Shown here: piece by piece, positions 1 to 64,000 of the stretch
Numbering within the stretch: position 1 is the first letter of the stretch
Layout of the letters: each line of letters begins with the position of its first letter
Assembly (NCBI GenBank): GCA_041615815.1
Contig: JBFJCP010000008.1
Span: 32,001-96,000 of the forward strand
Source of the DNA: Gemmatimonadales bacterium
GTDB lineage: Bacteria; Gemmatimonadota; Gemmatimonadetes; Gemmatimonadales; GWC2-71-9
DNA length: 64,000 nucleotides
Direction: 5' to 3'
Translations under genes and position numbers: made by a program
Notes under the pieces: model-generated
The model's database searches: none
Seen by the model: only the letters and a program-made list of their open reading frames with translations
What the model was told of the DNA's origin: nothing

Positions 1-513
1 TCGAACTTCGCCGCCGGCGTGATGCTCTTGGTCTTTCGACCGTTCCAGAAGGGCGATTTCATTGAAGCCGTTGGGGTCTCCGGTTCCGTGGATGCCGTCG
101 GTATCTTCACGACGACGCTCAACACCCCGGACAACGTGCGGGTCATTTTGCCGAACGCGAAGGTGTGGGGTGACACCATCAAGAACTTCGCGGCGAACGA
201 CATTCGCCGTATCGACCTACTGGTGGGGATAGCCTACGACGACGATATCGGCCTAGGCATGAACACCATTCGCCGCGTGCTGGCGGCCGAGAGCCGGGTC
301 CTCAAGGATCCGGAACCCACCGTCGCCGTCGGCGAGCTCGGAGATTCGTCGGTGAATCTCGTGGTTCGTCCTTGGTGCAAGCGCGAGGAGTATTGGGCGG
401 TACGGTGGGACCTGACGAGAGCGTTCAAAGAGGAGCTTGAGCGCGCGGGCTGCTCGATCCCGTTCCCTCAGCGGGATGTGCATGTGTTTCGGGAGAAGGA
501 GTCCGCGGCCTAG
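1..513 (+). CDS. mscS: Small-conductance mechanosensitive channel MscS family (5' truncated by window edge)
   Basis: SNFAAG...RPFxxGD...G.V..IGIFTT...PN motifs; C-terminal IPFPQRDVH. Confidence 0.9.
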   Translation, partial: SNFAAGVMLLVFRPFQKGDFIEAVGVSGSVDAVGIFTTTLNTPDNVRVILPNAKVWGDTIKNFAANDIRRIDLLVGIAYDDDIGLGMNTIRRVLAAESRVLKDPEPTVAVGELGDSSVNLVVRPWCKREEYWAVRWDLTRAFKEELERAGCSIPFPQRDVHVFREKESAA

Positions 514-553
514 CCCAGATGACAAACCCCATGCAATGCATGGGCTTACGAGA

Positions 554-625
<72 letters not shown>

Positions 626-775
626 GCGTAGGAAAAACTTGGGTGGCTCGGGGCGGAATCTCAAGGGCCAAAGATTGCGCACCCGTCTCGAGGGGAAAGT
701 CGGCGCGGACGGGCGAGCGCAGAGGGGGAGGACAGAACTTGTCTCCGCGAACCGTTCGGGCTAGGATTTGGGCCC

Positions 776-849
776 GCGCCCGTGGCTCAACTGGATAGAG
801 CATCGGACTTCGGATCCGAGGGTTGGGGGTTCGAGTCCCTCCGGGCGCA
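776..849 (+). tRNA. tRNA-Arg (UCG), CCA not encoded
   Basis: GCGCCCG...TCGGA-CTTCGGA-TCCGA anticodon arm (TCG), T-arm GGTTCGAGTCC, acceptor CGGGCGC-A. Confidence 0.94.
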
Positions 850-1032
850 TCCTCACCAGCTAGAGGTGCGGGTCAGCGGCGCACCCTTCCGCAACGAGAA
901 CCACCCACACGCGTGTACCCCGTGTGGGCGGTGCGATGCCGAGGTCCCCTTCTCTTGCCGAAGCTGACCGCCACGCATCACCGTCCAGTCTCCTCACCCG
1001 CTACCTCACGGCAACCCGTCGTCCCGGACGAG

Positions 1033-1605
1033 CTACGGATTGTAGATCAACCCTCCCCGATCCCGATACAGCTGCAACACCGCGCGCGCTTCCTCACGCA
1101 TCACTCCGCGCACGATCTCGATACCCCGTTCCTCGAGATATCGGTACGACTGCGGAAATACGGGCCCCTCATCGAAGTTGAGGCGCGTCGCGTCCTCCCG
1201 GTTGGCCCCGGTGACCAGTCGATTGACCCCGCTCCACAGCACGGCTCCCAGACACATGGCGCATGGATCGCACGACGACACCAGCTCGTGTCCCGGAGGG
1301 GTGTCAGCACCCAACGTGTGAGACCCGACACGCCGCTGCGCCATCATCACCGCGACGATCTCGGCGTGGAGGGAGGAGTTCATGAGCGGCACGACGCGGT
1401 TCATTCCCGCGCCCACGAGCTTCCCCGACTCCGCTTCGAACACCGCCGCACCAAACGGTCCTCCAGTGTTATGAAGCACGTTCTCCCGCGCGAGTGTAAT
1501 CGCCAGCCCCATACGATCTTCCCGAGTGGCATACATCCGATCCCACTCCACCACCGCGTCGATCCACTCGGGATAGATGACCTGCACCACCGGTCGCTCA
1601 GTCAC
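1033..1605 (-). CDS. Cytidine/deoxycytidylate deaminase-fold Zn deaminase (guanine deaminase-like)
   Basis: GGPFGA, HAE and SSCDPCAMC motifs; GTG start at 1605 after GAGGTGG. Confidence 0.85.
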   Translation of the reverse strand: MTERPVVQVIYPEWIDAVVEWDRMYATREDRMGLAITLARENVLHNTGGPFGAAVFEAESGKLVGAGMNRVVPLMNSSLHAEIVAVMMAQRRVGSHTLGADTPPGHELVSSCDPCAMCLGAVLWSGVNRLVTGANREDATRLNFDEGPVFPQSYRYLEERGIEIVRGVMREEARAVLQLYRDRGGLIYNP

Positions 1606-1729
1606 GTTCCACCTCAGGCTCCTCGGTGCCATCGAATCCCGTCGCTCGCCGCCCCATTGCACCGCCTTCCTGTACGTCCATCATTCCGTATCTTCCTCCA
1701 GCCCCCGAAACCCGCGGCGGGAGGTTCGT

Positions 1730-2194
1730 ATGAGCGATGTTCACGGCGTCGCCTCCACGCTACCGTATGGTGCGTGCGTGCTCGATAGCATCTTGACCGC
1801 CGGACAGCCAGAGGAAGCGCAGTTTGCCGCCGTGGCAACCGCCGGCTGCAAACTGGTATTGGATTTGCGCGGTCCTCATGAGCCACGTCCCTGCAACGAG
1901 CCCACCTGCGTGGCCGCAGCCGGCATGGAATACTTGAATATCCCCATTACGCCCGAGACGCTCCAGGATGACACCTTCAACCAGTTCCGTTCGGTGATGC
2001 GTGACACCACCAAGCGTCCAATCCTGATCCATTGCGCCAGCTCGGATCGCGTGGGTGCGCTCCTTCTTCCCTACTTCATTCTGGATGAGGGCAAAGACCG
2101 CGACACTGCCCTCGGGCTCGCAATCCAGGCGGGGTTGCGAACTCCCCTCCTCGCTGAAGTGGCCCTGGACTACGCAGAACGCGCCGCAACCTGA
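1730..2194 (+). CDS. Cys-based phosphatase/sulfurtransferase-like protein (DUF442/Blh-like)
   Basis: AGQP, DLR and HCASSDR (Cx5R) motifs; GGAGG RBS before ATG 1730. Confidence 0.78.
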
Positions 2195-2220
2195 GCACGG
2201 CGACATCAACGGGAACCACC

Positions 2221-2550
2221 ATGATCATCTCGACGACCCCACGGATCGACGGCCATGAGATCACCCAGTACTACGGCATCGTCACCGGCGAGGCTATCCT
2301 GGGTGCCAACATCTTCAAGGATTTCTTCGCCGGCCTCCGCGACATCGTGGGCGGGCGCTCCGCGGCCTACGAGGAGGAGCTCCGGAAGGCCCGCGATATC
2401 GCGATCGACGAAATGGCCTTGGAAGCGGAAGGCCTCGGCGCGAATGCCGTGGTGGGCGTCGATCTCGACTACGAGACCATTCAGGTCGGCAGCAGCGGGA
2501 GCATGCTCATGGTGAGCGCATCGGGGACGGCGGTCAAAGTCCTGATGTAA
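2221..2550 (+). CDS. ybjQ: YbjQ/UPF0145 family protein
   Basis: [27 protein letters not shown] signature. Confidence 0.92.
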
Positions 2551-2641
2551 GAGGCATAAAAGGCAGGTGGCAGAGGGCAGCGGGCGGCGCAGAGTGGCGG
2601 CGGGGAAGGGGGATTGACGCGTCTCCGGCCTCTCACGCCCG

Positions 2642-4228
2642 CTAGAAGAAGAACCCTCTCCCAAACACCACCACCCAGCGGCGACCATCGAACCCGTCGC
2701 CAAAGCGGTATGCGACGTCCAACCTACCAACGTTGGGGCCAGCGGATCTCGTGGCCCCAAAGCGGATTCCGGCTCCAACATCTCCACCAAATCGTGCGTC
2801 CTGATCTGGATACCACGCGCCTCCGTAGTCCACGAAAGCGGCGAAGCCCAGACCCATCACACCCAGGACCTCGTCGATGACGAAAGCGCGATGCTCCAGT
2901 GATCCCCAGATCCCGCGCGTTCCAGTAAACGCGTGAACGTCGAACGCCCGGGGCCCAATCCCATGCCCAAGGTCGATCTCCTGTCCCGGCGGGGTGCCCC
3001 GCCGGGACATCGCCTCGACGTGAAACACGGTCGCGTTCTTCTCGAAGGACTGCGAGACGAAGGTGAAACCCGCCCACACCTGTCCCGAATCGGGCTCGAA
3101 CGACGTCGTGAAGAGACCGTTGGCCCGCGCAGCGAGTCTGAGCCAATGCTTCCCGAGGATCGCCCCCGTCTGAAAGAACGCCCGAGGACCGATGCCCGTT
3201 CGCTCATAGCCAAAGGCACTCGGCGCAAGCCATGCACCGAGGACGAGCCTCGTGCTCAGGTCCACGTCCACATCTCGATCGAACCCGATGTAATGGGTCG
3301 TCACCTTGAAGCGCGCGAGTGCGAAGTCCGCGAACACCCCCAGCGCGCCCGTCACGGTGTCGGGGATGGCAAGCGGGCTATCCGCTTTCGGGAAGAACTC
3401 CTCCCGCTTCACCTGCGCTGTTAGCCCTACGCGGATGTACCCCGTGGGACTCGCGACAGGGGCATACGCAATGCGCGCTTGTTGCCAGAAGAGATTTCGT
3501 CGAAAGGTCTGCGACAAAACCCCATCGCGAAACTGCAGCATGTCCCGCTGTGCCGTGGCTCCGGACAAGTCGAACGCGTACCGCTCTTCGAAGGCGCGAA
3601 ACGGCCTGGCGACCGTCCACTCTCCCACCTGCCCATCACTGAGATCGTCGTACAGCCCGGACACGAGGAGCCGCGATCCCAAGGGCCGGTCCCACCGACC
3701 CAGCACGGTCACGGCCGTTCGATCAGGCTCGTCCCGATACGTGACCCCGGCCTGTGCGCCTGTACCGAAGAGGTTGCGCTCGAGGAGTCCGGCCGCCCAT
3801 GAGAACGTCCCACCTGTGGACCGCCCCGTGAGATTGAGGTCCGTAGTCCAACCGTCGCCCGTCTGCAGATAGACCGTCACCGAGTCGCCTCGATGCAGCG
3901 TGTCGACCGCGACGTCACGAAAGATCCCCAGCGTGCGGAGGTTCCGGAGCGACTCTTCCACCCGCGCGGAATCGTAGGCGTCGCCCACATCGAAGAGGAG
4001 CTCGCGACGGATCACGTAGGGGCGGGTGGTAAAATGGAGCGCGTTGGCAATGCGGAAGAACAGACTGGTGCGGGCTTCCGCCGGATCGTACACGTCGTGG
4101 TTGATCACGATGATGCTGTCGATGACTGGGGCCTGAGCCCCCGTGCCATCTTGGGCGGCTACGATCCACAGCGGCATTACCGCAAAGAGAACGGACAGGA
4201 ATACCGATCGCGTCACCGGCGCGTACAC
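2642..4228 (-). CDS. Omp85/BamA-TamA-like outer-membrane protein with POTRA-like N-terminal region
   Basis: Signal peptide, T+..VIRRELLF..GD..D..RVEES.RNLR POTRA motif, ERNLFGTG, aromatic C-terminus. Confidence 0.78.
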   Translation of the reverse strand: MYAPVTRSVFLSVLFAVMPLWIVAAQDGTGAQAPVIDSIIVINHDVYDPAEARTSLFFRIANALHFTTRPYVIRRELLFDVGDAYDSARVEESLRNLRTLGIFRDVAVDTLHRGDSVTVYLQTGDGWTTDLNLTGRSTGGTFSWAAGLLERNLFGTGAQAGVTYRDEPDRTAVTVLGRWDRPLGSRLLVSGLYDDLSDGQVGEWTVARPFRAFEERYAFDLSGATAQRDMLQFRDGVLSQTFRRNLFWQQARIAYAPVASPTGYIRVGLTAQVKREEFFPKADSPLAIPDTVTGALGVFADFALARFKVTTHYIGFDRDVDVDLSTRLVLGAWLAPSAFGYERTGIGPRAFFQTGAILGKHWLRLAARANGLFTTSFEPDSGQVWAGFTFVSQSFEKNATVFHVEAMSRRGTPPGQEIDLGHGIGPRAFDVHAFTGTRGIWGSLEHRAFVIDEVLGVMGLGFAAFVDYGGAWYPDQDARFGGDVGAGIRFGATRSAGPNVGRLDVAYRFGDGFDGRRWVVVFGRGFFF

Positions 4229-4420
4229 CTATGCCATGCCACCCGCCGAATCGAGGGCACTGTGGGGCGGTTCGTCACCAACGTCGCAGACATTCCTTCG
4301 AGATTCCCCTCGTCCCATGGGTTGCTGAGTCCCGGCAGTGGCCGGGTCTTCGTAACATAGCGGAAACGCTTGTGAGATCGGATGGCGGCGCGAGGACTGT
4401 GGAAACCCGAGTTCAGTGAT

Positions 4421-4755
4421 GATTGCAGAGTACAGATTGCAGGCATCGGAGCAGGATGGCGCTATTCTGCACCCCGTCGCGCCCTTCTGGACCCCACGCG
4501 GCAGTGAGAAGGACCATGATACGGCGTGAAGGCAATCCCGCCGAATCGGCCTAACGGAGCTCCGCGAAGCCCGACTGTGGCTACCGTTGCTCTCCGAGGT
4601 CGGTTATGAAAACCCGCCTGGGTCCATTGACACTGCGCCAAGTGGATGAGCTAATCTCTCGACCTTCGTTGTCAGTATCAAGTCGGCAAAGCACAGACTC
4701 GAGACCTCACCAGACGCGCGTACTATCCGCAATCTGCATTCTACAGTCTGCAATC
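4421..4755 (+). pseudogene. Degraded four-helix-bundle (TIGR02436-like) gene flanked by inverted heptamer repeats
   Basis: Frameshifted fragments GLTELREARLWLPLL / QVDELIS / TFVVSIKSAK; left arm GATTGCA-GAGTACA-GATTGCA, right arm CGCAATC-TGCATTC-TACAGTC-TGCAATC. Confidence 0.62.
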
Positions 4756-4772
4756 GAAGAATCCGGGGTCGA

Positions 4773-6182
4773 TCAGTATTTCCCCAGATACTTTTCGATC
4801 TCCCATTGGCTCACCATCGCGGAATACTCCAGCCATTCCTGCCGCTTGGCTTCCACGAATCGCTCGTAGATGTGATCACCGAGCGCTTCACATATGACGG
4901 GATCTTTTTCCAGGTAGTCGAGCGCCTCATGCAGGTCACGCGGCAACTCGTCGATCCGGTGCCGGCGGCGTTCCCGATAGCTCATGGTGAAGATGTTCTT
5001 GTTCACCGGGTCGGGAGGAGTCAGGTTCTCGCGAACTCCATCTAGCCCGGCGGCCAACTGCACCGTCAGCGCCAGGTACGGGTTCGCCGAGGGATCGGGC
5101 ATGCGGAGCTCACATCGGGTACCTTGACCGCGCCTGTCGGGAATCCGGATCAATGGTGACCGGTTGCGCATGCTCCATGCGACGTTTGTGGGCGCCTCGT
5201 ACCCGGGCACCAGACGCTTGTAGCTGTTCACCTGAGGATTGGTCACCGCACAAAACCCGCGCGCGTGTTTGAGCAGCCCCGCGATGTAGCCCAGACCCTC
5301 CTTCGAGATTTCCCACTTGGCCGTAGGATCGTAGAACGCGTTCGTACCGTTTTTGAACAGCGACTGGTGCGTGTGCATCCCGGAACCGTTCTGCCCCTGA
5401 ATGGGCTTGGGCATGAACGTCGCCAAGAAGCCATGCCGATAGGCGATGTTGCGCACGACGAAACGGAAGGTGGCGATGTTGTCCGCCGTCGTCAGGGCGT
5501 CGGCGTACCGGAAGTCGACCTCATGCTGGCCTTGTGCCACCTCGTGATGACCCGCCTCGACCTCGAACCCCATGTGGACGAGGTCGTGAATGATCAAGCG
5601 TCGAATTGGTTCGGCACGATCCACCGGCGCGAGGTCGAAATAGCCGCCCTGATCGTGTGTTTCGAGCGAGGGATCACCGCGCTGATCGAGGTGGAAGATG
5701 AAAAACTCCGCTTCGCACCCCGCCATCATCTCATACCCAATCTCCTTGGCCCGGGCAATCTGCCGCTTGAGTGTGAGACGCGGACAGCCCGCGAATGGAG
5801 AGTCATCCGGATTGTAGATGTCGCAGATGAGGCGGGCCACTCGGCCGCCCTCGTCATCGTAGGGGAAGATCTCGAACGTCGCGAGATCCGGCTTGAGCAC
5901 CATGTCGCTCTCTTCGATCCGGACGAAGCCCTCGATAGACGAGCCGTCGAACATCACATCGCCCGAGAGCGCCTTGTCGAACTGGCTGCTCGGCACCTCG
6001 ACGTTCTTGTTGACACCGGTGATATCGGTGAACTGGAGTCGGAGAAAATCGACGTCGAAGTCCTGCGCCAGCTTCAGGACGTCACTCTTGCTGGCCCCTT
6101 CAGTGTCGAGGGACGCGCCTCGCACCCGGGGCTTCGTATCTTCGACCGGTACCGTCAACGCCTTGCCGCGAGCCACGTTCAT
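4773..6182 (-). CDS. glnA: Glutamine synthetase type I
   Basis: FDGSSIEGF, HHEVA.GQHE, FMPKP..G.NGSGMH, NSYKRLVPGYEAP; GAAGGAG RBS before ATG 6182. Confidence 0.97.
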   Translation of the reverse strand: MNVARGKALTVPVEDTKPRVRGASLDTEGASKSDVLKLAQDFDVDFLRLQFTDITGVNKNVEVPSSQFDKALSGDVMFDGSSIEGFVRIEESDMVLKPDLATFEIFPYDDEGGRVARLICDIYNPDDSPFAGCPRLTLKRQIARAKEIGYEMMAGCEAEFFIFHLDQRGDPSLETHDQGGYFDLAPVDRAEPIRRLIIHDLVHMGFEVEAGHHEVAQGQHEVDFRYADALTTADNIATFRFVVRNIAYRHGFLATFMPKPIQGQNGSGMHTHQSLFKNGTNAFYDPTAKWEISKEGLGYIAGLLKHARGFCAVTNPQVNSYKRLVPGYEAPTNVAWSMRNRSPLIRIPDRRGQGTRCELRMPDPSANPYLALTVQLAAGLDGVRENLTPPDPVNKNIFTMSYRERRRHRIDELPRDLHEALDYLEKDPVICEALGDHIYERFVEAKRQEWLEYSAMVSQWEIEKYLGKY

Positions 6183-6234
6183 GCTCCTTCCGAAAGAGGG
6201 GTTACCCGGCGGCACAGGGCACCGGGCGCGCGGA

Positions 6235-6263
6235 AGGATATTTGGTCAGTGCCCTGGTGTCAA
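6235..6263 (-). promoter_or_regulatory. Sigma70-type promoter of glnA
   Basis: TTGACA-17 nt-TATCCT on the minus strand. Confidence 0.65.
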
Positions 6264-6385
6264 CGATCTGTGGCCGCTTTGGCAGATGGAGGCTAGTATG
6301 AGGACGTCGAATAGAGGGAAAACGCAGAAACGTCGCTTATTTTGTGCAGATTTTTCACAATTTAAGGATCACTCGAGATCCTCAA

Positions 6386-6712
6386 TCATCCCCCTTTGAG
6401 CGAGTCGAGGAGATTCCACAGCTCCTGAGCCGAGAACTCCGAAAAGCGGACCTGGACGTCGGATTCCGACCACTCCAGAAAGATCCAACCAGACAGCCGG
6501 TGGACGTTGCTGGAAATGAAGTGGATGCGGCCGCGAATCGCGCCGACCTCGCGATCCTGTACGGTTTCGAGCAGCACCTCCCACCGGGAGTCCCCTCGCT
6601 CCAGCGTCCCCATCTGTCGAGCCTTGATCTGGCTGAGTGGGGGGTTGAACCCCGAGGAGGTAGGCCGGGCATCCGAACCGGAGGGCATGCCCGCTACAGT
6701 AATGCGCTCCAA
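6386..6712 (-). CDS. Hypothetical small protein (start uncertain, possibly 6688)
   Basis: Globular-looking ORF (WEVLLETVQD...GRIHF...GWIFLEW) filling the gap between glnA and the next gene. Confidence 0.6.
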   Translation of the reverse strand: MERITVAGMPSGSDARPTSSGFNPPLSQIKARQMGTLERGDSRWEVLLETVQDREVGAIRGRIHFISSNVHRLSGWIFLEWSESDVQVRFSEFSAQELWNLLDSLKGG

Positions 6713-6860
6713 GGGGCTACGCTAGCTGGGCAATGAGGACGTCGTGCGATGGCCGCGGGGTTGGGGCAGTCAAACGGGTGCCCCGATAAGGCCACCGGCG
6801 ATACTTTCCTTACGACCCGACTTTCGGCCCTTCACGACTCGCGATTCGAGACCAGTTCTT

Positions 6861-7637
6861 GTGAGCACAACGTCACAGCCCGCCCCCGATTCCCAACGGT
6901 CTTGCCCCAACTGCGGCCAACCGGCGGACGGAAAGTTCTGCAGCAGCTGCGGCGCTCCCCTCCTGGGAGCAGCCTGCCCAGGATGTGGCACCCCATTGAG
7001 CCCGGGCGCCCGGTTTTGCCACTTGTGCGGTACACCCATGGGCCCCCGACGCCCGCGGACACCGGCGGCTGCGTGGTTGGTGGCAGCCGCAGCCGTCGCC
7101 GCATTGGTCGTGGTGGTGATCTTCGCGGCCGTTCGCGGGCCCGCGACGCCACCCCCCGCCGCCGCAGCAGCGACGCCGCCCGCCGCGGCCAGCGGTGGGG
7201 CCACTGACATTTCCTCGCTCACCCCGCGCGAGAGAGCCGACCGTCTGTACGATCGGATTATGCGCGCACACGAACGCGGCGACACGAGTGAGCTCCGATT
7301 CTTCACGCCCATGGCGCTGCAAGCGTACGCCATGCTGGGCGGTCTCGACAGCGACGCTCGGTATCACGTGGGTCTGATCCATGCCATCCGTGGCGACGCG
7401 GCGGCGGCTCGCGCGCAGGCCGATTCCATGCCAACCGGCCACCTGCTTGCGGCCATGCTGCGCCAACGCGCGGCCATCGCCCTCGGAGACGCGAGGGCGA
7501 GCGAGCAGGCATACCGGGATTTCTTGAGCAATTTTACGCGGGAGATCGCAACCGACTTGCCGGAGTACACCGCCCATCGGCCGCTTATCGACAGCTTTCG
7601 CACCGAGGCAGAGCGTGTCACCGGAGGAAGCCAGTGA
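6861..7637 (+). CDS. Double zinc-ribbon membrane protein
   Basis: CPNCG..FCSSCG..CPGCG..FCHLCG, then a TM helix and helical domain; GTGA overlap with mqnD; start approximate. Confidence 0.75.
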   Translation: MSTTSQPAPDSQRSCPNCGQPADGKFCSSCGAPLLGAACPGCGTPLSPGARFCHLCGTPMGPRRPRTPAAAWLVAAAAVAALVVVVIFAAVRGPATPPPAAAAATPPAAASGGATDISSLTPRERADRLYDRIMRAHERGDTSELRFFTPMALQAYAMLGGLDSDARYHVGLIHAIRGDAAAARAQADSMPTGHLLAAMLRQRAAIALGDARASEQAYRDFLSNFTREIATDLPEYTAHRPLIDSFRTEAERVTGGSQ

Positions 7638-8488
7638 CCACCATCCACGTAGCCCACAGTCCGGACTCCGACGACGCGTTCATGTTCTACGGCTTGGCGG
7701 CGCACAAAGTCGCCACGGACGACCGCCGCTACGTTCACGAGCTCGCCGACATCGAGACGCTGAACCGGCGGGCGTTGGCGGGGGAACTCGAGGTGACGGC
7801 GGTGTCCATCCATGCGTATGCCCATGTAGCGGACCGCTACGCGCTGTTGCCACACGGGGCCTCGATCGGTGATCGCTATGGTCCACGGCTCGTGGCCCGC
7901 GAGCCCGCGCCCTCCGACGTGGCAGCCGCCCTGAGGGGGCGGCGGATCGCCATCCCTGGGACCCTCACCACGGCAGCGCTCACGTTGCGGCTGTTCCAGC
8001 CGACAATTGAAACGATGGTCCTGCCGTTCGACGAGATTGAGGACGCCGTCGCGGACGGAGCGGTCGACGTGGGACTGCTCATCCATGAGGGCCAGCTCAC
8101 GTTCGCGGACCGGGGGCTCCACTTATGGGCGGACATGGGAGTGTGGTGGCACGAACAGACCAACCTTCCCCTTCCGCTGGGAGGAAACGTGGTGCGCCGC
8201 GATCTCGGCGAGGAGCTCATTCGGGCCATTTCGCGAGATCTGCGGGCAAGCATCCTCTACGCCTTGGCGCACCGCGACGAGGCCCTCCGGCACGCGATGC
8301 AGTACGCCCGAGGACTGAGGCCCCCGCAGGTGGATCGCTTCGTCGGTATGTACGTGAACGACTTCACCGTCGACTATGGGGAGTCGGGCCGGCTGGCTGT
8401 CCAAATGCTGCTCGATCGAGCGGCCGCCGCGGGTGTCCTGCCCAAGCGCGTGGAGGTCACGTTCGTGGACGATGGGGTGATCGTATAG
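7634..8488 (+). CDS. mqnD: 1,4-dihydroxy-6-naphthoate synthase (futalosine menaquinone pathway)
   Basis: AHSPDSDDAFMFY, DIETLN, IHEGQLT, LPLPLGGN, MYVNDFT. Confidence 0.92.
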   Translation: MTTIHVAHSPDSDDAFMFYGLAAHKVATDDRRYVHELADIETLNRRALAGELEVTAVSIHAYAHVADRYALLPHGASIGDRYGPRLVAREPAPSDVAAALRGRRIAIPGTLTTAALTLRLFQPTIETMVLPFDEIEDAVADGAVDVGLLIHEGQLTFADRGLHLWADMGVWWHEQTNLPLPLGGNVVRRDLGEELIRAISRDLRASILYALAHRDEALRHAMQYARGLRPPQVDRFVGMYVNDFTVDYGESGRLAVQMLLDRAAAAGVLPKRVEVTFVDDGVIV

Positions 8489-8599
8489 GGCGGCACACCG
8501 CGGGGTTGCGCGCGGCGGGATGGCGCCCATAGTCACAAGAGTCGAAGTTCCTCGACGCGGTGACCCCGGAGCCCGGGGACAGTGCCTGGAGCGAAGACC

Positions 8600-9682
8600 G
8601 TGACCGCAGCAGAGCAGATAGAACAGAGATCCGCGATCCTCATCGTGGACGATGAGGTGGCACTGCGCGAGGCGTTGGCTCGATTCCTTCGCGAGCAGGG
8701 CTACGCGGTCACGACCGTCGCATCCGGTGTGGCCGCGCTCGAGGAACTCCGTGGCGCAAAATACCAACTGATGCTGCTCGACATCCGAATGCCTGGCATG
8801 AGTGGCATCGATGCCGTCACGGAAGCCCTCGATATCGATCCCGATCTCGCCATCATCATGCTCAGCGCCGTGGGAGACGCGACGAGTGCCGCCAACTGCA
8901 TGCAGCGCGGCGCAATGGATTATCTCACCAAGCCGCTGGAGCTCACCGATCTCATGAGTGCCGTGCATCGCGCGCTCCGGCGGCGTGATACGCAGATGCA
9001 AGATCGCGGCATCACGAATTGGCTGCGTGATGAGGTACAGCGGCGCGGTGAGGAGATCCTTCGTGAGCGGCACAAACAGGAACAGATTACACTGGCAACG
9101 CTCGAGGCCCTCATCAACGCCCTCGAGGTGAAGAACCAGTACTTACGCGGTCACTCGGCTCGGATCGCCGCCCTCGCGGCGACCATCGCCCACCAGCTCG
9201 GCTTGTCTGATGAGGATATCGAGTTCGTGCGCATGGCGGGCCGGCTGCACGACTTGGGGAAGATCGGTATTCGCGAAGAGGTCCTGAACAAAGAGGGTCC
9301 CCTCACCGAGGAGGAGTTCGAGCACGTCAAAGAGCATGTCGTCATCGGCTCCCAAATCCTCGCCCCCCTCACCCATCTCGGTCCGGTGGCCCGGTTCGTC
9401 CGAGGACACCACGAACACTGGGATGGCTCGGGATACCCCGACGGCATCTCAGGCGAGGCCATTCCGCTGGGGGCCCGCATTCTGTGCGCCGCCGAAGTCT
9501 ATGACGCCCTTACCCAGCGCCGACCGTACCATGAGAAACTCGCCCCTGAAGAGGCCACCGAGCGGATGCGGCTACTCGCCAGCAGCGTCCTCGACCCCGA
9601 CGTGATGGAGGCCTTGGCCGCCGCCGTGGCCCGTCGCAAGACCCTCGTGTTCCTTGACGAGGACCACGCCCGAGCGGAGTAA
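8600..9682 (+). CDS. Response regulator with HD-GYP cyclic di-GMP phosphodiesterase domain
   Basis: REC (IVDDE, DIRMP, KP) plus GHS, LHDLGKIG, HHEHWDGSGYP. Confidence 0.93.
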   Translation: MTAAEQIEQRSAILIVDDEVALREALARFLREQGYAVTTVASGVAALEELRGAKYQLMLLDIRMPGMSGIDAVTEALDIDPDLAIIMLSAVGDATSAANCMQRGAMDYLTKPLELTDLMSAVHRALRRRDTQMQDRGITNWLRDEVQRRGEEILRERHKQEQITLATLEALINALEVKNQYLRGHSARIAALAATIAHQLGLSDEDIEFVRMAGRLHDLGKIGIREEVLNKEGPLTEEEFEHVKEHVVIGSQILAPLTHLGPVARFVRGHHEHWDGSGYPDGISGEAIPLGARILCAAEVYDALTQRRPYHEKLAPEEATERMRLLASSVLDPDVMEALAAAVARRKTLVFLDEDHARAE

Positions 9683-10739
9683 TCCGTCGGCGCTCGCGAT
9701 CACCGCGACTGCGCTCATCCTCGCTGCCTGCACGCCCACGACACGCGTGGTCGCCGTCGCCGGCGATCGAACCGTGACCTTCCTCGATCGCAACCTCCAA
9801 CCACGATCCTCCCTGCATGCGGAAGTTCCCGCGCTGCCAGATGCCGCGGTCGTCGACCTCCGGGTGAGCGGCGACGGCACGCATCTGACCCTCCTACTCC
9901 ACGAGAAAACCGGTGGGTGGCTCGTCCAAGCTCGGCGCACGGACGCCGCCCCCATGCGCCGCATCTCTCTCGGCGACACCGATCCGGAACGGCTCCTGCC
10001 GTTTCGCGACGGCATTCGCTTCGTCACCCTCAGCACCCGAGTGACCGCTGAATCGATCAGCGCCGTGGCGCATCTCGTGTCCCTGAGCCGGCGGAGCGCC
10101 GCGGCCCGCGCGTTCGAGGTCTGTGCCGGCCGCGCCGCAGCGGGCATCGTGTACGAGGAGACCGACCGGGTGTTCGTGATCTGTGACGACGACCATATCA
10201 CCGAAATCGACGCCACGTTGCAACGAATCGTTCGCCGGGTCCGCATCGAGGAAGCCGACGATGCATCGTCTTGTCGGCCGCGTGGGGCGGCCCTGACCGG
10301 GGGGAGTGGAGCGCTCCTCTTGTCGTGCCGCATGAGGGCACAGTTGGTCCTCGTGGACCGTGTCACTCTGACGCCGTTCGACTCGATCTCGCTTCCCACG
10401 CCAGGTGACCTCATCGTCGCGCTCACCGGACACGAGGTCCTGGTAACGCACGAAAACGGGACCGTGACCACTGTGGACCTTCGGCGACGGCGGGCGTTGG
10501 AGACCGTCACGCTGGGTGGCGTCCTGCGTCAGCTCGTGCCCGGTTCCGAGCGATCCGTCGCGTTTGGGCTGCTACAGGTTGAGTCCGATCGAACCATGGT
10601 GGCGCGGCTCGTGGAGGGAGCGGTGGAGGCGAGGCAACCCGCCCCCCGCGGGACACGCGCGCTTGCCGTCTGGCCTAGCATCCTGCCCCCGGTACCCGTG
10701 TGGATCGCTCCTACCGCTCGACCCGATGAGAAGCCGTAA
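9654..10739 (+). CDS. Putative lipoprotein, YncE/beta-propeller-like
   Basis: LILAAC lipobox and repeated beta-rich units. Confidence 0.6.
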   Translation: MTRTTPERSNPSALAITATALILAACTPTTRVVAVAGDRTVTFLDRNLQPRSSLHAEVPALPDAAVVDLRVSGDGTHLTLLLHEKTGGWLVQARRTDAAPMRRISLGDTDPERLLPFRDGIRFVTLSTRVTAESISAVAHLVSLSRRSAAARAFEVCAGRAAAGIVYEETDRVFVICDDDHITEIDATLQRIVRRVRIEEADDASSCRPRGAALTGGSGALLLSCRMRAQLVLVDRVTLTPFDSISLPTPGDLIVALTGHEVLVTHENGTVTTVDLRRRRALETVTLGGVLRQLVPGSERSVAFGLLQVESDRTMVARLVEGAVEARQPAPRGTRALAVWPSILPPVPVWIAPTARPDEKP

Positions 10740-10745
10740 CAGAAG

Positions 10746-10775
10746 ACAACCCGGGACCTTACGGACCCGGGTTGT
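10746..10775. terminator. Intrinsic terminator-like hairpin between convergent units
   Basis: ACAACCCGGG-10 nt-CCCGGGTTGT; minus strand followed by CTTCTGTT. Confidence 0.6.
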
Positions 10776-10794
10776 TGGCCGAGCGACGCCGCCG

Positions 10795-10857
10795 TCACAC
10801 GCCGCGCACGGCCGCTTTTGCGAGATTGATGAGGAGGTGAGACAAAGCCTCTCGCAC
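10795..10857 (-). other. Candidate 20-aa small ORF or small RNA core (MREALSHLLINLAKAAVRGV)
   Basis: GGAGGAG before GTG; internal anti-SD TCACCTCCT; ECF-like promoter upstream, hairpin downstream. Confidence 0.35.
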
Positions 10858-10871
10858 GCTCCTCCGAACAT

Positions 10872-10897
10872 AACAGCCCCCGCGACCAGGAGGTTCC
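10872..10897 (-). promoter_or_regulatory. ECF-sigma-type promoter
   Basis: GGAACC-17 nt-GTT on the minus strand. Confidence 0.4.
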
Positions 10898-10899
10898 CA

Positions 10900-11325
10900 T
10901 CAGGGCCACCGTTTCAGCCGGCCGAGCCGGGATGTCGTGAGCGATTCGGCACTGGCTCCCCGCCTGAGCACGAGCGTGGTATTGGCCGCCCCCCAACCGA
11001 GCCCCGTGGGACCCACGCGAATGACCGCTCGAGACGCCTCGAGCGTGACACCATGGCGCCCGGGTCCCGGAGCGGCGACGACCAGGGAATCGCGTTCGTC
11101 GATGACCGCGCGCAGGGAATCCTCGGCGAACACGAGACGCACACGTACACCGTGAAAAACCGCGGACAGGCGTGCTCGGTTGTAGAACGACGCCACCTCC
11201 AACGCGGCCCGATTGGTCGCACGGACGTCACGCGAAGACCCGATGTGCGGGCTCCAGATCACGAGCACCAGTCCGGCGATCGCGATGGCCAGCAAGGTTT
11301 CTACGACGGTTGTCCCCGCTTGCAT
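10900..11325 (-). CDS. GspH/FimT-like prepilin (type IV pilin-like)
   Basis: N-terminal MQAG|TTVVE plus hydrophobic helix; C-terminal SRLGRLKRW. Confidence 0.75.
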   Translation of the reverse strand: MQAGTTVVETLLAIAIAGLVLVIWSPHIGSSRDVRATNRAALEVASFYNRARLSAVFHGVRVRLVFAEDSLRAVIDERDSLVVAAPGPGRHGVTLEASRAVIRVGPTGLGWGAANTTLVLRRGASAESLTTSRLGRLKRWP

Positions 11326-11538
11326 GACGAAACGTGCGGTGGCCAGCCCAGCCCGCGGGAACCCAAACCACGCGTCGTGGCACGAAATCGCGGCCTCGCC
11401 ACGGCTGTCCCAATGGTCCCACAATCGGGGCGATTTGCACGGACCTCACTGTTCCGGCCCCGATTCCAGACGGCTGATGGACATCGTAAAGTGTTTTATC
11501 AAAGTAAGTTACGTATCTCTTGCGCCACCCCCTTTATA

Positions 11539-11554
11539 AGGTATGCAACTTGCT
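11539..11554 (+). promoter_or_regulatory. Sigma54-type -24/-12 promoter candidate upstream of the TPR gene
   Basis: AGGTATGCAACTTGCT (GG-N10-GC). Confidence 0.5.
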
Positions 11555-11757
11555 CCCTCGGAGATGTTTACACGGATTCGTCGGCTCCGCCCGGGCGGTC
11601 TCGGGTATGCGCCGAAGTCGGGTCCGGAGCCCGACGCCGCCGTTGTGAGACGGCTGGGACAGGCAAAGTGATCGTCACCCTTGCCCGACCCCCGCAGCGG
11701 CGCCCATACTTGCTGGGGCCAGCATATGTTGAGCATCGATCGAAGAAAGCCGCTCTC

Positions 11758-13044
11758 GTGACCACCAACGGTTCACGCCGTCGGCTCACCACTCCAAGCA
11801 CGTTCCACGAAGCGTTCCTGACCCGGGCCGCGAAGGCACAGGATCAACGCTCCAAGGCACGTGCCATGGGTGGTTTTCTCGCCATGCGGTTGGTGGACCA
11901 TTTCGCCGATGGACGGATCGTCGAGACGAGTCGATCCGCGCGGGAATACCAGGTCAAAGCCACATCGGAATTCGTGGCGCAGCTGTTCCCCAGGACCGTC
12001 GAAGTGAACCATCTCTCGGAGATCGTGCGGGTGGCTGCCGGAGCCGCACGGACGGGCACGGTCCGGGTCATGTGGCCGCCCCTGCTGGCATTTGCCTACT
12101 GGCTCGAGCAGGAGGTTCGGTACGACGAGGCGTTGGACGTACTGACCACCGCGCTGCGGTTGCAGGATGGGGGGAAGGGGGAGGAGGAGGTGGCCGCGAG
12201 CCTGCAGCGAGCACGGGTGCTGCGCCGCGCCGGCCGGTTCGACGAAGCGTGCGAGGGATATGCGGCCGCCGGGGATCTCGCCGTGCAGCTGGCGGATCGA
12301 CGCTCGGAGCTGTTGAGCAGAATCGGGCGTGCGATCGTGCTGCAGAAGACGGGCAACTTGCCTGAATCCGAGCGGCTCCTCCGTCGGGTCCTGGAGGACG
12401 CCCGGGCCTTGGGCGACCGCGACGCCGAGGCGCGCGCGTGTCACGATCTGGCCATCGCGATGGCGCTGCGGGAGCGCTTACCGGAGGCGGTACCGCTCGC
12501 GTTCCGAGCGTTTGAACTGTACGACCGCCCAACTGATCGAGCGCGGGCGCTGCATGACACCGGCGCCTTTCTCAAAGAGCTGGGGCACTATAGCGCAGCG
12601 AGCGATGCGTTCCTGGAGGTGCTTGCGGGGGCGCCGCCGACCGAGATGCTCCTGCTGGTCGAGCTCGAGCTGCTCGAGGTGAGCGCGCTGATCGGTGACC
12701 GTCTGTCGTTTGAGCGCTGGCGTCGGGAGTTGCAGGGAGATCATGACCTGATGGCACCCGAGGTCCGCGTGGACTTCGGCATCAAGCTCGCAATGGGATT
12801 GGCGTCGTTTGAGCGGGAGCCGGAGGCCGAGAGAGCGTTACGGCGCGCGATCGGGCTGGCCGAGCGTCATGGATTGAACGAACATGTGTTCCGGGCAGAG
12901 CGCCATCTCCTGGAGCTGCAGGAGCGGCGCGCGGCGCGGCGCGAGGCCGTCAATCCGCCGACCCCCGCGCCCGAAGTGCACCGCACGATCGAAGCGGTGC
13001 AGGCCCTCCGGGCGGAGCGGGAGGCAGCGGCGACGACGCCTTGA
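11758..13044 (+). CDS. Tetratricopeptide-repeat protein (cytoplasmic, no obvious HTH); start approximate
   Basis: Tandem TPR-like helices (RARVLRRAGRFDEA, RAIVLQKTGNLPESE, HDLAIAM, HDTGAFLKELGHYSAA); the upstream part of the long ORF overlaps other genes and is not credible. Confidence 0.82.
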   Translation: MTTNGSRRRLTTPSTFHEAFLTRAAKAQDQRSKARAMGGFLAMRLVDHFADGRIVETSRSAREYQVKATSEFVAQLFPRTVEVNHLSEIVRVAAGAARTGTVRVMWPPLLAFAYWLEQEVRYDEALDVLTTALRLQDGGKGEEEVAASLQRARVLRRAGRFDEACEGYAAAGDLAVQLADRRSELLSRIGRAIVLQKTGNLPESERLLRRVLEDARALGDRDAEARACHDLAIAMALRERLPEAVPLAFRAFELYDRPTDRARALHDTGAFLKELGHYSAASDAFLEVLAGAPPTEMLLLVELELLEVSALIGDRLSFERWRRELQGDHDLMAPEVRVDFGIKLAMGLASFEREPEAERALRRAIGLAERHGLNEHVFRAERHLLELQERRAARREAVNPPTPAPEVHRTIEAVQALRAEREAAATTP

Positions 13045-13194
13045 TTACGTGTCCGAGTTTGCGTAACCCGCGTTGAAGCAGCTCGTGGTCTCGTCGCCGC
13101 AGTCTGGCGGGGCGACGGGGTTCGCACAGGCGGCGGCGCTGAGCGCGACCGACGCCAAGAGCGCGAACGCGTAGAGTCGTATGCGACGCGACAT
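13045..13194 (-). CDS. Unannotated 49-aa secreted/lipoprotein-like peptide MSRRIRLYAFALLASVALSAAACANPVAPPDCGDETTSCFNAGYANSDT
   Basis: AGGAGG RBS before ATG; basic n-region, hydrophobic h-region, AAA-C lipobox-like site; stop abuts the TPR stop. Confidence 0.8.
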   Translation of the reverse strand: MSRRIRLYAFALLASVALSAAACANPVAPPDCGDETTSCFNAGYANSDT

Positions 13195-13260
13195 GGTGCT
13201 CCTCCTGAGCGCATAAGGAGTGGATGTGCTGCTGGGGTTGCGAGATGGCGCGAAACCGCC

Positions 13261-13332
13261 ATTCTAAAGCTCAGCGGGAGTCCTGGAGGTTTTTAGTCCC
13301 TTTTTGGGACTTTACGTGTCGTTTTTGGGACA
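13261..13332. promoter_or_regulatory. Divergent control region: tandem TTTTTGGGAC repeats 21 bp apart and a minus-strand -10 TAGAAT
   Basis: AGTCCC-TTTTT-GGGACT (13295-13311) and GTGTCGTTTTTGGGACA (13316-13332); ATTCTA at 13261-13266. Confidence 0.55.
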
Positions 13333-13335
13333 TTC

Positions 13336-14136
13336 ATGAACGTCCTCTCAGCGGTACCCGACGATTTCGCACGGCGTTTGCAGCGGGCGGCCGGACAGCG
13401 GTTCACGTTCCGGTCCACCCGCGGGTGGTCGGAGACCATCGACGCGATTCGGCAGGAGCCGCTCGAGCTTGCGGTGGTGGACCCGGGACTCGAGGGCATT
13501 CCCCGGGCACATGAGATCGAGCGGATTCGGGTACTCTTCCCGTCGCTCCCGCTCATGTTGTACACCAAGCTGTCGCCCCGCATGGTGCCGGTGCTCCTGC
13601 AACTAGGCCGAGCCGGGATCCGTAACGTCGTGGTGGAAGGCCATGACGATCACCCCGATCGCCTGCGGCAGCTTCTCATCGAGGAGGCCGCTGGTTCCGT
13701 CTCGCGGCGGTTGGTGGCGCAGCTGGATGACGTGCTTGGGGATTGTCCCGGCGAGCTTCGTTGGGCGATCGAGACGGCGGTTCGGGAACCGGCTACGCTC
13801 CACACGGTGGGTGATCTGGCGCGGCGGGCCCGCATGGACCGGCGCACCTGTGTGCGGTGGTTCACCAAGGCGCAACTACCGCCCCCAAGCGTTATGTTGA
13901 TGGTCTTTCGGGTAGTCTATGCGCACCGTCTGTTGCTGGATCCGGGCTACACCGTGGAGGATGTGGCGACCAAGTTGGGGTACGCGAAGACTCGGTCGTT
14001 TGCGCAGAACGTGAAAGAGGTGTTCGGCATGACGCCTGGAGAGCTGCGGGTATCCCTGGCGCCGGAGGACGCGTTGAGCGTCGTGCGGGATCGGTATTTC
14101 CGGCAGGCTACCCTGTCTCTCTTGACGGCGTCATGA
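13336..14136 (+). CDS. AraC-family transcriptional regulator with a degenerate receiver-like N-terminal domain
   Basis: C-terminal double HTH (TVGDLARR...TVEDVATKLGY...F...KEVFGMTPGELR); N-terminal LAVVDP...FPSLPLMLYT. Confidence 0.85.
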   Translation: MNVLSAVPDDFARRLQRAAGQRFTFRSTRGWSETIDAIRQEPLELAVVDPGLEGIPRAHEIERIRVLFPSLPLMLYTKLSPRMVPVLLQLGRAGIRNVVVEGHDDHPDRLRQLLIEEAAGSVSRRLVAQLDDVLGDCPGELRWAIETAVREPATLHTVGDLARRARMDRRTCVRWFTKAQLPPPSVMLMVFRVVYAHRLLLDPGYTVEDVATKLGYAKTRSFAQNVKEVFGMTPGELRVSLAPEDALSVVRDRYFRQATLSLLTAS

Positions 14137-14531
14137 AACAAGGGCTCATGGTGTTGGTGGTGGACGATGACCCCAGCGTCCGCCGCGTGTTGGAACGGGC
14201 GCTCCAGCTGCGGGGCCACACGCCGCTGGTGGCGGCAACCGGTGACGCGGCCTTCGAGTTCCTCCGGCGCCATGAGATAGACCTGGTCCTCATGGACCTG
14301 CGCATGCCCAGCATGTCCGGGCAGACGCTGTATCATGTGATCGCGAGCCAATGGCCGAGGCTGGCAAGTCGGGTCATCGTTATGAGTGGCGATCCCGACG
14401 CTCGGGACCACGAGGAGTGGCTGTCGCTGAACCAACTACCGGTCATCAACAAGCCGTTCGATCTGCCTGAGTTGTATGCCATGATCGATCGGCTGATGTC
14501 TGACGAACGCCGTCGAGCCAACGGAGGCTGA
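14133..14531 (+). CDS. Single-domain response regulator (CheY-like)
   Basis: VLVVDDD, DLRMP, MSG, NKPF; ATGA overlap with the AraC gene. Confidence 0.9.
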   Translation: MKQGLMVLVVDDDPSVRRVLERALQLRGHTPLVAATGDAAFEFLRRHEIDLVLMDLRMPSMSGQTLYHVIASQWPRLASRVIVMSGDPDARDHEEWLSLNQLPVINKPFDLPELYAMIDRLMSDERRRANGG

Positions 14532-14532
14532 G

Positions 14533-15252
14533 TTGACCCCACCGGGTGGCGAACACGATCCCCTGACCGTGCTGCGGGAGTACCGGCAGCTGGCCCCTTG
14601 GAACTTGCGGGACCTGGCGACGCTCGCCGGGGCCATTCTCGATGCGTCCAGCGTGCGGCCCATCAATGCCGCGGCCAGCGTCCATCCCAATGAACGGACG
14701 ATTCGATTCTATGTGACCCGTGGTCTCGTCACCCCGCCCGAGGGCCGGGGCACGGCGGCGATCTACTCCTACCGCCATCTCCTCCAGGTACTGAGCATCA
14801 AGCTCCGGCAGATGGAGGGAGCTACCCTGGCGGCGATCGCGTCAGAGCTCGAAGCGCTTTCCGGCGATGTGCTGGAACGCCGGGTCGCGGGGGCGCTGGG
14901 TCCCAGTCTCCCCGCGCCCGATCATCTCGCACTCGGCGACGCCCAGGCCGCACCTCGCGGCCGAGCGGGCCGACTCTATCGGACATCTTCACCCGATTCG
15001 TATGGTCCGCCGGCCGCCGCCGAGCCCGCGGAGACACCCCGACAGCCCTCCACCTGGTATCGCGTACCCATCTCGCCGGGTGTCGAGCTTCATCTCACGG
15101 CGGATCACCCGCTGGCGCGCGCCCGCGAGCGCGGCACGGAGCTCGCCGACGCCGTCCGGGTCGCCCTCTCGCGCGTACTCGCCCGAGGTCGCACGGTCCC
15201 CGAAAAGTCGGCGGCGGCCGATCGCGCCGACGCCGTTCGCGCTCGCCAGTAA
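14533..15252 (+). CDS. MerR-family HTH regulator
   Basis: RTIRFYVTRGLVTPP.GRG..A.Y. Confidence 0.8.
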   Translation: MTPPGGEHDPLTVLREYRQLAPWNLRDLATLAGAILDASSVRPINAAASVHPNERTIRFYVTRGLVTPPEGRGTAAIYSYRHLLQVLSIKLRQMEGATLAAIASELEALSGDVLERRVAGALGPSLPAPDHLALGDAQAAPRGRAGRLYRTSSPDSYGPPAAAEPAETPRQPSTWYRVPISPGVELHLTADHPLARARERGTELADAVRVALSRVLARGRTVPEKSAAADRADAVRARQ

Positions 15253-15303
15253 CCCCCGCGGGTCACTCCCGCGACGTGCCGACAACAAGGAGGCGTTCGC
15301 CCC

Positions 15304-15891
15304 ATGTCCTGGATTTTCCTCGTGCTGGTCGTGGTGGTGCTGCTGTGGGCGATCTACGCGTACAACATGTTAATCAATCTGAAGGGGCAGACGCTCAACG
15401 CGTGGAAGCAGATCGACGTACAGCTCAAGCGACGCCATGATCTGATTCCCAATCTCGTGGAGGCGGTGCGCGGGGCAATGGAGTTCGAGCGGGAGACCCT
15501 CGAGGCCGTGATTCAGGCTCGGAACCAAGCGGTGAAGATCCAGGCCTCGGCGGCCCCGACGGGCGGCGTGCAGCAGCTGGCGCAAGCGGAGGCTGCGCTG
15601 AGCAGCGCCCTGGGTCGCCTCAACGTCGTCGTGGAGCGGTACCCCGAACTCAAAGCCACCGCCAACGTGGGTCAGTTGCAGGAAGAACTCACGTCCACGG
15701 AGAATCGCGTGGCGTTCGCGCGGCAATTGTACAACGACACGGCCACGACGTACAACGTGAAGCAACACCAGATTCCATGGAATCTGGTCGCCGGGTTCGC
15801 AAAGGCGGAGCCGGTAGAGCTGTGGGAGATCGTCGACGAGAGCGAGCGCGAGGTCCCACAGGTCGATCTTTCCCTGAAACCGAAGCAGTGA
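15304..15891 (+). CDS. lemA: LemA family protein
   Basis: AYN...W.QIDVQLKRRHDLIPNLV, ERYPELKA, ENRVAFARQLYN. Confidence 0.95.
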   Translation: MSWIFLVLVVVVLLWAIYAYNMLINLKGQTLNAWKQIDVQLKRRHDLIPNLVEAVRGAMEFERETLEAVIQARNQAVKIQASAAPTGGVQQLAQAEAALSSALGRLNVVVERYPELKATANVGQLQEELTSTENRVAFARQLYNDTATTYNVKQHQIPWNLVAGFAKAEPVELWEIVDESEREVPQVDLSLKPKQ

Positions 15892-16907
15892 CCGACGCGA
15901 ACCTCTTTGCGCAACAAGCCGCCAATCGCCGCCGTTCGACGATCCTTGTAACGCTCTTTCTCCTCTTCTTCGCCTGGGTCGGGTTCGGCGGCGATCTCGC
16001 GTTCAATCTGGCCACGGCGGACGCGCCGCCGGATGCCTATCACCACACCGTACCATGGTTCGGCATCGGGGCGACGCTCCTGGGTGGCGCCCTGGCATGG
16101 GTGAGCTGGAAAACCGGCCCCAAGCAGGTCCTCTGGGCCACTGGGGCGTGGCAGCTCCTCGAAGCGGACACCGACGCCACGAAGCGTCTCGTGAACATCG
16201 TCGAGGAGATGGCAATCGCTTCCGGGTTGCCCGCACCCAAGATCTGGATCCTCGCAGACAAAGACCCCAACGCGTTTGCCACCGGCACCGACGAGCACCA
16301 TGCCCATGTGGCCGTCACTGAGGGCCTCTTGGAGCTCCTGAACCGGGACGAACTGCAGGCGGTCGTGGCGCACGAAATGGCCCACATCCGAAACCACGAT
16401 GTCAAGCTGATGACGTTGCTCGCGGCGTTAGTGGGCGTCATCCTCCTGATCTCCGACGGCGCGTGGCGATTCGTCTGGTTCGGACAGGGTCGCGCCCCCA
16501 GGCCGCGCGGAGGTGGGAAGAAGGGGGGCGGCCTGGCCCCCGTCGTCTTCGTGTTGTGGCTCCTGACGCTCCTGCTTGCGCCGATCATCTCCCGCCTGCT
16601 CGCGCTCGCCGTGAGCCGCAAACGGGAGTTTCTCGCCGACGCCACTGGAGCTCAATTCACCCGCAACCCGGGGGCCCTGGCATCCGCGCTACGACGGATT
16701 GAGGAGGCGGCGGGGCCCACGAAGTCGATCAAGCGCGGCGCCGCCCATCTGTGCATCGCGGACCCGTTGGGACGGCGCCTCACCCACAAGCAAGGCCTGG
16801 TGGCCAATCTCTTTGCCACCCACCCCCCCATGCCGCTCCGCATCGCCCGCCTCAAGGCGATGGCCTACCAATTCGACAAAACGGGAGTGATCCCGGAGGA
16901 GGTCTGA
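15888..16907 (+). CDS. htpX: HtpX-like M48 zinc metalloprotease
   Basis: PNAFATG, AHEMAH (HEXXH), SRKREFLAD, FATHPP. Confidence 0.92.
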   Translation: MTDANLFAQQAANRRRSTILVTLFLLFFAWVGFGGDLAFNLATADAPPDAYHHTVPWFGIGATLLGGALAWVSWKTGPKQVLWATGAWQLLEADTDATKRLVNIVEEMAIASGLPAPKIWILADKDPNAFATGTDEHHAHVAVTEGLLELLNRDELQAVVAHEMAHIRNHDVKLMTLLAALVGVILLISDGAWRFVWFGQGRAPRPRGGGKKGGGLAPVVFVLWLLTLLLAPIISRLLALAVSRKREFLADATGAQFTRNPGALASALRRIEEAAGPTKSIKRGAAHLCIADPLGRRLTHKQGLVANLFATHPPMPLRIARLKAMAYQFDKTGVIPEEV

Positions 16908-18415
16908 TTCTCACGGTGGGGGACTGGGCGCTGCTCACACTCGCAGCGCTCCTCGCCGGCGGTCTCACCCTCTGGTCCATCCGACGGACACGCCGCGCGA
17001 TTCAGCGCTGGACGAATCGCGCCGTCGTACGGTCCGTGCACCGGTTTCGGGTCCACATCGATCGGTACAAGCTCGTCCGCAAGCAGGTCATTCGTGAAAC
17101 ATTGCTCCGGGATCCTCATGTCCTCGAGGCCGTCCGTGATCACACGCACCGGCATGGCGTGAGCGAGATGGACGGGCGCGTACTCGTCGAGCGATACATT
17201 GACGAGATCGTTCCTTACTTCAACATCCTCTCGTACTACAAGCTGGGGTACAACCTCGCCCGACTACTGATCAATCTCCTCTATCGAGTCACATCGGAAT
17301 ACCAGGATGTCGAGCGGCTCAACGCCATCCCGCGGACCGACGTGGTCGTCTATCTCATGAACCATCGGTCCAACGCGGATTACGTCGTCGTGGCGTATAC
17401 GTTGGCCCGGAGTGTGAGCATCAGCTACGCCGTGGGCGAGTGGGCGCGCGTATGGCCACTCGAGTACGTCTTCAAGACCTTCGGCGCCTACTTCATCCGC
17501 CGCGGGTTTCGCGATCCCCTCTATCACATGGTTCTCGAGCGATACGTGCAGCTCATCACGCGAAATGGCGTGACGCAGGGAATCTTCTTGGAGGGCGGTC
17601 TGACTCGTGATGGTCGCTTCCGGCCGGCCAAGATCGGTCTCCTCGATTACATCGCACGGACGCTCCACGACCCTGAGTTCCGACGGGATATCTGGCTCGT
17701 CCCGGTCGCGATCAACTACGACCGCGTGCTCGAAGACCGATCGCTCATTCGCGAGCTCGTGGACGAGCACGATCGTCCCAGTCGGCTGCGGCAATTCCTC
17801 TCTGTGATTCACTACGTTTCGGTCAATCTGCTCCGGTTGGTCACCGGAAACCTCAAACGTTATGGGCGCGTCGCCGTGAACTTCGGCACGCCACTCTCGC
17901 TTCGTACCTGGCTCGCCGAGGATCTGGATGCGTTGCGACGACCCAAAGAGGAGCGCCTTGCGACGCTTCAGACGCTGGCCGACGAGATGATGCTCCGGAT
18001 CGCAACCATCATCCCGGTCACGTCGGTGCCGTTAACCGCAGCTGCGCTGCTCTCCTTCGGAGAAAGTGTCGTGGATCGTGCACGGCTCCTGGAACGGCTG
18101 GAGCAGTACCGCGATCATTTGCACCGGCAAGGCGCGAAGCTGGTACGCCCCGAGCGCGATGCAGCGGCGATACTGGCACGAGCCTCCCGCACGCTCACCA
18201 TGCGCCGTCTGACCGTTCATGAAGGCAACCGGTACGTCGTGCTTCCGTCACAGCGGCCACTCCTCGAGTATTATGCCAACTCCATTCGACATTTGCTCCC
18301 CGCCGACAGGGGCGGGGAACCGATCATGCATCCGGCCAAGGAGCCGGACCGTTCCCTACCCAGGCTCCGCGTCTGGACCCCCGCCCCCAAGCGCGGTCCG
18401 AACAACGCGCGTTGA
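16904..18415 (+). CDS. PlsB-like glycerol-3-phosphate acyltransferase (start CTG 16904 or GTG 16916)
   Basis: NHRSNAD (HX4D), GAYFIRR, FLEGGLTRDG, PVAINYDRVLE. Confidence 0.82.
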   Translation: MILTVGDWALLTLAALLAGGLTLWSIRRTRRAIQRWTNRAVVRSVHRFRVHIDRYKLVRKQVIRETLLRDPHVLEAVRDHTHRHGVSEMDGRVLVERYIDEIVPYFNILSYYKLGYNLARLLINLLYRVTSEYQDVERLNAIPRTDVVVYLMNHRSNADYVVVAYTLARSVSISYAVGEWARVWPLEYVFKTFGAYFIRRGFRDPLYHMVLERYVQLITRNGVTQGIFLEGGLTRDGRFRPAKIGLLDYIARTLHDPEFRRDIWLVPVAINYDRVLEDRSLIRELVDEHDRPSRLRQFLSVIHYVSVNLLRLVTGNLKRYGRVAVNFGTPLSLRTWLAEDLDALRRPKEERLATLQTLADEMMLRIATIIPVTSVPLTAAALLSFGESVVDRARLLERLEQYRDHLHRQGAKLVRPERDAAAILARASRTLTMRRLTVHEGNRYVVLPSQRPLLEYYANSIRHLLPADRGGEPIMHPAKEPDRSLPRLRVWTPAPKRGPNNAR

Positions 18416-18459
18416 ACAACGGGCGAGGGAGCACCAACGTCCTTAGTTTACGGATCGCC

Positions 18460-19437
18460 ATGGCGCAACCGACCGATATCAAGACACTCCCCGTTGGCGC
18501 ACGCGTCGAGGACACGTTCCTGGTCGTCGATCTGCGGGACCGGACCATGGATACCGGAGACGTCTACACGATTCTGACCCTCGGCAACAGCACCGGAAGA
18601 ATTCCGACAGAGCCGTTTTGGCCCACTCGGCAAACAGAGATCGCCGGATTGCGAAAGGGCCACGTGGTTCAGGTCATCGGTGAGGTCGCGACGTTTCGAG
18701 ATCGCCGGCAGCTCAAGGTCGTGTCCCTGCGACCGCTCCCCACAGAGTCGGTCAATCTCATCACGCTGCTTCCGTCCATCGGGACCGTCGACCGTTACTG
18801 GGAGACCTTGGACCGATGGCGCAGGGAGATCCGCCGGTCCAGCATCCGGGCCGTTGTTGATCTGTTCTACGAAGACCATGAGTTCCGCGCCCGATACGAG
18901 CAGTGCCCCGCCGCCGTCTCAGGGCATCACGCCTCCATCGGCGGACTGCTCAAACACACCACGGAGGTGGCTGCGATCGCTCGCACCATCGCCCGCGCCT
19001 GCGGCGCCGATGAACAGCTCGTCCTCGCCGGCGTCTTGCTGCACGACATCGGCAAGATCGAGAGCTATACGTGGGACGGCATCTTCGACTTTACCGAGGC
19101 GGGTCGGCTGGTGGGACATGTAGTCCTCGGTGCGCTGCTACTCGAGCGCCGACTCGGCGAGCAGCACCCGCCCCTCTGTACCGACGACGAGCGCAAGCTG
19201 TTGCTGCACTTCGTGCTGTCCCATCACGGTAAGCTCGAATGGGGAAGCCCGATTCCGCCCATGACGCTCGAGGCGGAGGTCCTGCACTGGGCTGATAACG
19301 CGAGCGCCAAGACGGCGAGCGTGGCGGAGGCGCTGCAAGACGACGACAACTTCCCCGAGGGCCGTGTCTCGATGGCCATTCGGAGGCTGGATTGGCGACG
19401 TCTGTTTCGCAACGGCGTGCTCGACGCCCCCGATTAG
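18460..19437 (+). CDS. OB-fold/HD-domain 3'-5' exoribonuclease, YhaM-like
   Basis: PAA...HHA.IGGLLKHT.EV, LLHDIGK, GHVVLG, SHHGKLEWGSP, HWADN. Confidence 0.88.
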   Translation: MAQPTDIKTLPVGARVEDTFLVVDLRDRTMDTGDVYTILTLGNSTGRIPTEPFWPTRQTEIAGLRKGHVVQVIGEVATFRDRRQLKVVSLRPLPTESVNLITLLPSIGTVDRYWETLDRWRREIRRSSIRAVVDLFYEDHEFRARYEQCPAAVSGHHASIGGLLKHTTEVAAIARTIARACGADEQLVLAGVLLHDIGKIESYTWDGIFDFTEAGRLVGHVVLGALLLERRLGEQHPPLCTDDERKLLLHFVLSHHGKLEWGSPIPPMTLEAEVLHWADNASAKTASVAEALQDDDNFPEGRVSMAIRRLDWRRLFRNGVLDAPD

Positions 19438-19634
19438 TCGAGACGGCCGAGCGCACGTTCCGCTCGGTCCAGCACCCGCGCCAACATGTCTACCAGTGCC
19501 CGGTGCCGGGACGTACCGGGCACGGCGAACATGCACAGGAGACAGCGGGCACCGGCAAGGGCGAGTTCGAGCTCCCGGCGCGTGGCCTCCCGCCTGGCAG
19601 CAGAACCGGTAGGCATGCGTAACCAGGGCGTCAT
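19434..19634 (-). CDS. Possible small hypothetical protein (66 aa)
   Basis: Helical ORF with CLLC filling the gap between the YhaM-like gene and archease. Confidence 0.4.
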   Translation of the reverse strand: MTPWLRMPTGSAARREATRRELELALAGARCLLCMFAVPGTSRHRALVDMLARVLDRAERALGRLD

Positions 19635-19697
19635 GCTGCCACGGTAACCACCATCGGTCAGAACGCCCGGATCCTCCGGGCGCCCGAGGGAGCAAAA

Positions 19698-20111
19698 GTG
19701 TCGTACCGTCATCTCCCGCACACCGCAGACATCAAGATCGAGATCACGGCACCGAGCTTGGAACAGGTATTCCAGGACGCGACCGCGTTGTTGAGAGAGT
19801 TGACGGTGGGAAGTACCGGGGTGGAAGTCCGAGAACGGCGCGATGTCACCGTTCGGGGGGACACACCCGCAGAGCAATTGCTTCAGTTCTTGAAGGAGGG
19901 ACTCTACCTCTTCGCTGTCGACGGCTTCGTCCCGGCCGGATGGGTCAGCGATTCGATCACACCCACCGAAATACAGGGCGCTTTCGAGGGTGAATCGTTT
20001 GACCCGAATCGCCACGAAACGCAGCCCGAGGTCAAAGCCGTCACCCGCCACGACCTTGCACTCGATCGGACGCCGGACGGCTGGCTCGGTACCATCGTGT
20101 TCGATCTCTGA
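19698..20111 (+). CDS. Archease (RtcB activator)
   Basis: YRHLPHTADI...EVKAVTRH...FDL. Confidence 0.93.
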   Translation: MSYRHLPHTADIKIEITAPSLEQVFQDATALLRELTVGSTGVEVRERRDVTVRGDTPAEQLLQFLKEGLYLFAVDGFVPAGWVSDSITPTEIQGAFEGESFDPNRHETQPEVKAVTRHDLALDRTPDGWLGTIVFDL

Positions 20112-20172
20112 ATCCTTCTCGAGAGCGCCGACGAGTCCTCCAACGCTCGTGCAGCGACGTTAACTTTCATCC

Positions 20173-21618
20173 ATGAAGCTCAATGACGTCCGCGTCGAGC
20201 AAATCGATGAGTTCCGGTGGCGTGTACCGCAACACGGCGGCATGCGTACCTACGGCCTCATCTTCGCCGATGCCGCATTGATGCAAGACCTCGCGGGCGA
20301 TCAGTGCGTCCAACAAGTCATCAACGTTGCCCACCTTCCAGGCATCGTCGGGCCCTCGATCGCGATGCCGGATATCCATTGGGGATATGGTTTTCCCATT
20401 GGTGGCGTGGCCGCATTTGACGAGAAAGAAGGAGTCATTTCGCCCGGCGGTGTGGGATACGACATCAACTGTGGGGTGCGCCTGCTGCGTTCTCCCCTCT
20501 CCATGCACGATGTTCGTCCCCACCTCCGCAAGCTGGTGGACGAGCTGTACGAGGGAATTCCCTCCGGCGTGGGGTCATCTCGCGCGGACGTCCGGCTCAC
20601 CGATTCCGAGCTCGGCCACGTGCTCAGGCGGGGAGCGCGGTGGGCCGTGGAAGAAGGATTCGGCGTGCCGCGTGACCTCGAGTGTATGGAAGGCGGCGGC
20701 GCGTTGGACGGCAACCCGGACACCGTGAGCGCCCGAGCGAAGAAACGCGGCAAGAACCAGCTCGGCACGGTGGGTAGTGGTAACCACTTCGTGGAGGTCG
20801 GTTACGTCTCCGCCATCTATGACGATGTCGCCGCCACCCGGCTCGGCCTGTCCCTCAACACCGTCACGTTCTTCATTCACTCCGGCTCCCGCGGTCTCGG
20901 ATACCAGGTCTGCGACGACTACCTCGATCTCATGGTGCAAGCCTCACGCAAGTACGGTATCGAGCTCCCGGACAAACAACTCTGTTGCGCACCGCTCACG
21001 AGTCCCGAAGCCCGCGACTATCTCGGGGCCATGAATGCGGCAGCGAATTACGCCTTCGCCAACCGCCAACTCATGAGTCACTATGTCCGCCGGGCAGTCA
21101 CCGACGTGTTTTCCGGCGACGCCGCGGACCAGGTGGACCTCGTGTATGATGTGGCTCACAACATCGCCAAGTTCGAGACACACGAGGTGGCAGGACAGGG
21201 CCGCCGCCTCTGCGTGCACCGCAAGGGGGCCACCCGTGCCTTCCCACCTCGGCACCCGGAACTCGCCGCCCGATTCCAAGACATTGGACAGCCGGTGTTC
21301 ATCCCCGGCGACATGGGCCGGTACTCCTATGTGCTGGTTGGCACTCCCGGTGCCTACGACGAGACGTTTGGTTCGACGTGTCACGGCGCTGGGAGACGCA
21401 TGAGCCGTACACAAGCCAAGAAGGAGGCCCGTCCCCGCAACGTGCCGAAAGAACTCGCGGCCCGCGGAATCCTGATCCGAGCCGCCAGTCGACGCACGGT
21501 GGACGAAGAGATCCCCGAGGCCTACAAAGATGTTCGGCAGGTAGTGGACGTCGTGGACGGAGCGGGAATTGGTAAGAAGGTGGCGCAACTCAAACCGATG
21601 GGAGTGGTGAAAGGGTAG
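20173..21618 (+). CDS. rtcB: RtcB RNA ligase
   Basis: MPDIHWGYGFPIGGV, GYDINCG, GSGNHF, HSGSRG, HNIAK, HRKGAT, HGAGR. Confidence 0.97.
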   Translation: MKLNDVRVEQIDEFRWRVPQHGGMRTYGLIFADAALMQDLAGDQCVQQVINVAHLPGIVGPSIAMPDIHWGYGFPIGGVAAFDEKEGVISPGGVGYDINCGVRLLRSPLSMHDVRPHLRKLVDELYEGIPSGVGSSRADVRLTDSELGHVLRRGARWAVEEGFGVPRDLECMEGGGALDGNPDTVSARAKKRGKNQLGTVGSGNHFVEVGYVSAIYDDVAATRLGLSLNTVTFFIHSGSRGLGYQVCDDYLDLMVQASRKYGIELPDKQLCCAPLTSPEARDYLGAMNAAANYAFANRQLMSHYVRRAVTDVFSGDAADQVDLVYDVAHNIAKFETHEVAGQGRRLCVHRKGATRAFPPRHPELAARFQDIGQPVFIPGDMGRYSYVLVGTPGAYDETFGSTCHGAGRRMSRTQAKKEARPRNVPKELAARGILIRAASRRTVDEEIPEAYKDVRQVVDVVDGAGIGKKVAQLKPMGVVKG

Positions 21619-21699
21619 AAGCTGGGAAAGCGAGGAGGCTGGACGGAACTGGCGGCATCACCTTCACACCGTCCGTCCTACGATCGAGTACCATAAATG

Positions 21700-22120
21700 C
21701 ACAGACGGCCGGGCATCCAAACGGATCCCGGCCGTCTATCGCACTGGTTACCCGGAGCCAGGGGATTAACTCCCTCTGTTCTTCTTCCCGGTGCCGCCGC
21801 GGCTGTTTGCACCTTGCGGATAAGCATTCCGGGAGCTCCGGCTTCCATCCACCTGCGGCCTGGCCTGGCCGCGGGCTTCGCCAGTGCGGGCGCTGCGAGT
21901 CGGATCGGGTCGCGGACCGACCTCTCGCACTGCACACCGAGGCGCCGCGTCGGTGCGGGCGAGGCGCGCGACTGGCCTCGCCGACCCAAGCCAAGGTGAC
22001 CACCTGGATCATCGAACGCCTGAGCTCTTGAGTTCTCGGCGTTCTCCCCAGAATTCCCGCTTGGGTCCGCCACGCTGGGCGTGGCCAAGACTCGAAAGTC
22101 CCGACCCGTCCCCGTGTGGC
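21700..22120 (-). ncRNA. Candidate large structured non-coding RNA (~420 nt), family not recognised
   Basis: At least 12 nested complementary helices with UUCG and GCAA tetraloops; upstream promoter; terminal hairpin; no credible ORF. Confidence 0.6.
21703..21737. terminator. Strong hairpin between rtcB and the convergent ncRNA candidate
   Basis: AGACGGCCGGG...CCCGGCCGTCT 11-bp perfect stem; weak U tract on the minus strand. Confidence 0.6.
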
Positions 22121-22126
22121 GAGATC

Positions 22127-22154
22127 AATATAGGGGGTCCCTAAAACCGCGCAA
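22127..22154 (-). promoter_or_regulatory. Sigma70-type promoter for the ncRNA candidate
   Basis: TTGCGC-16 nt-TATATT on the minus strand. Confidence 0.5.
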
Positions 22155-22197
22155 GCGCCGATATTTCTTCGGCTTACGAGCTTTCGTGTGGGCCTGC

Positions 22198-22291
22198 TGT
22201 GGAAACGTAATATCCGACGAAACGGCTACTTGCCCGACTTATCCACGCGGTGTGGACGTGTGCAAAACCGGATTCCCCACACTCATCCACA
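22198..22291. promoter_or_regulatory. DnaA-box cluster
   Basis: TGTGGAAAC, TTATCCACG, TGTGCAAAA, TTCCCCACA, TCATCCACA (0-2 mismatches to TTWTNCACA) within 94 bp. Confidence 0.6.
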
Positions 22292-22293
22292 TC

Positions 22294-22914
22294 TCATTCC
22301 CGAGTCCCCACTTCCTCGTATACGTAGGCATCGCCGGTCACGGAGGGGGCGAACAACAGACCGCCACCACTAGTTGCGAACCAACCGCCCAGGAGGACGT
22401 GGGACACCTCGGGCGCCGGTGGCTGAAAAAGTGCCGCGAGCCAGCGCCGCACGTGCATGAGTTCCGGGGCGCGCCGCGACAACAGTGAGAGGACACTCCC
22501 AACGCCTTGCGTCGCACGGAGAAAATGTGCGATCGCGTGGACGCGCTGCGCGAACTCATAGGCCCTCACGCCGGGTTCGTCGTAGAGCAGCGTACCCTCG
22601 TACGGGTCCGCGGGCGGTGCGTCCACCCGGGGACCGAGATAGACGTAGACCCGACGTCCCTGGCTGCGCCGTTCCACGACCGCGGCCGCCGTCTCGCCGG
22701 ACAGACGAGCGGCGTGCAGCTGGTCCGTGTCGTTCAAAATCCCCACGGTCACGGTCCATTCGAGCGCCGCCAGAGCGTTGTACAGCGGACACCCCAATTC
22801 CTCGTCGTAGGCGATGAGTCGAGGGGCCTCGCCTGCACGTTGGAAGAAATGGCCCCAAGCGTCGGCACGATCGGGGGCCGTGTGGGTGGATCGGGAGATA
22901 GCGGGTACCGTCAT
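22294..22914 (-). CDS. Hypothetical protein
   Basis: 206-aa ORF with protein-like composition; no recognised motif. Confidence 0.7.
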   Translation of the reverse strand: MTVPAISRSTHTAPDRADAWGHFFQRAGEAPRLIAYDEELGCPLYNALAALEWTVTVGILNDTDQLHAARLSGETAAAVVERRSQGRRVYVYLGPRVDAPPADPYEGTLLYDEPGVRAYEFAQRVHAIAHFLRATQGVGSVLSLLSRRAPELMHVRRWLAALFQPPAPEVSHVLLGGWFATSGGGLLFAPSVTGDAYVYEEVGTRE

Positions 22915-23031
22915 ACCTCGCTCAAGATAACCGGACCCGGGAGGGGCGCCTAGGTGCGGAGCCTCTCGACGGTGCTGGGGTACGGGCAGATGGGGCTTGC
23001 GGGCCTCGCAAGGTGTGCGTCCTATTTAGTC

Positions 23032-23047
23032 AGGCACGGCGGTTGCT
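23032..23047 (+). promoter_or_regulatory. Sigma54-type promoter candidate
   Basis: AGGCACGGCGGTTGCT, close to TGGCACG-N4-TTGCW. Confidence 0.45.
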
Positions 23048-23065
23048 AGACCAACATGTGAGCTC

Positions 23066-23653
23066 ATGCGAAACCTCTTCTGTCTGCTGGTCGTCCTCGC
23101 GCTGATCCCACCGCTGCCCGACCAGGGCGGCGATCGGCTACACCGCCGGTGGGTAGGGACGCATACCGGTGGTTCCCTCCATCTCGATTTTTATGGGGAC
23201 AGCCTACTCGTCGTCAACGATCAATACGCCCTCAATTATCGCGCCACCCGCGACTCGATCGTCGCCACCGGCGATACGACGCTGGCGGTATCGTACTGGT
23301 TTGCGCTGGACCGCCTCCTGCTCCGGACCACAGGGGATGAGGTCATCACGATGTCCGAGCAGAGTGCGCTCGCTCGACCCCTCCAAGGACGCTGGCGTGG
23401 CTCCCCCACCGCCTGGACGGATCGAGAGGTGGATCTCGTCATGAGTCGTGGCGGAGGCGCGCGGTGGCGAGCGGTTCCCCGCGGGGGTTGGACACAGGGA
23501 GAGTGGGATCGCGCCACTCGCGTCATCACGTTCACCTGGCTACCGGACTCCACCCAGTGGATCGGACAATACGACCCCGTCGGCAACGCGATCCTCTTCG
23601 AGGATGCGCCGCCCGAAAACGGGATCCTGGTCCTCCGGCGGGTGTTTCGCTGA
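23066..23653 (+). CDS. Secreted hypothetical protein (two small beta-rich repeats)
   Basis: Signal peptide; two L..RW.G units. Confidence 0.7.
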   Translation: MRNLFCLLVVLALIPPLPDQGGDRLHRRWVGTHTGGSLHLDFYGDSLLVVNDQYALNYRATRDSIVATGDTTLAVSYWFALDRLLLRTTGDEVITMSEQSALARPLQGRWRGSPTAWTDREVDLVMSRGGGARWRAVPRGGWTQGEWDRATRVITFTWLPDSTQWIGQYDPVGNAILFEDAPPENGILVLRRVFR

Positions 23654-23719
23654 GCATCCATCCCCTTCCTCCCAACCGTTGGCCATGTGAGAAGGCGCAC
23701 CCACGGCCGGGGGCCCGCT

Positions 23720-24637
23720 TCAGATCACGACGACCGGTGTCACGACCTCGCGCTCGCGCGCGAAGACCCGTTCAGCAGCATCGAGCGCCTCCTGGACCTC
23801 GGGGGTTTCCGCATCGGGGTATTTGACGCTGGGCTCGATCTGCCCGCTGAGACGCCGTACCATTACCAACGCCCGCGTGACCTCGCAACGCGCTGGGTCG
23901 GGATCCGTGAATCCCGAGGTCAACAGGTCGCGGAAGAAGGGGAGCGTCCTGACATCCTCCAGCACGTAGAGCGATTCCAGAATCCTCGGACTCAGGAACG
24001 CGCGCAGGTGCAGATCGCGGCGAACCTCGTCGAACAAGGCAACCAGATACAGGGCCGCGTCCTGCTCGGGATAAAAGCGAGCTGCCTCGGCCGCCGCGCC
24101 GACGAACGCGTGGTGGGCGTCCGGCGTGAGATACCGAACAAAGAGAGGCCACTCTCGCCGACGATGCCGCTCCGCCAGCGCCAAGAACGCAAAATATCGG
24201 CGGGGAATCGGCGCCGCCCCATCGGCCACGACGGTTCGGAGTCCGGCGGGACCGAACCGCTGGGCGACCAACGCCGCCGCGGTGGCGTGCTGGAGTCGTT
24301 CGAGCTCGGGCAGCCGAAAGGTTCGGACTCGGAGGGCCGCGGACTCCCCACCCGTGGCCAAGGGGGGCAGCTGCCGTAGGAGACCGAGCAGAAGGGAGTC
24401 CACTTCCTCCAATGCGAACTCCCACACGCGAACATCCCGACGTCGGGGCGCGGCGAGCGCCTCCCAGCCCAAGCGTGTGACGTCCAGGTCGTCCCACCGG
24501 GTCTCGAGCACGGAGGGGGTTTGCGCCTCGGAAAGTCGACGCAACGCCTCGGCAAATCGGAAGAGGGCGTCAGGCACCGAAGGCAATGTAGATCGCGGGC
24601 GAATGGGTGGCGAGCCTCCGGTGCATATTGCATTCAC
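23720..24637 (-). CDS. Hypothetical alpha-helical (HEAT-like) protein; start uncertain
   Basis: Long ORF of amphipathic helices. Confidence 0.65.
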   Translation of the reverse strand: MNAICTGGSPPIRPRSTLPSVPDALFRFAEALRRLSEAQTPSVLETRWDDLDVTRLGWEALAAPRRRDVRVWEFALEEVDSLLLGLLRQLPPLATGGESAALRVRTFRLPELERLQHATAAALVAQRFGPAGLRTVVADGAAPIPRRYFAFLALAERHRRREWPLFVRYLTPDAHHAFVGAAAEAARFYPEQDAALYLVALFDEVRRDLHLRAFLSPRILESLYVLEDVRTLPFFRDLLTSGFTDPDPARCEVTRALVMVRRLSGQIEPSVKYPDAETPEVQEALDAAERVFAREREVVTPVVVI

Positions 24638-24686
24638 GCTTCAGCGACATTGATTTATCCTGCGGTTTCAACACCACTGATATCCT

Positions 24687-25850
24687 GTGCAATTCCGGGA
24701 CCGTCCGTTGCAGCGAGCTGAAGCCTTGCGAGTTTTCACACGGCGACCGCCCCTTCTTGTTCTCCTCATCGCGCTGATTGGGGCGTGCGCCTCGGGCACC
24801 GATCCTATCCTCCTCGGTCTCGCCGGGCCACTGAGCGAGACCCGGGGCGAATCCATGAGACTGGCGGCGGAGCTGGCAGTGCAGGAGATCAACGCCCAGG
24901 GTGGCGTACGGGGCCGGCCGCTCCGGCTGGTGGCTCGCGACGACAGTGCGATGGCGGAGGTCGCGGTTCGGGTGGCCGAAGAGCTCGCCGAGACCCCAGG
25001 ACTGGTGGCCGTGATCGGGCATCTCACCAGTACCGCCACGCTCGCGGCAGCCCCCATCTACAACCGCAGTCGCAACCCCGTGCTGGAGATCTCGCCGTCG
25101 GCGTCGAGTCCCGCTGTCACCGACGCGGGGGCGTTTACGTTTCGGGTCTGTCCCGACGATGGCGTCCACGGCGCGCGTCTCGCCGTGTGGGCCTCCGACC
25201 GAGCGCGCAGCGTCGGCGTCATATACCAGAACGACGATTACGGCCGGGGGATTCGCACCACCTTCGTGCAAAGCTTCACCGCCCTTGGAGGCATCGTCCG
25301 TTCTCAAGACCCCTACGTGGATGACGTAGCGGAGTTCGAGCCCTTTCTGCGGCGGGCCCGCGGCTTGGGTGGGGTGGACGCCGTGCTCATTGCCGGGACC
25401 CGGTTCGGGGCCGAAGGGGTCCTCGCAACCTTGGATTCGTTGGGAATGTCCCCGGTCGTGTTTGGCGGAGACGGACTCGTGGGACTCGAGCAGTCCACGA
25501 GCGTGAATTCGGAGGGCACGTACGTGTCCACGGCCTACCTACCGGACCGGTCAGGCGGGCGCAATGCCACTTTCGTGGCGTCGTATCGACGGGCCTACGG
25601 TGACCGGACACCCGATCACCGTGGCGCTGGCGCGTATGACATCGTCCATCTGCTCGCTCGGGCCATCGAAGCCGTAGGGCCGGATCGAATGGCGCTTCGG
25701 GCCTATCTCGCGGGGGTGGGCTCCACCACGCCGCCGTTCCGCGGTGTGACCGGCAGCATCGCCTTCGATGCCAACGGCGATGTCCCGGACAAGGAGGTCG
25801 TCATCGGGGTGATTCAGGATGGCCGCCTGGTGACGATGACCGATCAATGA
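24687..25850 (+). CDS. LivJ/LivK-type periplasmic ligand-binding lipoprotein
   Basis: LIGAC lipobox, [49 protein letters not shown]. Confidence 0.88.
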
Positions 25851-27550
25851 GCATGTGGCGACAGCTGAACACGGTTACCGCACGCATCGCGCTCGCGCAG
25901 GGCCTCCTGCTCGTCGGGTTGCTCGTGGTGGCGCTCATCGGCGTCGCGGCCCTCAAGACGGTGAGCGAGAGTGTGTCCGCCGAGCTGCAGGATCTCGCCG
26001 AGATGTCAGAAGTCAGCAACGGGCTGGTGGTTGCCCTCTTCGACGAGATCCGGGCGGCCGAGCAATACCTCACGGACCGCTCGCCCAATGCGCAGGAGTC
26101 ATACCGGACGTCGGGCGAGACCGCGTACGAATTCCAGCGACGGCTCCGCTCACTCCAGGGGCTGAGCGAGGTGGACCGTTTGATGGTCAACCGCATTGCC
26201 TCTTTGCAGTCGCTGGTGGAGGTGTGGTACTCCCTGGCGCACGCCCAGCTGGACCTCAATCGGCGGCCCGAGGGTCTCGCCGCGGCAGCGGGAGCTCGCG
26301 ACCCGGCGGGAGAGCTCATGCGCCTGGTGCGAGACTTCGCCACTGTCCAGCGGGCACGGACCGAGAACACGGCCCGGAACCTCCAAGCCGCCGCCGATGA
26401 CCGTCGCCTGCTGGTTTGGACCGTCCTGGCGGTTTCGGTGCTGCTCGCTGTGGGCGTGGGCATCGCGACGCTCCGCTCGGTGCAGCAGCCGCTCCTCCGA
26501 CTCGAGGCAGCCGCAACACGCTTCGGCGACGGCGACCTGAGACCGTTCGACCTCGGAAACGTACCGGGCGAGCTCCAGGCCTTGTCTCACGCGATTGGCC
26601 AAATCGGCGCGAGACTTCGATCGCTCATAGCCGAAGTCGTCGCGGAGGGAGAACGGATCGCCGGCACCGCTGCAGATCTCTCGACCATCAGTGAGGAGCT
26701 TGCTGCCACCTCCGGACAGGTGTCCACGGCGATGGTAGACATGTCGCATGCGGCGGAGCGACAGGTCACAGGACTCGAGCAAACGACGGTCGCGGTGGAG
26801 CAGCTCCGGGCCGCGGCGTTCGAGAATCAGGAAATAGGCCAACAGGTGGTCCACCTGGGCGGCGATATCAGGCGGTTGGCGGAACGCTACCGCCGAGACG
26901 TGGGTGGCGCGGCTACTGCCCTGCTCGACTTGGGAAAGGTCGTCAATACCAGCGCCACGCAAGTGGGACACCTGGACCGACTGTCCGTTGCCGTCGATGA
27001 TTTCGTGGACCTCATCAAGCGGATCTCGTCGCAGACGAATCTGCTCGCGCTCAACGCCGCCATCGAGGCGGCGCGGGCGGGCGAGCATGGGCTCGGCTTT
27101 GCCGTCGTCGCCGACGAGGTCCGGCAGCTCGCCGATTCGAGCTCCACGGCCGCGGAGGAGATCAGCGGCACCCTCGAAACGGTACGTGGTAAAGTGAGCG
27201 AGGTCTCGGCAACGATGGCGGCGGGCAGTAGCAGCGTGGAGGGCGTCGAGAGCGTTGCACAGGGCGCCGCAAAGGCGCTCGAGACCATCGTCACCGCCGT
27301 CAGGCGGATCGAGGATGCCGCCCACGGTGTGGAACGGGCGGCCCGCCAAAACCTCGAAGCCGCCGAGAGGATTCAGGGTGTCCTGGCCGGGGTGTCAGAA
27401 ACGGCGCAGGGCTACGCGTCGTCCAGTCAGCAGGTGTCCGCGGCAGCCCAGCAGCAGGGCGCGTCAACGCAGGAAATGGCGGCACAAGCAGCACAGCTCA
27501 ACGAGGCCGCGGCGCGACTCCGTACGTTGGTGAAAGGCTTCCGGGTGTAG
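25847..27550 (+). CDS. Methyl-accepting chemotaxis protein (TM-4HB-TM-HAMP-signalling)
   Basis: [33 protein letters not shown]. Confidence 0.95.
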
Positions 27551-27557
27551 AGAAGCC

Positions 27558-28022
27558 CTAGCGGCGCTTCCGGGCCGTGGTCCGGGCGGTTGAGGCCGCT
27601 CGCTTCTTTCCCTTCTTCTTCGCGGTCTTCTTGGCGGACCGCTTCGCGGACTTTTTGGCAGTCTTCTTGGCAGTCTTCTTGGCAGGCTTCTTGGCAGGCT
27701 TCTTGGCGGTGCCCTTCTTTGCGCTCTTCTTCGCGGCCTTCGGCGTAGTCTTGGAGCGCGTCTTGGCGGTGCCGCGACGTCGCCCTCGGCCAGTCGCCAT
27801 CACCTCCCGGAGGACTTCATCGCCTTCATCGGCCCCGATGAGACCACGTCGGACCGCATACTGGATCAGTTCCTCGGCGTCGTCCTGGGTGAATTCGCCG
27901 ACTCCGGCTCCCGCCCGGATCATGTTGACCAGGGCATCGGCCACGGGACTCCGTAGCACGCTGGCGATCCCCGGAACCGACTCCAGGAGTGCTGAGATTT
28001 GCGAGCCGCCCAACTCCGCCAT
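27558..28022 (-). CDS. Protein with a histone H1-like Lys/Ala-rich tail
   Basis: AKKP/AKKT/AKKS repeats after a ~75-aa globular N-terminus. Confidence 0.8.
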   Translation of the reverse strand: MAELGGSQISALLESVPGIASVLRSPVADALVNMIRAGAGVGEFTQDDAEELIQYAVRRGLIGADEGDEVLREVMATGRGRRRGTAKTRSKTTPKAAKKSAKKGTAKKPAKKPAKKTAKKTAKKSAKRSAKKTAKKKGKKRAASTARTTARKRR

Positions 28023-28055
28023 GGGTATCCTTGCGATTCTGCGGTAACGGGCGGC

Positions 28056-28084
28056 AAGCTAGCCAGTGCGCGGACCAACGTCAA
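28056..28084 (-). promoter_or_regulatory. Sigma70-type promoter for the H1-like gene
   Basis: TTGACG-17 nt-TAGCTT. Confidence 0.5.
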
Positions 28085-28153
28085 GCGGGCCCCCTGGCCC
28101 GGCCGAGCGTAGTCAAGCTATTGTATTGCTTGGGCTTAGGGACTTCTGAAGTG

Positions 28154-28423
28154 CTAGCTCACGGGCTTCCGAGGACGGCTGGCAGCCTGTCGGAGCGAGC
28201 GCGGCGCCCTTCTCCAGAGTCGGACCTCGGACTGGGAGAGCAGCTCACCCAACACGGCGCGGGTGCGCTGGTCCACCGGCAGCTCGAGCCGCATCTCGAG
28301 GCGGTAATCGACCCGATCCTGCCCGCGACCGGTCAGCACGAAGCCTGTCCGGACCGGCTCGACGGCGTCGACCTCGATGTCGGCCACTGGGACGAAATCC
28401 TCGGCGTTGGACTGGGGGGACAT
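28154..28423 (-). CDS. Small hypothetical protein
   Basis: GGAG RBS; 89-aa protein-like ORF. Confidence 0.65.
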   Translation of the reverse strand: MSPQSNAEDFVPVADIEVDAVEPVRTGFVLTGRGQDRVDYRLEMRLELPVDQRTRAVLGELLSQSEVRLWRRAPRSLRQAASRPRKPVS

Positions 28424-28554
28424 GGGCTGCTCCGGGAAAGAGGCCGTCGTTACAGGAGAGTGCCGCTCGAAGGGAGGGGAGTCAAGGGTCGGCCTTGGCG
28501 CACCCCCGTGGACCTGGGTAGATTACACCGGATTTCTGCTGGGAGTCACGAGTC

Positions 28555-28812
28555 GTGGGACGTCGAGGAATCAAGGAATACCGCGCAGCCGAAGCCCTGC
28601 AGCTCATTCTGGCGGATCGTGATCGCGAGGATCTGAACTGCCCGTCCTGCGGACATGCCAGCATCCAGCGGGTCCCCAAACGACGCCTGCCGAAGTCGCG
28701 GCGAGAAGCCCACCGCCGGGTGACGCTCCGCTGCTCGAAGTGCGGCCGACAGGCCGTCTACGTGCCTCGCAACGTCACCCAGCCATCGGACAAGGAACTC
28801 CTGGCCCAGTAG
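28555..28812 (+). CDS. Small zinc-ribbon protein
   Basis: CPSCG...CSKCG pairs; GGAG upstream. Confidence 0.65.
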   Translation: MGRRGIKEYRAAEALQLILADRDREDLNCPSCGHASIQRVPKRRLPKSRREAHRRVTLRCSKCGRQAVYVPRNVTQPSDKELLAQ

Positions 28813-28836
28813 AGGCGCGACACAGCCCCGAGCACG

Positions 28837-29283
28837 CTACGCCAGCGGCAGACCCCAACGATCGACCGGACTCTCCAGGGCAAAGTCCACCGTCACGGTG
28901 CAGCCAGCCGAGCGCGCAGCATCGACATGTGCGACCAAAGCCCGAATCTCTCCCAGGCGTAACTTGAGGAGAAAGCCTCCGTCACTGCTCAGACGGTGAC
29001 ACTCGAGAATCTCGTCTACCGCGGCCCATTGCTTGACGAGGCGATCCACCCGCACACTCACACCCGGGATCACCCTGAGGTATGCCAAGATCGGACGCCC
29101 CACCGGCTCCGGCGCCACCCGGGCGTGATAGCCCGTGATTACCCTGGCACCCTCGAGCTTTCTGACCCGCTGAAATGCGCCTGGCGCACTCAAGCCGATG
29201 GCCTCGCCAAGCTCCAGGTAGGCCATCCGGCCATCGGCTTGGAGCAACGCCAGCAAACGTCGGTCCAGAGCGTCAAGATCCAT
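28837..29283 (-). CDS. Lrp/AsnC-family regulator
   Basis: MDLDALDRRLLALLQADGR...LG..IGLS...RV.KLE...ITGYHA. Confidence 0.9.
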   Translation of the reverse strand: MDLDALDRRLLALLQADGRMAYLELGEAIGLSAPGAFQRVRKLEGARVITGYHARVAPEPVGRPILAYLRVIPGVSVRVDRLVKQWAAVDEILECHRLSSDGGFLLKLRLGEIRALVAHVDAARSAGCTVTVDFALESPVDRWGLPLA

Positions 29284-29501
29284 AATGAAGTAATGTAAAA
29301 GCTTTCGTATACAAAATCAGCTTTTTACAGTATTTCGTTTTACATAATAATATAAAACACCGGTGTCATTGAAGTTACTCTTCTTGCACGATGCTCCGTC
29401 GGCCACTGCCCCGATCGAGAGGCGCATCGTCACTCCTCTTTTTCACCGGAGAGCGGGACGTTGCAGTATGAGGGTGGGGGATCTTGCAGTCTGCCGTCCT
29501 C

Positions 29502-29535
29502 AAAACGAAGCGCCGGACCAATCGATCCGGCGTTC
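29502..29535 (-). terminator. Probable intrinsic terminator downstream of lepB
   Basis: Minus strand GAACGCCGGA...TCCGGCGCTTC followed by GTTTT. Confidence 0.5.
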
Positions 29536-29569
29536 ACATCGGACTGATCGGCTACTTCGGAGCGGCAGT

Positions 29570-30349
29570 CTAGTCGGGGGTCGAGAAGATCCGTTCCCAA
29601 CGGATGTTGGTCAGGAAGGGCAGGGGTAAGAGTCCGTTGCGATCGAAACTGTAGTAGATGAGCAGGGGCCGGCCGGAGATCCGATCTCGCCCCAAGAACC
29701 CCCAGTACCGGCTGTCATAGGAGTTGTCCCGATTGTCCCCCATGACGAAAAACGAGTCCTGCGGGACCACCACGGGGCCCCAGTTCTTGAGGGTCGGCCG
29801 GTACGTGCGGCGATCCCGTCCGACGAGATACTTCACTTGCCACGCCCGCATGCGGGGATCCTCGGGATCCGACAGGGGATCGGTCCGGGTCACGTACGGC
29901 TCGTCCAGCGGACGCCCGTTGACCTGCAGGATGTTCGATTCCATGGAGAGCGTGTCACCGGGCATCCCAACGAGCCGTTTGACGACGTTCACCCCCGCTT
30001 CGACCGGTGACTCGAAGATCACGATATCGTGCCGGTTGGGCTCGCGAAACGCCGGCAGCCGCCGGTGCACGATCGGGATCTCCGCGCCGTAGAGCGCCTT
30101 GTTGACAAACAGGAAATCACCGATCAGCAACGTGTTTTCCATACTACCGGACGGGATACGGAACGCTTCCACGAGCAGTGCTCGGAGGAAGAACCAGATG
30201 ACCAGCGCGATGACGATCGACTTCACCCATTCTCGCGTGGTCTGGGAACCCGACTTGGTCTTGGTCTCCCCCTCCTTTGCCGGAGCGCCGTTGGAGGAAC
30301 CGCTCGATGCTGCTTCGGTCTTGCGGCGTGTCTCGTTCTTCCTGGGCAC
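29570..30349 (-). CDS. lepB: Signal peptidase I
   Basis: IPSGSMENTL, VKRLVG, MGDNRDNSYDSR. Confidence 0.96.
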   Translation of the reverse strand: MPRKNETRRKTEAASSGSSNGAPAKEGETKTKSGSQTTREWVKSIVIALVIWFFLRALLVEAFRIPSGSMENTLLIGDFLFVNKALYGAEIPIVHRRLPAFREPNRHDIVIFESPVEAGVNVVKRLVGMPGDTLSMESNILQVNGRPLDEPYVTRTDPLSDPEDPRMRAWQVKYLVGRDRRTYRPTLKNWGPVVVPQDSFFVMGDNRDNSYDSRYWGFLGRDRISGRPLLIYYSFDRNGLLPLPFLTNIRWERIFSTPD

Positions 30350-30355
30350 TCTCGC

Positions 30356-31453
30356 TCAATCCTCCGATTCGGAAGCCGGTTCTACCCAATCTGCAATGAA
30401 AAGATTCGTCTCTCCCGTAACACGCCCGTGGCGGTTCGAGGCAAACACGAGTTGCCTTCCATCGGGCGAGAACATGGGAAACCCGTCAAAGTCTCCATGG
30501 GTGGTGACCTGGGTCAGACCGGACCCATCCAGGTTGACGAGATACAGGTCGAAATTCCGGGACCGTGGGTCGCGGTGGTTGGACGCGAAGATGATGCGGC
30601 GTCCATCAGGGTGGAAAAATGGCGCGAAATTGGCACCGCCCAAATTGGTGACTTGCCGCTGATCGGTGCCGTCCGCGTTCATGACCCAGACCTCCATCCG
30701 GCTGGGACGCACGAGGTTTTGGGCCAGCAGCGCTCGATAGTCCGCGATCTCCTCGTCCGTCTGCGGGTGCCACGAGCGATACACGATCCGGCTGCCGTCC
30801 GGCGAGAAAAACGGTCCCCCGTCGTAGCCAAGCGTGTTTGTCAGCCGTGTCACTGCCGTCCCGTCTACGTTCATCACGTAGATATCGAGGTCACCATCCC
30901 TGAGCGACGTGAACACCACCCGCTGTCCATCAGGCGAGAGCGTCGCCTCCGCATCGTAGCGCGGCGAGCGCAGCAACGGTGCGATGCCGCTTCCGTCCGC
31001 GTTGGCCTGATAGATGTCGAAGTCGTGTAGCCCCCAGACGTATCCCCGTGAGAGATCTGGAGGGGGAGGGCATTGGTCGTCGACATGAAACGTGCTGGAA
31101 TAGAGGATGCGGCTCCCACCGGCGAAGAAATACCCGCAGGTCGTGCGGCCCAACCCACTGGAGACGCGACGTAAGTGCCGCCCGTCCACGTCGATCACGT
31201 ACTGTTGATCGCACGTGGAATCGCCCTCCTGACGTTGGAAGATGAGCTGGCGACCGTCGGGCGAGAAATATGCCTCCGCATTCTGTCCGCCAAACGTGAG
31301 CTGACGCAGATTGGCAAAGAACCGCTCTCCTTCGGAGAGCTCGTGCTCGATGGCCGGCGATTCACTGCCGGCTCCACAGGCTCCCGCCACGAGCCCGAGC
31401 GCTGTCACGAGCGCCATCGGCACCGCTTTTGGAATGGCCGATATCGTACGCAT
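30356..31453 (-). CDS. TolB-like PD40-repeat lipoprotein
   Basis: Repeated FSPDG units, LTFGGQNAEAYFSPDG, VAGAC lipobox. Confidence 0.85.
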   Translation of the reverse strand: MRTISAIPKAVPMALVTALGLVAGACGAGSESPAIEHELSEGERFFANLRQLTFGGQNAEAYFSPDGRQLIFQRQEGDSTCDQQYVIDVDGRHLRRVSSGLGRTTCGYFFAGGSRILYSSTFHVDDQCPPPPDLSRGYVWGLHDFDIYQANADGSGIAPLLRSPRYDAEATLSPDGQRVVFTSLRDGDLDIYVMNVDGTAVTRLTNTLGYDGGPFFSPDGSRIVYRSWHPQTDEEIADYRALLAQNLVRPSRMEVWVMNADGTDQRQVTNLGGANFAPFFHPDGRRIIFASNHRDPRSRNFDLYLVNLDGSGLTQVTTHGDFDGFPMFSPDGRQLVFASNRHGRVTGETNLFIADWVEPASESED

Positions 31454-31629
31454 CCCAATAGTATAACCGCCTCGGCCAGGGCTCACGACGCTCCAGTGAC
31501 ATATGCCACCCACCCACGTTGCCGCCAAACGGGGATTGTGCGACCACTCTGGCGGCCTGGGTTACCGAGAGCTCTCATTGTACCCGTCGGGACCACGTAA
31601 GACGTTATTTTGCAAACATTTATATATAC

Positions 31630-31645
31630 TGGCACCCACCTTGCT
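31630..31645 (+). promoter_or_regulatory. Sigma54 -24/-12 promoter
   Basis: TGGCACCCACCTTGCT near-consensus, preceded by an AT-rich IHF-like palindrome. Confidence 0.65.
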
Positions 31646-31680
31646 CTCTCAGAGGATGGAATCAAACCGAGGATACGACG

Positions 31681-32007
31681 ATGAGGCGAGAGGCACGCAA
31701 GGCGGGAGCGTTCCGAGTCGATGGACTCGGGAAGCTGTGCCTCGAGGGACAGGAGGTTGCGAGCTATCTGTTCCAGGTCCCCCATGACGAGGGCCAGTGG
31801 GCACGCCTCGAGGAGATCGTGAACGGGATCGTCGAGCGATCGGCGACGACGCCGCTCCGAGAGCTGCCGGCCATCGCCAAGGAGATGCAGCACGTGTTGG
31901 CCGCGCCGCCGTCGGTCGTGGCGGCGGATCAGCTGAACGCCGCGTTCGACCGCATCATCAAGCTCTTGAAATCTGCGCGCAGTGGGTTGTTCGTCGCGAT
32001 CCCCTGA
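31681..32007 (+). CDS. Small helical hypothetical protein
   Basis: GAGGA RBS; sigma54-like promoter upstream; four-helix-like pattern. Confidence 0.65.
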   Translation: MRREARKAGAFRVDGLGKLCLEGQEVASYLFQVPHDEGQWARLEEIVNGIVERSATTPLRELPAIAKEMQHVLAAPPSVVAADQLNAAFDRIIKLLKSARSGLFVAIP

Positions 32008-32311
32008 GCCCGGGTCGCAACGACGCTCCCATCGATCCCCGTTAGCAGAACACGCCTAGATCCAGCCGCGCGGCAACTCGCGTGGTGTTTCCCAATAGTC
32101 CACTGGGACTCCGCACCCTCCAGCGTGTCCCGGGTGCGCAAGAGGAACGGCACCGTGAGGCTCGGGCCCCGGTTGACCTGCTCACGCGCGCCGCCATCGG
32201 TGTCCGGGCGACACTCAGCCAGAACGGCAACCAATGTACCTGGCAGCAACAGGGCGCCCCGTATGGGACGCCCGTCCGCGCACGCGCGTGAACAACGAGC
32301 TGGCAGCGGCG

Positions 32312-33577
32312 CTAGAAGAAGAACCCCATGTCGAAGCGGCCGCCCAATCCGGTGGCGTCGCTTGCGAACCCGCCCAACGAACCCCCGGCAAGGGTGAACA
32401 AGAAGTGTCGGCTTTCGATCCCCAATCCCGCCGTATACCCAATTCCTTGGTGCCCGCCCAGGATGAGCCCAAGACGGATCGGGAACACGGCGACGGGTCG
32501 CCATGTCGAGCCCACATCCACCACGAACGGCGTTTCGAACTCGCCGTCCACGGGGAGCGTGGCGCTGCCGTCGAGCTGTACGTAGCGACTGGCCCATGCG
32601 CTGGCGGCAAATCGCACGATCCGGGGCAGCGTGATCTGCGTGGCAACCGTATCCTGAATCTGGAACGCCAGGGTCTCGAGCGAATCGTTGACCTCTAACA
32701 GGTTCGTCGTGTTGACGGAGAAGCTGAGGAGCCGCCGCTCCACCTCACCCAACGTCACTCGCCCCACGTTCGCCACCATGGCTTCGAACGCAAAACCCGA
32801 TGTAGGCCATTCGGCACGGAACAAGAAATCGCCCACCACCCCCGAGCCGTTCACCGAAAGCCCCGGTGAAGGAGTTGCCAGGTTCTCGATGTCGAGTCGC
32901 GCCGCAATGCTGTCACCGACGATCGCCAGACGGCTGTCGATCGAGGTTTGGGCCCGGGCATAGGCCAACGGCCTGACGTACCGCCCGCCGAACCCGAAAC
33001 TGAGCTGCACACCGTCTTCCGAACCCAACGGGCCGAGCCGGACCAGCCCATGCACCCCATACTCACTGGTGGCGATTCCGCTCCCACCGGAGCTCCCCAG
33101 GAAGAAGTCCTGCGTACCGCCGAGGCCGTCACGCAGAAGCACGATCGCATCCTCGTCCGCGACAAACGAGCCATACCCCCTCGCCTGAGCGGAAAACCCT
33201 ATTTGGAAGAGTCGATGAACGGGGCCGCCAAAAAAGATACCGGCCTCCCCTTGTCCAGCGCCCTGCAGCGCCGCGCCCGGGGGCACCGCTCCGAGCGTGG
33301 TCACGACGTCACCGATGACCTCGTTGCTTCGGTCGCTCACCAACAGATCGCCGAGATCACTCATGAGAAGCGCGTTGTTTTCCGCGGTTACACCCACGGA
33401 CATGACGAAGCCCCAATGGGGCACCATCAAATGGCGGAAAGGATCGTTGCGCAGCTGCGGAGTGCGACGATAGGCAGCGGCCACGCTCGAGCCGTCCGAC
33501 ATCGGAGCGTCGGACTGAGCCGCCAGCTCCGTGATGGGGAGCAAGGCAGCGATCAACAGAATGCTCGCGCGGTTCAT
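32312..33577 (-). CDS. Putative outer-membrane beta-barrel protein
   Basis: Signal peptide, amphipathic strands, C-terminal DMGFFF. Confidence 0.7.
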   Translation of the reverse strand: MNRASILLIAALLPITELAAQSDAPMSDGSSVAAAYRRTPQLRNDPFRHLMVPHWGFVMSVGVTAENNALLMSDLGDLLVSDRSNEVIGDVVTTLGAVPPGAALQGAGQGEAGIFFGGPVHRLFQIGFSAQARGYGSFVADEDAIVLLRDGLGGTQDFFLGSSGGSGIATSEYGVHGLVRLGPLGSEDGVQLSFGFGGRYVRPLAYARAQTSIDSRLAIVGDSIAARLDIENLATPSPGLSVNGSGVVGDFLFRAEWPTSGFAFEAMVANVGRVTLGEVERRLLSFSVNTTNLLEVNDSLETLAFQIQDTVATQITLPRIVRFAASAWASRYVQLDGSATLPVDGEFETPFVVDVGSTWRPVAVFPIRLGLILGGHQGIGYTAGLGIESRHFLFTLAGGSLGGFASDATGLGGRFDMGFFF

Positions 33578-33889
33578 TGTGATCCTCGTCTGTGATATTG
33601 GGCTCCGTATTCTCTCTCAAAGTCTATGCCACACGACTAGGTCGTTTCTCACAAAAAGACCGTGCGTAAATCGGCTGACCGGCGTGCGGCATATGTGGGA
33701 TTTCGGGGCAGCGGGGGTCGTTTTGGGCTTCTCGACGTGCCTTCCCCCGCGACAACGGGCAACGGCAGTGCTACGACTCTTGCTCTTTGCGACAACGCCA
33801 CCCGGCGGCAGCCACTGCTCAGGAGCCCCCTCTCCACTGGCAACCACAGGCGAGACTCACCGGTTTGTTGGCGTCGGACTGCCGGAACG

Positions 33890-33920
33890 AAAAACGGGAC
33901 GACCGGCGTCGCCCCGTTTT
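33890..33920. terminator. Intrinsic terminator downstream of pruA (bidirectional shape)
   Basis: AAAAACGGGACGAC-CGGC-GTCGCCCCGTTTT. Confidence 0.7.
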
Positions 33921-33946
33921 ACCGCCTCGTGATACTCCGTGCGTTG

Positions 33947-35575
33947 CTACTCGCGCTCCATGAACGGATAGCGATATTCGGTGGGAGGTACGAAGCTCTC
34001 CTTGATCGTCCGCGCCGACACCCATCGCAGCAAGTTCATTTTCGAACCGGCCTTGTCGTTGGTTCCGCTGGCCCGCGAGCCACCGAATGGCTGGTGCCCA
34101 ACGACTGCTCCGGTGGGTTTGTCGTTGATATAGAAGTTACCGGCCGCGTGGCGAAGCGCCGTCGTTGCCTGCTTCACGGCCTGCCGGTCGTTCGCGAACA
34201 CCGCGCCGGTCAACGCATAGGGTGAGGTTTCGTCCACTTGACGCAATAGCGATTCCCAGTCTCGTTCCCGATACACGTAGACGCTGACCACCGGCCCAAA
34301 GATCTCCTCGCACATGGTCCGGTAATCTGGCTTGCGGGCCTGGATGACCGTCGGTTGAATGAAGTAGCCTTCGGAGTCGTCCACGCCGCCGCCGGCGATG
34401 ACGTCCGCGTCTGTAGACTTGCGCGCGTCCTCGATGTAGCTGGCAATCTTCGTGAACGCCGGTTCGTCGATCACCGCACCCATGAAGTTCCGAAAATCCG
34501 CCACATCACCCACAGCAATGTCGCCGATCTCGTGGAGAAGATCGTCCCCGCATTTCTCCCACAGCGAATCCGGCACGTAGACGCGGGACGCCGCACTGCA
34601 CTTTTGACCTTGATACTCGAACGCACCCCGCACGATGGCCGTCCGGAGTGCATCCGCGTCGGCGCTCGCATGTGCAACGATGAAGTCTTTGCCACCGGTC
34701 TCGCCCACGATACGCGGATACGAGCGGTAGCGATCGATGTTGCCACCAATCGCCCGCCAAAGACTCTGAAAAACCTCCGTGGACCCCGTGAAGTGCACAC
34801 CCGCAAAATCGGAGTGCCCGAGAGCCACGTCGGTGATCCGGGACGCCTTCCCGGGAAGGAAGTTGATGACCCCCGGTGGAAGCCCGGCTTCTTCCAACAT
34901 CCGCATGATGAAGTGCCCGCTGAACACCGCCGTGCTAGCCGGCTTCCAGATGACCGTATTGCCCATCAGCGCCGGGGCTGCCGGCAAGTTGCCCGCGATC
35001 GCCGTAAAGTTGAACGGCGTGATCGCATAAATGAAACCCTCGAGTGGCCTGTACTCGACACGATTCCACTCCCCAGCGCCGGAACGCGGTTGGTCCGCAT
35101 ACAACCGCTGTGCGAAATGGACGTTGAAGCGGTAGAAATCGATGAGCTCGCAGGCACTGTCGATTTCGGCCTGATGGGCGGTCTTGCTTTGGCACAGCAT
35201 GGTGGCGGCGTTGAGGGTGTTACGCCACTTGGAGGCGAGGAGTTCGCCAGCCTTGAGGAAGACCGACGCACGATCCTGCCAGGACCAGTGCGACCACTCG
35301 CGATGCGCTTCGGCAGCCGCCGCGATCGCCTGTTCCGCCTCTTTGGCGCCGGCCACATGCCAATTGGCCAACACGTGGCCGTGCCGATGGGGCATGACCG
35401 CCTGTTTACACTGACCGGTGCGCACCTCCTTGCCACCTATGATCAGCGGAATGTCAGCCTGCTGCTCGCTGAGCTCCGTCACGCGACGCTTGAGCGCCTC
35501 GCGCTCGGCCGTTCCCGGCGCATACAGCTGCTCGGGCTCGTTGACGGGTTCCGGCACGTGAAAGACCCCACTCAT
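33947..35575 (-). CDS. pruA: Delta-1-pyrroline-5-carboxylate (L-glutamate gamma-semialdehyde) dehydrogenase
   Basis: PFNFTAI, FTGST, GETGGKDF, EYQGQKCSA, EEIFGP, SGTNDKAG; GGAGG RBS. Confidence 0.95.
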   Translation of the reverse strand: MSGVFHVPEPVNEPEQLYAPGTAEREALKRRVTELSEQQADIPLIIGGKEVRTGQCKQAVMPHRHGHVLANWHVAGAKEAEQAIAAAAEAHREWSHWSWQDRASVFLKAGELLASKWRNTLNAATMLCQSKTAHQAEIDSACELIDFYRFNVHFAQRLYADQPRSGAGEWNRVEYRPLEGFIYAITPFNFTAIAGNLPAAPALMGNTVIWKPASTAVFSGHFIMRMLEEAGLPPGVINFLPGKASRITDVALGHSDFAGVHFTGSTEVFQSLWRAIGGNIDRYRSYPRIVGETGGKDFIVAHASADADALRTAIVRGAFEYQGQKCSAASRVYVPDSLWEKCGDDLLHEIGDIAVGDVADFRNFMGAVIDEPAFTKIASYIEDARKSTDADVIAGGGVDDSEGYFIQPTVIQARKPDYRTMCEEIFGPVVSVYVYRERDWESLLRQVDETSPYALTGAVFANDRQAVKQATTALRHAAGNFYINDKPTGAVVGHQPFGGSRASGTNDKAGSKMNLLRWVSARTIKESFVPPTEYRYPFMERE

Positions 35576-35624
35576 CGCAGGCACCCCTCCTCGTGCGCAC
35601 AGGGGGAATCGAAGATGGCGACGG

Positions 35625-36059
35625 TCAAAACCCCCAAATTCCTCGGGTGACCAGCTCCACGCTGTGACCGTCGGGATCCCGAATGTACAGCGAGCGGCCT
35701 CCACGCGGCCACTCGACCTCCGCCTCGATCGACATACCCTGCACTTTGAAATGGCGCCGCCATTGCACCAAGTCCTCGGCAGTGGTCTCGAATGCAACGT
35801 GCATTTGACCGCTCGCCCCATGAGCTGGCGCTTCCCCGGACCCCGTTCTCGTGGCCCGGGCGTCGAACAGCAGGAGAACGTCCTCGCCCGCGCGGAGGAA
35901 GACGTGCCGCTTCGGATCCCGCCCGAGTAACTCGAACCCAAACACGCGCTGGTAGAACCTCGCCGAGCGATCCAGATCCTCGACATACAACGCGGCTTCG
36001 TGAATCCCGCCCACGGGGGGAATCTCCCGTCCCCCCGTTGGTTTCTCCGACGTCGTCAC
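35625..36059 (-). CDS. VOC/glyoxalase family protein
   Basis: HEAALYVEDL, HVAF, SLYIRDPDGHSVEL. Confidence 0.9.
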   Translation of the reverse strand: MTTSEKPTGGREIPPVGGIHEAALYVEDLDRSARFYQRVFGFELLGRDPKRHVFLRAGEDVLLLFDARATRTGSGEAPAHGASGQMHVAFETTAEDLVQWRRHFKVQGMSIEAEVEWPRGGRSLYIRDPDGHSVELVTRGIWGF

Positions 36060-36113
36060 GGCGGCTCACTCCCGATTCTTCTTCCGCTGCTTCCGCCCCT
36101 TGCGCCTCATGGA

Positions 36114-37214
36114 TCAGAAATGCACGTGCAATTCCAGGCTCACCACGTCGATGTCGGTGGTCACCTGAGGCACGTCATCCAGCAGCGTGTAGAAGGCGGA
36201 TAGCTGCACGAACGACACGGGAAAGGTCTCCAGCCCGAAGCGCATGCGGATGCGCTGATCCTCGGGAACACCCGTCACGTCACCACGGATCTCCGCCCGG
36301 GGATCATGATAACCATAAGTGACCTTGAAGTTTACGCCACGATACAGCAGGAGATCGCCTTCGATGTAGCCAACGAATTGATCCACATCTTCACCCCCAT
36401 CGAAGCTGTCGAACACCGCGTCAGCTTCTCCCAAGAGCCCGAGCGGACCCAACTGCACACCGGCGAAACCACCAAACACCGACCGTTGACTCCCCGGCGC
36501 ACTGTTGCGCGCCGCCGAGGCGCCAAACCGGAACTTCGGAAAGACGAGTGCCGCGCTCCCCGTCACCTGTTTCTGGGAGTTGTTGTCCACCCCGGCGGAG
36601 CCGCCGTTGCTGAGCGCGATGGCCAACGCGAGCGGCCCCGGCTCGAACCCGAGCTCGAACCCGACATCGGGGCTCTGGTAGGTAAATCCCGTTATCGACC
36701 GCACGAAGGCGTCGTCGTCCCACAGACGCAAGCCATAGGGAAGCAGGAACTTACCAGCTTTGGCATACCCGTTCCCCGGCAGTCCCTCCACCAGCGCAAA
36801 GCCCTCGCGAATGAGCGCTCGGTCAGGCCCCACGGTCTGATCCAGGTAGAGCGCAAGGAAGTTCTGGATGACTCGCGCCTCGAGCTGGACCTGTGCTTCG
36901 TTGATGTCGAGGCTCGTCCGCGGCTCCGTCTCGCTCACTGCAGCGGAGGCTTTGGTACGGAGATCGAGACCGATCCCGATCCAGTCGGTGACGGCGCGAC
37001 TGCGAAACGCGAGGGCTTTGGTGGGGAGCTGGGTCTGCGCCCACGCACTACCAAAGTCGTTCCGACCTCCACCACCCGTCCGGTTCACGTGGCACGCCGA
37101 GCACTTGAGACCGGTGCGGAGCGCCAGGTAGGGCTCCTCGGCCGCCGCAAGAGAGGGAGGCATCGCCAGGAGGGTTGCAAAGATCGCTGCAAAGGCACGT
37201 GTGTGTCGGCTCAT
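36114..37214 (-). CDS. Outer-membrane beta-barrel with an N-terminal CxxCH (cytochrome-porin-like)
   Basis: Signal peptide, EPYLALRTGLKCSACH, strand pattern, C-terminal LHVHF. Confidence 0.75.
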   Translation of the reverse strand: MSRHTRAFAAIFATLLAMPPSLAAAEEPYLALRTGLKCSACHVNRTGGGGRNDFGSAWAQTQLPTKALAFRSRAVTDWIGIGLDLRTKASAAVSETEPRTSLDINEAQVQLEARVIQNFLALYLDQTVGPDRALIREGFALVEGLPGNGYAKAGKFLLPYGLRLWDDDAFVRSITGFTYQSPDVGFELGFEPGPLALAIALSNGGSAGVDNNSQKQVTGSAALVFPKFRFGASAARNSAPGSQRSVFGGFAGVQLGPLGLLGEADAVFDSFDGGEDVDQFVGYIEGDLLLYRGVNFKVTYGYHDPRAEIRGDVTGVPEDQRIRMRFGLETFPVSFVQLSAFYTLLDDVPQVTTDIDVVSLELHVHF

Positions 37215-37255
37215 GATCTGGCACCCCAGAGAAGGTCGTTGATTGACTGGGAGCA

Positions 37256-37717
37256 TCAGTTGTCGAGCGCCCCGGCGGAGACCCACGATCGGATGGTGTC
37301 TATTTGCGCCGGGGTGAGCGGCGCCCCACCGCCCGCAGGCATCTGGGCGCAGCAGCCTCCCACCGTCAGATGCGTACCCTGAACCTTGTGCACCAGATAG
37401 CTCGCGTCAGGGTCACTTCGGGCTATGCGCAGTAACGGCGATTGGTTGGACTGCACGTTCACGACGTTCGTAAACGTCTGGCCTTCGCTCAGGTTCATGC
37501 CTTGCTGCGGATTCGTGCCGGCGTGACAGCCGGAGAGCGCGCAGCTTGCGGTGAAAGTGGGCTGTACGTCGCAGGAGAGACTGGAGCCCGGATCGTTGGC
37601 GGGATCACACGGATCACCCGGTGGCTGGGTGGCGGTGCCATCGCCGGCCAGGCACCCGGCCACGCCGAACGCCAGGACTCCAACAACGGTGATCCAACGA
37701 GGAAAGGTCATTGGCAC
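37256..37717 (-). CDS. c-type cytochrome lipoprotein with a CX4CH motif
   Basis: GVAGC lipobox, DVQP.F..SCALSGCH, MP...L...I..W...GA. Confidence 0.75.
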   Translation of the reverse strand: MPMTFPRWITVVGVLAFGVAGCLAGDGTATQPPGDPCDPANDPGSSLSCDVQPTFTASCALSGCHAGTNPQQGMNLSEGQTFTNVVNVQSNQSPLLRIARSDPDASYLVHKVQGTHLTVGGCCAQMPAGGGAPLTPAQIDTIRSWVSAGALDN

Positions 37718-37730
37718 CTCGCCGTGGGGG

Positions 37731-37780
37731 TCGGTCAGTCAGCGATCTTAAGGTATCGGTCCGTCAGCGATCTTAAGGTA
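37731..37780. repeat. Tandem 25-bp duplication (1 mismatch)
   Basis: TCGGTCAGTCAGCGATCTTAAGGTA / TCGGTCCGTCAGCGATCTTAAGGTA. Confidence 0.9.
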
Positions 37781-37784
37781 GAAG

Positions 37785-37811
37785 AGACAGATTCGGACGG
37801 CAAAAAGTTCC
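37785..37811 (-). promoter_or_regulatory. ECF/sigmaE-type promoter for the cytochrome operon
   Basis: GGAACT-17 nt-GTCT on the minus strand. Confidence 0.55.
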
Positions 37812-37873
37812 CTGACACCAAACACCACGGGGCAACGGTGGTTCCGGATGGATCGGAGCCGTACAATTGACGG

Positions 37874-39175
37874 ATGACCGTGCGCCACCGAGTGGTGATC
37901 GTGGGAGGCGGATTCGGAGGGCTCACCGCCGCCCGGGAGTTTCGCCGGCTCCCGGTGGGCGTCACGCTCATCGACAAACGAAACGTCCATTTGTTCCAGC
38001 CACTCCTCTATCAAGTGGCCACCGGAGGGCTTTCACCGGGCGACATCGTCTCACCCCTCCGATGGGTGCTCCGAAAACAACGGAATACTCGGGTGTGGCT
38101 CGCCGACGTGGTCAGCGTGGATGCGGACCAGCACGAGCTGCGTCTCGCAGACGGCACCTCCATAGCATACGATACGCTCATCGTGGCCACGGGTGCGGGA
38201 AACCACTATTTCGGACACGATGATTGGGAGCCGCACGCCCCGAGCCTCAAGACGCTCGAGGACGCCATCGAGATCCGTCGACGTGTGCTCGAGGCGTTCG
38301 AGCGGGCCGAACGCGAGGAGGATCCGGCATCGAGGCAAGCATGGCTCACCTTCGTCGTTGTCGGTGGCGGACCCACGGGGGTCGAGCTCGCGGGCGCATT
38401 GAGTGAGCTGGCTCGCGATACGCTGCGTCACGACTTCCGGTCGATCGACCCACGGGAGGCCAGGATCGTGCTCATCGAAGCGCAGGAGCGCGTGCTCCCG
38501 GCGTTCCCTGCACCGCTCTCGACCAAGTGCCTCAAGTCGCTGACCCGACTCGGTGTCACTGCGCGCATCACCACGTTCGTGACCGCGATTGACACCCGTG
38601 GGGTGGACGTGGCGCAAGATGCGCGATCCGAGCGGATCCCCGCCCGCACCGTGCTATGGGCGGCCGGGGTCAGAGGTTCCTCGGTGGGGGCCTCGCTTGC
38701 CTCGGCCACCGGTGCACCGCTGGACAAAGCCGGGCGCGTGATCGTGCTACCGGACCTCTCCGTGCCAAACCACCCTGAGATCTTCGTGATCGGAGACCTG
38801 GCGCACGTGAGTCGGGACGGCGCGTTGCTCCCGGGCGTGGCACCGGTGGCGATGCAGCAGGGACGCTACGTGGCCGACGTCGTGGCGCGCCGGCTGCGCG
38901 GGCGCTCCATCCACCCGTTTCGCTATCGCGACCGCGGCCAACTGGCTACCATCGGGCGTGCGGCCGCGGTGGCGGACTTGGGGCGCCTGCGGTTCTCGGG
39001 ATATCCCGCCTGGCTTCTCTGGCTGTTCGTGCACCTCATGTTTCTCGTCGAGTTTCAGAACCGGGTTCTGGTGTTCATCCAGTGGGCCTGGCATTACTTC
39101 ACGCGGAACCGGGGTGCCCGCATCATTACGGAACCTCATGCGTGGCAGACGTGGCGTCTGCCGCGTGACACCTAG
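37874..39175 (+). CDS. ndh: Type II NADH:quinone oxidoreductase
   Basis: GGGFGG, FQPLLYQVATG, GGGPTGVELAG, WAAG, IGD, APVAMQQG. Confidence 0.93.
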   Translation: MTVRHRVVIVGGGFGGLTAAREFRRLPVGVTLIDKRNVHLFQPLLYQVATGGLSPGDIVSPLRWVLRKQRNTRVWLADVVSVDADQHELRLADGTSIAYDTLIVATGAGNHYFGHDDWEPHAPSLKTLEDAIEIRRRVLEAFERAEREEDPASRQAWLTFVVVGGGPTGVELAGALSELARDTLRHDFRSIDPREARIVLIEAQERVLPAFPAPLSTKCLKSLTRLGVTARITTFVTAIDTRGVDVAQDARSERIPARTVLWAAGVRGSSVGASLASATGAPLDKAGRVIVLPDLSVPNHPEIFVIGDLAHVSRDGALLPGVAPVAMQQGRYVADVVARRLRGRSIHPFRYRDRGQLATIGRAAAVADLGRLRFSGYPAWLLWLFVHLMFLVEFQNRVLVFIQWAWHYFTRNRGARIITEPHAWQTWRLPRDT

Positions 39176-39223
39176 CTGCCCGAGGCCCGTATGGTCAGGT
39201 GGCGGCCTCGACCAGGAGCAAGG

Positions 39224-39649
39224 ATGGAACCAAACGAAATCTCCGACCGTTCACGCGGGGTAGCCCTCGCCCTCTGTTCCGTGATCGGCCCGTTTGGTGG
39301 GCACCGATTCTACGTGGGGAAGGTCGGAACCGGTCTGGCCATGCTGTGTACATTCGGCGGCCTCGGCATCTGGTGGCTCTACGACATCATCACGGTGGCT
39401 GCCGGGGGGTTCCGCGACGTCGAGGGCAAGCGGGTCTGGCGGTGGGCGGAGCCCGGCTCCCTCGAGGGGACCGAGCGGCGGAACCTCACCCACGAACAAA
39501 CCGAAGCCATCTTTGCCGAGCTGGATGCCCTGCGGATGGACGTCTCCGAGCTCGCCGAACGGACGGATTTCATGGAACGCATGCTGACGAGGGAGAAGGC
39601 GGCAGGACGGATCCCGCCCGGAACTGGCGGTCGGGGACCCTACGAATGA
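39224..39649 (+). CDS. TM2-domain membrane protein
   Basis: G.FGGHRFYVGK.GTG...TFGGLGIWWLYD. Confidence 0.88.
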   Translation: MEPNEISDRSRGVALALCSVIGPFGGHRFYVGKVGTGLAMLCTFGGLGIWWLYDIITVAAGGFRDVEGKRVWRWAEPGSLEGTERRNLTHEQTEAIFAELDALRMDVSELAERTDFMERMLTREKAAGRIPPGTGGRGPYE

Positions 39650-39896
39650 CACACCCGGGGACGGAACGGGAGACAAGACGGCCTGCCACGCGGGCCGCGA
39701 CAGTGGTGCTGCTCGTTCTGTTTGTCGGATTTATGGCCCGGGAGGCCGTGGTGGGCGGGTGCGTGGTGGGGCTGAGCATTCCCTCGGGGCACGTGCCGTC
39801 ACCAGTCAGCTCACGATGACCGAACGGCCGAGGCCCGGCGAAAAGAAGGCCGGGAATAAAGGCGATGCATCACCGCCCAAACGCCTGCCCTGACGC

Positions 39897-41543
39897 TTAC
39901 ATCGGCGCGGCCTCGGTGAGTGGCAAACGCACGAAGAAGCTCGCACCCTCTCCTTCCACGCTCTCAGCCCAGACCTTGCCACCGAGAGACTCGACGATGC
40001 TCTTGGTAATGGCCAGGCCTAATCCCGCACCGCCGTGTGTGCGCGTGGTGGGAGCGGCCAGCTGCGTGAATTTCTCGAATACCCGATCCAGCTGCGAGCT
40101 CGGGATGCCAGGCCCCTCGTCCGCCACTTCGAGAACGGCGTGCGTCTCATCGGAACTGCACCGCAGCTTTACCTTGCCCGACGGCGGTGTATGTCTGATC
40201 GCATTCGACAGCAAGTTGACGACGACCTGCTCCAATCGGTCCGCTTCGCCGAGGACGATGGCTCGTTGACCGTTTGACGTCAGCGCGATGGCGACGTCGC
40301 GTTCCAAGGCGAGCCCTTCGACGGCGGTCGCTGCTCGTGAGACCACATCGGTCAAGCAGACAGGCACCACTTTGGGGACAACCTGCCCACTCCGCATCCG
40401 AGACAGGTCCAGCAGGTCATCCACGAGCCGAACGAGCCGCTCGAGGTTGCGGAGCGCCACGTCCACCAACTCGACACTTTCGGCGTTGATGCTGCCGCAC
40501 ACGCCACCCCGCAACAAATGCAAGGACGTCTTCATCGAGGTGAGGGGCGTACGCATCTCGTGGCTCACGATGGACACGAATTCGTCTTTGGCGAGATCGA
40601 GCGTGGCCTCCCGCGTGACATCACGAAGGACTATCAGATGGCCGAGCAGGTCGCCGTCCGCTCCGCGGACAGGTGTCACGGTGCGATCGTAAATCGATCT
40701 CGCCGCTGGCCCGAATTCGACCCGGTCCCTCAGCCGTCCATGTGGATTTTGGAGCGCAACTACTTGTGCCTCGATCGCCAAGCTATCGACGAGCCGCCTG
40801 CCCAGGGCGTGATGAATCGTGGTGATGGGGGTTCCCACAAGGCGATCGGGCGGCCGACCCAGGAGTTTCGCCATTTCTTGGTTCACGTACGCAGCCACGC
40901 CGTCACTGGCCAGGAGGATCGCCGCATCACTGGAGTCGATGAGAGCTTTCAGACGAGTCCGCTCAGACTCGACGGCCGCGTGTTTCTCAGCAAGCTCTTC
41001 GCGCTGGCGGTGAATCGTTGCCAACAGGTTCGAATATTGGATCGACAATTCGATCTGCCGCGCCAAAAGCGTAGCGAGATCGAGGTCGGCGTCATCGTAG
41101 CTAGCGGAAGTACCCGAACCGAAGTTGAGCGTCCCGATGATCTCGCCGTTCATGTGTAGCGGGACAACGATCACCGAAATGCTTGCTTCGCCCTCGATCC
41201 GGATATCACCAGTGCCTGAGAAACCCTCCGTTCGGATTGGACAGCCGGTCTTGATGGCTCTACCAGTCAATCCACTCTCGACAGGAAAACGTCGATCGAC
41301 TCGCACAAACCCGTTGCGCGCGGCGTCATACAGGGTGTGGAGGTAGTACTCCGAGCGATCGTCCGAGACCAAGGTGACGCTGGCCCGTCTGAATTCCAGC
41401 ACCCGTTGCAGCTTTGGGATGGCCGCGCTCACGATTTCGCCCAGGTCGTACGAGCTGTTCACGAGCGAGGCCAGCTCGACGACTACCTCGAGGCGCCGAA
41501 CTGCCGATCGGATTCCGTCCGTACCCTCGGCTGGCGCGATCAC
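39897..41543 (-). CDS. Sensor histidine kinase (GAF-PAS-HisKA-HATPase)
   Basis: SHEMRTPLT, NLLSNA, DEGPGI, GAGLGL. Confidence 0.93.
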   Translation of the reverse strand: MIAPAEGTDGIRSAVRRLEVVVELASLVNSSYDLGEIVSAAIPKLQRVLEFRRASVTLVSDDRSEYYLHTLYDAARNGFVRVDRRFPVESGLTGRAIKTGCPIRTEGFSGTGDIRIEGEASISVIVVPLHMNGEIIGTLNFGSGTSASYDDADLDLATLLARQIELSIQYSNLLATIHRQREELAEKHAAVESERTRLKALIDSSDAAILLASDGVAAYVNQEMAKLLGRPPDRLVGTPITTIHHALGRRLVDSLAIEAQVVALQNPHGRLRDRVEFGPAARSIYDRTVTPVRGADGDLLGHLIVLRDVTREATLDLAKDEFVSIVSHEMRTPLTSMKTSLHLLRGGVCGSINAESVELVDVALRNLERLVRLVDDLLDLSRMRSGQVVPKVVPVCLTDVVSRAATAVEGLALERDVAIALTSNGQRAIVLGEADRLEQVVVNLLSNAIRHTPPSGKVKLRCSSDETHAVLEVADEGPGIPSSQLDRVFEKFTQLAAPTTRTHGGAGLGLAITKSIVESLGGKVWAESVEGEGASFFVRLPLTEAAPM

Positions 41544-41902
41544 GGCGAGGCCTCAAGGGAGCCCAGATACCGCTCGCACTCCAGCTCCAGTTGCTGGAGC
41601 TCTGTTTGCGCAACGGCGATTTGGTCGTGCGTCGGGGATGTCCCCCCCACCCAACCGCGCGCCAGGTCAGTCAGCCGGTTGGCGTGACTGAGCAGGACAT
41701 CCGCCCGAAAGCACGCCGCGGCCCCTTTGAGAGAGTGAGCTTTTCTGAAGAAGTCGTGACGGTGGTAGTCATCGGGACAACGCGAGACCGCTTCCAGGTC
41801 TTCACGCAACGCCACGATCCGCGCCGCCAGACCTACCGCAAACTGACGTCGCACTGTCCCGATCCCGTCGCCGTCGCCACTACTGTTCGGGAGCATTGGC
41901 AT
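41540..41902 (-). CDS. Hpt (histidine phosphotransfer) protein
   Basis: AHSLKGAA motif. Confidence 0.75.
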   Translation of the reverse strand: MPMLPNSSGDGDGIGTVRRQFAVGLAARIVALREDLEAVSRCPDDYHRHDFFRKAHSLKGAAACFRADVLLSHANRLTDLARGWVGGTSPTHDQIAVAQTELQQLELECERYLGSLEASP

Positions 41903-42305
41903 TCTGCCCTCCACAAAGCTCGAGAATCTGCGCTGCCACCCGATCCGGATCGAAAGGCTTTGCCAACACCCCAGCGATGCCAAGCGCATGGATCCGATCC
42001 TCGTCGAGTTCTCTTCGGGCTGTGAGCAGTACAAGAGGGATGTGGGCCGTTGCTGAATCGTGTTTCAGGCGACGGCACACCTCGTAGCCATCCATTCCGG
42101 GCATCATGAGATCCACGACGACCGCGTCCGGAAGGAGAGTCTTCACCGCCTGCAGGCCACACGGCCCGTCCTCCGCGGTGGTCACCTCCCAACCGGAGGT
42201 ATACTCGAGGGTGATCTTGATGAGCGCCCGCAGATCGGGATCGTCTTCAATCAAAACGACCCGAAAGTCCGTCTCCACGGATCCCCCTGCACTCTGAGTA
42301 GCCAT
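41880..42305 (-). CDS. Single-domain response regulator
   Basis: LIEDD, DLMMPGMDG, LLTA, KPFD. Confidence 0.9.
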   Translation of the reverse strand: MATQSAGGSVETDFRVVLIEDDPDLRALIKITLEYTSGWEVTTAEDGPCGLQAVKTLLPDAVVVDLMMPGMDGYEVCRRLKHDSATAHIPLVLLTARRELDEDRIHALGIAGVLAKPFDPDRVAAQILELCGGQNANAPEQ

Positions 42306-42367
42306 GCGATCCTCAAGCTTCCGCGTAGCCTTGCCGATACTAAGTGTCGGCCATTCAGGAGGGACTC

Positions 42368-42973
42368 TTGAGCGACCATACGATCCTGTTCGTCGACGAC
42401 GACCCGGATATTTTGCGACTGCTCAGTTCGCATTTTGAGAGGCTTGGCCATCGGGTACACGCCGCGAGCACTGGCGAAGAGGGCATCGCGATGTACCGGC
42501 GTTTTGGCCCCGATGTGACGGTGCTGGACCTCGTGCTGCCAGACATGTCCGGCCTCGACGTGCTGAGGGTCCTGCGAGACGACCGCGCGATGGTCATCAT
42601 GCTGACGGGCCATGACGACGTGGCTGCAGCGGTGGAGGCCATGCGATTGGGTGCCGAGAACTTCTTGCAGAAGGGCTTCGATCTCACTCATCTGCAGATG
42701 GCCGTGGAGAAGGCGGCGGAAAAGGGCACGCTGGTGACCGTCAACAGGCGGCTCGAAGCCCGCCTGCGCCCCAGCCTGGGCCGAAGGCTCAAATCTGCCG
42801 GCATGATGGCCGTGCTCTTGGGGGCAGCGATAGGGATTGGCCACGCGATCGGGAGGAGCGAACAGGCCGATCGACCGCTTCCCAGAATGGCCGTCCCTCC
42901 CGATGACGGGGATACGGTGAAGCCGGAATCGTGGGTCCCGGGATCCGGGGCTCCTGGAGCTGCACCCAATTGA
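42368..42973 (+). CDS. Receiver-domain protein with a C-terminal TM segment
   Basis: FVDDD, DLVLP, MLTG, then hydrophobic AGMMAVLLGAAIGIG. Confidence 0.8.
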   Translation: MSDHTILFVDDDPDILRLLSSHFERLGHRVHAASTGEEGIAMYRRFGPDVTVLDLVLPDMSGLDVLRVLRDDRAMVIMLTGHDDVAAAVEAMRLGAENFLQKGFDLTHLQMAVEKAAEKGTLVTVNRRLEARLRPSLGRRLKSAGMMAVLLGAAIGIGHAIGRSEQADRPLPRMAVPPDDGDTVKPESWVPGSGAPGAAPN

Positions 42974-43134
42974 ACCGCGGCTCGATTTGGGAAGAGACGG
43001 GACCCGCGCGAGTGCGGGCTTCCCATCCGCAGCACATGTAATCCACATCACCCTGGTGACGGACTCAGGTCACCGCGTACGGGAACCGCTGGGATGTAGG
43101 TTGCTGTTTCACTACTGAAGGATCAACGCACACA

Positions 43135-44001
43135 ATGGGAAACATGACTCCACGCGTCGGGGCGCCCTGGCGGGTCGTAGACATTGCACATGGTAATCGG
43201 CGGCCGCTCATCCTCTGGTTGCTGATCGCCGTGTTCCTCGCGGTCGGTTGTGGCCAAGGATCCCTCTTGGATCCCGGTGCCGGTGACGGGAACTCCGGAC
43301 CACCGCCGCCACCGCCGGCAACCGGAGGGCAACAGCTCTTCTACGAATGTCTGTTTTCCAACGGGAGCGGGCAGTGGACGGGCAACGCGGTCGGCTGTAC
43401 GGGCTCGGTCGGCTTCAGCCACGCCGCCATGGTCAACACGCTGAGTCCGGGTGGTGGGACGTCCTGGGTCTCCGAGGGTGACGGCGTCTTCAACGTTGAC
43501 TTCCCCGGTCAGGGAGGGTGCTCGGGCGCCATGGGCGACGATGGGTTCCCCGCCTGTAACGGCATGGTGGCGGTCGTGTTCGACACGCCCATTGCCTTCC
43601 CCGTGTGGGTGCGGATCGTGGATCGCTTGAGCGCCGGGTGGGTGAGCGGCGTCGCCTACAAGTGGCAACGCTGGAACGACAACGCCAACAGCCAACCGGG
43701 GCTGGGCATTTGGGAGGACGCCGTGGGATGCGCGGGCGCGCTGTGGTTCGCCCGCAGCAACGATGGGTTGTGCTTGGGAGACGACGATTGGGAAGGACAG
43801 TGGAACGTGTGGGACATTCATTTGCTCGGCGACGCCGTCGAGGTGTTCCGCAACAACGAGTTGGTGCACACCGGCCCGGAAGACAGCGCCGCCAACCTCG
43901 CCATCTATCAATTCGGGGCCAACCTCAATCACAACCCACCCTCGCCACAGATCCGGAGCTTCGACTACCTGGCCATCAGCAGAGATCGGTTGCCACAGTA
44001 G
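43135..44001 (+). CDS. Secreted/lipoprotein hypothetical, Cys/Trp/Gly-rich beta-domain
   Basis: FLAVGC lipobox, poly-Pro linker; start uncertain. Confidence 0.7.
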   Translation: MGNMTPRVGAPWRVVDIAHGNRRPLILWLLIAVFLAVGCGQGSLLDPGAGDGNSGPPPPPPATGGQQLFYECLFSNGSGQWTGNAVGCTGSVGFSHAAMVNTLSPGGGTSWVSEGDGVFNVDFPGQGGCSGAMGDDGFPACNGMVAVVFDTPIAFPVWVRIVDRLSAGWVSGVAYKWQRWNDNANSQPGLGIWEDAVGCAGALWFARSNDGLCLGDDDWEGQWNVWDIHLLGDAVEVFRNNELVHTGPEDSAANLAIYQFGANLNHNPPSPQIRSFDYLAISRDRLPQ

Positions 44002-44135
44002 CCCCGCACCGGTCCCCGAGGGCGAACGCCCCGGCCGCGCCGGGGCGTTGGGCTCCTGGCACCGTTCCGACCGATCCCGCCTGACTGGTAATCGATTGGC
44101 TTGCAATCACTTCCACATGAATCCGTCTCCCTCGC

Positions 44136-44165
44136 TTGACTTGGGATTCCGGCCGGCACTATCAT
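44136..44165 (+). promoter_or_regulatory. Sigma70-type promoter of the proBA leader
   Basis: TTGACT-18 nt-TATCAT. Confidence 0.55.
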
Positions 44166-44171
44166 GCGCCG

Positions 44172-44352
44172 CCATGGTGTCTTCGACCCGCAGCATGCAC
44201 GCTCCTTCCGCGAGCCTCCAGCGTCACCTGAGGAGGCCTGGCCGGCTGCCCGCCACACCGGCGGAGGGGCGTCCTAGCGGGTAACGGGCACGGCGCAGTG
44301 AGCCCACGGCGGTACTGACCCGCAAGGAATGCTCCTTGCGGGCTCTTTTTTT
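44172..44352 (+). promoter_or_regulatory. Attenuator/riboswitch-like 5' leader of proBA
   Basis: Terminator with U7 tract plus a competing antiterminator CCTAGCGGGT/ACCCGCAAGG. Confidence 0.65.
44319..44352 (+). terminator. Intrinsic terminator 20 nt upstream of proB
   Basis: CCCGCAAGGA-ATGC-TCCTTGCGGG-CTCTTTTTTT. Confidence 0.85.
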
Positions 44353-44372
44353 GACGCAACGGCAGGGGAGCT

Positions 44373-45584
44373 GTGACCCAACCGTACGAGACGAATGGAC
44401 ACGCCCGATTGCGCATCGCCCGCGATGCGCGCCGCGTGGTGGTCAAGCTCGGGACAACGGTGCTCACCGAGGACGATGGCCGTGTGGCTCTCGGTCGGCT
44501 GCAATCATTCGTCGAATCCATCGTGGAGCTGTGGAATTCCGGACGGGAAGCCCTGCTGGTTTCTTCCGGTGCCATTGGCCTCGGTGCCACTCGCCTGGGC
44601 GTGCAGGGCGAGCTCCGCTCGCTGATCGTCAAGCAGGCTTGCGCCGCCGTCGGACAGGGGCGCCTGATGTCTCTGTACGCCGACGCGTTCGAGCGACGCG
44701 GGGTTGTGGCCGCGCAGCTCCTCGTCACGGCGGGAGATCTCTCGAACCGCGAGCGGTATCTCAACCTTCGTAGCACGATCGGAAAGCTCCTCGAGCTGAA
44801 CGTGGTACCGGTCATCAACGAGAACGACACCGTCTCCACCGAGGAGCTCCGACCTATCCCAGGTTCGGGCCCGCGCACTGTCAATTTTGGTGACAACGAC
44901 AAGCTGTCAGCGCTCGTGGCCGCGAAGGTCGAAGCCGATCTCCTGCTCCTGCTCACGGATGTCGATGCGCTGTACACGGGAGATCCCCGCCTCACGCCCA
45001 CGGTTCACCCCATTGCCGTCGTCGACGAAGTGACTCCCGCCATCGAGCAACTCGCTGGAGGCGCCAATGCGGGACGTGGTGGGATGCGTACGAAACTTGA
45101 GGCTGCTCGGATCGCCACGCACTCCGGTTGTGCGGTGATCGTGGCCAACGGTAAGGTCCCCGATGTGATCGAGCGCATATTCCGCGGTGAACCACTCGGC
45201 ACCCTGTTTCTCCCTCGACGTGGCTTGTCCGGCAAGCGCCGCTGGATCGCCTTCGCCACGACGGTGAGCGCGGCCCTCGTGGTGCGGGATGGCGCGCGCC
45301 GCGCGCTCGAGCAGCGCAAGGCGTCCTTGCTCCCAGTGGGCGTTGCCGAGGTGCGGGGGTCGTTTGAGCGAGGCGACGTCGTGAGTATTCTGGATGAGTC
45401 GGGGATCGAGTTCGCCCGAGGCATCGTCAATTGCTCGAGTGCCGACGCGAAGAAGATCTCGGGACTCAGGTCCGAGAACGTCCAGGAGCTCCTGGGCTAC
45501 GGCGACGAGCTCGTCACCCGTAACAACATCGCGTTTCTCAAAGAGGGGCCCCATGCACCTCGAGCGTCAGACGGCCCGCAGTAG
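44373..45584 (+). CDS. proB: Glutamate 5-kinase with PUA domain
   Basis: VVKLG, VSSGA, INENDTV, FGDNDKL, GGMRTK. Confidence 0.96.
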
Positions 45585-46896
45585 CACCGTAACCGACATC
45601 GCGCGGCGAGCGAAGCTGGCCGCCGCATCACTCGCTGGTCTGCAGGCAGAAGATCGCAATCGGGCCTTGCGCGCCGTGGCACGCGCTCTCACTGAGCAAG
45701 CCGACGAAATCCTCGAGGCGAACGCGCGCGACCTCGCAGCGGCGCAGCCGCAGGTGGCATCTGGCAACATGTCCGAGGCATTGTTTCACCGCCTCGAGTT
45801 ATCCGCATCCAAGCTCGGCGGCGTGGTGACGGGTATCGAGCGTCTGGCCCAGCTCGACGATCCGATCGGTCGTATCACGTTTGGCATGGATCTCGACCAG
45901 GGCTTGCACCTCTCCCGCGTCACCTGTCCCATCGGGGTGGTGGGGGTGATCTTCGAGGCCCGTCCCGACGCCCTGCCGCAGATTGCCGCCCTTTGTCTCA
46001 AGAGCGGTAACGCCGTGTTGCTCAAAGGTGGGAGCGAAGCACGGGAATCCAATCGTGCGCTAGCACGCGCGATTGGGACTGCGGCCACCGCGGAGGGGGT
46101 GCCCGCCGACGCCTTTGCGCTGCTCGAGAGCCGCGAGGACGTGGCGGCGTTGCTGGGCGCGGAACCGTGGGTCGATCTCATCATCCCCCGCGGCTCCAGC
46201 GAGCTCGTCCGTCACATTCAGGCCAACACGGCGATCCCGGTCCTCGGCCACGCCGAGGGCGTCTGCCACGTGTATGTGGATGCGGCGGCAGACCTCGACA
46301 AGGCACTGGCGATCGTCATCGATTCCAAAGTACAGTACCCCGCTGCTTGCAACGCCGCCGAAGGCCTGCTCGTGCATCGCGCGGTCGCACCCACGTTCCT
46401 TCCCTGCGTGGTTACGGCACTTCGGCAGCATGCCGTCGAGCTGCGCTGCGACGACGTGGCGCGTGCGCTCGTCGGGCCCGCCGACGTCGTGCCGGCAACC
46501 GCGGCCGACTGGGGAACGGAATTCGGCGATCTCATACTCGCGATCCGTGTGGTGGATTCGCTCGACGAGGCTATACGGCACGTCAACACGCACGGCTCCC
46601 GACACACCGAAACCATCGTGACCCAAGACCACGCCGCATCCCAGCGCTATTTCGCCGAAGTCGACGCGGCGGGGGTGTTTCTGAATGCTTCCACCCGGTT
46701 TGCGGACGGATACCGCTACGGGTTCGGCGCGGAGGTCGGCATCAGCACGGGCAAGCTCCATCCGCGGGGGCCCGTGGGCATCGACGGGCTAGTGACGTAC
46801 AAATACCAGCTGGAGGGGGACGGACACGTCGTGGCGCAATACACTGGACCGAATGCGAAACCGTTCGTGCATGTCCGGCGGGATCTGAGGGCGTAA
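45553..46896 (+). CDS. proA: Gamma-glutamyl phosphate reductase
   Basis: [39 protein letters not shown]. Confidence 0.96.
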
Positions 46897-46961
46897 CGAG
46901 CCCGCGTACGTCCTTCTGGCTCGAGCAGTGGCAAGCAGGGCGTTCGGCCAGCGAGCTCGAA

Positions 46962-47034
<73 letters not shown>

Positions 47035-47076
47035 CGGGCGGAGAATTATAATCGCCTCGTCCGCACCCCGCTCCCC

Positions 47077-47547
47077 CTAACCCGATTCCACGTCGTCGTC
47101 ATCGTACGGCGGTAGCTCGGTGGCGTCCGGGTAGCGCTCCCGCACTCGCTCGATTACCTCTCGGGCCCGCTCCGGGTCTTTTTTGACGGTTCGGTAGATC
47201 TCCTCCAACCGGATGGCGGCATTGATCTCGACTTGTCGCGAGGCTCGGTGATCCAGATGGCTCTCGAGCAGTCGGATCGTGTCGTCCAGACTTGGCCGGA
47301 TGTTGGGTGGCGGTCCGTCACCGGCACCCGAGACGAAGATATGCGCCGCCCACTCGCCAAAGGGCTCGAGCACGTGCTCCACGAGAAGATCCCAACTCAA
47401 CCATAAGATCCCGAACACGCCGGCGGCGACGAACCACCGGGTGTCCTCGCGAAAGACGAGACCACTCAAACCGGAGAAGATGGTCGCGGCGCCGAACACG
47501 ATTCGGAGCACGCGGCTGACGCTGATCGGCGATTCGTTCTTGCGCAT
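47077..47547 (-). CDS. Hypothetical membrane protein
   Basis: Two N-terminal TM segments and a TPR-like helical C-terminus. Confidence 0.65.
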   Translation of the reverse strand: MRKNESPISVSRVLRIVFGAATIFSGLSGLVFREDTRWFVAAGVFGILWLSWDLLVEHVLEPFGEWAAHIFVSGAGDGPPPNIRPSLDDTIRLLESHLDHRASRQVEINAAIRLEEIYRTVKKDPERAREVIERVRERYPDATELPPYDDDDVESG

Positions 47548-47636
47548 CCGTTCAGTGGAAAGATGGGCCCCCGGGAAGCACGAAGCCATGGGGAGACGAG
47601 GTGCGACGAGCGGTGGCCCGGAGTACTATTGACCCG

Positions 47637-48374
47637 ATGATGGAAGCGGCCCCGCTCGCGGGACGACGCATCGTAGTGACCCGGCCCGAGGGAGATGCCC
47701 AACATCTGGCAGCCCGCCTCCGCGCCCTGGGTGCCACGCCGATCGTCGTTCCTGCAATCCGGATCGAGTTTACCGACCCCCCGGAGCTCCGGGAGGCACT
47801 CGGTCGGCTCGCGGCCTACGACTGGATCGTCTTCACGAGCCGAAACGGCGTGAACGCCGTATTCCGGCTCGTGCGGAGCCTCGAGGGACCCCGGGTGGCC
47901 GCCATTGGTCCGGTCACCGCAGCGGCCCTCAGGGAACGGGGCGCGTCGCCCGATGTGGTACCAGGAGAATTCGTCGCAGAGGCCGTAGCTGCCGCGCTGG
48001 GCGACGTGCGCGGGGAGCATATCTTGCTGCCGCGCGCCGACCTGGCCCGTCCCACGCTCGCCCAGCTGTTGCGCGAGGGCGGGGCAACCGTGGACGCGGT
48101 TACCGCCTACCACACCCACGACGCCAGCTCCGAGCGTCCCGACCTGAGCAACGTGGACGCCGTGACGTTCACCAGCTCGTCCACCGTCAGGGGATTCTTG
48201 ACCGGAGGTCCCCTACCCCTCGGTGCCAAAGTCGTCTGCATCGGGCCCGTCACCGCTGATACCGCGCGGGAATTGGGACTCGCGGTCCACCATGTCGCCG
48301 AACGCTACACCGAAGACGGACTCGTCACGGCGCTCGTGCACGCATTCGCTCCGAGCCCCGAGGCCCTGCCGTGA
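47637..48374 (+). CDS. hemD: Uroporphyrinogen-III synthase
   Basis: IVVTRP, FTSRNGV, IGPVTA, FTSSSTV. Confidence 0.93.
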   Translation: MMEAAPLAGRRIVVTRPEGDAQHLAARLRALGATPIVVPAIRIEFTDPPELREALGRLAAYDWIVFTSRNGVNAVFRLVRSLEGPRVAAIGPVTAAALRERGASPDVVPGEFVAEAVAAALGDVRGEHILLPRADLARPTLAQLLREGGATVDAVTAYHTHDASSERPDLSNVDAVTFTSSSTVRGFLTGGPLPLGAKVVCIGPVTADTARELGLAVHHVAERYTEDGLVTALVHAFAPSPEALP

Positions 48375-49405
48375 CGGAACACCGGCAGTGCGTACGCTAC
48401 CTGTTCTTGCGGATCCAGTCCGCCTGGCGGCGGTTGCCCTCGGACACACAGGTCCACCACAAAGAAGAGTTCGTGGCGACGCTCATGGGTTTTCGTGGCA
48501 AGCTCTTGCTCAGGAGCTACAGCCTCATGGGCACCCGCGGAGATTGCGATCTACTCCTGTGGCACGTCTCCGACCGCCTCGAGACGCTCCAGGCGTTGGA
48601 GACCGCCATCTTCTCGACGGCGCTCGGTGGATATCTCGAGATCGCCCACAGCTACTTGGGCCTCACCAAGCGCTCGGAGTACGAATTCCCAGAGCTACCG
48701 GATGCCGCCAGTCGGACCGTGATTCGCCCAGCGGACGCGCGCTACCTGTTCGTCTACCCCTTTGTCAAGCGGCGTGCCTGGTACGCGCTCCCGTTCGTCG
48801 AGCGCCAGGAGGCGATGCAAGACCACGTCCGGATCGGCCGGAAATACCCGTCCATTCGTATCAACACGACGTACTCGTTTGGCCTCGACGATCAAGAGTT
48901 CGTCGTCGTCTTCGAAGGCGACGATCCGGGAGAGTTCTTGGACCTCGTGATGGAGCTCCGCGGCAGTCCGGCCTCGGCGTACACGGAGCGCGACACCCCC
49001 GTGTTCACGTGCATCCAGATGTCACTGTACGACACGTTGGACTCCTTAGGGGGGGCTGCGCCGGAGCAGCGGGCAGCCGAGGGGAAGGACGAAGCCGACG
49101 GTTTTACCGCCGTCGGCTCGATCGCTGACCTTCCGCCGGGGGGCTGCAAGCGTGTCTACTTGGGCGCGGACGCGGTTGCGCTGTTCAACGTGGGCGGCAC
49201 GCTCTACGCCATCGCGGACCGCTGTAGCCACGGGCGAGCCTCGCTCTCCGAGGGAACGGTGGATGAGGCAAGGAACACCCTGCAATGTCCTTGGCACGGT
49301 GGACGCTTCGATCTCGCAACCGGACAGCCCACGGCAGGCCCGCCTTCCGCACCGATCAAAACCTTCCAGGTCAGGGTAAACGGAGAGCACATCTTTGTCC
49401 GGTGA
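48371..49405 (+). CDS. hemQ: Coproheme decarboxylase (ChdC/HemQ) fused to a C-terminal Rieske domain
   Basis: YPFVK..WY.LP..ER...M..H, YSFGLDDQEF; then CSH...CPWH. Confidence 0.85.
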   Translation: MTEHRQCVRYLFLRIQSAWRRLPSDTQVHHKEEFVATLMGFRGKLLLRSYSLMGTRGDCDLLLWHVSDRLETLQALETAIFSTALGGYLEIAHSYLGLTKRSEYEFPELPDAASRTVIRPADARYLFVYPFVKRRAWYALPFVERQEAMQDHVRIGRKYPSIRINTTYSFGLDDQEFVVVFEGDDPGEFLDLVMELRGSPASAYTERDTPVFTCIQMSLYDTLDSLGGAAPEQRAAEGKDEADGFTAVGSIADLPPGGCKRVYLGADAVALFNVGGTLYAIADRCSHGRASLSEGTVDEARNTLQCPWHGGRFDLATGQPTAGPPSAPIKTFQVRVNGEHIFVR

Positions 49406-50420
49406 CCGGTTGCTCAACGCTTGTCGGGGGCAACCGGTGGACGTGACACCCGTGTGGTTCATGCGTCAGGCCGGTCGATATCTCCCGGAGTATCGCGCGA
49501 TCCGCGAGCACCACTCGATTCTCGAGATTTGTCACGATCCCACACTGGCTGCGGAGGTGTCGCTCCAGCCAGTGACACGTTTCGAACCGGACGCCGCCAT
49601 CGTCTTCGCTGACATCTTGCTGCCGTTCGAGCCGTGGGGGCTCGGACTGTCCTTCCACCCCGGTGAAGGCCCCGTCCTGGACCACCCCATCCGCACCGCA
49701 GACCACGTGGAGGGCCTGCGGGTGCTGGATCCGCACACCGACCTCGGGTTTGTGCTGGAAACCGTGCGCCTTGTGAGTCAGGAACTCGGCCACCGGGTAC
49801 CGGTGATCGGATTCGCTGGCGCGCCGTTCACGCTGGCGTCGTATGCGATCGAGGGAGGTGCATCCCGTCAGTTCATCGAGACGAAGCGCTTCATGTACGG
49901 ACAGCCGGAGGCGTGGCACGCGCTTCTGTCGACCTTGGCAGCAACCGTGGGGCAATTTCTTGCTGCTCAGGCAAAAGCCGGCGCCCAGGTGCTTCAGCTA
50001 TTCGACAGTTGGGTGGGCTGTCTGGCGCCCTCGGACTACCGGCGGTTCGTGCTGCCTCATTCACGGCAGGCCCTCACCCTGGCCGCCGCAGCCGGCACAC
50101 CCACCATCCACTTCGGCACGTGTACCGCAACGCTCTTGGACGCGATGGCCGATGCAGGCGCGGACGTGATATCGGTGGACTGGCGTATCCCACTGGACCG
50201 CGCATGGCGGCACTTCCCCGACCGAGCCATCCAGGGAAATCTGGATCCAGCCGCCCTCCTCGCACCGGCGCCCGAGCTCCGCACCCAGGTCCACGACGTG
50301 CTCGCACGCGCCGCGCGGCGCCCGGGCCACATCTTCAATCTGGGCCACGGTGTGCTGCCACAGACATCGCCTGATCACGTACGGGCCACGATCGATCTCG
50401 TGCGCGAGTACCGCCCGTGA
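49395..50420 (+). CDS. hemE: Uroporphyrinogen decarboxylase
   Basis: PVWFMRQAGRYLPEY, IGFAGAPFTLASY, QGNLDP, FNLGHG. Confidence 0.97.
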   Translation: MSGDRLLNACRGQPVDVTPVWFMRQAGRYLPEYRAIREHHSILEICHDPTLAAEVSLQPVTRFEPDAAIVFADILLPFEPWGLGLSFHPGEGPVLDHPIRTADHVEGLRVLDPHTDLGFVLETVRLVSQELGHRVPVIGFAGAPFTLASYAIEGGASRQFIETKRFMYGQPEAWHALLSTLAATVGQFLAAQAKAGAQVLQLFDSWVGCLAPSDYRRFVLPHSRQALTLAAAAGTPTIHFGTCTATLLDAMADAGADVISVDWRIPLDRAWRHFPDRAIQGNLDPAALLAPAPELRTQVHDVLARAARRPGHIFNLGHGVLPQTSPDHVRATIDLVREYRP

Positions 50421-51526
50421 CGCTGGATGGGGCGCGGGTGGGCGTGGTTGGGGGCGGAGTGGCAGGACTTGCCGCTGCGGTCGAGCTCGGTCGCCTCGGC
50501 GCCGAGACTTATCTCTACGAGTCCTCGGACACCGTGGGTGGCCAGATCCGGACCTTCAGAGCACCCGGTTTCGTGATCGAGGACGGCGCCGACGGCTTCT
50601 CGACGCCGAGCTCGTCAGAAAGGGAATTGCTCACCACCCTTGGATTGACTGGACGGCTAGTCAAGCAGAGGGCTTTGCCGCTCCTTTCCTACCGCGCAGG
50701 AACGCTGAGCCGCCTCAACCCTAAGCTGGCTGCAGAGTTACTCGGCATTCGAACCCATGGGGTCCGGCCACGAAGCAGCCTGCTCAGCTTCGAAACGGGC
50801 ATGTCGGACTTGGTTGATGCATTGGAATCGGCCTTGTCGAACGCCACGATTCGACGGGCCAAGCCGGTACTCGTGGTTTCGCCAAGCCCGGACGGCATCA
50901 TCACACAAACGCAAAACCACAACTACGACGCGGTTGACCTGTTGGTAATCGCGACGCCTCCGGTGGTAGCTGGAAAGCTCCTTTCCTTTGCAGCACAGGG
51001 ACTTGGAGACACGATTCCGGTTCCCGAGCTGACTTCGATTGTCACGGTCTCGCTTGCGTTTCCGCGTTCTGCCGTGGTTCATCCACTGGATGCCACCGGA
51101 TTCGTCGTCATCGGCCGCGATGGCGCGGTGCCGCGGGATGGCCTCCGAGCGTGTAGCTTCGCTTCCTCCAAGTTCCCGGGACGAGCACCCCGGGATCATG
51201 TGCTGGTTAGGGCGTTCTACCGCCCGGGGGATGCGCTCGGTCTCGACGAGGCCGATGAGCGGTGGGTCGACCGTGCCATCCATGACCTCGATCCAGTCCT
51301 CGGCCTCCGCGCCGACTGCATCCTCTCACGGGTCGCACGGTGGCCACAGGCGCTTCCCGCTCGCCCGGGAGCACCGGCGGGCACGTCGACTCTCGACCTC
51401 ATCCACCGGTGTGGGGAGAGAGTGGTCGTCGCCGGATCGGCAGTGACCGGGCCAGGCGTCCTTTCGGCCCTCTGCTCTGGCAGGAAGGCGGCTTCGGCCG
51501 TGCACGCAGCGAGTCATGACCTGTGA
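50417..51526 (+). CDS. hemY: HemY/CgoX-like flavin oxidase, unusually short
   Basis: GGGVAGL, E...[24 protein letters not shown]. Confidence 0.7.
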
Positions 51527-51578
51527 CCCCAAAACGGCTGGTCTAGCAGGCTGCCCCACCTGGTCTCAAATTGGGCCC

Positions 51579-52211
51579 ATGTTTCCGAATCTGACGATCG
51601 TCGATCACCCGCTGATTCAGCACAAGCTCACAATTCTCCGCGACCGCCATACCTCCACACGGGACTTCAAGGCGCTGGTCAACGAGATCGCCATGCTCAT
51701 GGCGTACGAGGCTACGAAGCACATTCCCCTCGAAACGATCGACGTGGAGACGCCTCTGGAGCACACCACTGGCCGCGTGGTGGCAGGAAAGAAGCTCGCC
51801 CTGGTTCCCATCCTCCGGGCCGGGCTCGGGATGGTCGATGGCATCACCCAACTCATCCCGAGCGCACGCGTGGGTCATATCGGTCTCTACCGGGATCACG
51901 ACACGCTGGAGCCAGTGGACTACTACTTCAAGATCCCGGGCGAGGAGGAAGACCGCACGTTCTTCGTGCTCGACCCCATGCTGGCCACTGGGGGATCCGC
52001 GGTGCAAGCCGTGACGGCACTGAAGCGGGCCGGTGCCCATCGCGTGCAATTCCTCTGCCTGGTCGCCTCGCCTGAAGGTGTCCGGCGGATGGTGGACGCG
52101 CACCCCGATGTCATGGTGTTTGCCGCGGCGCTGGATCGAGAGCTGAACGACCAGGGATACATTCTGCCGGGTCTGGGAGACGCGGGTGACCGGCTCTTCG
52201 GCACGCGTTGA
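51579..52211 (+). CDS. upp: Uracil phosphoribosyltransferase
   Basis: [35 protein letters not shown]. Confidence 0.97.
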
Positions 52212-52222
52212 CGAGACGATCG

Positions 52223-52390
52223 ATGAAACAGTATGAGGCAGTGATACTCCGACTTCACGGCAGAGCTCGCGAGGACGAGGAGGCCATCACCGATCTCCTG
52301 AACGAGCGAGCCCGCATGGGATGGAGTTTTCGCCGAGCCACCGGCCTCCAGGAAGAAAAACTGCTGCTCGTTTTCGCTCGGGAGACGTAG
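52223..52390 (+). CDS. Small DUF4177-like protein
   Basis: MKQYE...LN.....GW...LLVFAR pattern. Confidence 0.55.
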   Translation: MKQYEAVILRLHGRAREDEEAITDLLNERARMGWSFRRATGLQEEKLLLVFARET

Positions 52391-52487
52391 TCCCCAACGC
52401 CGGGCAACCCCCGTCGTCCTCGTTTCGCCTCACTGGGGCGACGCAACGATTCTGCCCTCTCACACGTCCAAACTATACGAGGATGCG

Positions 52488-53042
52488 ATGGACCGATCGC
52501 CGGAACGGATCGCGCAGCGTCGAGCGTATGCAGGCCGGTTGCTCAACGTGGATGTGGAAACGCTCGAAACCCCGGACGGGACCCGTCTGGAGCTGGAAAT
52601 GGTTCGACATCCTGGCGCTGCTGCGGTGGTTGCGCTGTTGTCGGACCCTGATGGCCCGGATCCGTTGGTCTTGCTCTTGGAGCAGTACCGCCATGCCGCC
52701 GGGGGCACGATTTGGGAGATCCCCGCCGGGGTCCTTCAGCCCGGAGAAGACCCGGCGGCGTGTGCGCGGCGTGAGCTGGAGGAGGAGACCGGGGCCGCGG
52801 CACGCACCATCGAGCATCTCACGACGATCTATACGACCCCGGGGTTCACCGATGAGCAAATTCATCTGTTTCTCGCTACGGACATCACCGCGGGGGAACC
52901 GAGGCACGAGCGGGACGAGTTCATAAAGGTGAGCACTCGTCCGCTCTCACAGGCGCTCGAGATGATTCGGGACGGCGCGATGGTGGACGCCAAGTCAATC
53001 GTGGCGCTGCTCTACGTGGCCGGCTACCGGCTCAATTTGTAG
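52488..53042 (+). CDS. nudF: NUDIX hydrolase, ADP-ribose pyrophosphatase-like
   Basis: HPGA, QYRH, EIPAG...E....ARRELEEETG, DAKS. Confidence 0.88.
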   Translation: MDRSPERIAQRRAYAGRLLNVDVETLETPDGTRLELEMVRHPGAAAVVALLSDPDGPDPLVLLLEQYRHAAGGTIWEIPAGVLQPGEDPAACARRELEEETGAAARTIEHLTTIYTTPGFTDEQIHLFLATDITAGEPRHERDEFIKVSTRPLSQALEMIRDGAMVDAKSIVALLYVAGYRLNL

Positions 53043-53163
53043 AAACCGTGTCCCCCAACGGGGACAGATCGAAACGCCCGGGACGCCGAAGGAGGCGGAG
53101 CGAAGCTCAGTATCACATTGTGAAACAAGTGGTTACGAAATTCTGCAAGAGGAGATCGTTGCG

Positions 53164-53179
53164 AGGTATGGTTTCTGCT
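53164..53179 (+). promoter_or_regulatory. Sigma54-type promoter candidate upstream of the ECF sigma gene
   Basis: AGGTATGGTTTCTGCT (GG-N10-GC), IHF-like palindrome 30 bp upstream. Confidence 0.45.
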
Positions 53180-53293
53180 CCAACGACATATCGAGGAAGG
53201 AAGTCGAGTCCACGGAGGGTCTAGACGAATCGTTTGTTGTCCGAATCAAGGGCTGCCGCCGCGGTCGCGACGGTGTGCCCAGGGAGACATCAC

Positions 53294-53938
53294 ATGACCG
53301 CAGCAGTACGAACCCCTGACCGGGCGCCCACCTGGTCCGCCCGGGAGGCCCGTTCTCGTCTCCGCGAGCTGGACGATTCACAGGTCGTGGCCGCGTATCT
53401 GGATGGTGAGCGCGCCGCCTTTGGCGAGCTCGTCGACCGGTACCAGAAACGCCTCCTCAACTTCGTGTATCGGACCATCGGAGATCGCGAGCGAGCCGAG
53501 GATCTCGTCCAGGAGGTCTTCATTCGCGTCCACCGGCATCTGCATCGGTTTGACCAGACCAAGAAGTTCTCGACGTGGATCTACACGATCGCGTCGAATC
53601 TCGCCAAGAACGAGCTGCGAAACCGGAGCCGGAGTCCACTGGTCCTCTTTCAGACGATCAAGAAGAACTGGGAGGCGGATCACCGCCCCCTCCAATTCGA
53701 GGATCATCACCATCGTCCGGACGATCTCTATCGCAAGCGTCACTTGCGGGAACTCGTCGAGTGGGCCGTCGCACAGCTGCCCGTGCATCACCGTACGGTG
53801 TTTGTGCTCCGCGAGCTCGAGGGCAAGACCTACGAGGAGATCGCCGATATCACCGACTGCAACCTGGGAACGGTGAAGAGCCGCCTGAACCGGGCGCGAA
53901 ACCGGTTTGCCCAGATCATCGCGCCGTTGCTCGACTAG
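53294..53938 (+). CDS. ECF RNA polymerase sigma factor (RpoE/SigW-like)
   Basis: AEDLVQEVF, FSTWIYTIA.N, YEEIA....GTVKSRLNRAR. Confidence 0.93.
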   Translation: MTAAVRTPDRAPTWSAREARSRLRELDDSQVVAAYLDGERAAFGELVDRYQKRLLNFVYRTIGDRERAEDLVQEVFIRVHRHLHRFDQTKKFSTWIYTIASNLAKNELRNRSRSPLVLFQTIKKNWEADHRPLQFEDHHHRPDDLYRKRHLRELVEWAVAQLPVHHRTVFVLRELEGKTYEEIADITDCNLGTVKSRLNRARNRFAQIIAPLLD

Positions 53939-53963
53939 ACGAGATTCGATAAACTCCGGAGGC

Positions 53964-54036
53964 GAAACGGGAACGGGGCCCAGCGAAGCGAAGCGCCCTA
54001 GCGAGACTGTTGCTCTATCCTCCCCGTTCCCGTTTC
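53964..54036. repeat. 15-bp perfect inverted repeat between sigma and anti-sigma genes
   Basis: GAAACGGGAACGGGG ...43 nt... CCCCGTTCCCGTTTC. Confidence 0.8.
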
Positions 54037-54117
54037 TCCATCGCCTAGAGCGGACCGGCGGGAACCTCCCATCCCCAGGTCGGTAGTAGGCTCGTGGCAC
54101 ACTTGCGCCGTCTCGAT

Positions 54118-54594
54118 ATGCACTGTCAGGAATTCCTGGAACGGTACTCGGAATACCGCGATGAAGTGATCGCGGATCTCGGCCTGTTGGCCCGTGTCGA
54201 CGGCCATCTGGCCGTGTGCCGGGCGTGCCAGCAGTACGACGCGGTGGTCCGACGGGGCGTGGCCGTGTTGCGGGCGGACGACTTGGAGCCCACGGGGGTG
54301 TGGAAGCCTCCGCGTGACCTTTCCGTGCTCGAGGACGCCGGGCCGGTCGCGCCGACCGCAGCTCGCTTCCTCGCGACGCTCATGCTGGCTGCAGGCCTTA
54401 CGTCCCTCGTGTGGGAGGGTACCGGACGGACCTCCGAACCGGCTGCCGAACACGTGTCGCGACCCTCCCCCGTCGCGGTTGCCAGCCCCGGGATCCCGTT
54501 CGTCCGGTTCGTGGACCGCGAGTCTGAGCCCGCCGCCGGCCGCCAATCGGTACAACCCGCCCTCACTCTTTATCAGCCACCGCCAGATCGGTAA
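54118..54594 (+). CDS. Zinc-binding (ZAS, HxxxCxxC) membrane anti-sigma factor
   Basis: MHC...HLAVCRAC and a TM helix. Confidence 0.82.
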   Translation: MHCQEFLERYSEYRDEVIADLGLLARVDGHLAVCRACQQYDAVVRRGVAVLRADDLEPTGVWKPPRDLSVLEDAGPVAPTAARFLATLMLAAGLTSLVWEGTGRTSEPAAEHVSRPSPVAVASPGIPFVRFVDRESEPAAGRQSVQPALTLYQPPPDR

Positions 54595-54605
54595 CTTCCG
54601 CCTAT

Positions 54606-55658
54606 ATGGCGGGCACCATCACCTTCGATTCTGCCTACCGCGCCATCAAGCGCGGCGAGCTGGCACCCGTCTACTACTTGACCGGTGCTGAAGACGTCTT
54701 GAAAGACGAGCTCGTTGGCCTGATCACGGAGCAAGCCCTCGATGTGGGCAACCGCGATTTCAATTTCGACGTTCGCACCGCGGCCGATCTCGGCGGGGAG
54801 AGTTTGCATGCGCTCGTCGAGACTCCGCCGATGCTCGCGGAGCGGCGGGTCGTGGTGGTGCGAAACCTCGAGCAATGGCGTCGCAACGCGAAGGTGTGGA
54901 GCGTCCTCGAGGCTTATCTCGAGCACCCGTCTCCGAGCACGGTGCTGGTCCTGGTGCTCGGAGCGGGAGAAAAGCCACAATCGCGAGTCACCTCGCGCGC
55001 CGTAACCGTCGAAGTGCGACCGCTCAATCCGGACCGGCTGCGCCGGTGGGTGAGCACGCGAGCGGAAGGCGTTGGCATCGTGTTGGATGAAGATGCGGCC
55101 ACACATCTTCTGGAAGCGGTGGGCGCGGATTTGTCGCTCCTCGCCCTCGAGCTCGAGAAACTCGCCGCCGCAACACGCAGCGATGGAGCGGTGACCGCAA
55201 CAGAAGTCGCGGCCCTTGTGGGGGTTCGTCGGGGGGAAACACCTCACGATTGGGTCCGGGCGGTGCTGGCCCGCGACGTGACCCGCGCAGTCGGCATGCT
55301 CGACGTGGTCCTCTCCGCAGCCGGTGTGAGCGGAGTGCGTCTCGTGTCGTTGCTGGGGACCACGCTGGTGGGCGTGCGCGTGGGGCGGGCTTGCCTCGAC
55401 GGACGTGATGGATCACAGGTGGAGCGTCAGGTGTTCGACGCCATTCGGGCTGCCCGTCCACCGGGGATGGGGAGTTGGCGAGAGGAAGCGGCTGCCTGGG
55501 CCCGCGCCGCGCGGCAGTGGAACGCGGGCGAGCTCGATGCCGCCCTAGCAGCGGTCTATGAGGCTGACCGTCTCCTCAAGGCCACCACGGTGCGTGACGA
55601 AGGAGGCATCCTGACAGACATGTTGCTCCACATCGGTATGAGACGGGCGGCAGCGTGA
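54606..55658 (+). CDS. holA: DNA polymerase III delta subunit
   Basis: PVYYLTG.E, DFNFD, TPPML.ERRVVVV, ELEKL. Confidence 0.9.
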   Translation: MAGTITFDSAYRAIKRGELAPVYYLTGAEDVLKDELVGLITEQALDVGNRDFNFDVRTAADLGGESLHALVETPPMLAERRVVVVRNLEQWRRNAKVWSVLEAYLEHPSPSTVLVLVLGAGEKPQSRVTSRAVTVEVRPLNPDRLRRWVSTRAEGVGIVLDEDAATHLLEAVGADLSLLALELEKLAAATRSDGAVTATEVAALVGVRRGETPHDWVRAVLARDVTRAVGMLDVVLSAAGVSGVRLVSLLGTTLVGVRVGRACLDGRDGSQVERQVFDAIRAARPPGMGSWREEAAAWARAARQWNAGELDAALAAVYEADRLLKATTVRDEGGILTDMLLHIGMRRAAA

Positions 55659-56470
55659 GCAGAATCATATTCCTACTGATCCCCTTGCTGATCCCTCTTG
55701 CCGCACAGGCGCAGCAGGAGGATTCGATCTTGACCCACGCGATGCGGCTGGCCACCGAGGGGCAGGGAGAGGCCGCGCGATCCTATGTCCGGCAGCAACT
55801 GGATCGCATCGCTCCTGCCGATTCCCGCTATGCGGAGGCGCTTTTCGCCGCCGGAGTCGTGGCGGCGACCACGGATGACGCCCGCATGTTCTTCCGTCGG
55901 GTCAGCATAGAGTTCTCTCGGTCATCGTGGGCAGACGAAGCGCTGTTGCGCCTGGCGCAGCTCGCGTATGCGGAACAGGACTACGAGTCGGCCCTCCGCG
56001 CGGCCGAGCGCATCGTGATGGACTACCCTTTCAGCAATGTCTTCGCCGAGGCCAACTACTGGGCGGGGCGAGCCAACCTCGAGCAGGGGAACGCCGCCAT
56101 CGGGTGTGCCCAACTGAATCGGGCCGGCGAGGTGGCCGGTGAGAACATCGAGCTCGCGAACCGGGTGCGGTTCTATCGCATGCGATGTGCGACCGCGGCG
56201 GGCGCCCCGAGCACGGGCCCCGACGCACCCCCGCGGACCGGACGGTCGGCGTGGACCGTACAGGTCGCAGCACTTCAGAGCGCCGCCGCCGCCGACGAGC
56301 TCATGCGTGCGCTCCACGCCGAGGGATACGAAGACGTCCGCGTCGTGCAGGAGGAAGGTTTCCTCAAGGTCCGCGTTGGCCAATTCACCAACCGGGCGCA
56401 GGCGACCCGGCTTGCCGGCGAGTTGTCCAGAAAGTTCGGTGGGAATCCTTTTGTGGTCGAACAGCCGTGA
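55655..56470 (+). CDS. TPR + SPOR domain periplasmic protein
   Basis: Signal peptide, TPR-like helices, WTVQVAA...KVRVG.F..R. Confidence 0.85.
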   Translation: MSRIIFLLIPLLIPLAAQAQQEDSILTHAMRLATEGQGEAARSYVRQQLDRIAPADSRYAEALFAAGVVAATTDDARMFFRRVSIEFSRSSWADEALLRLAQLAYAEQDYESALRAAERIVMDYPFSNVFAEANYWAGRANLEQGNAAIGCAQLNRAGEVAGENIELANRVRFYRMRCATAAGAPSTGPDAPPRTGRSAWTVQVAALQSAAAADELMRALHAEGYEDVRVVQEEGFLKVRVGQFTNRAQATRLAGELSRKFGGNPFVVEQP

Positions 56471-59061
56471 CTCGACGCCGCACGCCATCCGCTGTCGCGG
56501 ACACCCCGTTGATGCAGCAGTACCGCGAGATCAAAGCGCGAAACGCCGATGCGATCGTGTTTTTCCGTATGGGCGATTTCTACGAGATGTTCTTCGACGA
56601 TGCGGAGCTTGCGGCGAGGGAGTTGGGTCTCACCCTGACGACGCGGAACAACGGCGGCGCCGCCAACGTGCCCCTGGCCGGTGTACCGGTCAAGGCCGCG
56701 CGCGATTACCTCCGCCGACTCGTGGATCGCGGTTTTCGAGTGGCGGTGTGTGAACAGGTGGAGGATCCCAAACATGCCAAAGGAATCGTCAAACGGGAGG
56801 TCGTCGAGACGATCACACCGGGTGCCGTGCTGGCGGATGACTGGCTCGAGGGGTCCCAGAACAACTTCTTAGTGGCCGTGACGGAGGGAGATCCCTGGGG
56901 TCTCGCCGCGTTAGATCTTTCTACCGGTGAGTTCGTGCTGGAAACCGTCGCGGCATCAGAAATCGACGGCGCGCTGTCGCGCTACGCACCACGGGAGATC
57001 GTGATCCGCGAGGGAGCCGCAATGCCGTGGCCGGACTCGCCCACCGTGACGGAGCGCGATACGTCGGAATTCGATGTTGGCCACGCCACGAAGACAGTGG
57101 CCGATCACTTCGGCCTCCACGGGCTCGACGGCCTGGGCGTGTTGCCGGCGGATGGCCCTGCCGTGGCGGCGGCAGGCGCATTACTACGATACGTCTATGA
57201 GCTCCAACCGGGTGGCATCCCTCAGATCGCGCGGCCTGAGGTGCGTCGCAGCGGTGACACGGTGCCGCTCGATCCCATGACACGGCGGAACCTGGAGCTC
57301 GTGGAGTCGTTGCGAGAGGGGGAGCAGCGGGGGACGCTGTTGACCGTCGTCGACCGGTGTGTCACGCCGATGGGCGGCCGACTCCTTCGGCAGTGGTTGC
57401 TGGCACCGCTGCGCGACGTGGATCGCATTCGTGCTCGTCTGGAGGCGGTGGGCGCATTGGTGGCGGACCGTCGCGGTCGCGAGCGGGTCCGTGACGCCCT
57501 CGATGGCGTGCGTGACCTGCAGCGCCTGGGTGGCCGTGTGGCCACTGGACGAGGCTCGCCGCGGGATTTTGGAGGCCTGCGCGATTCCCTGGGCCGCCTG
57601 CCAGACGTGTTGAACGCGCTTCACGCGCTGGCCACGCCCGGTGCCCTGCTCGAGCACCACACCGACACGTTGGATCTCCTGTCCGATCTCACGGAGCCGC
57701 TGGTGCGGCTGTTGGCAGACCGTCCTCCAGCCGCCATCGGCGAGGGGGATGCGATTCGGCCGGGCGCCGATGCCACTTTGGACGAGGCCCGCGACGATCG
57801 AGATGGAGGAAAGCGGTTTATCGCCGGGCTCCAGGCCGGTGAGCGAACGCGAACCGGCATTCCTTCGCTCAAAGTGGGCTACAACAAGGTCTTCGGTTAC
57901 TACATCGAGATCACGAAGGCGCACAAGCATGCCGTGCCAGCGGACTACGAGCGCCGGCAGACGCTGACCAACGCGGAACGGTACGTCACACCCGAACTCA
58001 AAGACTACGAGTCGCGCGTTCTCACGGCGGAGGAACGTGTTGTGCATCGAGAGCGGGTCCTCATGGCGGAGCTCGCCGCGCTGGTAACTGATCGCCTCGA
58101 TCGCTTGCAGCACACCGCCACGCTCATCGGTGTGCTCGACGTGCTCCAGGCATTCGCTGAAACGGCTGCCCGAGAGCAATGGGTCGCTCCCACGGTGACC
58201 GGGGAGTTCGCTCTGGAGCTCCGCGGCTCGCGTCATCCGGTGGTCGAACGGCTGTTGCCACCCGGACGATTCATTCCGAACGACATCACGTTGGACGAGG
58301 CCGGACGCATCATCCTGCTCACGGGTCCCAACATGGCGGGCAAGTCGACGGTGCTTCGCCAGACGGGGCTGGCCGTGCTCTTGGCGCAGATCGGCTCGTT
58401 CGTTCCTGCACGCTCGGCCACGATCGGCGTCGTGGATCGCATCTTTACCCGCGTGGGCGCGACCGACGATTTGGGAAGAGGACAGTCGACGTTCATGGTG
58501 GAGATGAGCGAAACGTCGGCCATCCTGCATGCCGCGACGAATCGCAGTTTAGTGCTCCTCGATGAGATCGGCCGCGGGACATCGACCTATGATGGAGTCG
58601 CCATTGCGTGGGCGGTCACGGAACACCTGCACGATCGCATCGGTTGCAAGACCATCTTCGCCACCCACTATCACGAGCTCACGCAACTGACGGAGGATCT
58701 CCATCACGCGCGCAATTTCAATGTGGCGGTGCAGGAGTCGGGCGATCGCATCGTGTTCATGTACCGCCTCGTCCCGGGTGGCGCAGACCGGTCGTATGGC
58801 ATCCATGTGGGACGCCTTGCCGGCCTGCCCACAGGTGTGGTGGGACGCGCCGAGGAGATCTTGAGCTTGTTGGAGTCGGGCCACCAGGTGGCGGGGGAGG
58901 CCCCGCCACCCCGTCCAGATGCCCACCAGCTGGCCCTGTTCCACGCGGGGCACCATCCCGTCCTCGCTGAGCTCGCCAAGTTGGACCCCAACACGCTCTC
59001 CCCCCTCGAAGCGCTCAATCGTCTGGCAGAGCTCAAGCGGCAGGTCGACCACCGTGAATAG
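56467..59061 (+). CDS. mutS: DNA mismatch repair protein MutS
   Basis: TPLMQQY, FFRMGDFYE, TGPNMAGKST, STFMVEM, DEIGRGT, ATHYHEL. Confidence 0.97.
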   Translation: MTRRRTPSAVADTPLMQQYREIKARNADAIVFFRMGDFYEMFFDDAELAARELGLTLTTRNNGGAANVPLAGVPVKAARDYLRRLVDRGFRVAVCEQVEDPKHAKGIVKREVVETITPGAVLADDWLEGSQNNFLVAVTEGDPWGLAALDLSTGEFVLETVAASEIDGALSRYAPREIVIREGAAMPWPDSPTVTERDTSEFDVGHATKTVADHFGLHGLDGLGVLPADGPAVAAAGALLRYVYELQPGGIPQIARPEVRRSGDTVPLDPMTRRNLELVESLREGEQRGTLLTVVDRCVTPMGGRLLRQWLLAPLRDVDRIRARLEAVGALVADRRGRERVRDALDGVRDLQRLGGRVATGRGSPRDFGGLRDSLGRLPDVLNALHALATPGALLEHHTDTLDLLSDLTEPLVRLLADRPPAAIGEGDAIRPGADATLDEARDDRDGGKRFIAGLQAGERTRTGIPSLKVGYNKVFGYYIEITKAHKHAVPADYERRQTLTNAERYVTPELKDYESRVLTAEERVVHRERVLMAELAALVTDRLDRLQHTATLIGVLDVLQAFAETAAREQWVAPTVTGEFALELRGSRHPVVERLLPPGRFIPNDITLDEAGRIILLTGPNMAGKSTVLRQTGLAVLLAQIGSFVPARSATIGVVDRIFTRVGATDDLGRGQSTFMVEMSETSAILHAATNRSLVLLDEIGRGTSTYDGVAIAWAVTEHLHDRIGCKTIFATHYHELTQLTEDLHHARNFNVAVQESGDRIVFMYRLVPGGADRSYGIHVGRLAGLPTGVVGRAEEILSLLESGHQVAGEAPPPRPDAHQLALFHAGHHPVLAELAKLDPNTLSPLEALNRLAELKRQVDHRE

Positions 59062-59458
59062 GAGATCGCTGGGCGCGCTCGGGTTGTGTCTCGCCGCGGC
59101 GTGCGGACGCGACACCGGAAATGGACAGGATGCTGCGGATGCCGTGCCCGAGTTCGAGCCGCCCGTTGCCATCAACGCGGAATCGCCCGTGAACTACCCA
59201 GCGCAGCTGTTCCGCGAAGGTGTGGAGGGAACCGTTGTGCTGCGACTGTTCGTCGATGAGACCGGCGCGCTCGTGCTAGACTCGACCCGGATTCACGATG
59301 GCAGCGGGTATCCGAGTCTCGATTCCGCGGTGCTGGCCGGCGTGGACGCGATGCGCTTCGCACCAGCGCGCCGCAATGGCGCACCGATGCCAACTTGGTT
59401 CCTGCAGCCAGTCCACTTCCGACAGCCGGACCGGGCGCAGTCCAGAGGCGGATCGTGA
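59054..59458 (+). CDS. TonB C-terminal domain lipoprotein
   Basis: LAAAC, YP......EG.V.L..VD.G, SG...LD, RFAPA. Confidence 0.82.
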   Translation: MNRRSLGALGLCLAAACGRDTGNGQDAADAVPEFEPPVAINAESPVNYPAQLFREGVEGTVVLRLFVDETGALVLDSTRIHDGSGYPSLDSAVLAGVDAMRFAPARRNGAPMPTWFLQPVHFRQPDRAQSRGGS

Positions 59459-60846
59459 CGCAACGGAACACGCGTCCCTACGAATCGATTCTCGACACGA
59501 TCGGGTGGACTCCACTCGTGCGCCTCACGCGCGTGACCGGCGGGATTCGCACGCCCGTGTACGGCAAAGCCGAGTTCTTCAATCCAGGAGGGTCCCTCAA
59601 GGACCGGATCGGTCTGGCGATCATCGAAGATGCGGAGCGACGCGGGGAGCTGAACCCCGGGGGCGTGGTGGTCGAGGGTACCTCCGGGAACACCGGCGTT
59701 GGGTTGGCCATCGCGGCCGCCCTCAAGGGCTACCGCTGCGTGTTTACCATGCCGGACAAGATGTCGCAGGAGAAGGTTCGGCTTCTGAAGGCGTTTGGCG
59801 CGGAGGTCATCATCACTCCGACGGCCGTGCCGCCCGACCATCCGGACAATTACGTGATGAAGGCCAAGGCCATCGTCAAGGCAACTCCGAACGCCATCTT
59901 GGCCAACCAGTTCTACAATCAGGTAAACCCCGAGGTGCACTACCGGACGACCGGACCCGAACTGTGGGAACAAACCGAGGGACGCATCACCCACTTCGTG
60001 GGTGGCGCAGGAACCGGTGGCACGTTGAGCGGCGCCGGCCGCTACCTCAAGGAACGCAATGCCGCCATCCGTATCATCGCCGGCGATCCCGAAGGCTCCA
60101 TTTACGCCGCTTATGGCCGGGGAGAAAAGGACTTAGAGGGACACCCCTACAAGGTGGAGGGAATTGGCGGAGACAAGCTCCCCGAAACCCTGCATTTCGA
60201 GTACATCGACGAGTTCCATAACGTCTCGGACAAAAGCGCATTCCAGATGGCCCGGCGGCTCGCCCGCGAGGAGGGACTGTTCGTTGGTGGTTCCACTGGT
60301 CTGATCGTACAGGTGGCGCTGCAAGTGGCGCGGGCAGTCGACGACCCCGCTGCGTTGGTGGTGGCGATGTTGTGCGATACAGGGGAACGGTACCTCTCGA
60401 AAGTCTTCAACGATGAGTGGATGCGGGAGAACCAACTCTTAGACGTCGATCGAGGGGTGACCGCGGACAGCCTGCTCCAAGCCAAGGCGCACGATGCACC
60501 CGCTCTCGTGACTCTCGCCCCCGGACAGACGGTACGCCAGGCGCTCAATCTGATGGAGACCTATGGCGTCTCTCAGCTACCCATCGTTGAAGGGGGCGAC
60601 TGCGTGGGATCCGTGGCCGAAGGGGTGCTCATGACTCGGGCGATCTCCGAGCCATCAGCGCTGGAACAACCTGTTCGAGAAGTCATGGAACCTCCCTTTC
60701 CCGTTGTGGACGGCGGCTTCCCGCTCGAACGCTTCTGCGAACTTCTCTCGCGCGAGACCCCGGCCGTGCTCGTCCGACAGGATGGTGCTCTCTCGGGCAT
60801 CGTGACCCGGTACGACGTACTGCATCAGATGGCGGGAATCCGGTGA
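59455..60846 (+). CDS. cbs: Cystathionine beta-synthase with CBS domains
   Basis: NPGGSLKDR, TSGNTG, GTGGT, EGIG; C-terminal CBS pair. Confidence 0.9.
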   Translation: MTQRNTRPYESILDTIGWTPLVRLTRVTGGIRTPVYGKAEFFNPGGSLKDRIGLAIIEDAERRGELNPGGVVVEGTSGNTGVGLAIAAALKGYRCVFTMPDKMSQEKVRLLKAFGAEVIITPTAVPPDHPDNYVMKAKAIVKATPNAILANQFYNQVNPEVHYRTTGPELWEQTEGRITHFVGGAGTGGTLSGAGRYLKERNAAIRIIAGDPEGSIYAAYGRGEKDLEGHPYKVEGIGGDKLPETLHFEYIDEFHNVSDKSAFQMARRLAREEGLFVGGSTGLIVQVALQVARAVDDPAALVVAMLCDTGERYLSKVFNDEWMRENQLLDVDRGVTADSLLQAKAHDAPALVTLAPGQTVRQALNLMETYGVSQLPIVEGGDCVGSVAEGVLMTRAISEPSALEQPVREVMEPPFPVVDGGFPLERFCELLSRETPAVLVRQDGALSGIVTRYDVLHQMAGIR

Positions 60847-60911
60847 GCGGTCCCAGCACCGTGCACCGTCCCTGACATCTGCTCCTGGGACCGCCATCCG
60901 AGCCACCGGCC

Positions 60912-61298
60912 ATGTCTCCATTCGTTCTCTCCGCCGAGACGTCGTTCTCCGCAGCCCATACACTGCCAGGCGTGGATCTATGTGACCGGTTTCACGGACA
61001 CAATTGGCGTGTGCGGCTCAGCGTATCGGTGGATGACAACCAACTCGACGCGGGTGGCATGGGAGTCGATTTCCGCATATTGGAAGACATCGCTCGAGAC
61101 GCCGTGTCGGAGTTCGAACACCGCTACCTGAACGACCTCCCCTCGTTCCAGGACAGCCCACCCACGGCCGAGCGCATCGCGAAACTAGTATTCACCCGGG
61201 CCGAGACCGAACTCCAGCAGCGCGCGCCGACGGCACGGGTTTCGGCGGTCGATGTGTGGGAGACACCGGAGTACTGCGTGACCTATCAGCGAGCATGA
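60912..61298 (+). CDS. queD: 6-carboxy-5,6,7,8-tetrahydropterin synthase
   Basis: FSAAH, C..FHGHNW, LND, PTAE, VWET. Confidence 0.88.
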   Translation: MSPFVLSAETSFSAAHTLPGVDLCDRFHGHNWRVRLSVSVDDNQLDAGGMGVDFRILEDIARDAVSEFEHRYLNDLPSFQDSPPTAERIAKLVFTRAETELQQRAPTARVSAVDVWETPEYCVTYQRA

Positions 61299-62323
61299 GC
61301 CGTATCACCGTCCTGACGGGCGGCGCCACAGCCGAGCGCGACGTCGCACTGGCCGGCGCGGCGCAAGTGGTCCAAGCGCTACGCGACCGGGATCACGACG
61401 TTACGGTCGTGGACACCGTCACCGGCCCTATGGACGCCGCGCAGGAGCGGCGCCTGCTCGTGCCCACGGTGGGAGCCACGCCCCCGAATATCAGCGATCT
61501 TGAGCAACTGACCGAGCGGGAGTGCCTGCCCGACGTGGTCCGCTGGCCCGAGCTCCGCGAAGCGGATCTCGTGTTCATCGTCCTGCACGGCCGGCAGGGC
61601 GAGGGGGGCCTCGTGCAGGCTCTGCTCGAGAGCGGTGGCATTCCTTATGCGGGAAGCGGTCAATTGGGGAGTGCCCTCGCCATGGATAAGGACATCGCCA
61701 AACGGCTGCTGCGTGACGCCGGCGTCCCCACACCGTCGTGGCAGATGTGGCCAGTCGGCGCGGCAACCCTGACGGAACTCGGACTCCCGCTGGTGGTCAA
61801 ACCATCCAAGGCTGGCTCTACCGTTGGGCTCAGCGTCGTCCGCCAGCCGCAAGAGCTCGAGGTCGCCGTGCGGACGGCGCGCGCGTACGACGACGAGGTG
61901 TTGCTGGAGGCATTCGTGCCCGGACGGGAATTCACGGTTGGGGTGTTGGGCGAGGACGCGCTGGCCGTGGGGGAGATCATCCCGAGCCACGAAATCTTCG
62001 ATTACGAGTGCAAGTACACACCGGGGATGACACAGGAGGTGTTCCCCGCGGACATCCCCACCGCCCTCATGGAGGAACTGCAGACGCTCGCGCTGCGGGC
62101 CCACCGTGCACTCAAGCTGGCGGATTTCTCGCGAGTGGACTTTCGCCAGGGGGAGGACGGACGCGCATACTGCCTGGAACTCAACACGTTACCGGGGCTC
62201 ACCGCTACGAGCCTCCTGCCACAGTCGGCGGCAGCGGTCGGAATCCCGTTTCCCGACCTGTGCGAGCGAATCTGTTCCCTGGCCTTGCGGCGATACGAGC
62301 AGCGGAACAAAGTGCGGGCGTAA
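61295..62323 (+). CDS. ddl: D-alanine--D-alanine ligase
   Basis: GG...ER, LHG..GEGG, AMDK, VKP...GS, FDYECKY, ELNTLPG. Confidence 0.95.
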   Translation: MSRITVLTGGATAERDVALAGAAQVVQALRDRDHDVTVVDTVTGPMDAAQERRLLVPTVGATPPNISDLEQLTERECLPDVVRWPELREADLVFIVLHGRQGEGGLVQALLESGGIPYAGSGQLGSALAMDKDIAKRLLRDAGVPTPSWQMWPVGAATLTELGLPLVVKPSKAGSTVGLSVVRQPQELEVAVRTARAYDDEVLLEAFVPGREFTVGVLGEDALAVGEIIPSHEIFDYECKYTPGMTQEVFPADIPTALMEELQTLALRAHRALKLADFSRVDFRQGEDGRAYCLELNTLPGLTATSLLPQSAAAVGIPFPDLCERICSLALRRYEQRNKVRA

Positions 62324-62341
62324 AGGAGTAAATTCCACAGA

Positions 62342-63166
62342 ATGAGGACGCAGTCACCTTTTGTGTTGACCCCATGGGTGCGGGGATTGATCATCGCCAA
62401 CGCGGTGATCTATCTCCTGCAGATCACCGTGTTCACGGGCCCGTGGTTCAGCGACACCTTCGCGTTCAGCCCTGTCCGGGCCGTCACGCACTGGTGGACT
62501 TTCGTCACGTACATGTTCCTCCATGGGGGATTCCTCCACCTCGCCTTCAACATGCTCATGTTGTTCTTCTTCGGCTCGGCCGTCGAAGAACGCATGGGCG
62601 GTCCAACCTTCGGACTCTACTACTTCATCTGTGGGATAGGAGCAACCGTCTTCTCCTTCGCCGTGTCGCTGTTGTGGCCGGTGGCGCCGTTCGTCGGCGC
62701 GTCGGGCGCCGTGTTCGGCGTCTCACTCGCCTTCGCGATGTATTGGCCCGACGCACCTATCTACGTATTCCCAATCCCCGTGCCCATCAAAGCCAAATGG
62801 CTGGTCATGTTCCTGGCCACGGTCGGGCTCATCGCCGCCATCACCAGCGTCCAGGATGGCGTCGCTCACCTGGCGCATCTCGGTGGATTCCTGTTCGGGT
62901 TCATCTATTTGAAGGGTGAGGAGCGCATCGTTCGCCGAGCACGGGCCGTCATCAGCCGTCCTCCGCCAAAGCGCCCCAAAGCTCGCGCCCGAGCTCGCGA
63001 ACGCCGGGCTGCAAACGGCGAAACCGCCCGCCGACCCCGCCGCAAGGAGATTCGCGACGAAGTGGATCGGGTGCTCGACAAGATCAGCGAGACCGGGATC
63101 GAAAGTCTCACAGACGAGGAGCTTCGTCTGCTCGAGAGCGCAAGCCGACAGTTCCGCGGGCATTAG
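62342..63166 (+). CDS. Rhomboid intramembrane serine protease with a C-terminal helical extension
   Basis: TYMFLH, HL.FNM, GASG, AHLAHLGG; VDRVLDKIS..G..SL. Confidence 0.92.
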   Translation: MRTQSPFVLTPWVRGLIIANAVIYLLQITVFTGPWFSDTFAFSPVRAVTHWWTFVTYMFLHGGFLHLAFNMLMLFFFGSAVEERMGGPTFGLYYFICGIGATVFSFAVSLLWPVAPFVGASGAVFGVSLAFAMYWPDAPIYVFPIPVPIKAKWLVMFLATVGLIAAITSVQDGVAHLAHLGGFLFGFIYLKGEERIVRRARAVISRPPPKRPKARARARERRAANGETARRPRRKEIRDEVDRVLDKISETGIESLTDEELRLLESASRQFRGH

Positions 63167-63171
63167 CCGGC

Positions 63172-63666
63172 GTGGCTCCCCAGCTTCGGGTACGCCAGGG
63201 TGACATCACGAGCTACGACGGCGACGCTATTGTCAACGCCGCCAACAACCACCTCCAGCTCGGCGCCGGCGTCGCTGGCGCCATTCGCCGGGCGGGGGGC
63301 CCCGCCATCCAGCAGGAGTGCGATCGCCACGGCCCGATTCGAGTGGGCGAAGCCGCCATGACTGGGGCGGGTAATCTCCCCGTGCGCTGGGTGATTCACG
63401 CCGCAGCGATGGGCGATCAACCGGTTTCCCGGGAGTCGATTCGCGCGAGTACTCTGGCCAGTCTGCGGTTGGCGACGACGCACGGCATCCGCCGCATCGC
63501 GTTCCCCGTCCTTGGCTCCGGAGTTGGAGGCTTCTCGTTCGCGCGTGCGGCGCAAATCATGCGTGACGCCGTGCGGGAATCACCCGATACCGCAACCATC
63601 GACGAGATCGTGTTCTACGGATTCGGTGAGGAGGCCGCCCGCACACTCGAACGGATCCTGCACTAA
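63172..63666 (+). CDS. Macro domain protein (ADP-ribose-binding/deacetylase)
   Basis: QGDIT, DAIVNAAN, GAGVAGAI, VIHA, AFP..GSG. Confidence 0.92.
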   Translation: MAPQLRVRQGDITSYDGDAIVNAANNHLQLGAGVAGAIRRAGGPAIQQECDRHGPIRVGEAAMTGAGNLPVRWVIHAAAMGDQPVSRESIRASTLASLRLATTHGIRRIAFPVLGSGVGGFSFARAAQIMRDAVRESPDTATIDEIVFYGFGEEAARTLERILH

Positions 63667-63715
63667 CCTCTCTCTTGTCAGCACTCCCGTCGCGTCCCAA
63701 ATTGGGGGCGCCTCC

Positions 63716-64000
63716 ATGCTCATCAACCTCGTGCCGCAGTTCCTCGCCGCCATGACAGCGTCCGATCCGGTGGAGGCGTATCGGCGCTATCTCGATGAGC
63801 ACAGTCTCGTCCTGCGTTCGTATTGGCAAAACTACATCCTGGATCCCGACGGTCCGCATGCCGAGGAGGTGATTCGACGGGCCGTCACAGCGGACCGGCG
63901 AGACCTCACCGCACTTTTGAAGCAGTTCGACATCGAAGGCGTCGTCTCGGAGACCACCGCCAAATGCGAGGAGAAGTTCGAGACCGACCGGCCGTTCGAC
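63716..64000 (+). CDS. Hypothetical protein, N-terminal part (runs off the window)
   Basis: Open frame MLINLVPQFLAAM... to the window end. Confidence 0.65.
   Translation, partial: MLINLVPQFLAAMTASDPVEAYRRYLDEHSLVLRSYWQNYILDPDGPHAEEVIRRAVTADRRDLTALLKQFDIEGVVSETTAKCEEKFETDRPFD

Follow-up and report, generated by a model that had tools for sequence, protein, structure and literature searches.

A conserved TPR protein–pre-lipopeptide–AraC cassette in Gemmatimonadales: a candidate peptide-controlled regulatory switch

Overview of the locus

Within the window (the whole stretch of DNA analyzed, 64,000 nucleotides from a Gemmatimonadales bacterium), a TPR protein, a convergently encoded 49-aa predicted pre-lipopeptide, and an AraC-family regulator accompanied by a lone receiver form a conserved cassette. 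On balance, it is probably a partner switch under peptide control whose mode of action resembles Rap-Phr; the likeness is functional, and RRNPP homology is not apparent by sequence. The features are as follows.

11681–11710, plus strand: promoter-like element ahead of the TPR gene (TTGCCC-18 bp-CATACT), with the look of a housekeeping promoter
11758–13044, plus strand: TPR gene, 428 aa from GTG (TPR_12, E 1e-16)
13045–13194, minus strand: peptide ORF, 49-aa putative pre-lipopeptide (basic/hydrophobic signal, lipobox AAAC with Cys23, linker, Cys32-x6-Cys39 loop, linear C-terminal core); its stop codon abuts the TPR stop codon
13048–13071, minus strand: predicted active core AGYANSDT (residues 42–49), the sole peptide residues confidently placed in the TPR groove
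13078–13101, minus strand: Cys32-Cys39 loop
13126–13137, minus strand: lipobox codons A20-A21-A22-C23
13199–13206, minus strand: Shine-Dalgarno sequence AGGAGGAG of the peptide gene, 4 nt before the ATG
13267–13295, minus strand: inferred peptide-gene promoter (-35-like TAAAAA at 13290–13295, 17-bp spacer, -10-like GAGCTT at 13267–13272)
13294–13332, plus strand: direct repeat of 21-bp period, with TTTTTGGGAC at 13301 and 13322, adjoining both the peptide -35 and the start of AraC
13336–14136, plus strand: AraC-family regulator (HTH_18)
14133–14531, plus strand: single-domain receiver, an accessory cassette part (ATGA overlap with the AraC gene)
14533–15252, plus strand: MerR-type HTH protein, coupled and directly 3' of the receiver gene

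The four ORFs of the initial annotation (TPR, 49-aa peptide, AraC, and receiver) were all recovered on re-reading, as were the strong ribosome-binding site that it saw ahead of the 49-aa ORF and the translational coupling of AraC and receiver (by the ATGA overlap). An SD-like word precedes the peptide ORF in 83 of the 88 peptides of the family. The start that it gave to the region (11539) falls in upstream non-coding DNA, and it overlooked the Cys32-Cys39 pair, the 21-bp-period repeat, and the MerR-like gene. An 842-aa open frame encloses the TPR gene and was rejected as a real protein; relatives start at lengths of ~410–440 aa. By eye and with no formal count, TTGCC...CATACT/GATACT can be seen upstream of several relatives among 24.

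Conservation, linkage, and loss of the cassette

Of 91 evaluable homologous loci, 88 have a convergent small ORF with a lipobox beside the TPR gene. The same filter and search range (-60 to 250 bp), applied to long coding-like ORFs of the same genome, gave such a neighbor for 11 of 2,474, the TPR gene included; the convergent layout is therefore not due to chance. TPR and peptide genes are separated by -36 to 145 bp (88 loci). Of 26 distant or paralogous loci, 22 likewise have the two genes side by side, and their linkage persists at ~25% TPR identity and after duplication and relocation; genomes carry up to 7–8 diverged paralogues. An AraC gene stands beside TPR/peptide at 85 of 89 loci, and a receiver at 76 of the 89 loci with room for one; at many distant loci, the DNA available for each shows AraC but no receiver. 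The MerR-type gene is present at 32 of 61 loci with room, and it remains after cassette deletion.

The proposed pairing of TPR and AraC agrees with their co-occurrence: of 165 family genomes, 84 have both and 68 have neither. On a MerR tree, loss of peptide, operator, AraC, and receiver as a block requires three events, at least two of which are forced. In all five full-length TPR proteins that remain after block deletion, R263 and D267 are both altered; that is, as read from the aligned sequences, groove residues decay where peptide and AraC have been deleted together. AraC is still linked to TPR after rearrangement (L109 and L110). Other arrangements, which count against the switch favored below, include full-length TPR genes without peptide or AraC (L169–L173 and L093), a genome without a close AraC orthologue (G360, best E 7e-23), and three loci (L033, L043, and L111) with TPR, peptide, and operator but no adjacent AraC, where the receiver is the sole regulator beside TPR and peptide.

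The diderm, non-Firmicute placement proposed for this DNA holds, its relatives being Gemmatimonadales (Gemmatimonadota, FCB group). A TPR match occurs in 147 of 401 sampled Gemmatimonadota genomes, and in the ESM Atlas the TPR protein fell into Gemmatimonadota-dominated clusters and one Bacteroidota-dominated cluster at 0.94; plasmid and phage collections contained no match to it.

The peptide precursor

The 49-aa ORF does carry a predicted signal peptide, as attributed to it, and its type is that of a lipoprotein (SPII, with Cys23) rather than plain Sec/SPI. The lipobox Cys is present in 88/88 peptides by construction, since the search filter demanded it; position -1 is occupied by Ala (86 peptides) or Gly (2 peptides). 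Pooled dN/dS of the peptide ORF is 0.21 (19 disjoint hand-picked pairs) and, on this sequence measure, the ORF is therefore under purifying selection. Peptide length ranges from 39 to 88 aa across the 88 relatives. Beyond the lipobox, peptides carry either two additional Cys residues (66/88) or none (22/88), and never one or three. The mature tails are variable and rich in Gly, Ser, Asn, and Thr, and the core is sometimes tandemly repeated (5 of the 88 near peptides, plus several distant ones). Because the Cys32-Cys39 loop sits where duplicated-core relatives have their first core copy, it is probably a degenerate copy of the core. The sequence after the lipobox Cys resembles that of many ordinary lipoproteins of the same genome. 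An ESM Atlas search with the peptide gave no usable match.

The TPR protein and predicted peptide binding

The TPR protein is modeled as an all-helical fold (pLDDT 93.8) with an extra C-terminal helix (405–426) and four N-terminal helices ahead of the repeats; 69 of 77 family members match TPR_12. As the initial annotation held, it lacks an HTH; it also lacks an export signal, and a hydrophobic N-terminus occurs in just 1 of 129 full-length relatives. It is thus a candidate cytoplasmic, HTH-less peptide receptor. The groove is lined by R153, H229, D230, R263, and D267, of which R263 (72/77) and D267 (71/77) are conserved, and the N-terminal helices bear a conserved polar patch (R44 75/77, D47 72/77, and Q65 58/77).

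Modeling of the TPR protein with its peptide, one of the checks suggested for this locus, predicts the C-terminal core in the concave TPR groove: the last eight peptide residues are placed there, with a complex score of 0.69 vs. 0.02 for the best of three controls. The mark set for this score is reached by 116/157 solved pairs vs. 2/215 mismatched pairs. Model runs share at least 51% of contacts, partner pLDDT is at least 43, and the peptide's own fold is of low confidence; the pass may be due in part to likeness with common solved TPR-peptide structures. Co-variation agrees with the predicted placement. As anticipated for the peptide C-terminus, groove and core co-vary (partial correlation 0.24, reached by 0/2,000 entropy-matched column sets; 14 of 77 rows were left out, and related genomes are not independent), whereas the signal region does not co-vary with the groove (r -0.09, 1,454/2,000). 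The groove-core signal was kept in five further test variants (1–2/1,000) and was not significant in family f2 alone (78/1,000, n=13).

AraC regulator, receiver, and putative operator

The receiver-like N-domain attributed to AraC does adopt a receiver fold, with Asp49 in 64/66 and Thr/Ser77 in 61/66 sequences. It has no acidic pair after beta1 (which ends A-A-V-P) and no Lys after beta5, so that the pocket of canonical REC-AraC response regulators (acidic pair, phospho-Asp, Thr/Ser, and Lys) is incomplete; judged by these residues, the domain is a non-phosphorylatable pseudo-receiver. The lone receiver, by comparison, has the canonical residues D11-D13, D55, and K107.

The 21-bp-period repeat is probably the AraC operator. 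Across 84 intergenic regions, the mean best match is 10.1/12 at period 21 vs. at most 7.1 at other periods from 8 to 35. The operator matrix finds a single strong copy in this genome (46.8, the next scoring 15.2), and the regulon search returned no second strong site there; most distant loci are not recognized by it. This leaves the output side without further predicted targets, which counts against the switch that we favor. Half-sites upstream of TPR genes are slightly enriched (9/92 vs. 2/92 shuffled), and at the rearranged L109/L110 there are just low-scoring operator copies ahead of both AraC and peptide, which is a hint only.

A sigma-70 scan found no promoter at the locus, and the promoter elements were derived from alignment. 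AAnnT columns stand at a fixed -27 to -23 from the repeat (82 loci), the family f2 consensus of the peptide promoter is TTTAcg-17-TAncTT, and in the aligned loci no -35 that would serve transcription the other way is conserved. Reading the -10 element on the plus strand is disfavored, and for family f1 it is possible. AraC bound at the repeat beside the peptide promoter would probably exert positive feedback.

Proposed mechanism and alternative explanations

By the Rap-Phr-like switch that we favor, the pre-lipopeptide would leave the cytoplasm through Sec and undergo lipidation and cleavage at Cys23, as the lipobox suggests; LspA has one match in the genome. Where two Cys residues are present, the 0-or-2 rule suggests that a disulfide loop would form outside the cytoplasm. 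A protease would release a short C-terminal core (here approximately AGYANSDT), which would re-enter the cytoplasm, from neighboring cells or from the cell's own periplasm, by an Opp/Dpp-type permease. The genome has five matches to family-5 solute-binding proteins, unlinked to the cassette; no dedicated protease or importer recurs among annotated neighbors (99 of 175 neighboring ORFs at 18 loci). Inside the cell, the core would dock in the TPR groove, as modeled and as co-variation supports. Co-occurrence and co-loss suggest that the TPR protein holds the pseudo-receiver AraC, most likely in an inactive state, and that peptide binding leads to its release; a role as anti-activator is somewhat better favored than one as co-activator. 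AraC, on the repeat whose position and geometry are seen, would then switch on the peptide promoter, and it probably also regulates the operon that it shares with the lone receiver and the MerR-like gene.

Within this switch, cell-to-cell signaling is the likelier use, and a self-sensing loop of export, clipping, and re-import a less likely one of some weight. Lipid anchoring and disulfide looping fit poorly with a diffusible pheromone, which counts against the favored reading; in view of the anchor and of the 0-or-2 Cys rule, the picture of a simple diffusible pheromone becomes less straightforward, and a self-sensing or export-monitoring role is possible. More doubtful, and put forward tentatively, is the full scenario of an independently evolved diderm communication system, in which a precursor that is lipid-anchored and often disulfide-looped would be presented on the envelope or vesicles, handed from cell to cell, clipped, re-imported, and read by a TPR anti-activator that releases the pseudo-receiver AraC, with paralogue- or lineage-specific "languages."

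Placing the peptide's action inside the cell gives an export monitor, which we consider unlikely. Here the TPR protein would bind the tail of unexported pre-lipoprotein: efficient export by Sec/Lgt/Lsp would clear the ligand, and blocked export would let it build up until AraC flips, with neither release nor re-import, by analogy with ExsA-ExsD-ExsC-ExsE. Such a sensor need not pass a signal across two membranes, accounts for the lipid-anchored precursor, and is compatible with the modeled binding, co-variation, co-loss, and single operator per genome. However, the strict 0-or-2 Cys rule implies selection on the oxidized, exported form, the Cys pair of 66/88 tails, usually around the core, would be needless inside the cell, and tandem core repeats and numerous diverged paralogues better suit released signals. 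Somewhat more unlikely is that the lipopeptide is itself the end product (a surface tag, kin marker, or toxin), with the TPR protein as its chaperone or immunity factor and AraC not regulated by it. The sole strong operator of the genome does drive the peptide gene, the tails are hypervariable and otherwise lipoprotein-like, and L033, L043, and L111 keep TPR, peptide, and operator without an adjacent AraC; yet the TPR protein is cytoplasmic whereas the mature peptide would be extracytoplasmic, the tails show nothing toxin-like, the non-phosphorylatable N-domain of AraC needs another input, and TPR and AraC stay adjacent after rearrangement.

It is improbable that the TPR protein acts on the lone receiver (as a Rap/Spo0F-like phosphatase or by sequestration), either in place of AraC or in addition to it, with AraC only driving the peptide gene. 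The receiver is canonical and widespread, and is the remaining regulator at the three loci just named, and the TPR N-terminal helices bear the conserved polar patch; AraC is nevertheless the more constant partner, and many distant loci have it without a receiver in the DNA available for them. That nothing binds, and a small lipoprotein is simply syntenic with a generic TPR protein, is very improbable: TPR folds are indeed generic, the best structural matches here being LGN/Pins, and orphan TPR genes exist, but linkage survives sequence divergence, duplication, and relocation, co-variation and decay are specific to the groove, and the complex score lies far above the controls. A RiPP reading, raised by a HaaT-like TPR match, was rejected; the match is far below the cut-off, and no modifying enzyme recurs among the same annotated neighbors.

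Relationship to known systems

None of the 77 TPR members matched an RRNPP-specific Pfam or NCBIfam model, and Rap, Rgg, NprR, and PlcR, as well as PrgX and AimR, are absent from the 60 listed of the 84 PDB sequence matches. In the structure comparison proposed with Rap and NprR, Rap proteins did come near the top of the fold matches (RapI Z 21.8, rmsd 5.1, 311 aligned; pLS20 Rap Z 21.6; RapH Z 21.4), but LGN/Pins scored higher (Z 25.9), SprE and MalT fell in the same range as Rap, and NprR (Z 18.5) and PlcR (Z 15.8) were weaker. The fold is a generic TPR superhelix, from whose repeats ancestry is undecidable. The conserved polar groove residues are Arg263/Asp267/Asp230; RRNPP receptors, which bind the mature peptide in the concave TPR groove, conserve a groove Asn. 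In those systems the peptide is released, taken back up through Opp, and acts according to cell density. Rap proteins bind or dephosphorylate a response regulator by means of an N-terminal three-helix bundle; the four N-terminal helices of the TPR protein here carry the conserved polar patch.

Rap-Phr genes are in tandem order. Here the peptide gene is convergent with the TPR gene, whereas PMC9765709 places phr "immediately downstream." Further differences are the invariable lipobox, the disulfide loop in 66/88 precursors, and the adjacent pseudo-receiver AraC with its own operator. Shared with Rap-Phr are a ~430-aa HTH-less cytoplasmic TPR protein with N-terminal helices, an adjacent small propeptide with a predicted Sec signal and a C-terminal core, multiple paralogues, intragenic core duplications, identical or diverged, which are described for phr genes as tandem repeats (PMC5199041; PMC9765709), and probable action on a receiver-fold protein. 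The RRNPP signature of PMC10075063, which has five criteria, includes a propeptide of 10–100 aa, its export by Sec and maturation by peptidases, a receptor of 250–500 aa with TPRs, and direct neighbors at -60 to 400 bp; the peptide, the TPR protein, and the gaps found here fall within these ranges, and signal plus lipobox corresponds to the "relaxed" (Sec/SPII) rather than the "strict" (Sec/SPI) level. The survey of RRNPPA systems in PMC9765709 covered Firmicutes and predicted SPII for 211 of 2,734 propeptides. RRNPP/RRNPPA systems are placed in Firmicutes/Bacillota, unlike the relatives found here, and cytoplasmic TPR-peptide signaling is described as a Gram-positive trait (PMC9765709, PMC10075063).

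If the full scenario of an independently evolved diderm communication system is true, RRNPP-like sensing of peptides in the cytoplasm would here, for the first time, occur outside Gram-positive bacteria, and its precursor would be tethered rather than freely secreted. A signaling role would also raise the question of how a peptide signal passes two membranes from a lipid-anchored precursor. As a signaling system, it would give the Gemmatimonadota, an abundant and barely studied phylum, dozens of predicted ligand-receptor pairs and, with its defined operator and promoter, a three-part circuit that could be rebuilt in E. coli; as an export monitor, it would still be a new kind of lipoprotein-pathway sensor. 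Our literature search on Gemmatimonadota peptide, TPR, lipoprotein, or AraC signaling, which most subscription journals lay outside, returned no paper on the cassette.

PlcR-PapR has positive feedback on its peptide gene. NprR-NprX, PlcR-PapR, and AimR-AimP share with the cassette a TPR receptor, an adjacent secreted peptide, and repeated cores. In the ExsA-ExsD-ExsC-ExsE cascade of Pseudomonas, an AraC activator with tandem sites over the -35 is governed by a partner switch that involves a small exported protein; here there is no type III secretion link, and a TPR protein and a Sec lipoprotein replace ExsD/C/E. Enterococcal cCF10 and cAD1 are pheromones from the signal sequence of large lipoprotein precursors and are sensed by a cytoplasmic receptor, whereas in this cassette it is a tiny lipoprotein whose C-terminal tail is variable, repeated, and matched to the receptor. 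NprR, PlcR, and AimR have their own HTH, according to PMC9765709, whereas DNA binding here would be the task of a separate AraC protein.

Cassette organization and distribution

The cassette is a real, conserved variant of a known circuit type, and no description of it was found in the literature searched. The four ORFs lie where the initial annotation had placed them, followed by a MerR-type gene:

11758-13044, +: TPR protein gene (428 aa), with its stop one base before the convergent peptide ORF
13045-13194, −: peptide ORF (49 aa), convergent to the TPR gene
13336-14136, +: AraC protein gene, divergent from the 49-aa ORF
14133-14531, +: single receiver gene, with an ATGA overlap with the AraC gene
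from 14533: MerR-type gene, after the receiver gene

A contig of run X1, possibly the origin of the window DNA, covers the whole stretch with 0 differences; a contig from a separate study (X6) spans 12879-13185 and differs at two positions, of which the one at 13081, inside the peptide gene, is by our reading at the silent third position of Ser38. A GspH/pilin-like gene (10900-11325, −) is divergent from the TPR gene, a position kept in most loci of family f1 and not in f2; it is a possible cassette target, or mere synteny. Downstream of the MerR-like gene are lemA and an M48 (HtpX-like) protease gene (15304-16907, +); because lemA also follows MerR at loci where the cassette block is deleted, these two genes are probably not cassette parts.

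The named relatives are Gemmatimonadales/Gemmatimonadota (FCB group), which are diderm, as expected for the proposed non-Firmicute lineage. The TPR protein is matched (E ≤ 1e-10) in 147 of 401 sampled Gemmatimonadota genomes, including 92/165 in f1, 46/94 in f2, and 3/70 in f7, and in none of the sampled f3, f6, and f9-f12 genomes; this tally and those for AraC count three genomes flagged as unpublished (G057, G157, and G181), from which no DNA was used. Two f8 genomes carry 7 and 8 TPR matches. Among 94 non-duplicate loci (the top matches plus 60 hand-picked from the 150 matches listed), a convergent small lipobox ORF lies −36 to 145 bp away at 88 of the 91 whose sequence includes the TPR end, bearing out the predicted adjacency of a small signal-peptide ORF; the same filter fired at 11/2,474 long coding-like ORFs of the window's genome (G000), cassette locus included. 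The three misses are a peptide frame without a canonical start nearby (L024), a truncated TPR gene with the block deleted (L070), and an orphan TPR gene (L093). At loci with enough DNA, the AraC gene is next in 85/89, the receiver in 76/89, and MerR in 32/61. In distant families and paralogues, a peptide is read at 22 of 26 further full-length loci (from 30 retrieved, after removal of 2 duplicates and 3 partial matches and with L131 and L133 taken as one) and was not found at L112, L115, L126, or L130; it is present in 0/5 loci selected for the absence of the AraC from their genomes. In the 165 f1 genomes, TPR and AraC are both present in 84, both absent in 68, and alone in 8 (TPR) and 5 (AraC), at differing thresholds and in incomplete assemblies (G057 and G181 counted, G157 not).

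The lipopeptide

The peptide ORF is protein-coding, given its selection signal (dN/dS 0.21, pS 0.44, pN 0.126; 19 disjoint, hand-picked close pairs of 21 computed). The export signal noted initially is present, but it is of lipoprotein rather than plain type: a basic N-region and hydrophobic stretch precede A/T/S/L/V-x-A-C, and G000 encodes LspA. A T/S-G/A-P-like motif follows the lipobox in 86/88 peptides and is common to many ordinary lipoproteins of G000, where a C-x-D/E-x-T-G/A-P-like form directly after the lipobox could serve for sorting or surface export in this lineage specifically. Downstream of the lipobox there are exactly two cysteines (66/88) or none (22/88), never one or three; this favors disulfide bonding once the peptide has been exported. 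The peptide tail consists of a variable core, x-[GN]-S-[GND]-T/N, in tandem copies in 5/88 peptides (six copies in L013) and at distant loci such as L108, L117, L121, and L122. G000 also encodes a 69-aa lipobox protein (C5:37798-38007, +) that is cysteine-rich, with five NPC-containing (ANPCA-like) repeats and a strong SD.

The TPR protein and its groove

The TPR protein is predicted to be cytoplasmic, since only 1/129 full-length relatives has a hydrophobic N-terminus, and its modeled structure (pLDDT 93.8) is all-helical and, as first proposed, without an HTH. Best fold matches of the model are LGN (Z 25.9, rmsd 4.0, 295 aligned) and SprE (22.2), then RapI (21.8), pLS20 Rap (21.6), MalT (20.5), and NprR (18.5), with Foldseek similar; Rap and NprR, which the initial annotation had named for comparison, are thus among the matches, but LGN scores higher and the matches are generic.

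Modeling of TPR residues 10-428 with peptide residues 20-49, as the initial annotation had advised, gives a complex score of 0.69, a mark reached by 116/157 solved pairs and 2/215 mismatched pairs, vs. 0.02 for the best control. At least 51% of contacts agree between runs, with peptide pLDDT of 43-44; placement is confident only for residues 42-49, on 25 groove residues centered on H229, D230, R263, and D267. The model supports binding of the core in the groove. R263 is kept in 72/77 and D267 in 71/77 TPR members.

The anticipated co-variation of the peptide C-terminus was also found: with overall TPR distance removed, groove distance tracks core distance (r 0.24; 63/77 pairs, 14 lacking a peptide or anchorable core), a value reached by 0/2,000 entropy-matched column sets; these controls have the same phylogeny, although buried columns are among them. 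The signal region, as control, does not track the groove (r −0.09). The co-variation persists when hydropathy is matched, when the core is shortened, in f1 alone, and when genus g4 or the eight rows of the complex job are left out (1-2/1,000 each), and fails in f2 alone (78/1,000, n = 13).

Some family members differ in architecture. P0111 (644 aa) carries an ECF-type sigma domain (regions 2 and 4) at its N-terminus, the product of either read-through or a genuine fusion, the latter hinting at additional outputs; at L157, an ECF sigma gene lies downstream of the AraC gene. In f7 (L108, L121, L122, L166, and L159), TPR frames of ~610 aa have an extra N-terminal region without a Pfam match, beside peptides that lack extra cysteines and carry the core as 2-4 exact repeats. 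In G000, further long TPR open frames (C7:127584-131756 and C26:22807-23763; 670, 670, and 815 aa) show only weak similarity to the family profile.

The AraC regulator and its candidate site

The AraC N-domain has the receiver fold originally noted, with Asp49 in 64/66, although by its residues it is a pseudo-receiver: the acidic pair and lysine of receivers are absent, so that AraC is probably controlled by a partner rather than a kinase. Between the peptide and AraC genes is a direct repeat of 21-bp period (mean best self-match 10.1/12, vs. ≤7.1 at other periods of 8-35, in 84 intergenic regions); such 21-bp spacing of tandem sites is typical for AraC/XylS proteins. The repeat matrix scores 83/84 regions above all 420 shuffles, a partly circular result as the same regions trained it. 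An AAnnT element keeps a constant position relative to the repeat (−27 to −23) and, read toward the peptide, has −35/17 bp/−10 geometry, clearest in f2 (TTTAcg-17-TAncTT); no conserved −35 was found in the AraC direction of the intergenic alignment. This arrangement is that of an activated promoter, which makes positive feedback on the peptide gene through the putative AraC site likely. As G000 has only one strong repeat copy (46.8; next 15.2), direct output may be limited to the peptide and the AraC-receiver-MerR operon. Two more distant pseudo-receiver-like AraC homologues in G000 (C8:105937-106899 and C7:107128-108027) have no TPR or peptide gene that could be seen alongside.

Natural deletions and rearrangements

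At L169-L173 and L070, MerR lies directly next to the TPR gene, and peptide, operator, AraC, and receiver are jointly gone; a MerR tree (40 rows) requires three such events, at least two forced by well-supported branches. All five full-length leftover TPRs have both R263 and D267 altered, and retain 8/25 conserved polar groove residues vs. 85/145 polar positions elsewhere; the corresponding counts for intact f2 TPRs at equal distance are 69/110 and 311/638. That the full-length, groove-decayed genes survive points to either slow decay or another function. AraC is relocated upstream of the TPR gene, still adjacent, in L109 and L110. L033, L043, and L111 retain the repeat and the TPR, peptide, and receiver genes but have no adjacent AraC; this, with the lack of a close AraC in G360, counts against a strict three-gene unit.

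Proposed mechanism and comparison with known systems

Gene linkage, selection, the lipobox, the cysteine rule, operator geometry, and co-loss are the observed basis for reading the cassette as a Rap-Phr-like switch, which we regard as the most likely interpretation and a reasonably probable one. The pre-lipopeptide would be exported, lipidated, and clipped; the core would be re-imported (family-5 binding proteins are encoded in G000) and, as modeled, bind the TPR groove; bound TPR would then release AraC, the contact and its polarity both being presumed, and free AraC would raise peptide production. The peptide may also act between cells. Alternatively, the same components could form an intracellular export monitor, which we consider unlikely, or the lipopeptide could be the end product, with the TPR protein as its chaperone or immunity protein, which seems somewhat less likely still. 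That the lone receiver is the TPR target appears very improbable, and mere synteny of functionally unrelated genes can be given hardly any credence. The circuit is open to direct testing.

The initial claim of an RRNPP-like circuit stands in part, for organization rather than for demonstrated descent: the cassette agrees with the RRNPP signature of PMC10075063 in size, TPR content, and adjacency, and its predicted lipoprotein signal would place it at the "relaxed" (SPII) level of that signature for export, but none of 77 TPR-family members matches an RRNPP-specific profile. The lipobox is not unprecedented, as SPII cleavage is predicted for 211/2,734 RRNPPA propeptides (PMC9765709). The cassette is set apart by its host phylum, by a convergent gene layout, and by the disulfide loop and a dedicated pseudo-receiver AraC. 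Aligned with L003 and L004, each with two identical cores, the Cys32-Cys39 loop falls on the first copy, so that the peptide gene of the window looks like a duplicated core with a drifted first copy, resembling the core duplication with drift reported for phr genes (PMC5199041).

Follow-up and report, generated by a model that had tools for sequence, protein, structure and literature searches.

In this study, we identified on the minus strand of the window (the whole stretch of 64,000 nt that was analysed) an element of about 420 nt, positions 22120 to 21700, which is almost certainly a real structured RNA gene and noncoding. Homologues occur in two Gemmatimonadales families, and their covariation supports the view that the RNA represents a new and apparently undescribed class; 'new' refers here to the RNA class, which in the genomes searched is confined to two families within a single order. 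The minus strand (455 nt) gave a folding energy of -246.9 kcal/mol (z = -6.67), which none of 100 shuffled sequences equalled, and the frequent G-U pairs on this strand in the RNAalifold model fit with minus being the RNA strand. An earlier note made from the letters of this DNA had proposed a large structured RNA that stands alone and possibly belongs to a new class; homologues, covariation, the blank Rfam result and contigs from RNA libraries all bear this out, and the strings quoted there are all present where the note placed them on the minus strand. A small protein gene within the RNA was considered and rejected, as no start or reading frame is conserved among 150 homologues: the one ATG that is common (21848) is lacking from 61 of them, and in the other 89 the frames of a downstream motif split 49/29/11. 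The two ORFs overlapping the RNA had no Pfam match.

The strand, limits, promoter and final 11-bp hairpin read in the earlier note are those of the homologues. In 144 of 150 full-length homologues, a spacer of 16 nt, variable in sequence, separates the -35 box from the -10 box, and the 3′ end is a hairpin followed by a T-rich tail in 136 of the 150. In the same set the T/A/T of the -10 box is conserved at 96/98/99%, while conservation of the -35 TTG is not independent, being demanded by the search pattern that collected these homologues. The start site of the RNA probably lies near 22120. A simple consensus scan of the window called neither promoter nor terminator of the RNA gene, because the -35 box matches at 3/6 positions and the T tail is short here. 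The element directly upstream of the -35 box reaches at least 15 bits in 146 of 167 distinct RNA copies, and in the host genome its matrix matches solely at two RNA copies. The features are collected in Table 1.

Table 1. Features of the RNA gene and its surroundings (window positions)
Feature	Position	Strand	Basis
HD-domain (YhaM-like) gene 18412-19437, archease 19698-20111, rtcB 20173-21618; convergent, context only	18412..21618	+	Pfam
Terminator-like 11-bp GC hairpin (21737-21703) and short T tail	21695..21737	-	sequence and homologues
Domain F: multi-way junction, conserved A-rich linkers	21740..21888	-	outer stem 93% paired, 61 double changes; inner 98%
Pseudoknot 2, 3′ strand, 5 bp with loop D	21889..21893	-	99.4% paired; 97.9% in further set
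Core helix E, 1x3 internal loop; loop 21914-21909 kisses loop C	21896..21927	-	covariation
Core hairpin D; loop 21946-21942 is pseudoknot 2 5′ strand	21933..21957	-	98.5% paired
Core hairpin C; loop 21972-21967 is pseudoknot 1 5′ strand	21958..21982	-	96.6% paired; 7/8 pairs double-changed
Domain B: stem closing long arm and small hairpin; dispensable	21984..22066	-	outer stem 93% paired, 35 double changes
Domain A: variable 5′ stem-loop, inner hairpin; dispensable	22069..22120	-	outer stem 89% paired, 38 double changes
Sigma-70-type promoter: TTGCGC 22154-22149, 16 nt, TATATT 22132-22127	22127..22154	-	boxes conserved
Conserved element (TAAnCCGAAnAAA...GGCRC) directly upstream of -35 box	22155..22176	-	matrix
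Five DnaA-box-like 9-mers, 0-2 mismatches to TTWTNCACA, upstream of promoter	22198..22291		consensus match
206-aa protein gene, most constant neighbour	22294..22914	-	gene calls

RNAalifold on 28 homologues predicted 99 pairs, 74 of them with a compensatory change. The domains follow one another in series, from A and B through the helices C, D and E (21982-21896) to F and the terminator-like hairpin. C, D and E form, together with two pseudoknots, a 96-nt core: pseudoknot 1 joins loop C with loop E over 6 bp, and pseudoknot 2 joins loop D with the tail behind E over 5 bp. Both pseudoknots were first spotted by eye and then scored on alignments. In 34 sequences the core was 97.2% paired, with 27 of its 37 pairs double-changed; 0 of 500 shuffles did as well, and slid partners paired at 32-42%. 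In 95 further distinct sequences, aligned with a model lacking the pseudoknots, the latter were 98% paired and showed 55 double-changed cells vs 5.7 in shuffles; most of these sequences were chosen by a pattern fixing loop C, which makes the set a freer test of pseudoknot 2 than of pseudoknot 1. The number of additional pair types in this set was no better than in shuffles (76/500). Pseudoknot 1 was paired at 97.1% in the 34 sequences and 98.0% in the 95; its first pair carried 19 double changes.

Ninety non-redundant full-length copies (66% mean identity) contained 59 columns conserved at 97% or more. Their strongest covarying pairs fell in core and domain helices, the top pair of the RNA lying in hairpin D and a pseudoknot-2 pair ranking seventh; the pair 21944-21891 is C-G in 66 of the 90 and U-A in 24. 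The scan of these 90 sequences gave no additional inter-domain helix, and its remaining top pairs look like shared ancestry, in a comparison made with no tree control; nor did covariation give a stem closing the 5′ to the 3′ end. The arm of domain B, with internal loop GGAG/GAUC and loop CAAGGGC, was 100% paired with 27 double changes, and the linkers of domain F read GAAC, GGAUGGAAG, AGAAGAAC and GGGUA. A pairing between the B loop and F, seen by eye, was dropped, since the B loop persists in copies lacking F.

Scored on the 28 homologues, with five rows matching a wrong occurrence of a motif left out, several hairpins of the earlier note reappeared: GAACGCC/GGCGTTC was 96% paired, GCACCGA/TCGGTGT 98% and CCGGAGC/GCTCCGG 92%, while TCCCG/CGGGA (within TCCCGG/CCGGGA) and GCGAG/CTCGC were both at 88%, with 20 and 17 double changes, respectively. 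Other stems did not hold as drawn there, namely GGGTC/GACCC (81% paired), GCCAGT/ACTGGC (75%, 2 double changes), GCCACGC/GCGTGGC (59%) and CTTGG/CCAGG (50%). ATCCA/TGGAT was 88% paired but had 3 double changes, whereas a competing local helix was 100% paired with 27. The long-range stems of the long nested central domain that the note had drawn were 50-88% paired with 1-3 double changes; their weakness and the better local helix indicate that this domain is an artefact of single-sequence pairing, and the double-pseudoknot core replaces it.

Natural variants define which parts are dispensable. Of the 167 distinct copies with full flanks, 130 were full-length, seven were core-only genes (core preceded by the promoter at 30-39 nt, domain F missing), six had the 5′ part and no clear F (four clear cases, two borderline), three had a shortened 5′ part, and 21 lacked the usual upstream element, many of these being second copies with other promoters. 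Domain A is absent from the core-only variants and from many second copies, and domain F is gone in some lineages (L020, L030, L085-L093). The core was kept in every detected copy, although copies were located with core models, so that core-losing copies could escape. The loss of flanking domains with retention of the core indicates that the core is the conserved unit. Genomes carry one to three copies. The host genome (G000) has three, namely the one in the window, C46:9203-9700 and one on C2 near 201954-202235. The C46 copy (plus strand, L041) has the same promoter element and box cluster and adjoins genes for a 2-oxoacid:ferredoxin oxidoreductase and LigD; the C2 copy (plus strand, L054) lacks domain A. 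Counter to the reading favoured below, this C2 copy has a broken pseudoknot 1, and genus g8 an altered one. Two further types of second copy, each with its own upstream sequences, were seen (L227-L229, L232, L234, L235, L043, L045; and L223, L230, L231, L233), one type consisting of B, core and F without A and the other of a short B remnant, core and F. Second copies may be expressed under other conditions.

A search with the window sequence gave strong matches in 22 of the 24 host-family (f1) genomes and in all eight from the sister family (f3); two other f1 genomes and three of eight from another family (f2) gave matches of 30-47 nt with E > 0.001. When a central homologue was used as the query against 350 genomes of the phylum, matches were found in 134 of 144 f1 genomes, 4 of 4 f3 genomes and 1 of 202 others, the last being a 27-nt chance match that was discarded. 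A core covariance model recovered the RNA in nine of the ten missing f1 genomes, raising the count to 143 of 144, and gave none in 70 other genomes; a second covariance model found 8 of 8 f1 genomes, none of 40 from f2, and 1 of 33 others at E 0.04, which was rejected. Per genome, the covariance searches scored 52-104 candidates out of thousands, and very divergent forms may therefore be missed. As judged by these sequence searches, the RNA family is restricted, among the genomes searched, to two Gemmatimonadales families, with 0 of 202 others in the phylum. An exact pattern run against all GTDB genomes, the one search that extended to other phyla, gave at least 119 stretches; among the matches listed, 80 of 80 were titled Gemmatimonadota or a subgroup, and all 80 named carrier records were metagenome-assembled genomes. 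Viral contigs gave no match for two patterns, and phage records none. Several weak matches were set aside: one of 31 bits in G195 (a terminator together with the beginning of an ORF), matches of 26-28 nt in G198 and G062, a 25.7-bit match on C5 of the host genome in coding-looking sequence, and a 46-nt match to a Gemmatirosa plasmid (E 0.03). Three unpublished genomes (G016, G200, G083) are counted in the tallies and no conclusion rests on them; L007 (from G016) appears as a single row in each of alignments A1, A3 and A4, and L055 (from G200) as one in A5.

Rfam 15 at gathering score called only three tRNAs in the 64-kb window. Even at E ≤10, the best scores in four stretches (element and homologue) were 18-20 bits, far under the cut-offs, and no ribozyme family was among them; no credible match thus lies over the element, and its apparent novelty stands. 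The earlier note had also missed in it the hallmark motifs of tmRNA, RNase P and SRP RNA, and separate genes for all three indeed lie elsewhere in the host genome: RNase P RNA (RF00010, 286 bits) at C8:105464-105828, a full tmRNA at C1:50779-51136 (ARAGORN found none in the window) and SRP RNA (RF00169) at C3:132708-132805. The 6S RNA model (RF00013) detected nothing in the host genome or 40 relatives, and the same model found 6S in just 5 of 14 controls. The 6S RNA of the Gemmatimonadales is either divergent or missing (none in 41 genomes of the order). On C16 of the host genome, near 91500-91620 (L218), an RNase Y-like gene comes within about 110 nt after zapA, and the gap between the two contains no 6S. 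No description of our RNA was found in the literature, most subscription papers and large supplementary motif lists being outside the scope of that search; the string 'Gemmat' is absent from the main text of PMC8632094 and from the available parts of PMC11109978 and of two bioRxiv preprints (10.64898/2026.10.21.760802 and 10.64898/2026.09.22.753630).

The 206-aa protein gene was near the RNA in about 100 of 131 distinct loci with gene calls (the count of 101 is slightly high, as some unrelated proteins were chained into the cluster); most flanks measured 1.5 kb, which makes all neighbour counts lower bounds. It lies upstream of the RNA in f1 and downstream and convergent in f3, thus remaining adjacent despite rearrangement between the families. 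Its profile matched in 134 of 144 f1 genomes, 4 of 4 f3 genomes and 0 of 202 others, as a single copy in each; 134 f1 genomes had both RNA and protein, nine the RNA only, one neither, and none the protein only. In genus g19 the profile matched none of four genomes, and a full-length RNA is present in three of these. The only f1 genome that lacks both (G024, 97% complete) also misses the HD orthologue, and the whole locus may have been lost or left unassembled. The protein family is highly conserved, single-copy and confined to the two families that carry the RNA. The protein is acidic (pI 5.1-6.3), and its model, predicted with confidence (pLDDT 85.7), is of a soluble-looking alpha/beta protein. 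It had no Pfam match, no NCBIfam match at cut-off and no usable Atlas match, and all 135 profile matches were without annotation. A structure search gave a best Z of 6.0, with no clear fold match and no RNA-binding fold, which is not proof of a new fold; a hit in the PDB to a designed repeat protein (E 0.00085) was rejected, as no stretch passed. The protein is the first candidate for a partner of the RNA, a role that we nevertheless regard as doubtful. Their shared distribution and adjacency may reflect plain vertical inheritance.

On the other side of the RNA, the HD nuclease, archease and RtcB genes stand in a row as an RNA end-processing set, and the window RtcB has a cysteine, not selenocysteine, in its DINCG motif. 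The label YhaM-like is our own, from the OB and HD domain pair seen in two homologues. The link to rtcB suggested in the earlier note did not hold up, since rtcB was a neighbour in just 9 of 131 loci; the HD gene was one in 33. The same note had stated that no same-strand gene follows. This is true of the window and not of the loci at large, where the nearest downstream gene was convergent in 69 of 131 and on the same strand in 53.

Parts of the stretch were present in 12 runs recorded as RNA and in one doubtful run (five studies). Contigs from 4 of the 13 runs (three studies) were aligned at 80% likeness over 18400-24400. Their summed depth in the core bin (21817-22017) was 9238, 177532, 327 and 7334, vs at most 10.5 outside the three bins of the RNA; the runs were picked because they contain this stretch, and such assembled contigs of mixed organisms give no strand, ends or true level. 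We infer that the RNA is highly abundant. Two contigs were near-identical to the window (159 nt with 1 difference and 144 nt with 0), indicating that very close relatives were present in these RNA libraries. Three contigs from three studies end at 21744-21749, before the terminator hairpin, which hints weakly that the RNA may be trimmed at the foot of domain F. The shallow contig coverage of domains A and B was not taken as a sign of processing, because these domains diverge and loose contig ends run on.

Given its own promoter and terminator and the free orientation of the downstream gene, the RNA is likely to act in trans. The reading that we favour, tentatively and at somewhat less than an even chance, is by analogy with the raiA motif and OLE: the RNA would be an independently transcribed, abundant, trans-acting noncoding RNA whose core, clamped into a compact shape by the 6-bp loop-loop kiss and the 5-bp loop-tail pseudoknot, might offer a rigid, shape-specific surface for a protein, which it would scaffold or sequester as part of a ribonucleoprotein, with A, B and F as optional add-ons, and whose synthesis could be coupled to growth or replication state via the DnaA-box-like sites. 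The acidic character of the 206-aa protein, the lack of an RNA-binding fold match for it and the failure to find it in genus g19 argue against protein binding. Like our RNA, the raiA motif RNA (ModT, RF03072) is stand-alone and abundant, with a two-pseudoknot core, variable peripheral stems and natural minimal forms, and the numbers of highly conserved positions are similar in kind (51 in raiA, 59 here). In the available parts of PMC12968392 and PMC10861870, the raiA core is described with these two pseudoknots and optional arms, P1 pairing the 5′ and 3′ ends, P4 closing the core, and PK1 (6 bp) joining the P3b hairpin loop, preceded by A, to a single-stranded linker. Our RNA, in contrast, has neither P1 nor P4 and sets separate domains in a row; its pseudoknot 1 is loop-loop, not loop-linker, and its pseudoknot 2 is a 5-bp loop-tail pairing where raiA has 2-4 pairs. 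It is also larger (about 420 vs about 200 nt), occurs in one to three copies in Gemmatimonadales, not as a single copy in Bacillota/Actinomycetota, and lacks the raiA/comFC context at its loci. OLE is a large, ornate orphan RNA that works in a ribonucleoprotein (PMC10861870, in part). Our RNA has beside it a lineage-specific gene as candidate partner, for which both adjacency and shared distribution were seen, apart from the missing protein in g19. The size and fold of OLE are different and no Rfam match links the two RNAs. In a comparable arrangement, ole adjoins oapA, and OapA is a membrane protein, unlike the soluble-looking acidic neighbour predicted here.

The main rival, which we consider unlikely, is that the core is a ribozyme, self-cleaving or acting on other RNA, with accessory flanking domains and ends that the HD nuclease, archease and RtcB would process. 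With its compact double pseudoknot, its length of about 96 nt and unpaired residues that never vary, the core has a size and build typical of small ribozymes, and the end-processing genes do flank some loci. Moreover, most solved large bacterial noncoding RNAs are ribozymes or parts of core machines, as argued in the available text of PMC10861870. However, no Rfam ribozyme appeared even at E 10, core-only genes start the core a few bases after the -10 box, leaving hardly anything to cleave off, 122 of 131 loci lack rtcB, and in f2 the HD gene is present without the RNA. An RNA polymerase decoy taking the place of 6S RNA, the part played by Ms1 in mycobacteria, would suit an abundant, stand-alone RNA in a lineage where 6S was undetected and has no room beside zapA. 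This is improbable, because the fold is branched and pseudoknotted and has no open-promoter mimic (a rod with a central bubble); the 6S blank itself says little, since the model fails equally in f2 (0 of 8), where this RNA was not found, and in most controls.

A comparably small chance goes to an RNA-only oligomer or cage in which the kissing loop joins separate molecules. The covarying kisses of GOLLD, ROOL and OLE proved to be intermolecular bridges, with A-minor contacts, in the part of PMC12286853 available, and our RNA shares with GOLLD and ROOL, as described there, a multi-domain build, kissing loops and A-rich linkers. Both of its kissing loops, however, belong to neighbouring helices of one 96-nt unit, which suits an intramolecular fold; no further inter-domain helix emerged from 90 sequences, and core-only genes lack the A-rich domain. 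The RNA is also smaller than GOLLD and ROOL and has a fixed chromosomal locus, no tRNA or prophage context being seen, and no Rfam match to them. Descent from a remote, rearranged raiA motif is very unlikely, despite the shared two-pseudoknot core, optional arms and minimal forms, and despite a first pseudoknot of 6 bp from a hairpin loop preceded by A in both RNAs, as far as the available parts of the raiA papers go. The RF03072 model gave no match at E 10 in the host genome (0 of 14 control genomes passed the cut-off), the pseudoknot wiring is different, P1 and P4 are lacking, and none of 116 neighbouring proteins scanned was raiA or comFC. The letters at 21976-21968 resemble what we take to be the raiA loop. 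A cis-acting leader or riboswitch whose terminator governs the next gene has the least in its favour and is highly improbable: the core is of aptamer size, pseudoknotted and followed by a terminator, and the same-strand arrangement does exist, but the next gene is convergent in the window, in the core-only genes examined and in 69 loci altogether, and the same-strand downstream genes are unrelated among themselves.

Few bacterial RNAs are both large and highly conserved, and the present one contributes a new fold whose 96-nt core is sharply delimited. Its natural deletion variants map the dispensable parts, the core-only genes offer a ready-made minimal version, and with it come a candidate partner, a putative regulator and paralogues that have other promoters. 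That it is, as a whole, a new RNA machine, with a catalytic or scaffolding double-pseudoknot core and its own protein from outside the known families, ranking with the most abundant RNAs of its lineage and switched by DnaA, seems rather unlikely; if true, an RNA-based activity would be tied to chromosome replication via DnaA in a major soil and sediment lineage.

The possible regulator is suggested by the boxes upstream of the promoter, at which DnaA may bind, as judged by the E. coli-type consensus. Across 54 homologous upstream regions, the hexamer TCCACA/TGTGGA reaches 3.4 copies per 170 nt vs 0.07 genome-wide, and boxes with at most one mismatch number 1.24 vs 0.125 in shuffles. Clusters of the hexamer also lie behind dnaA and before a sigma-factor gene (gene names read from sequence). 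The gap behind dnaA (G000:C8:102166-102420) contains TGTGGA boxes and an AT-rich tract and is followed by a DnaN-like start; it is likely oriC, 47 kb from the RNA gene. That the boxes upstream of the RNA are themselves oriC was set aside, as dnaA is 47 kb off with its own box cluster and AT-rich tract. The densest hexamer cluster of the genome, six in 250 nt, is at G000:C16:46071-46230, where it is followed by a sequence resembling the upstream promoter element of the RNA, with no obvious long ORF start; it possibly marks another regulated RNA or gene.
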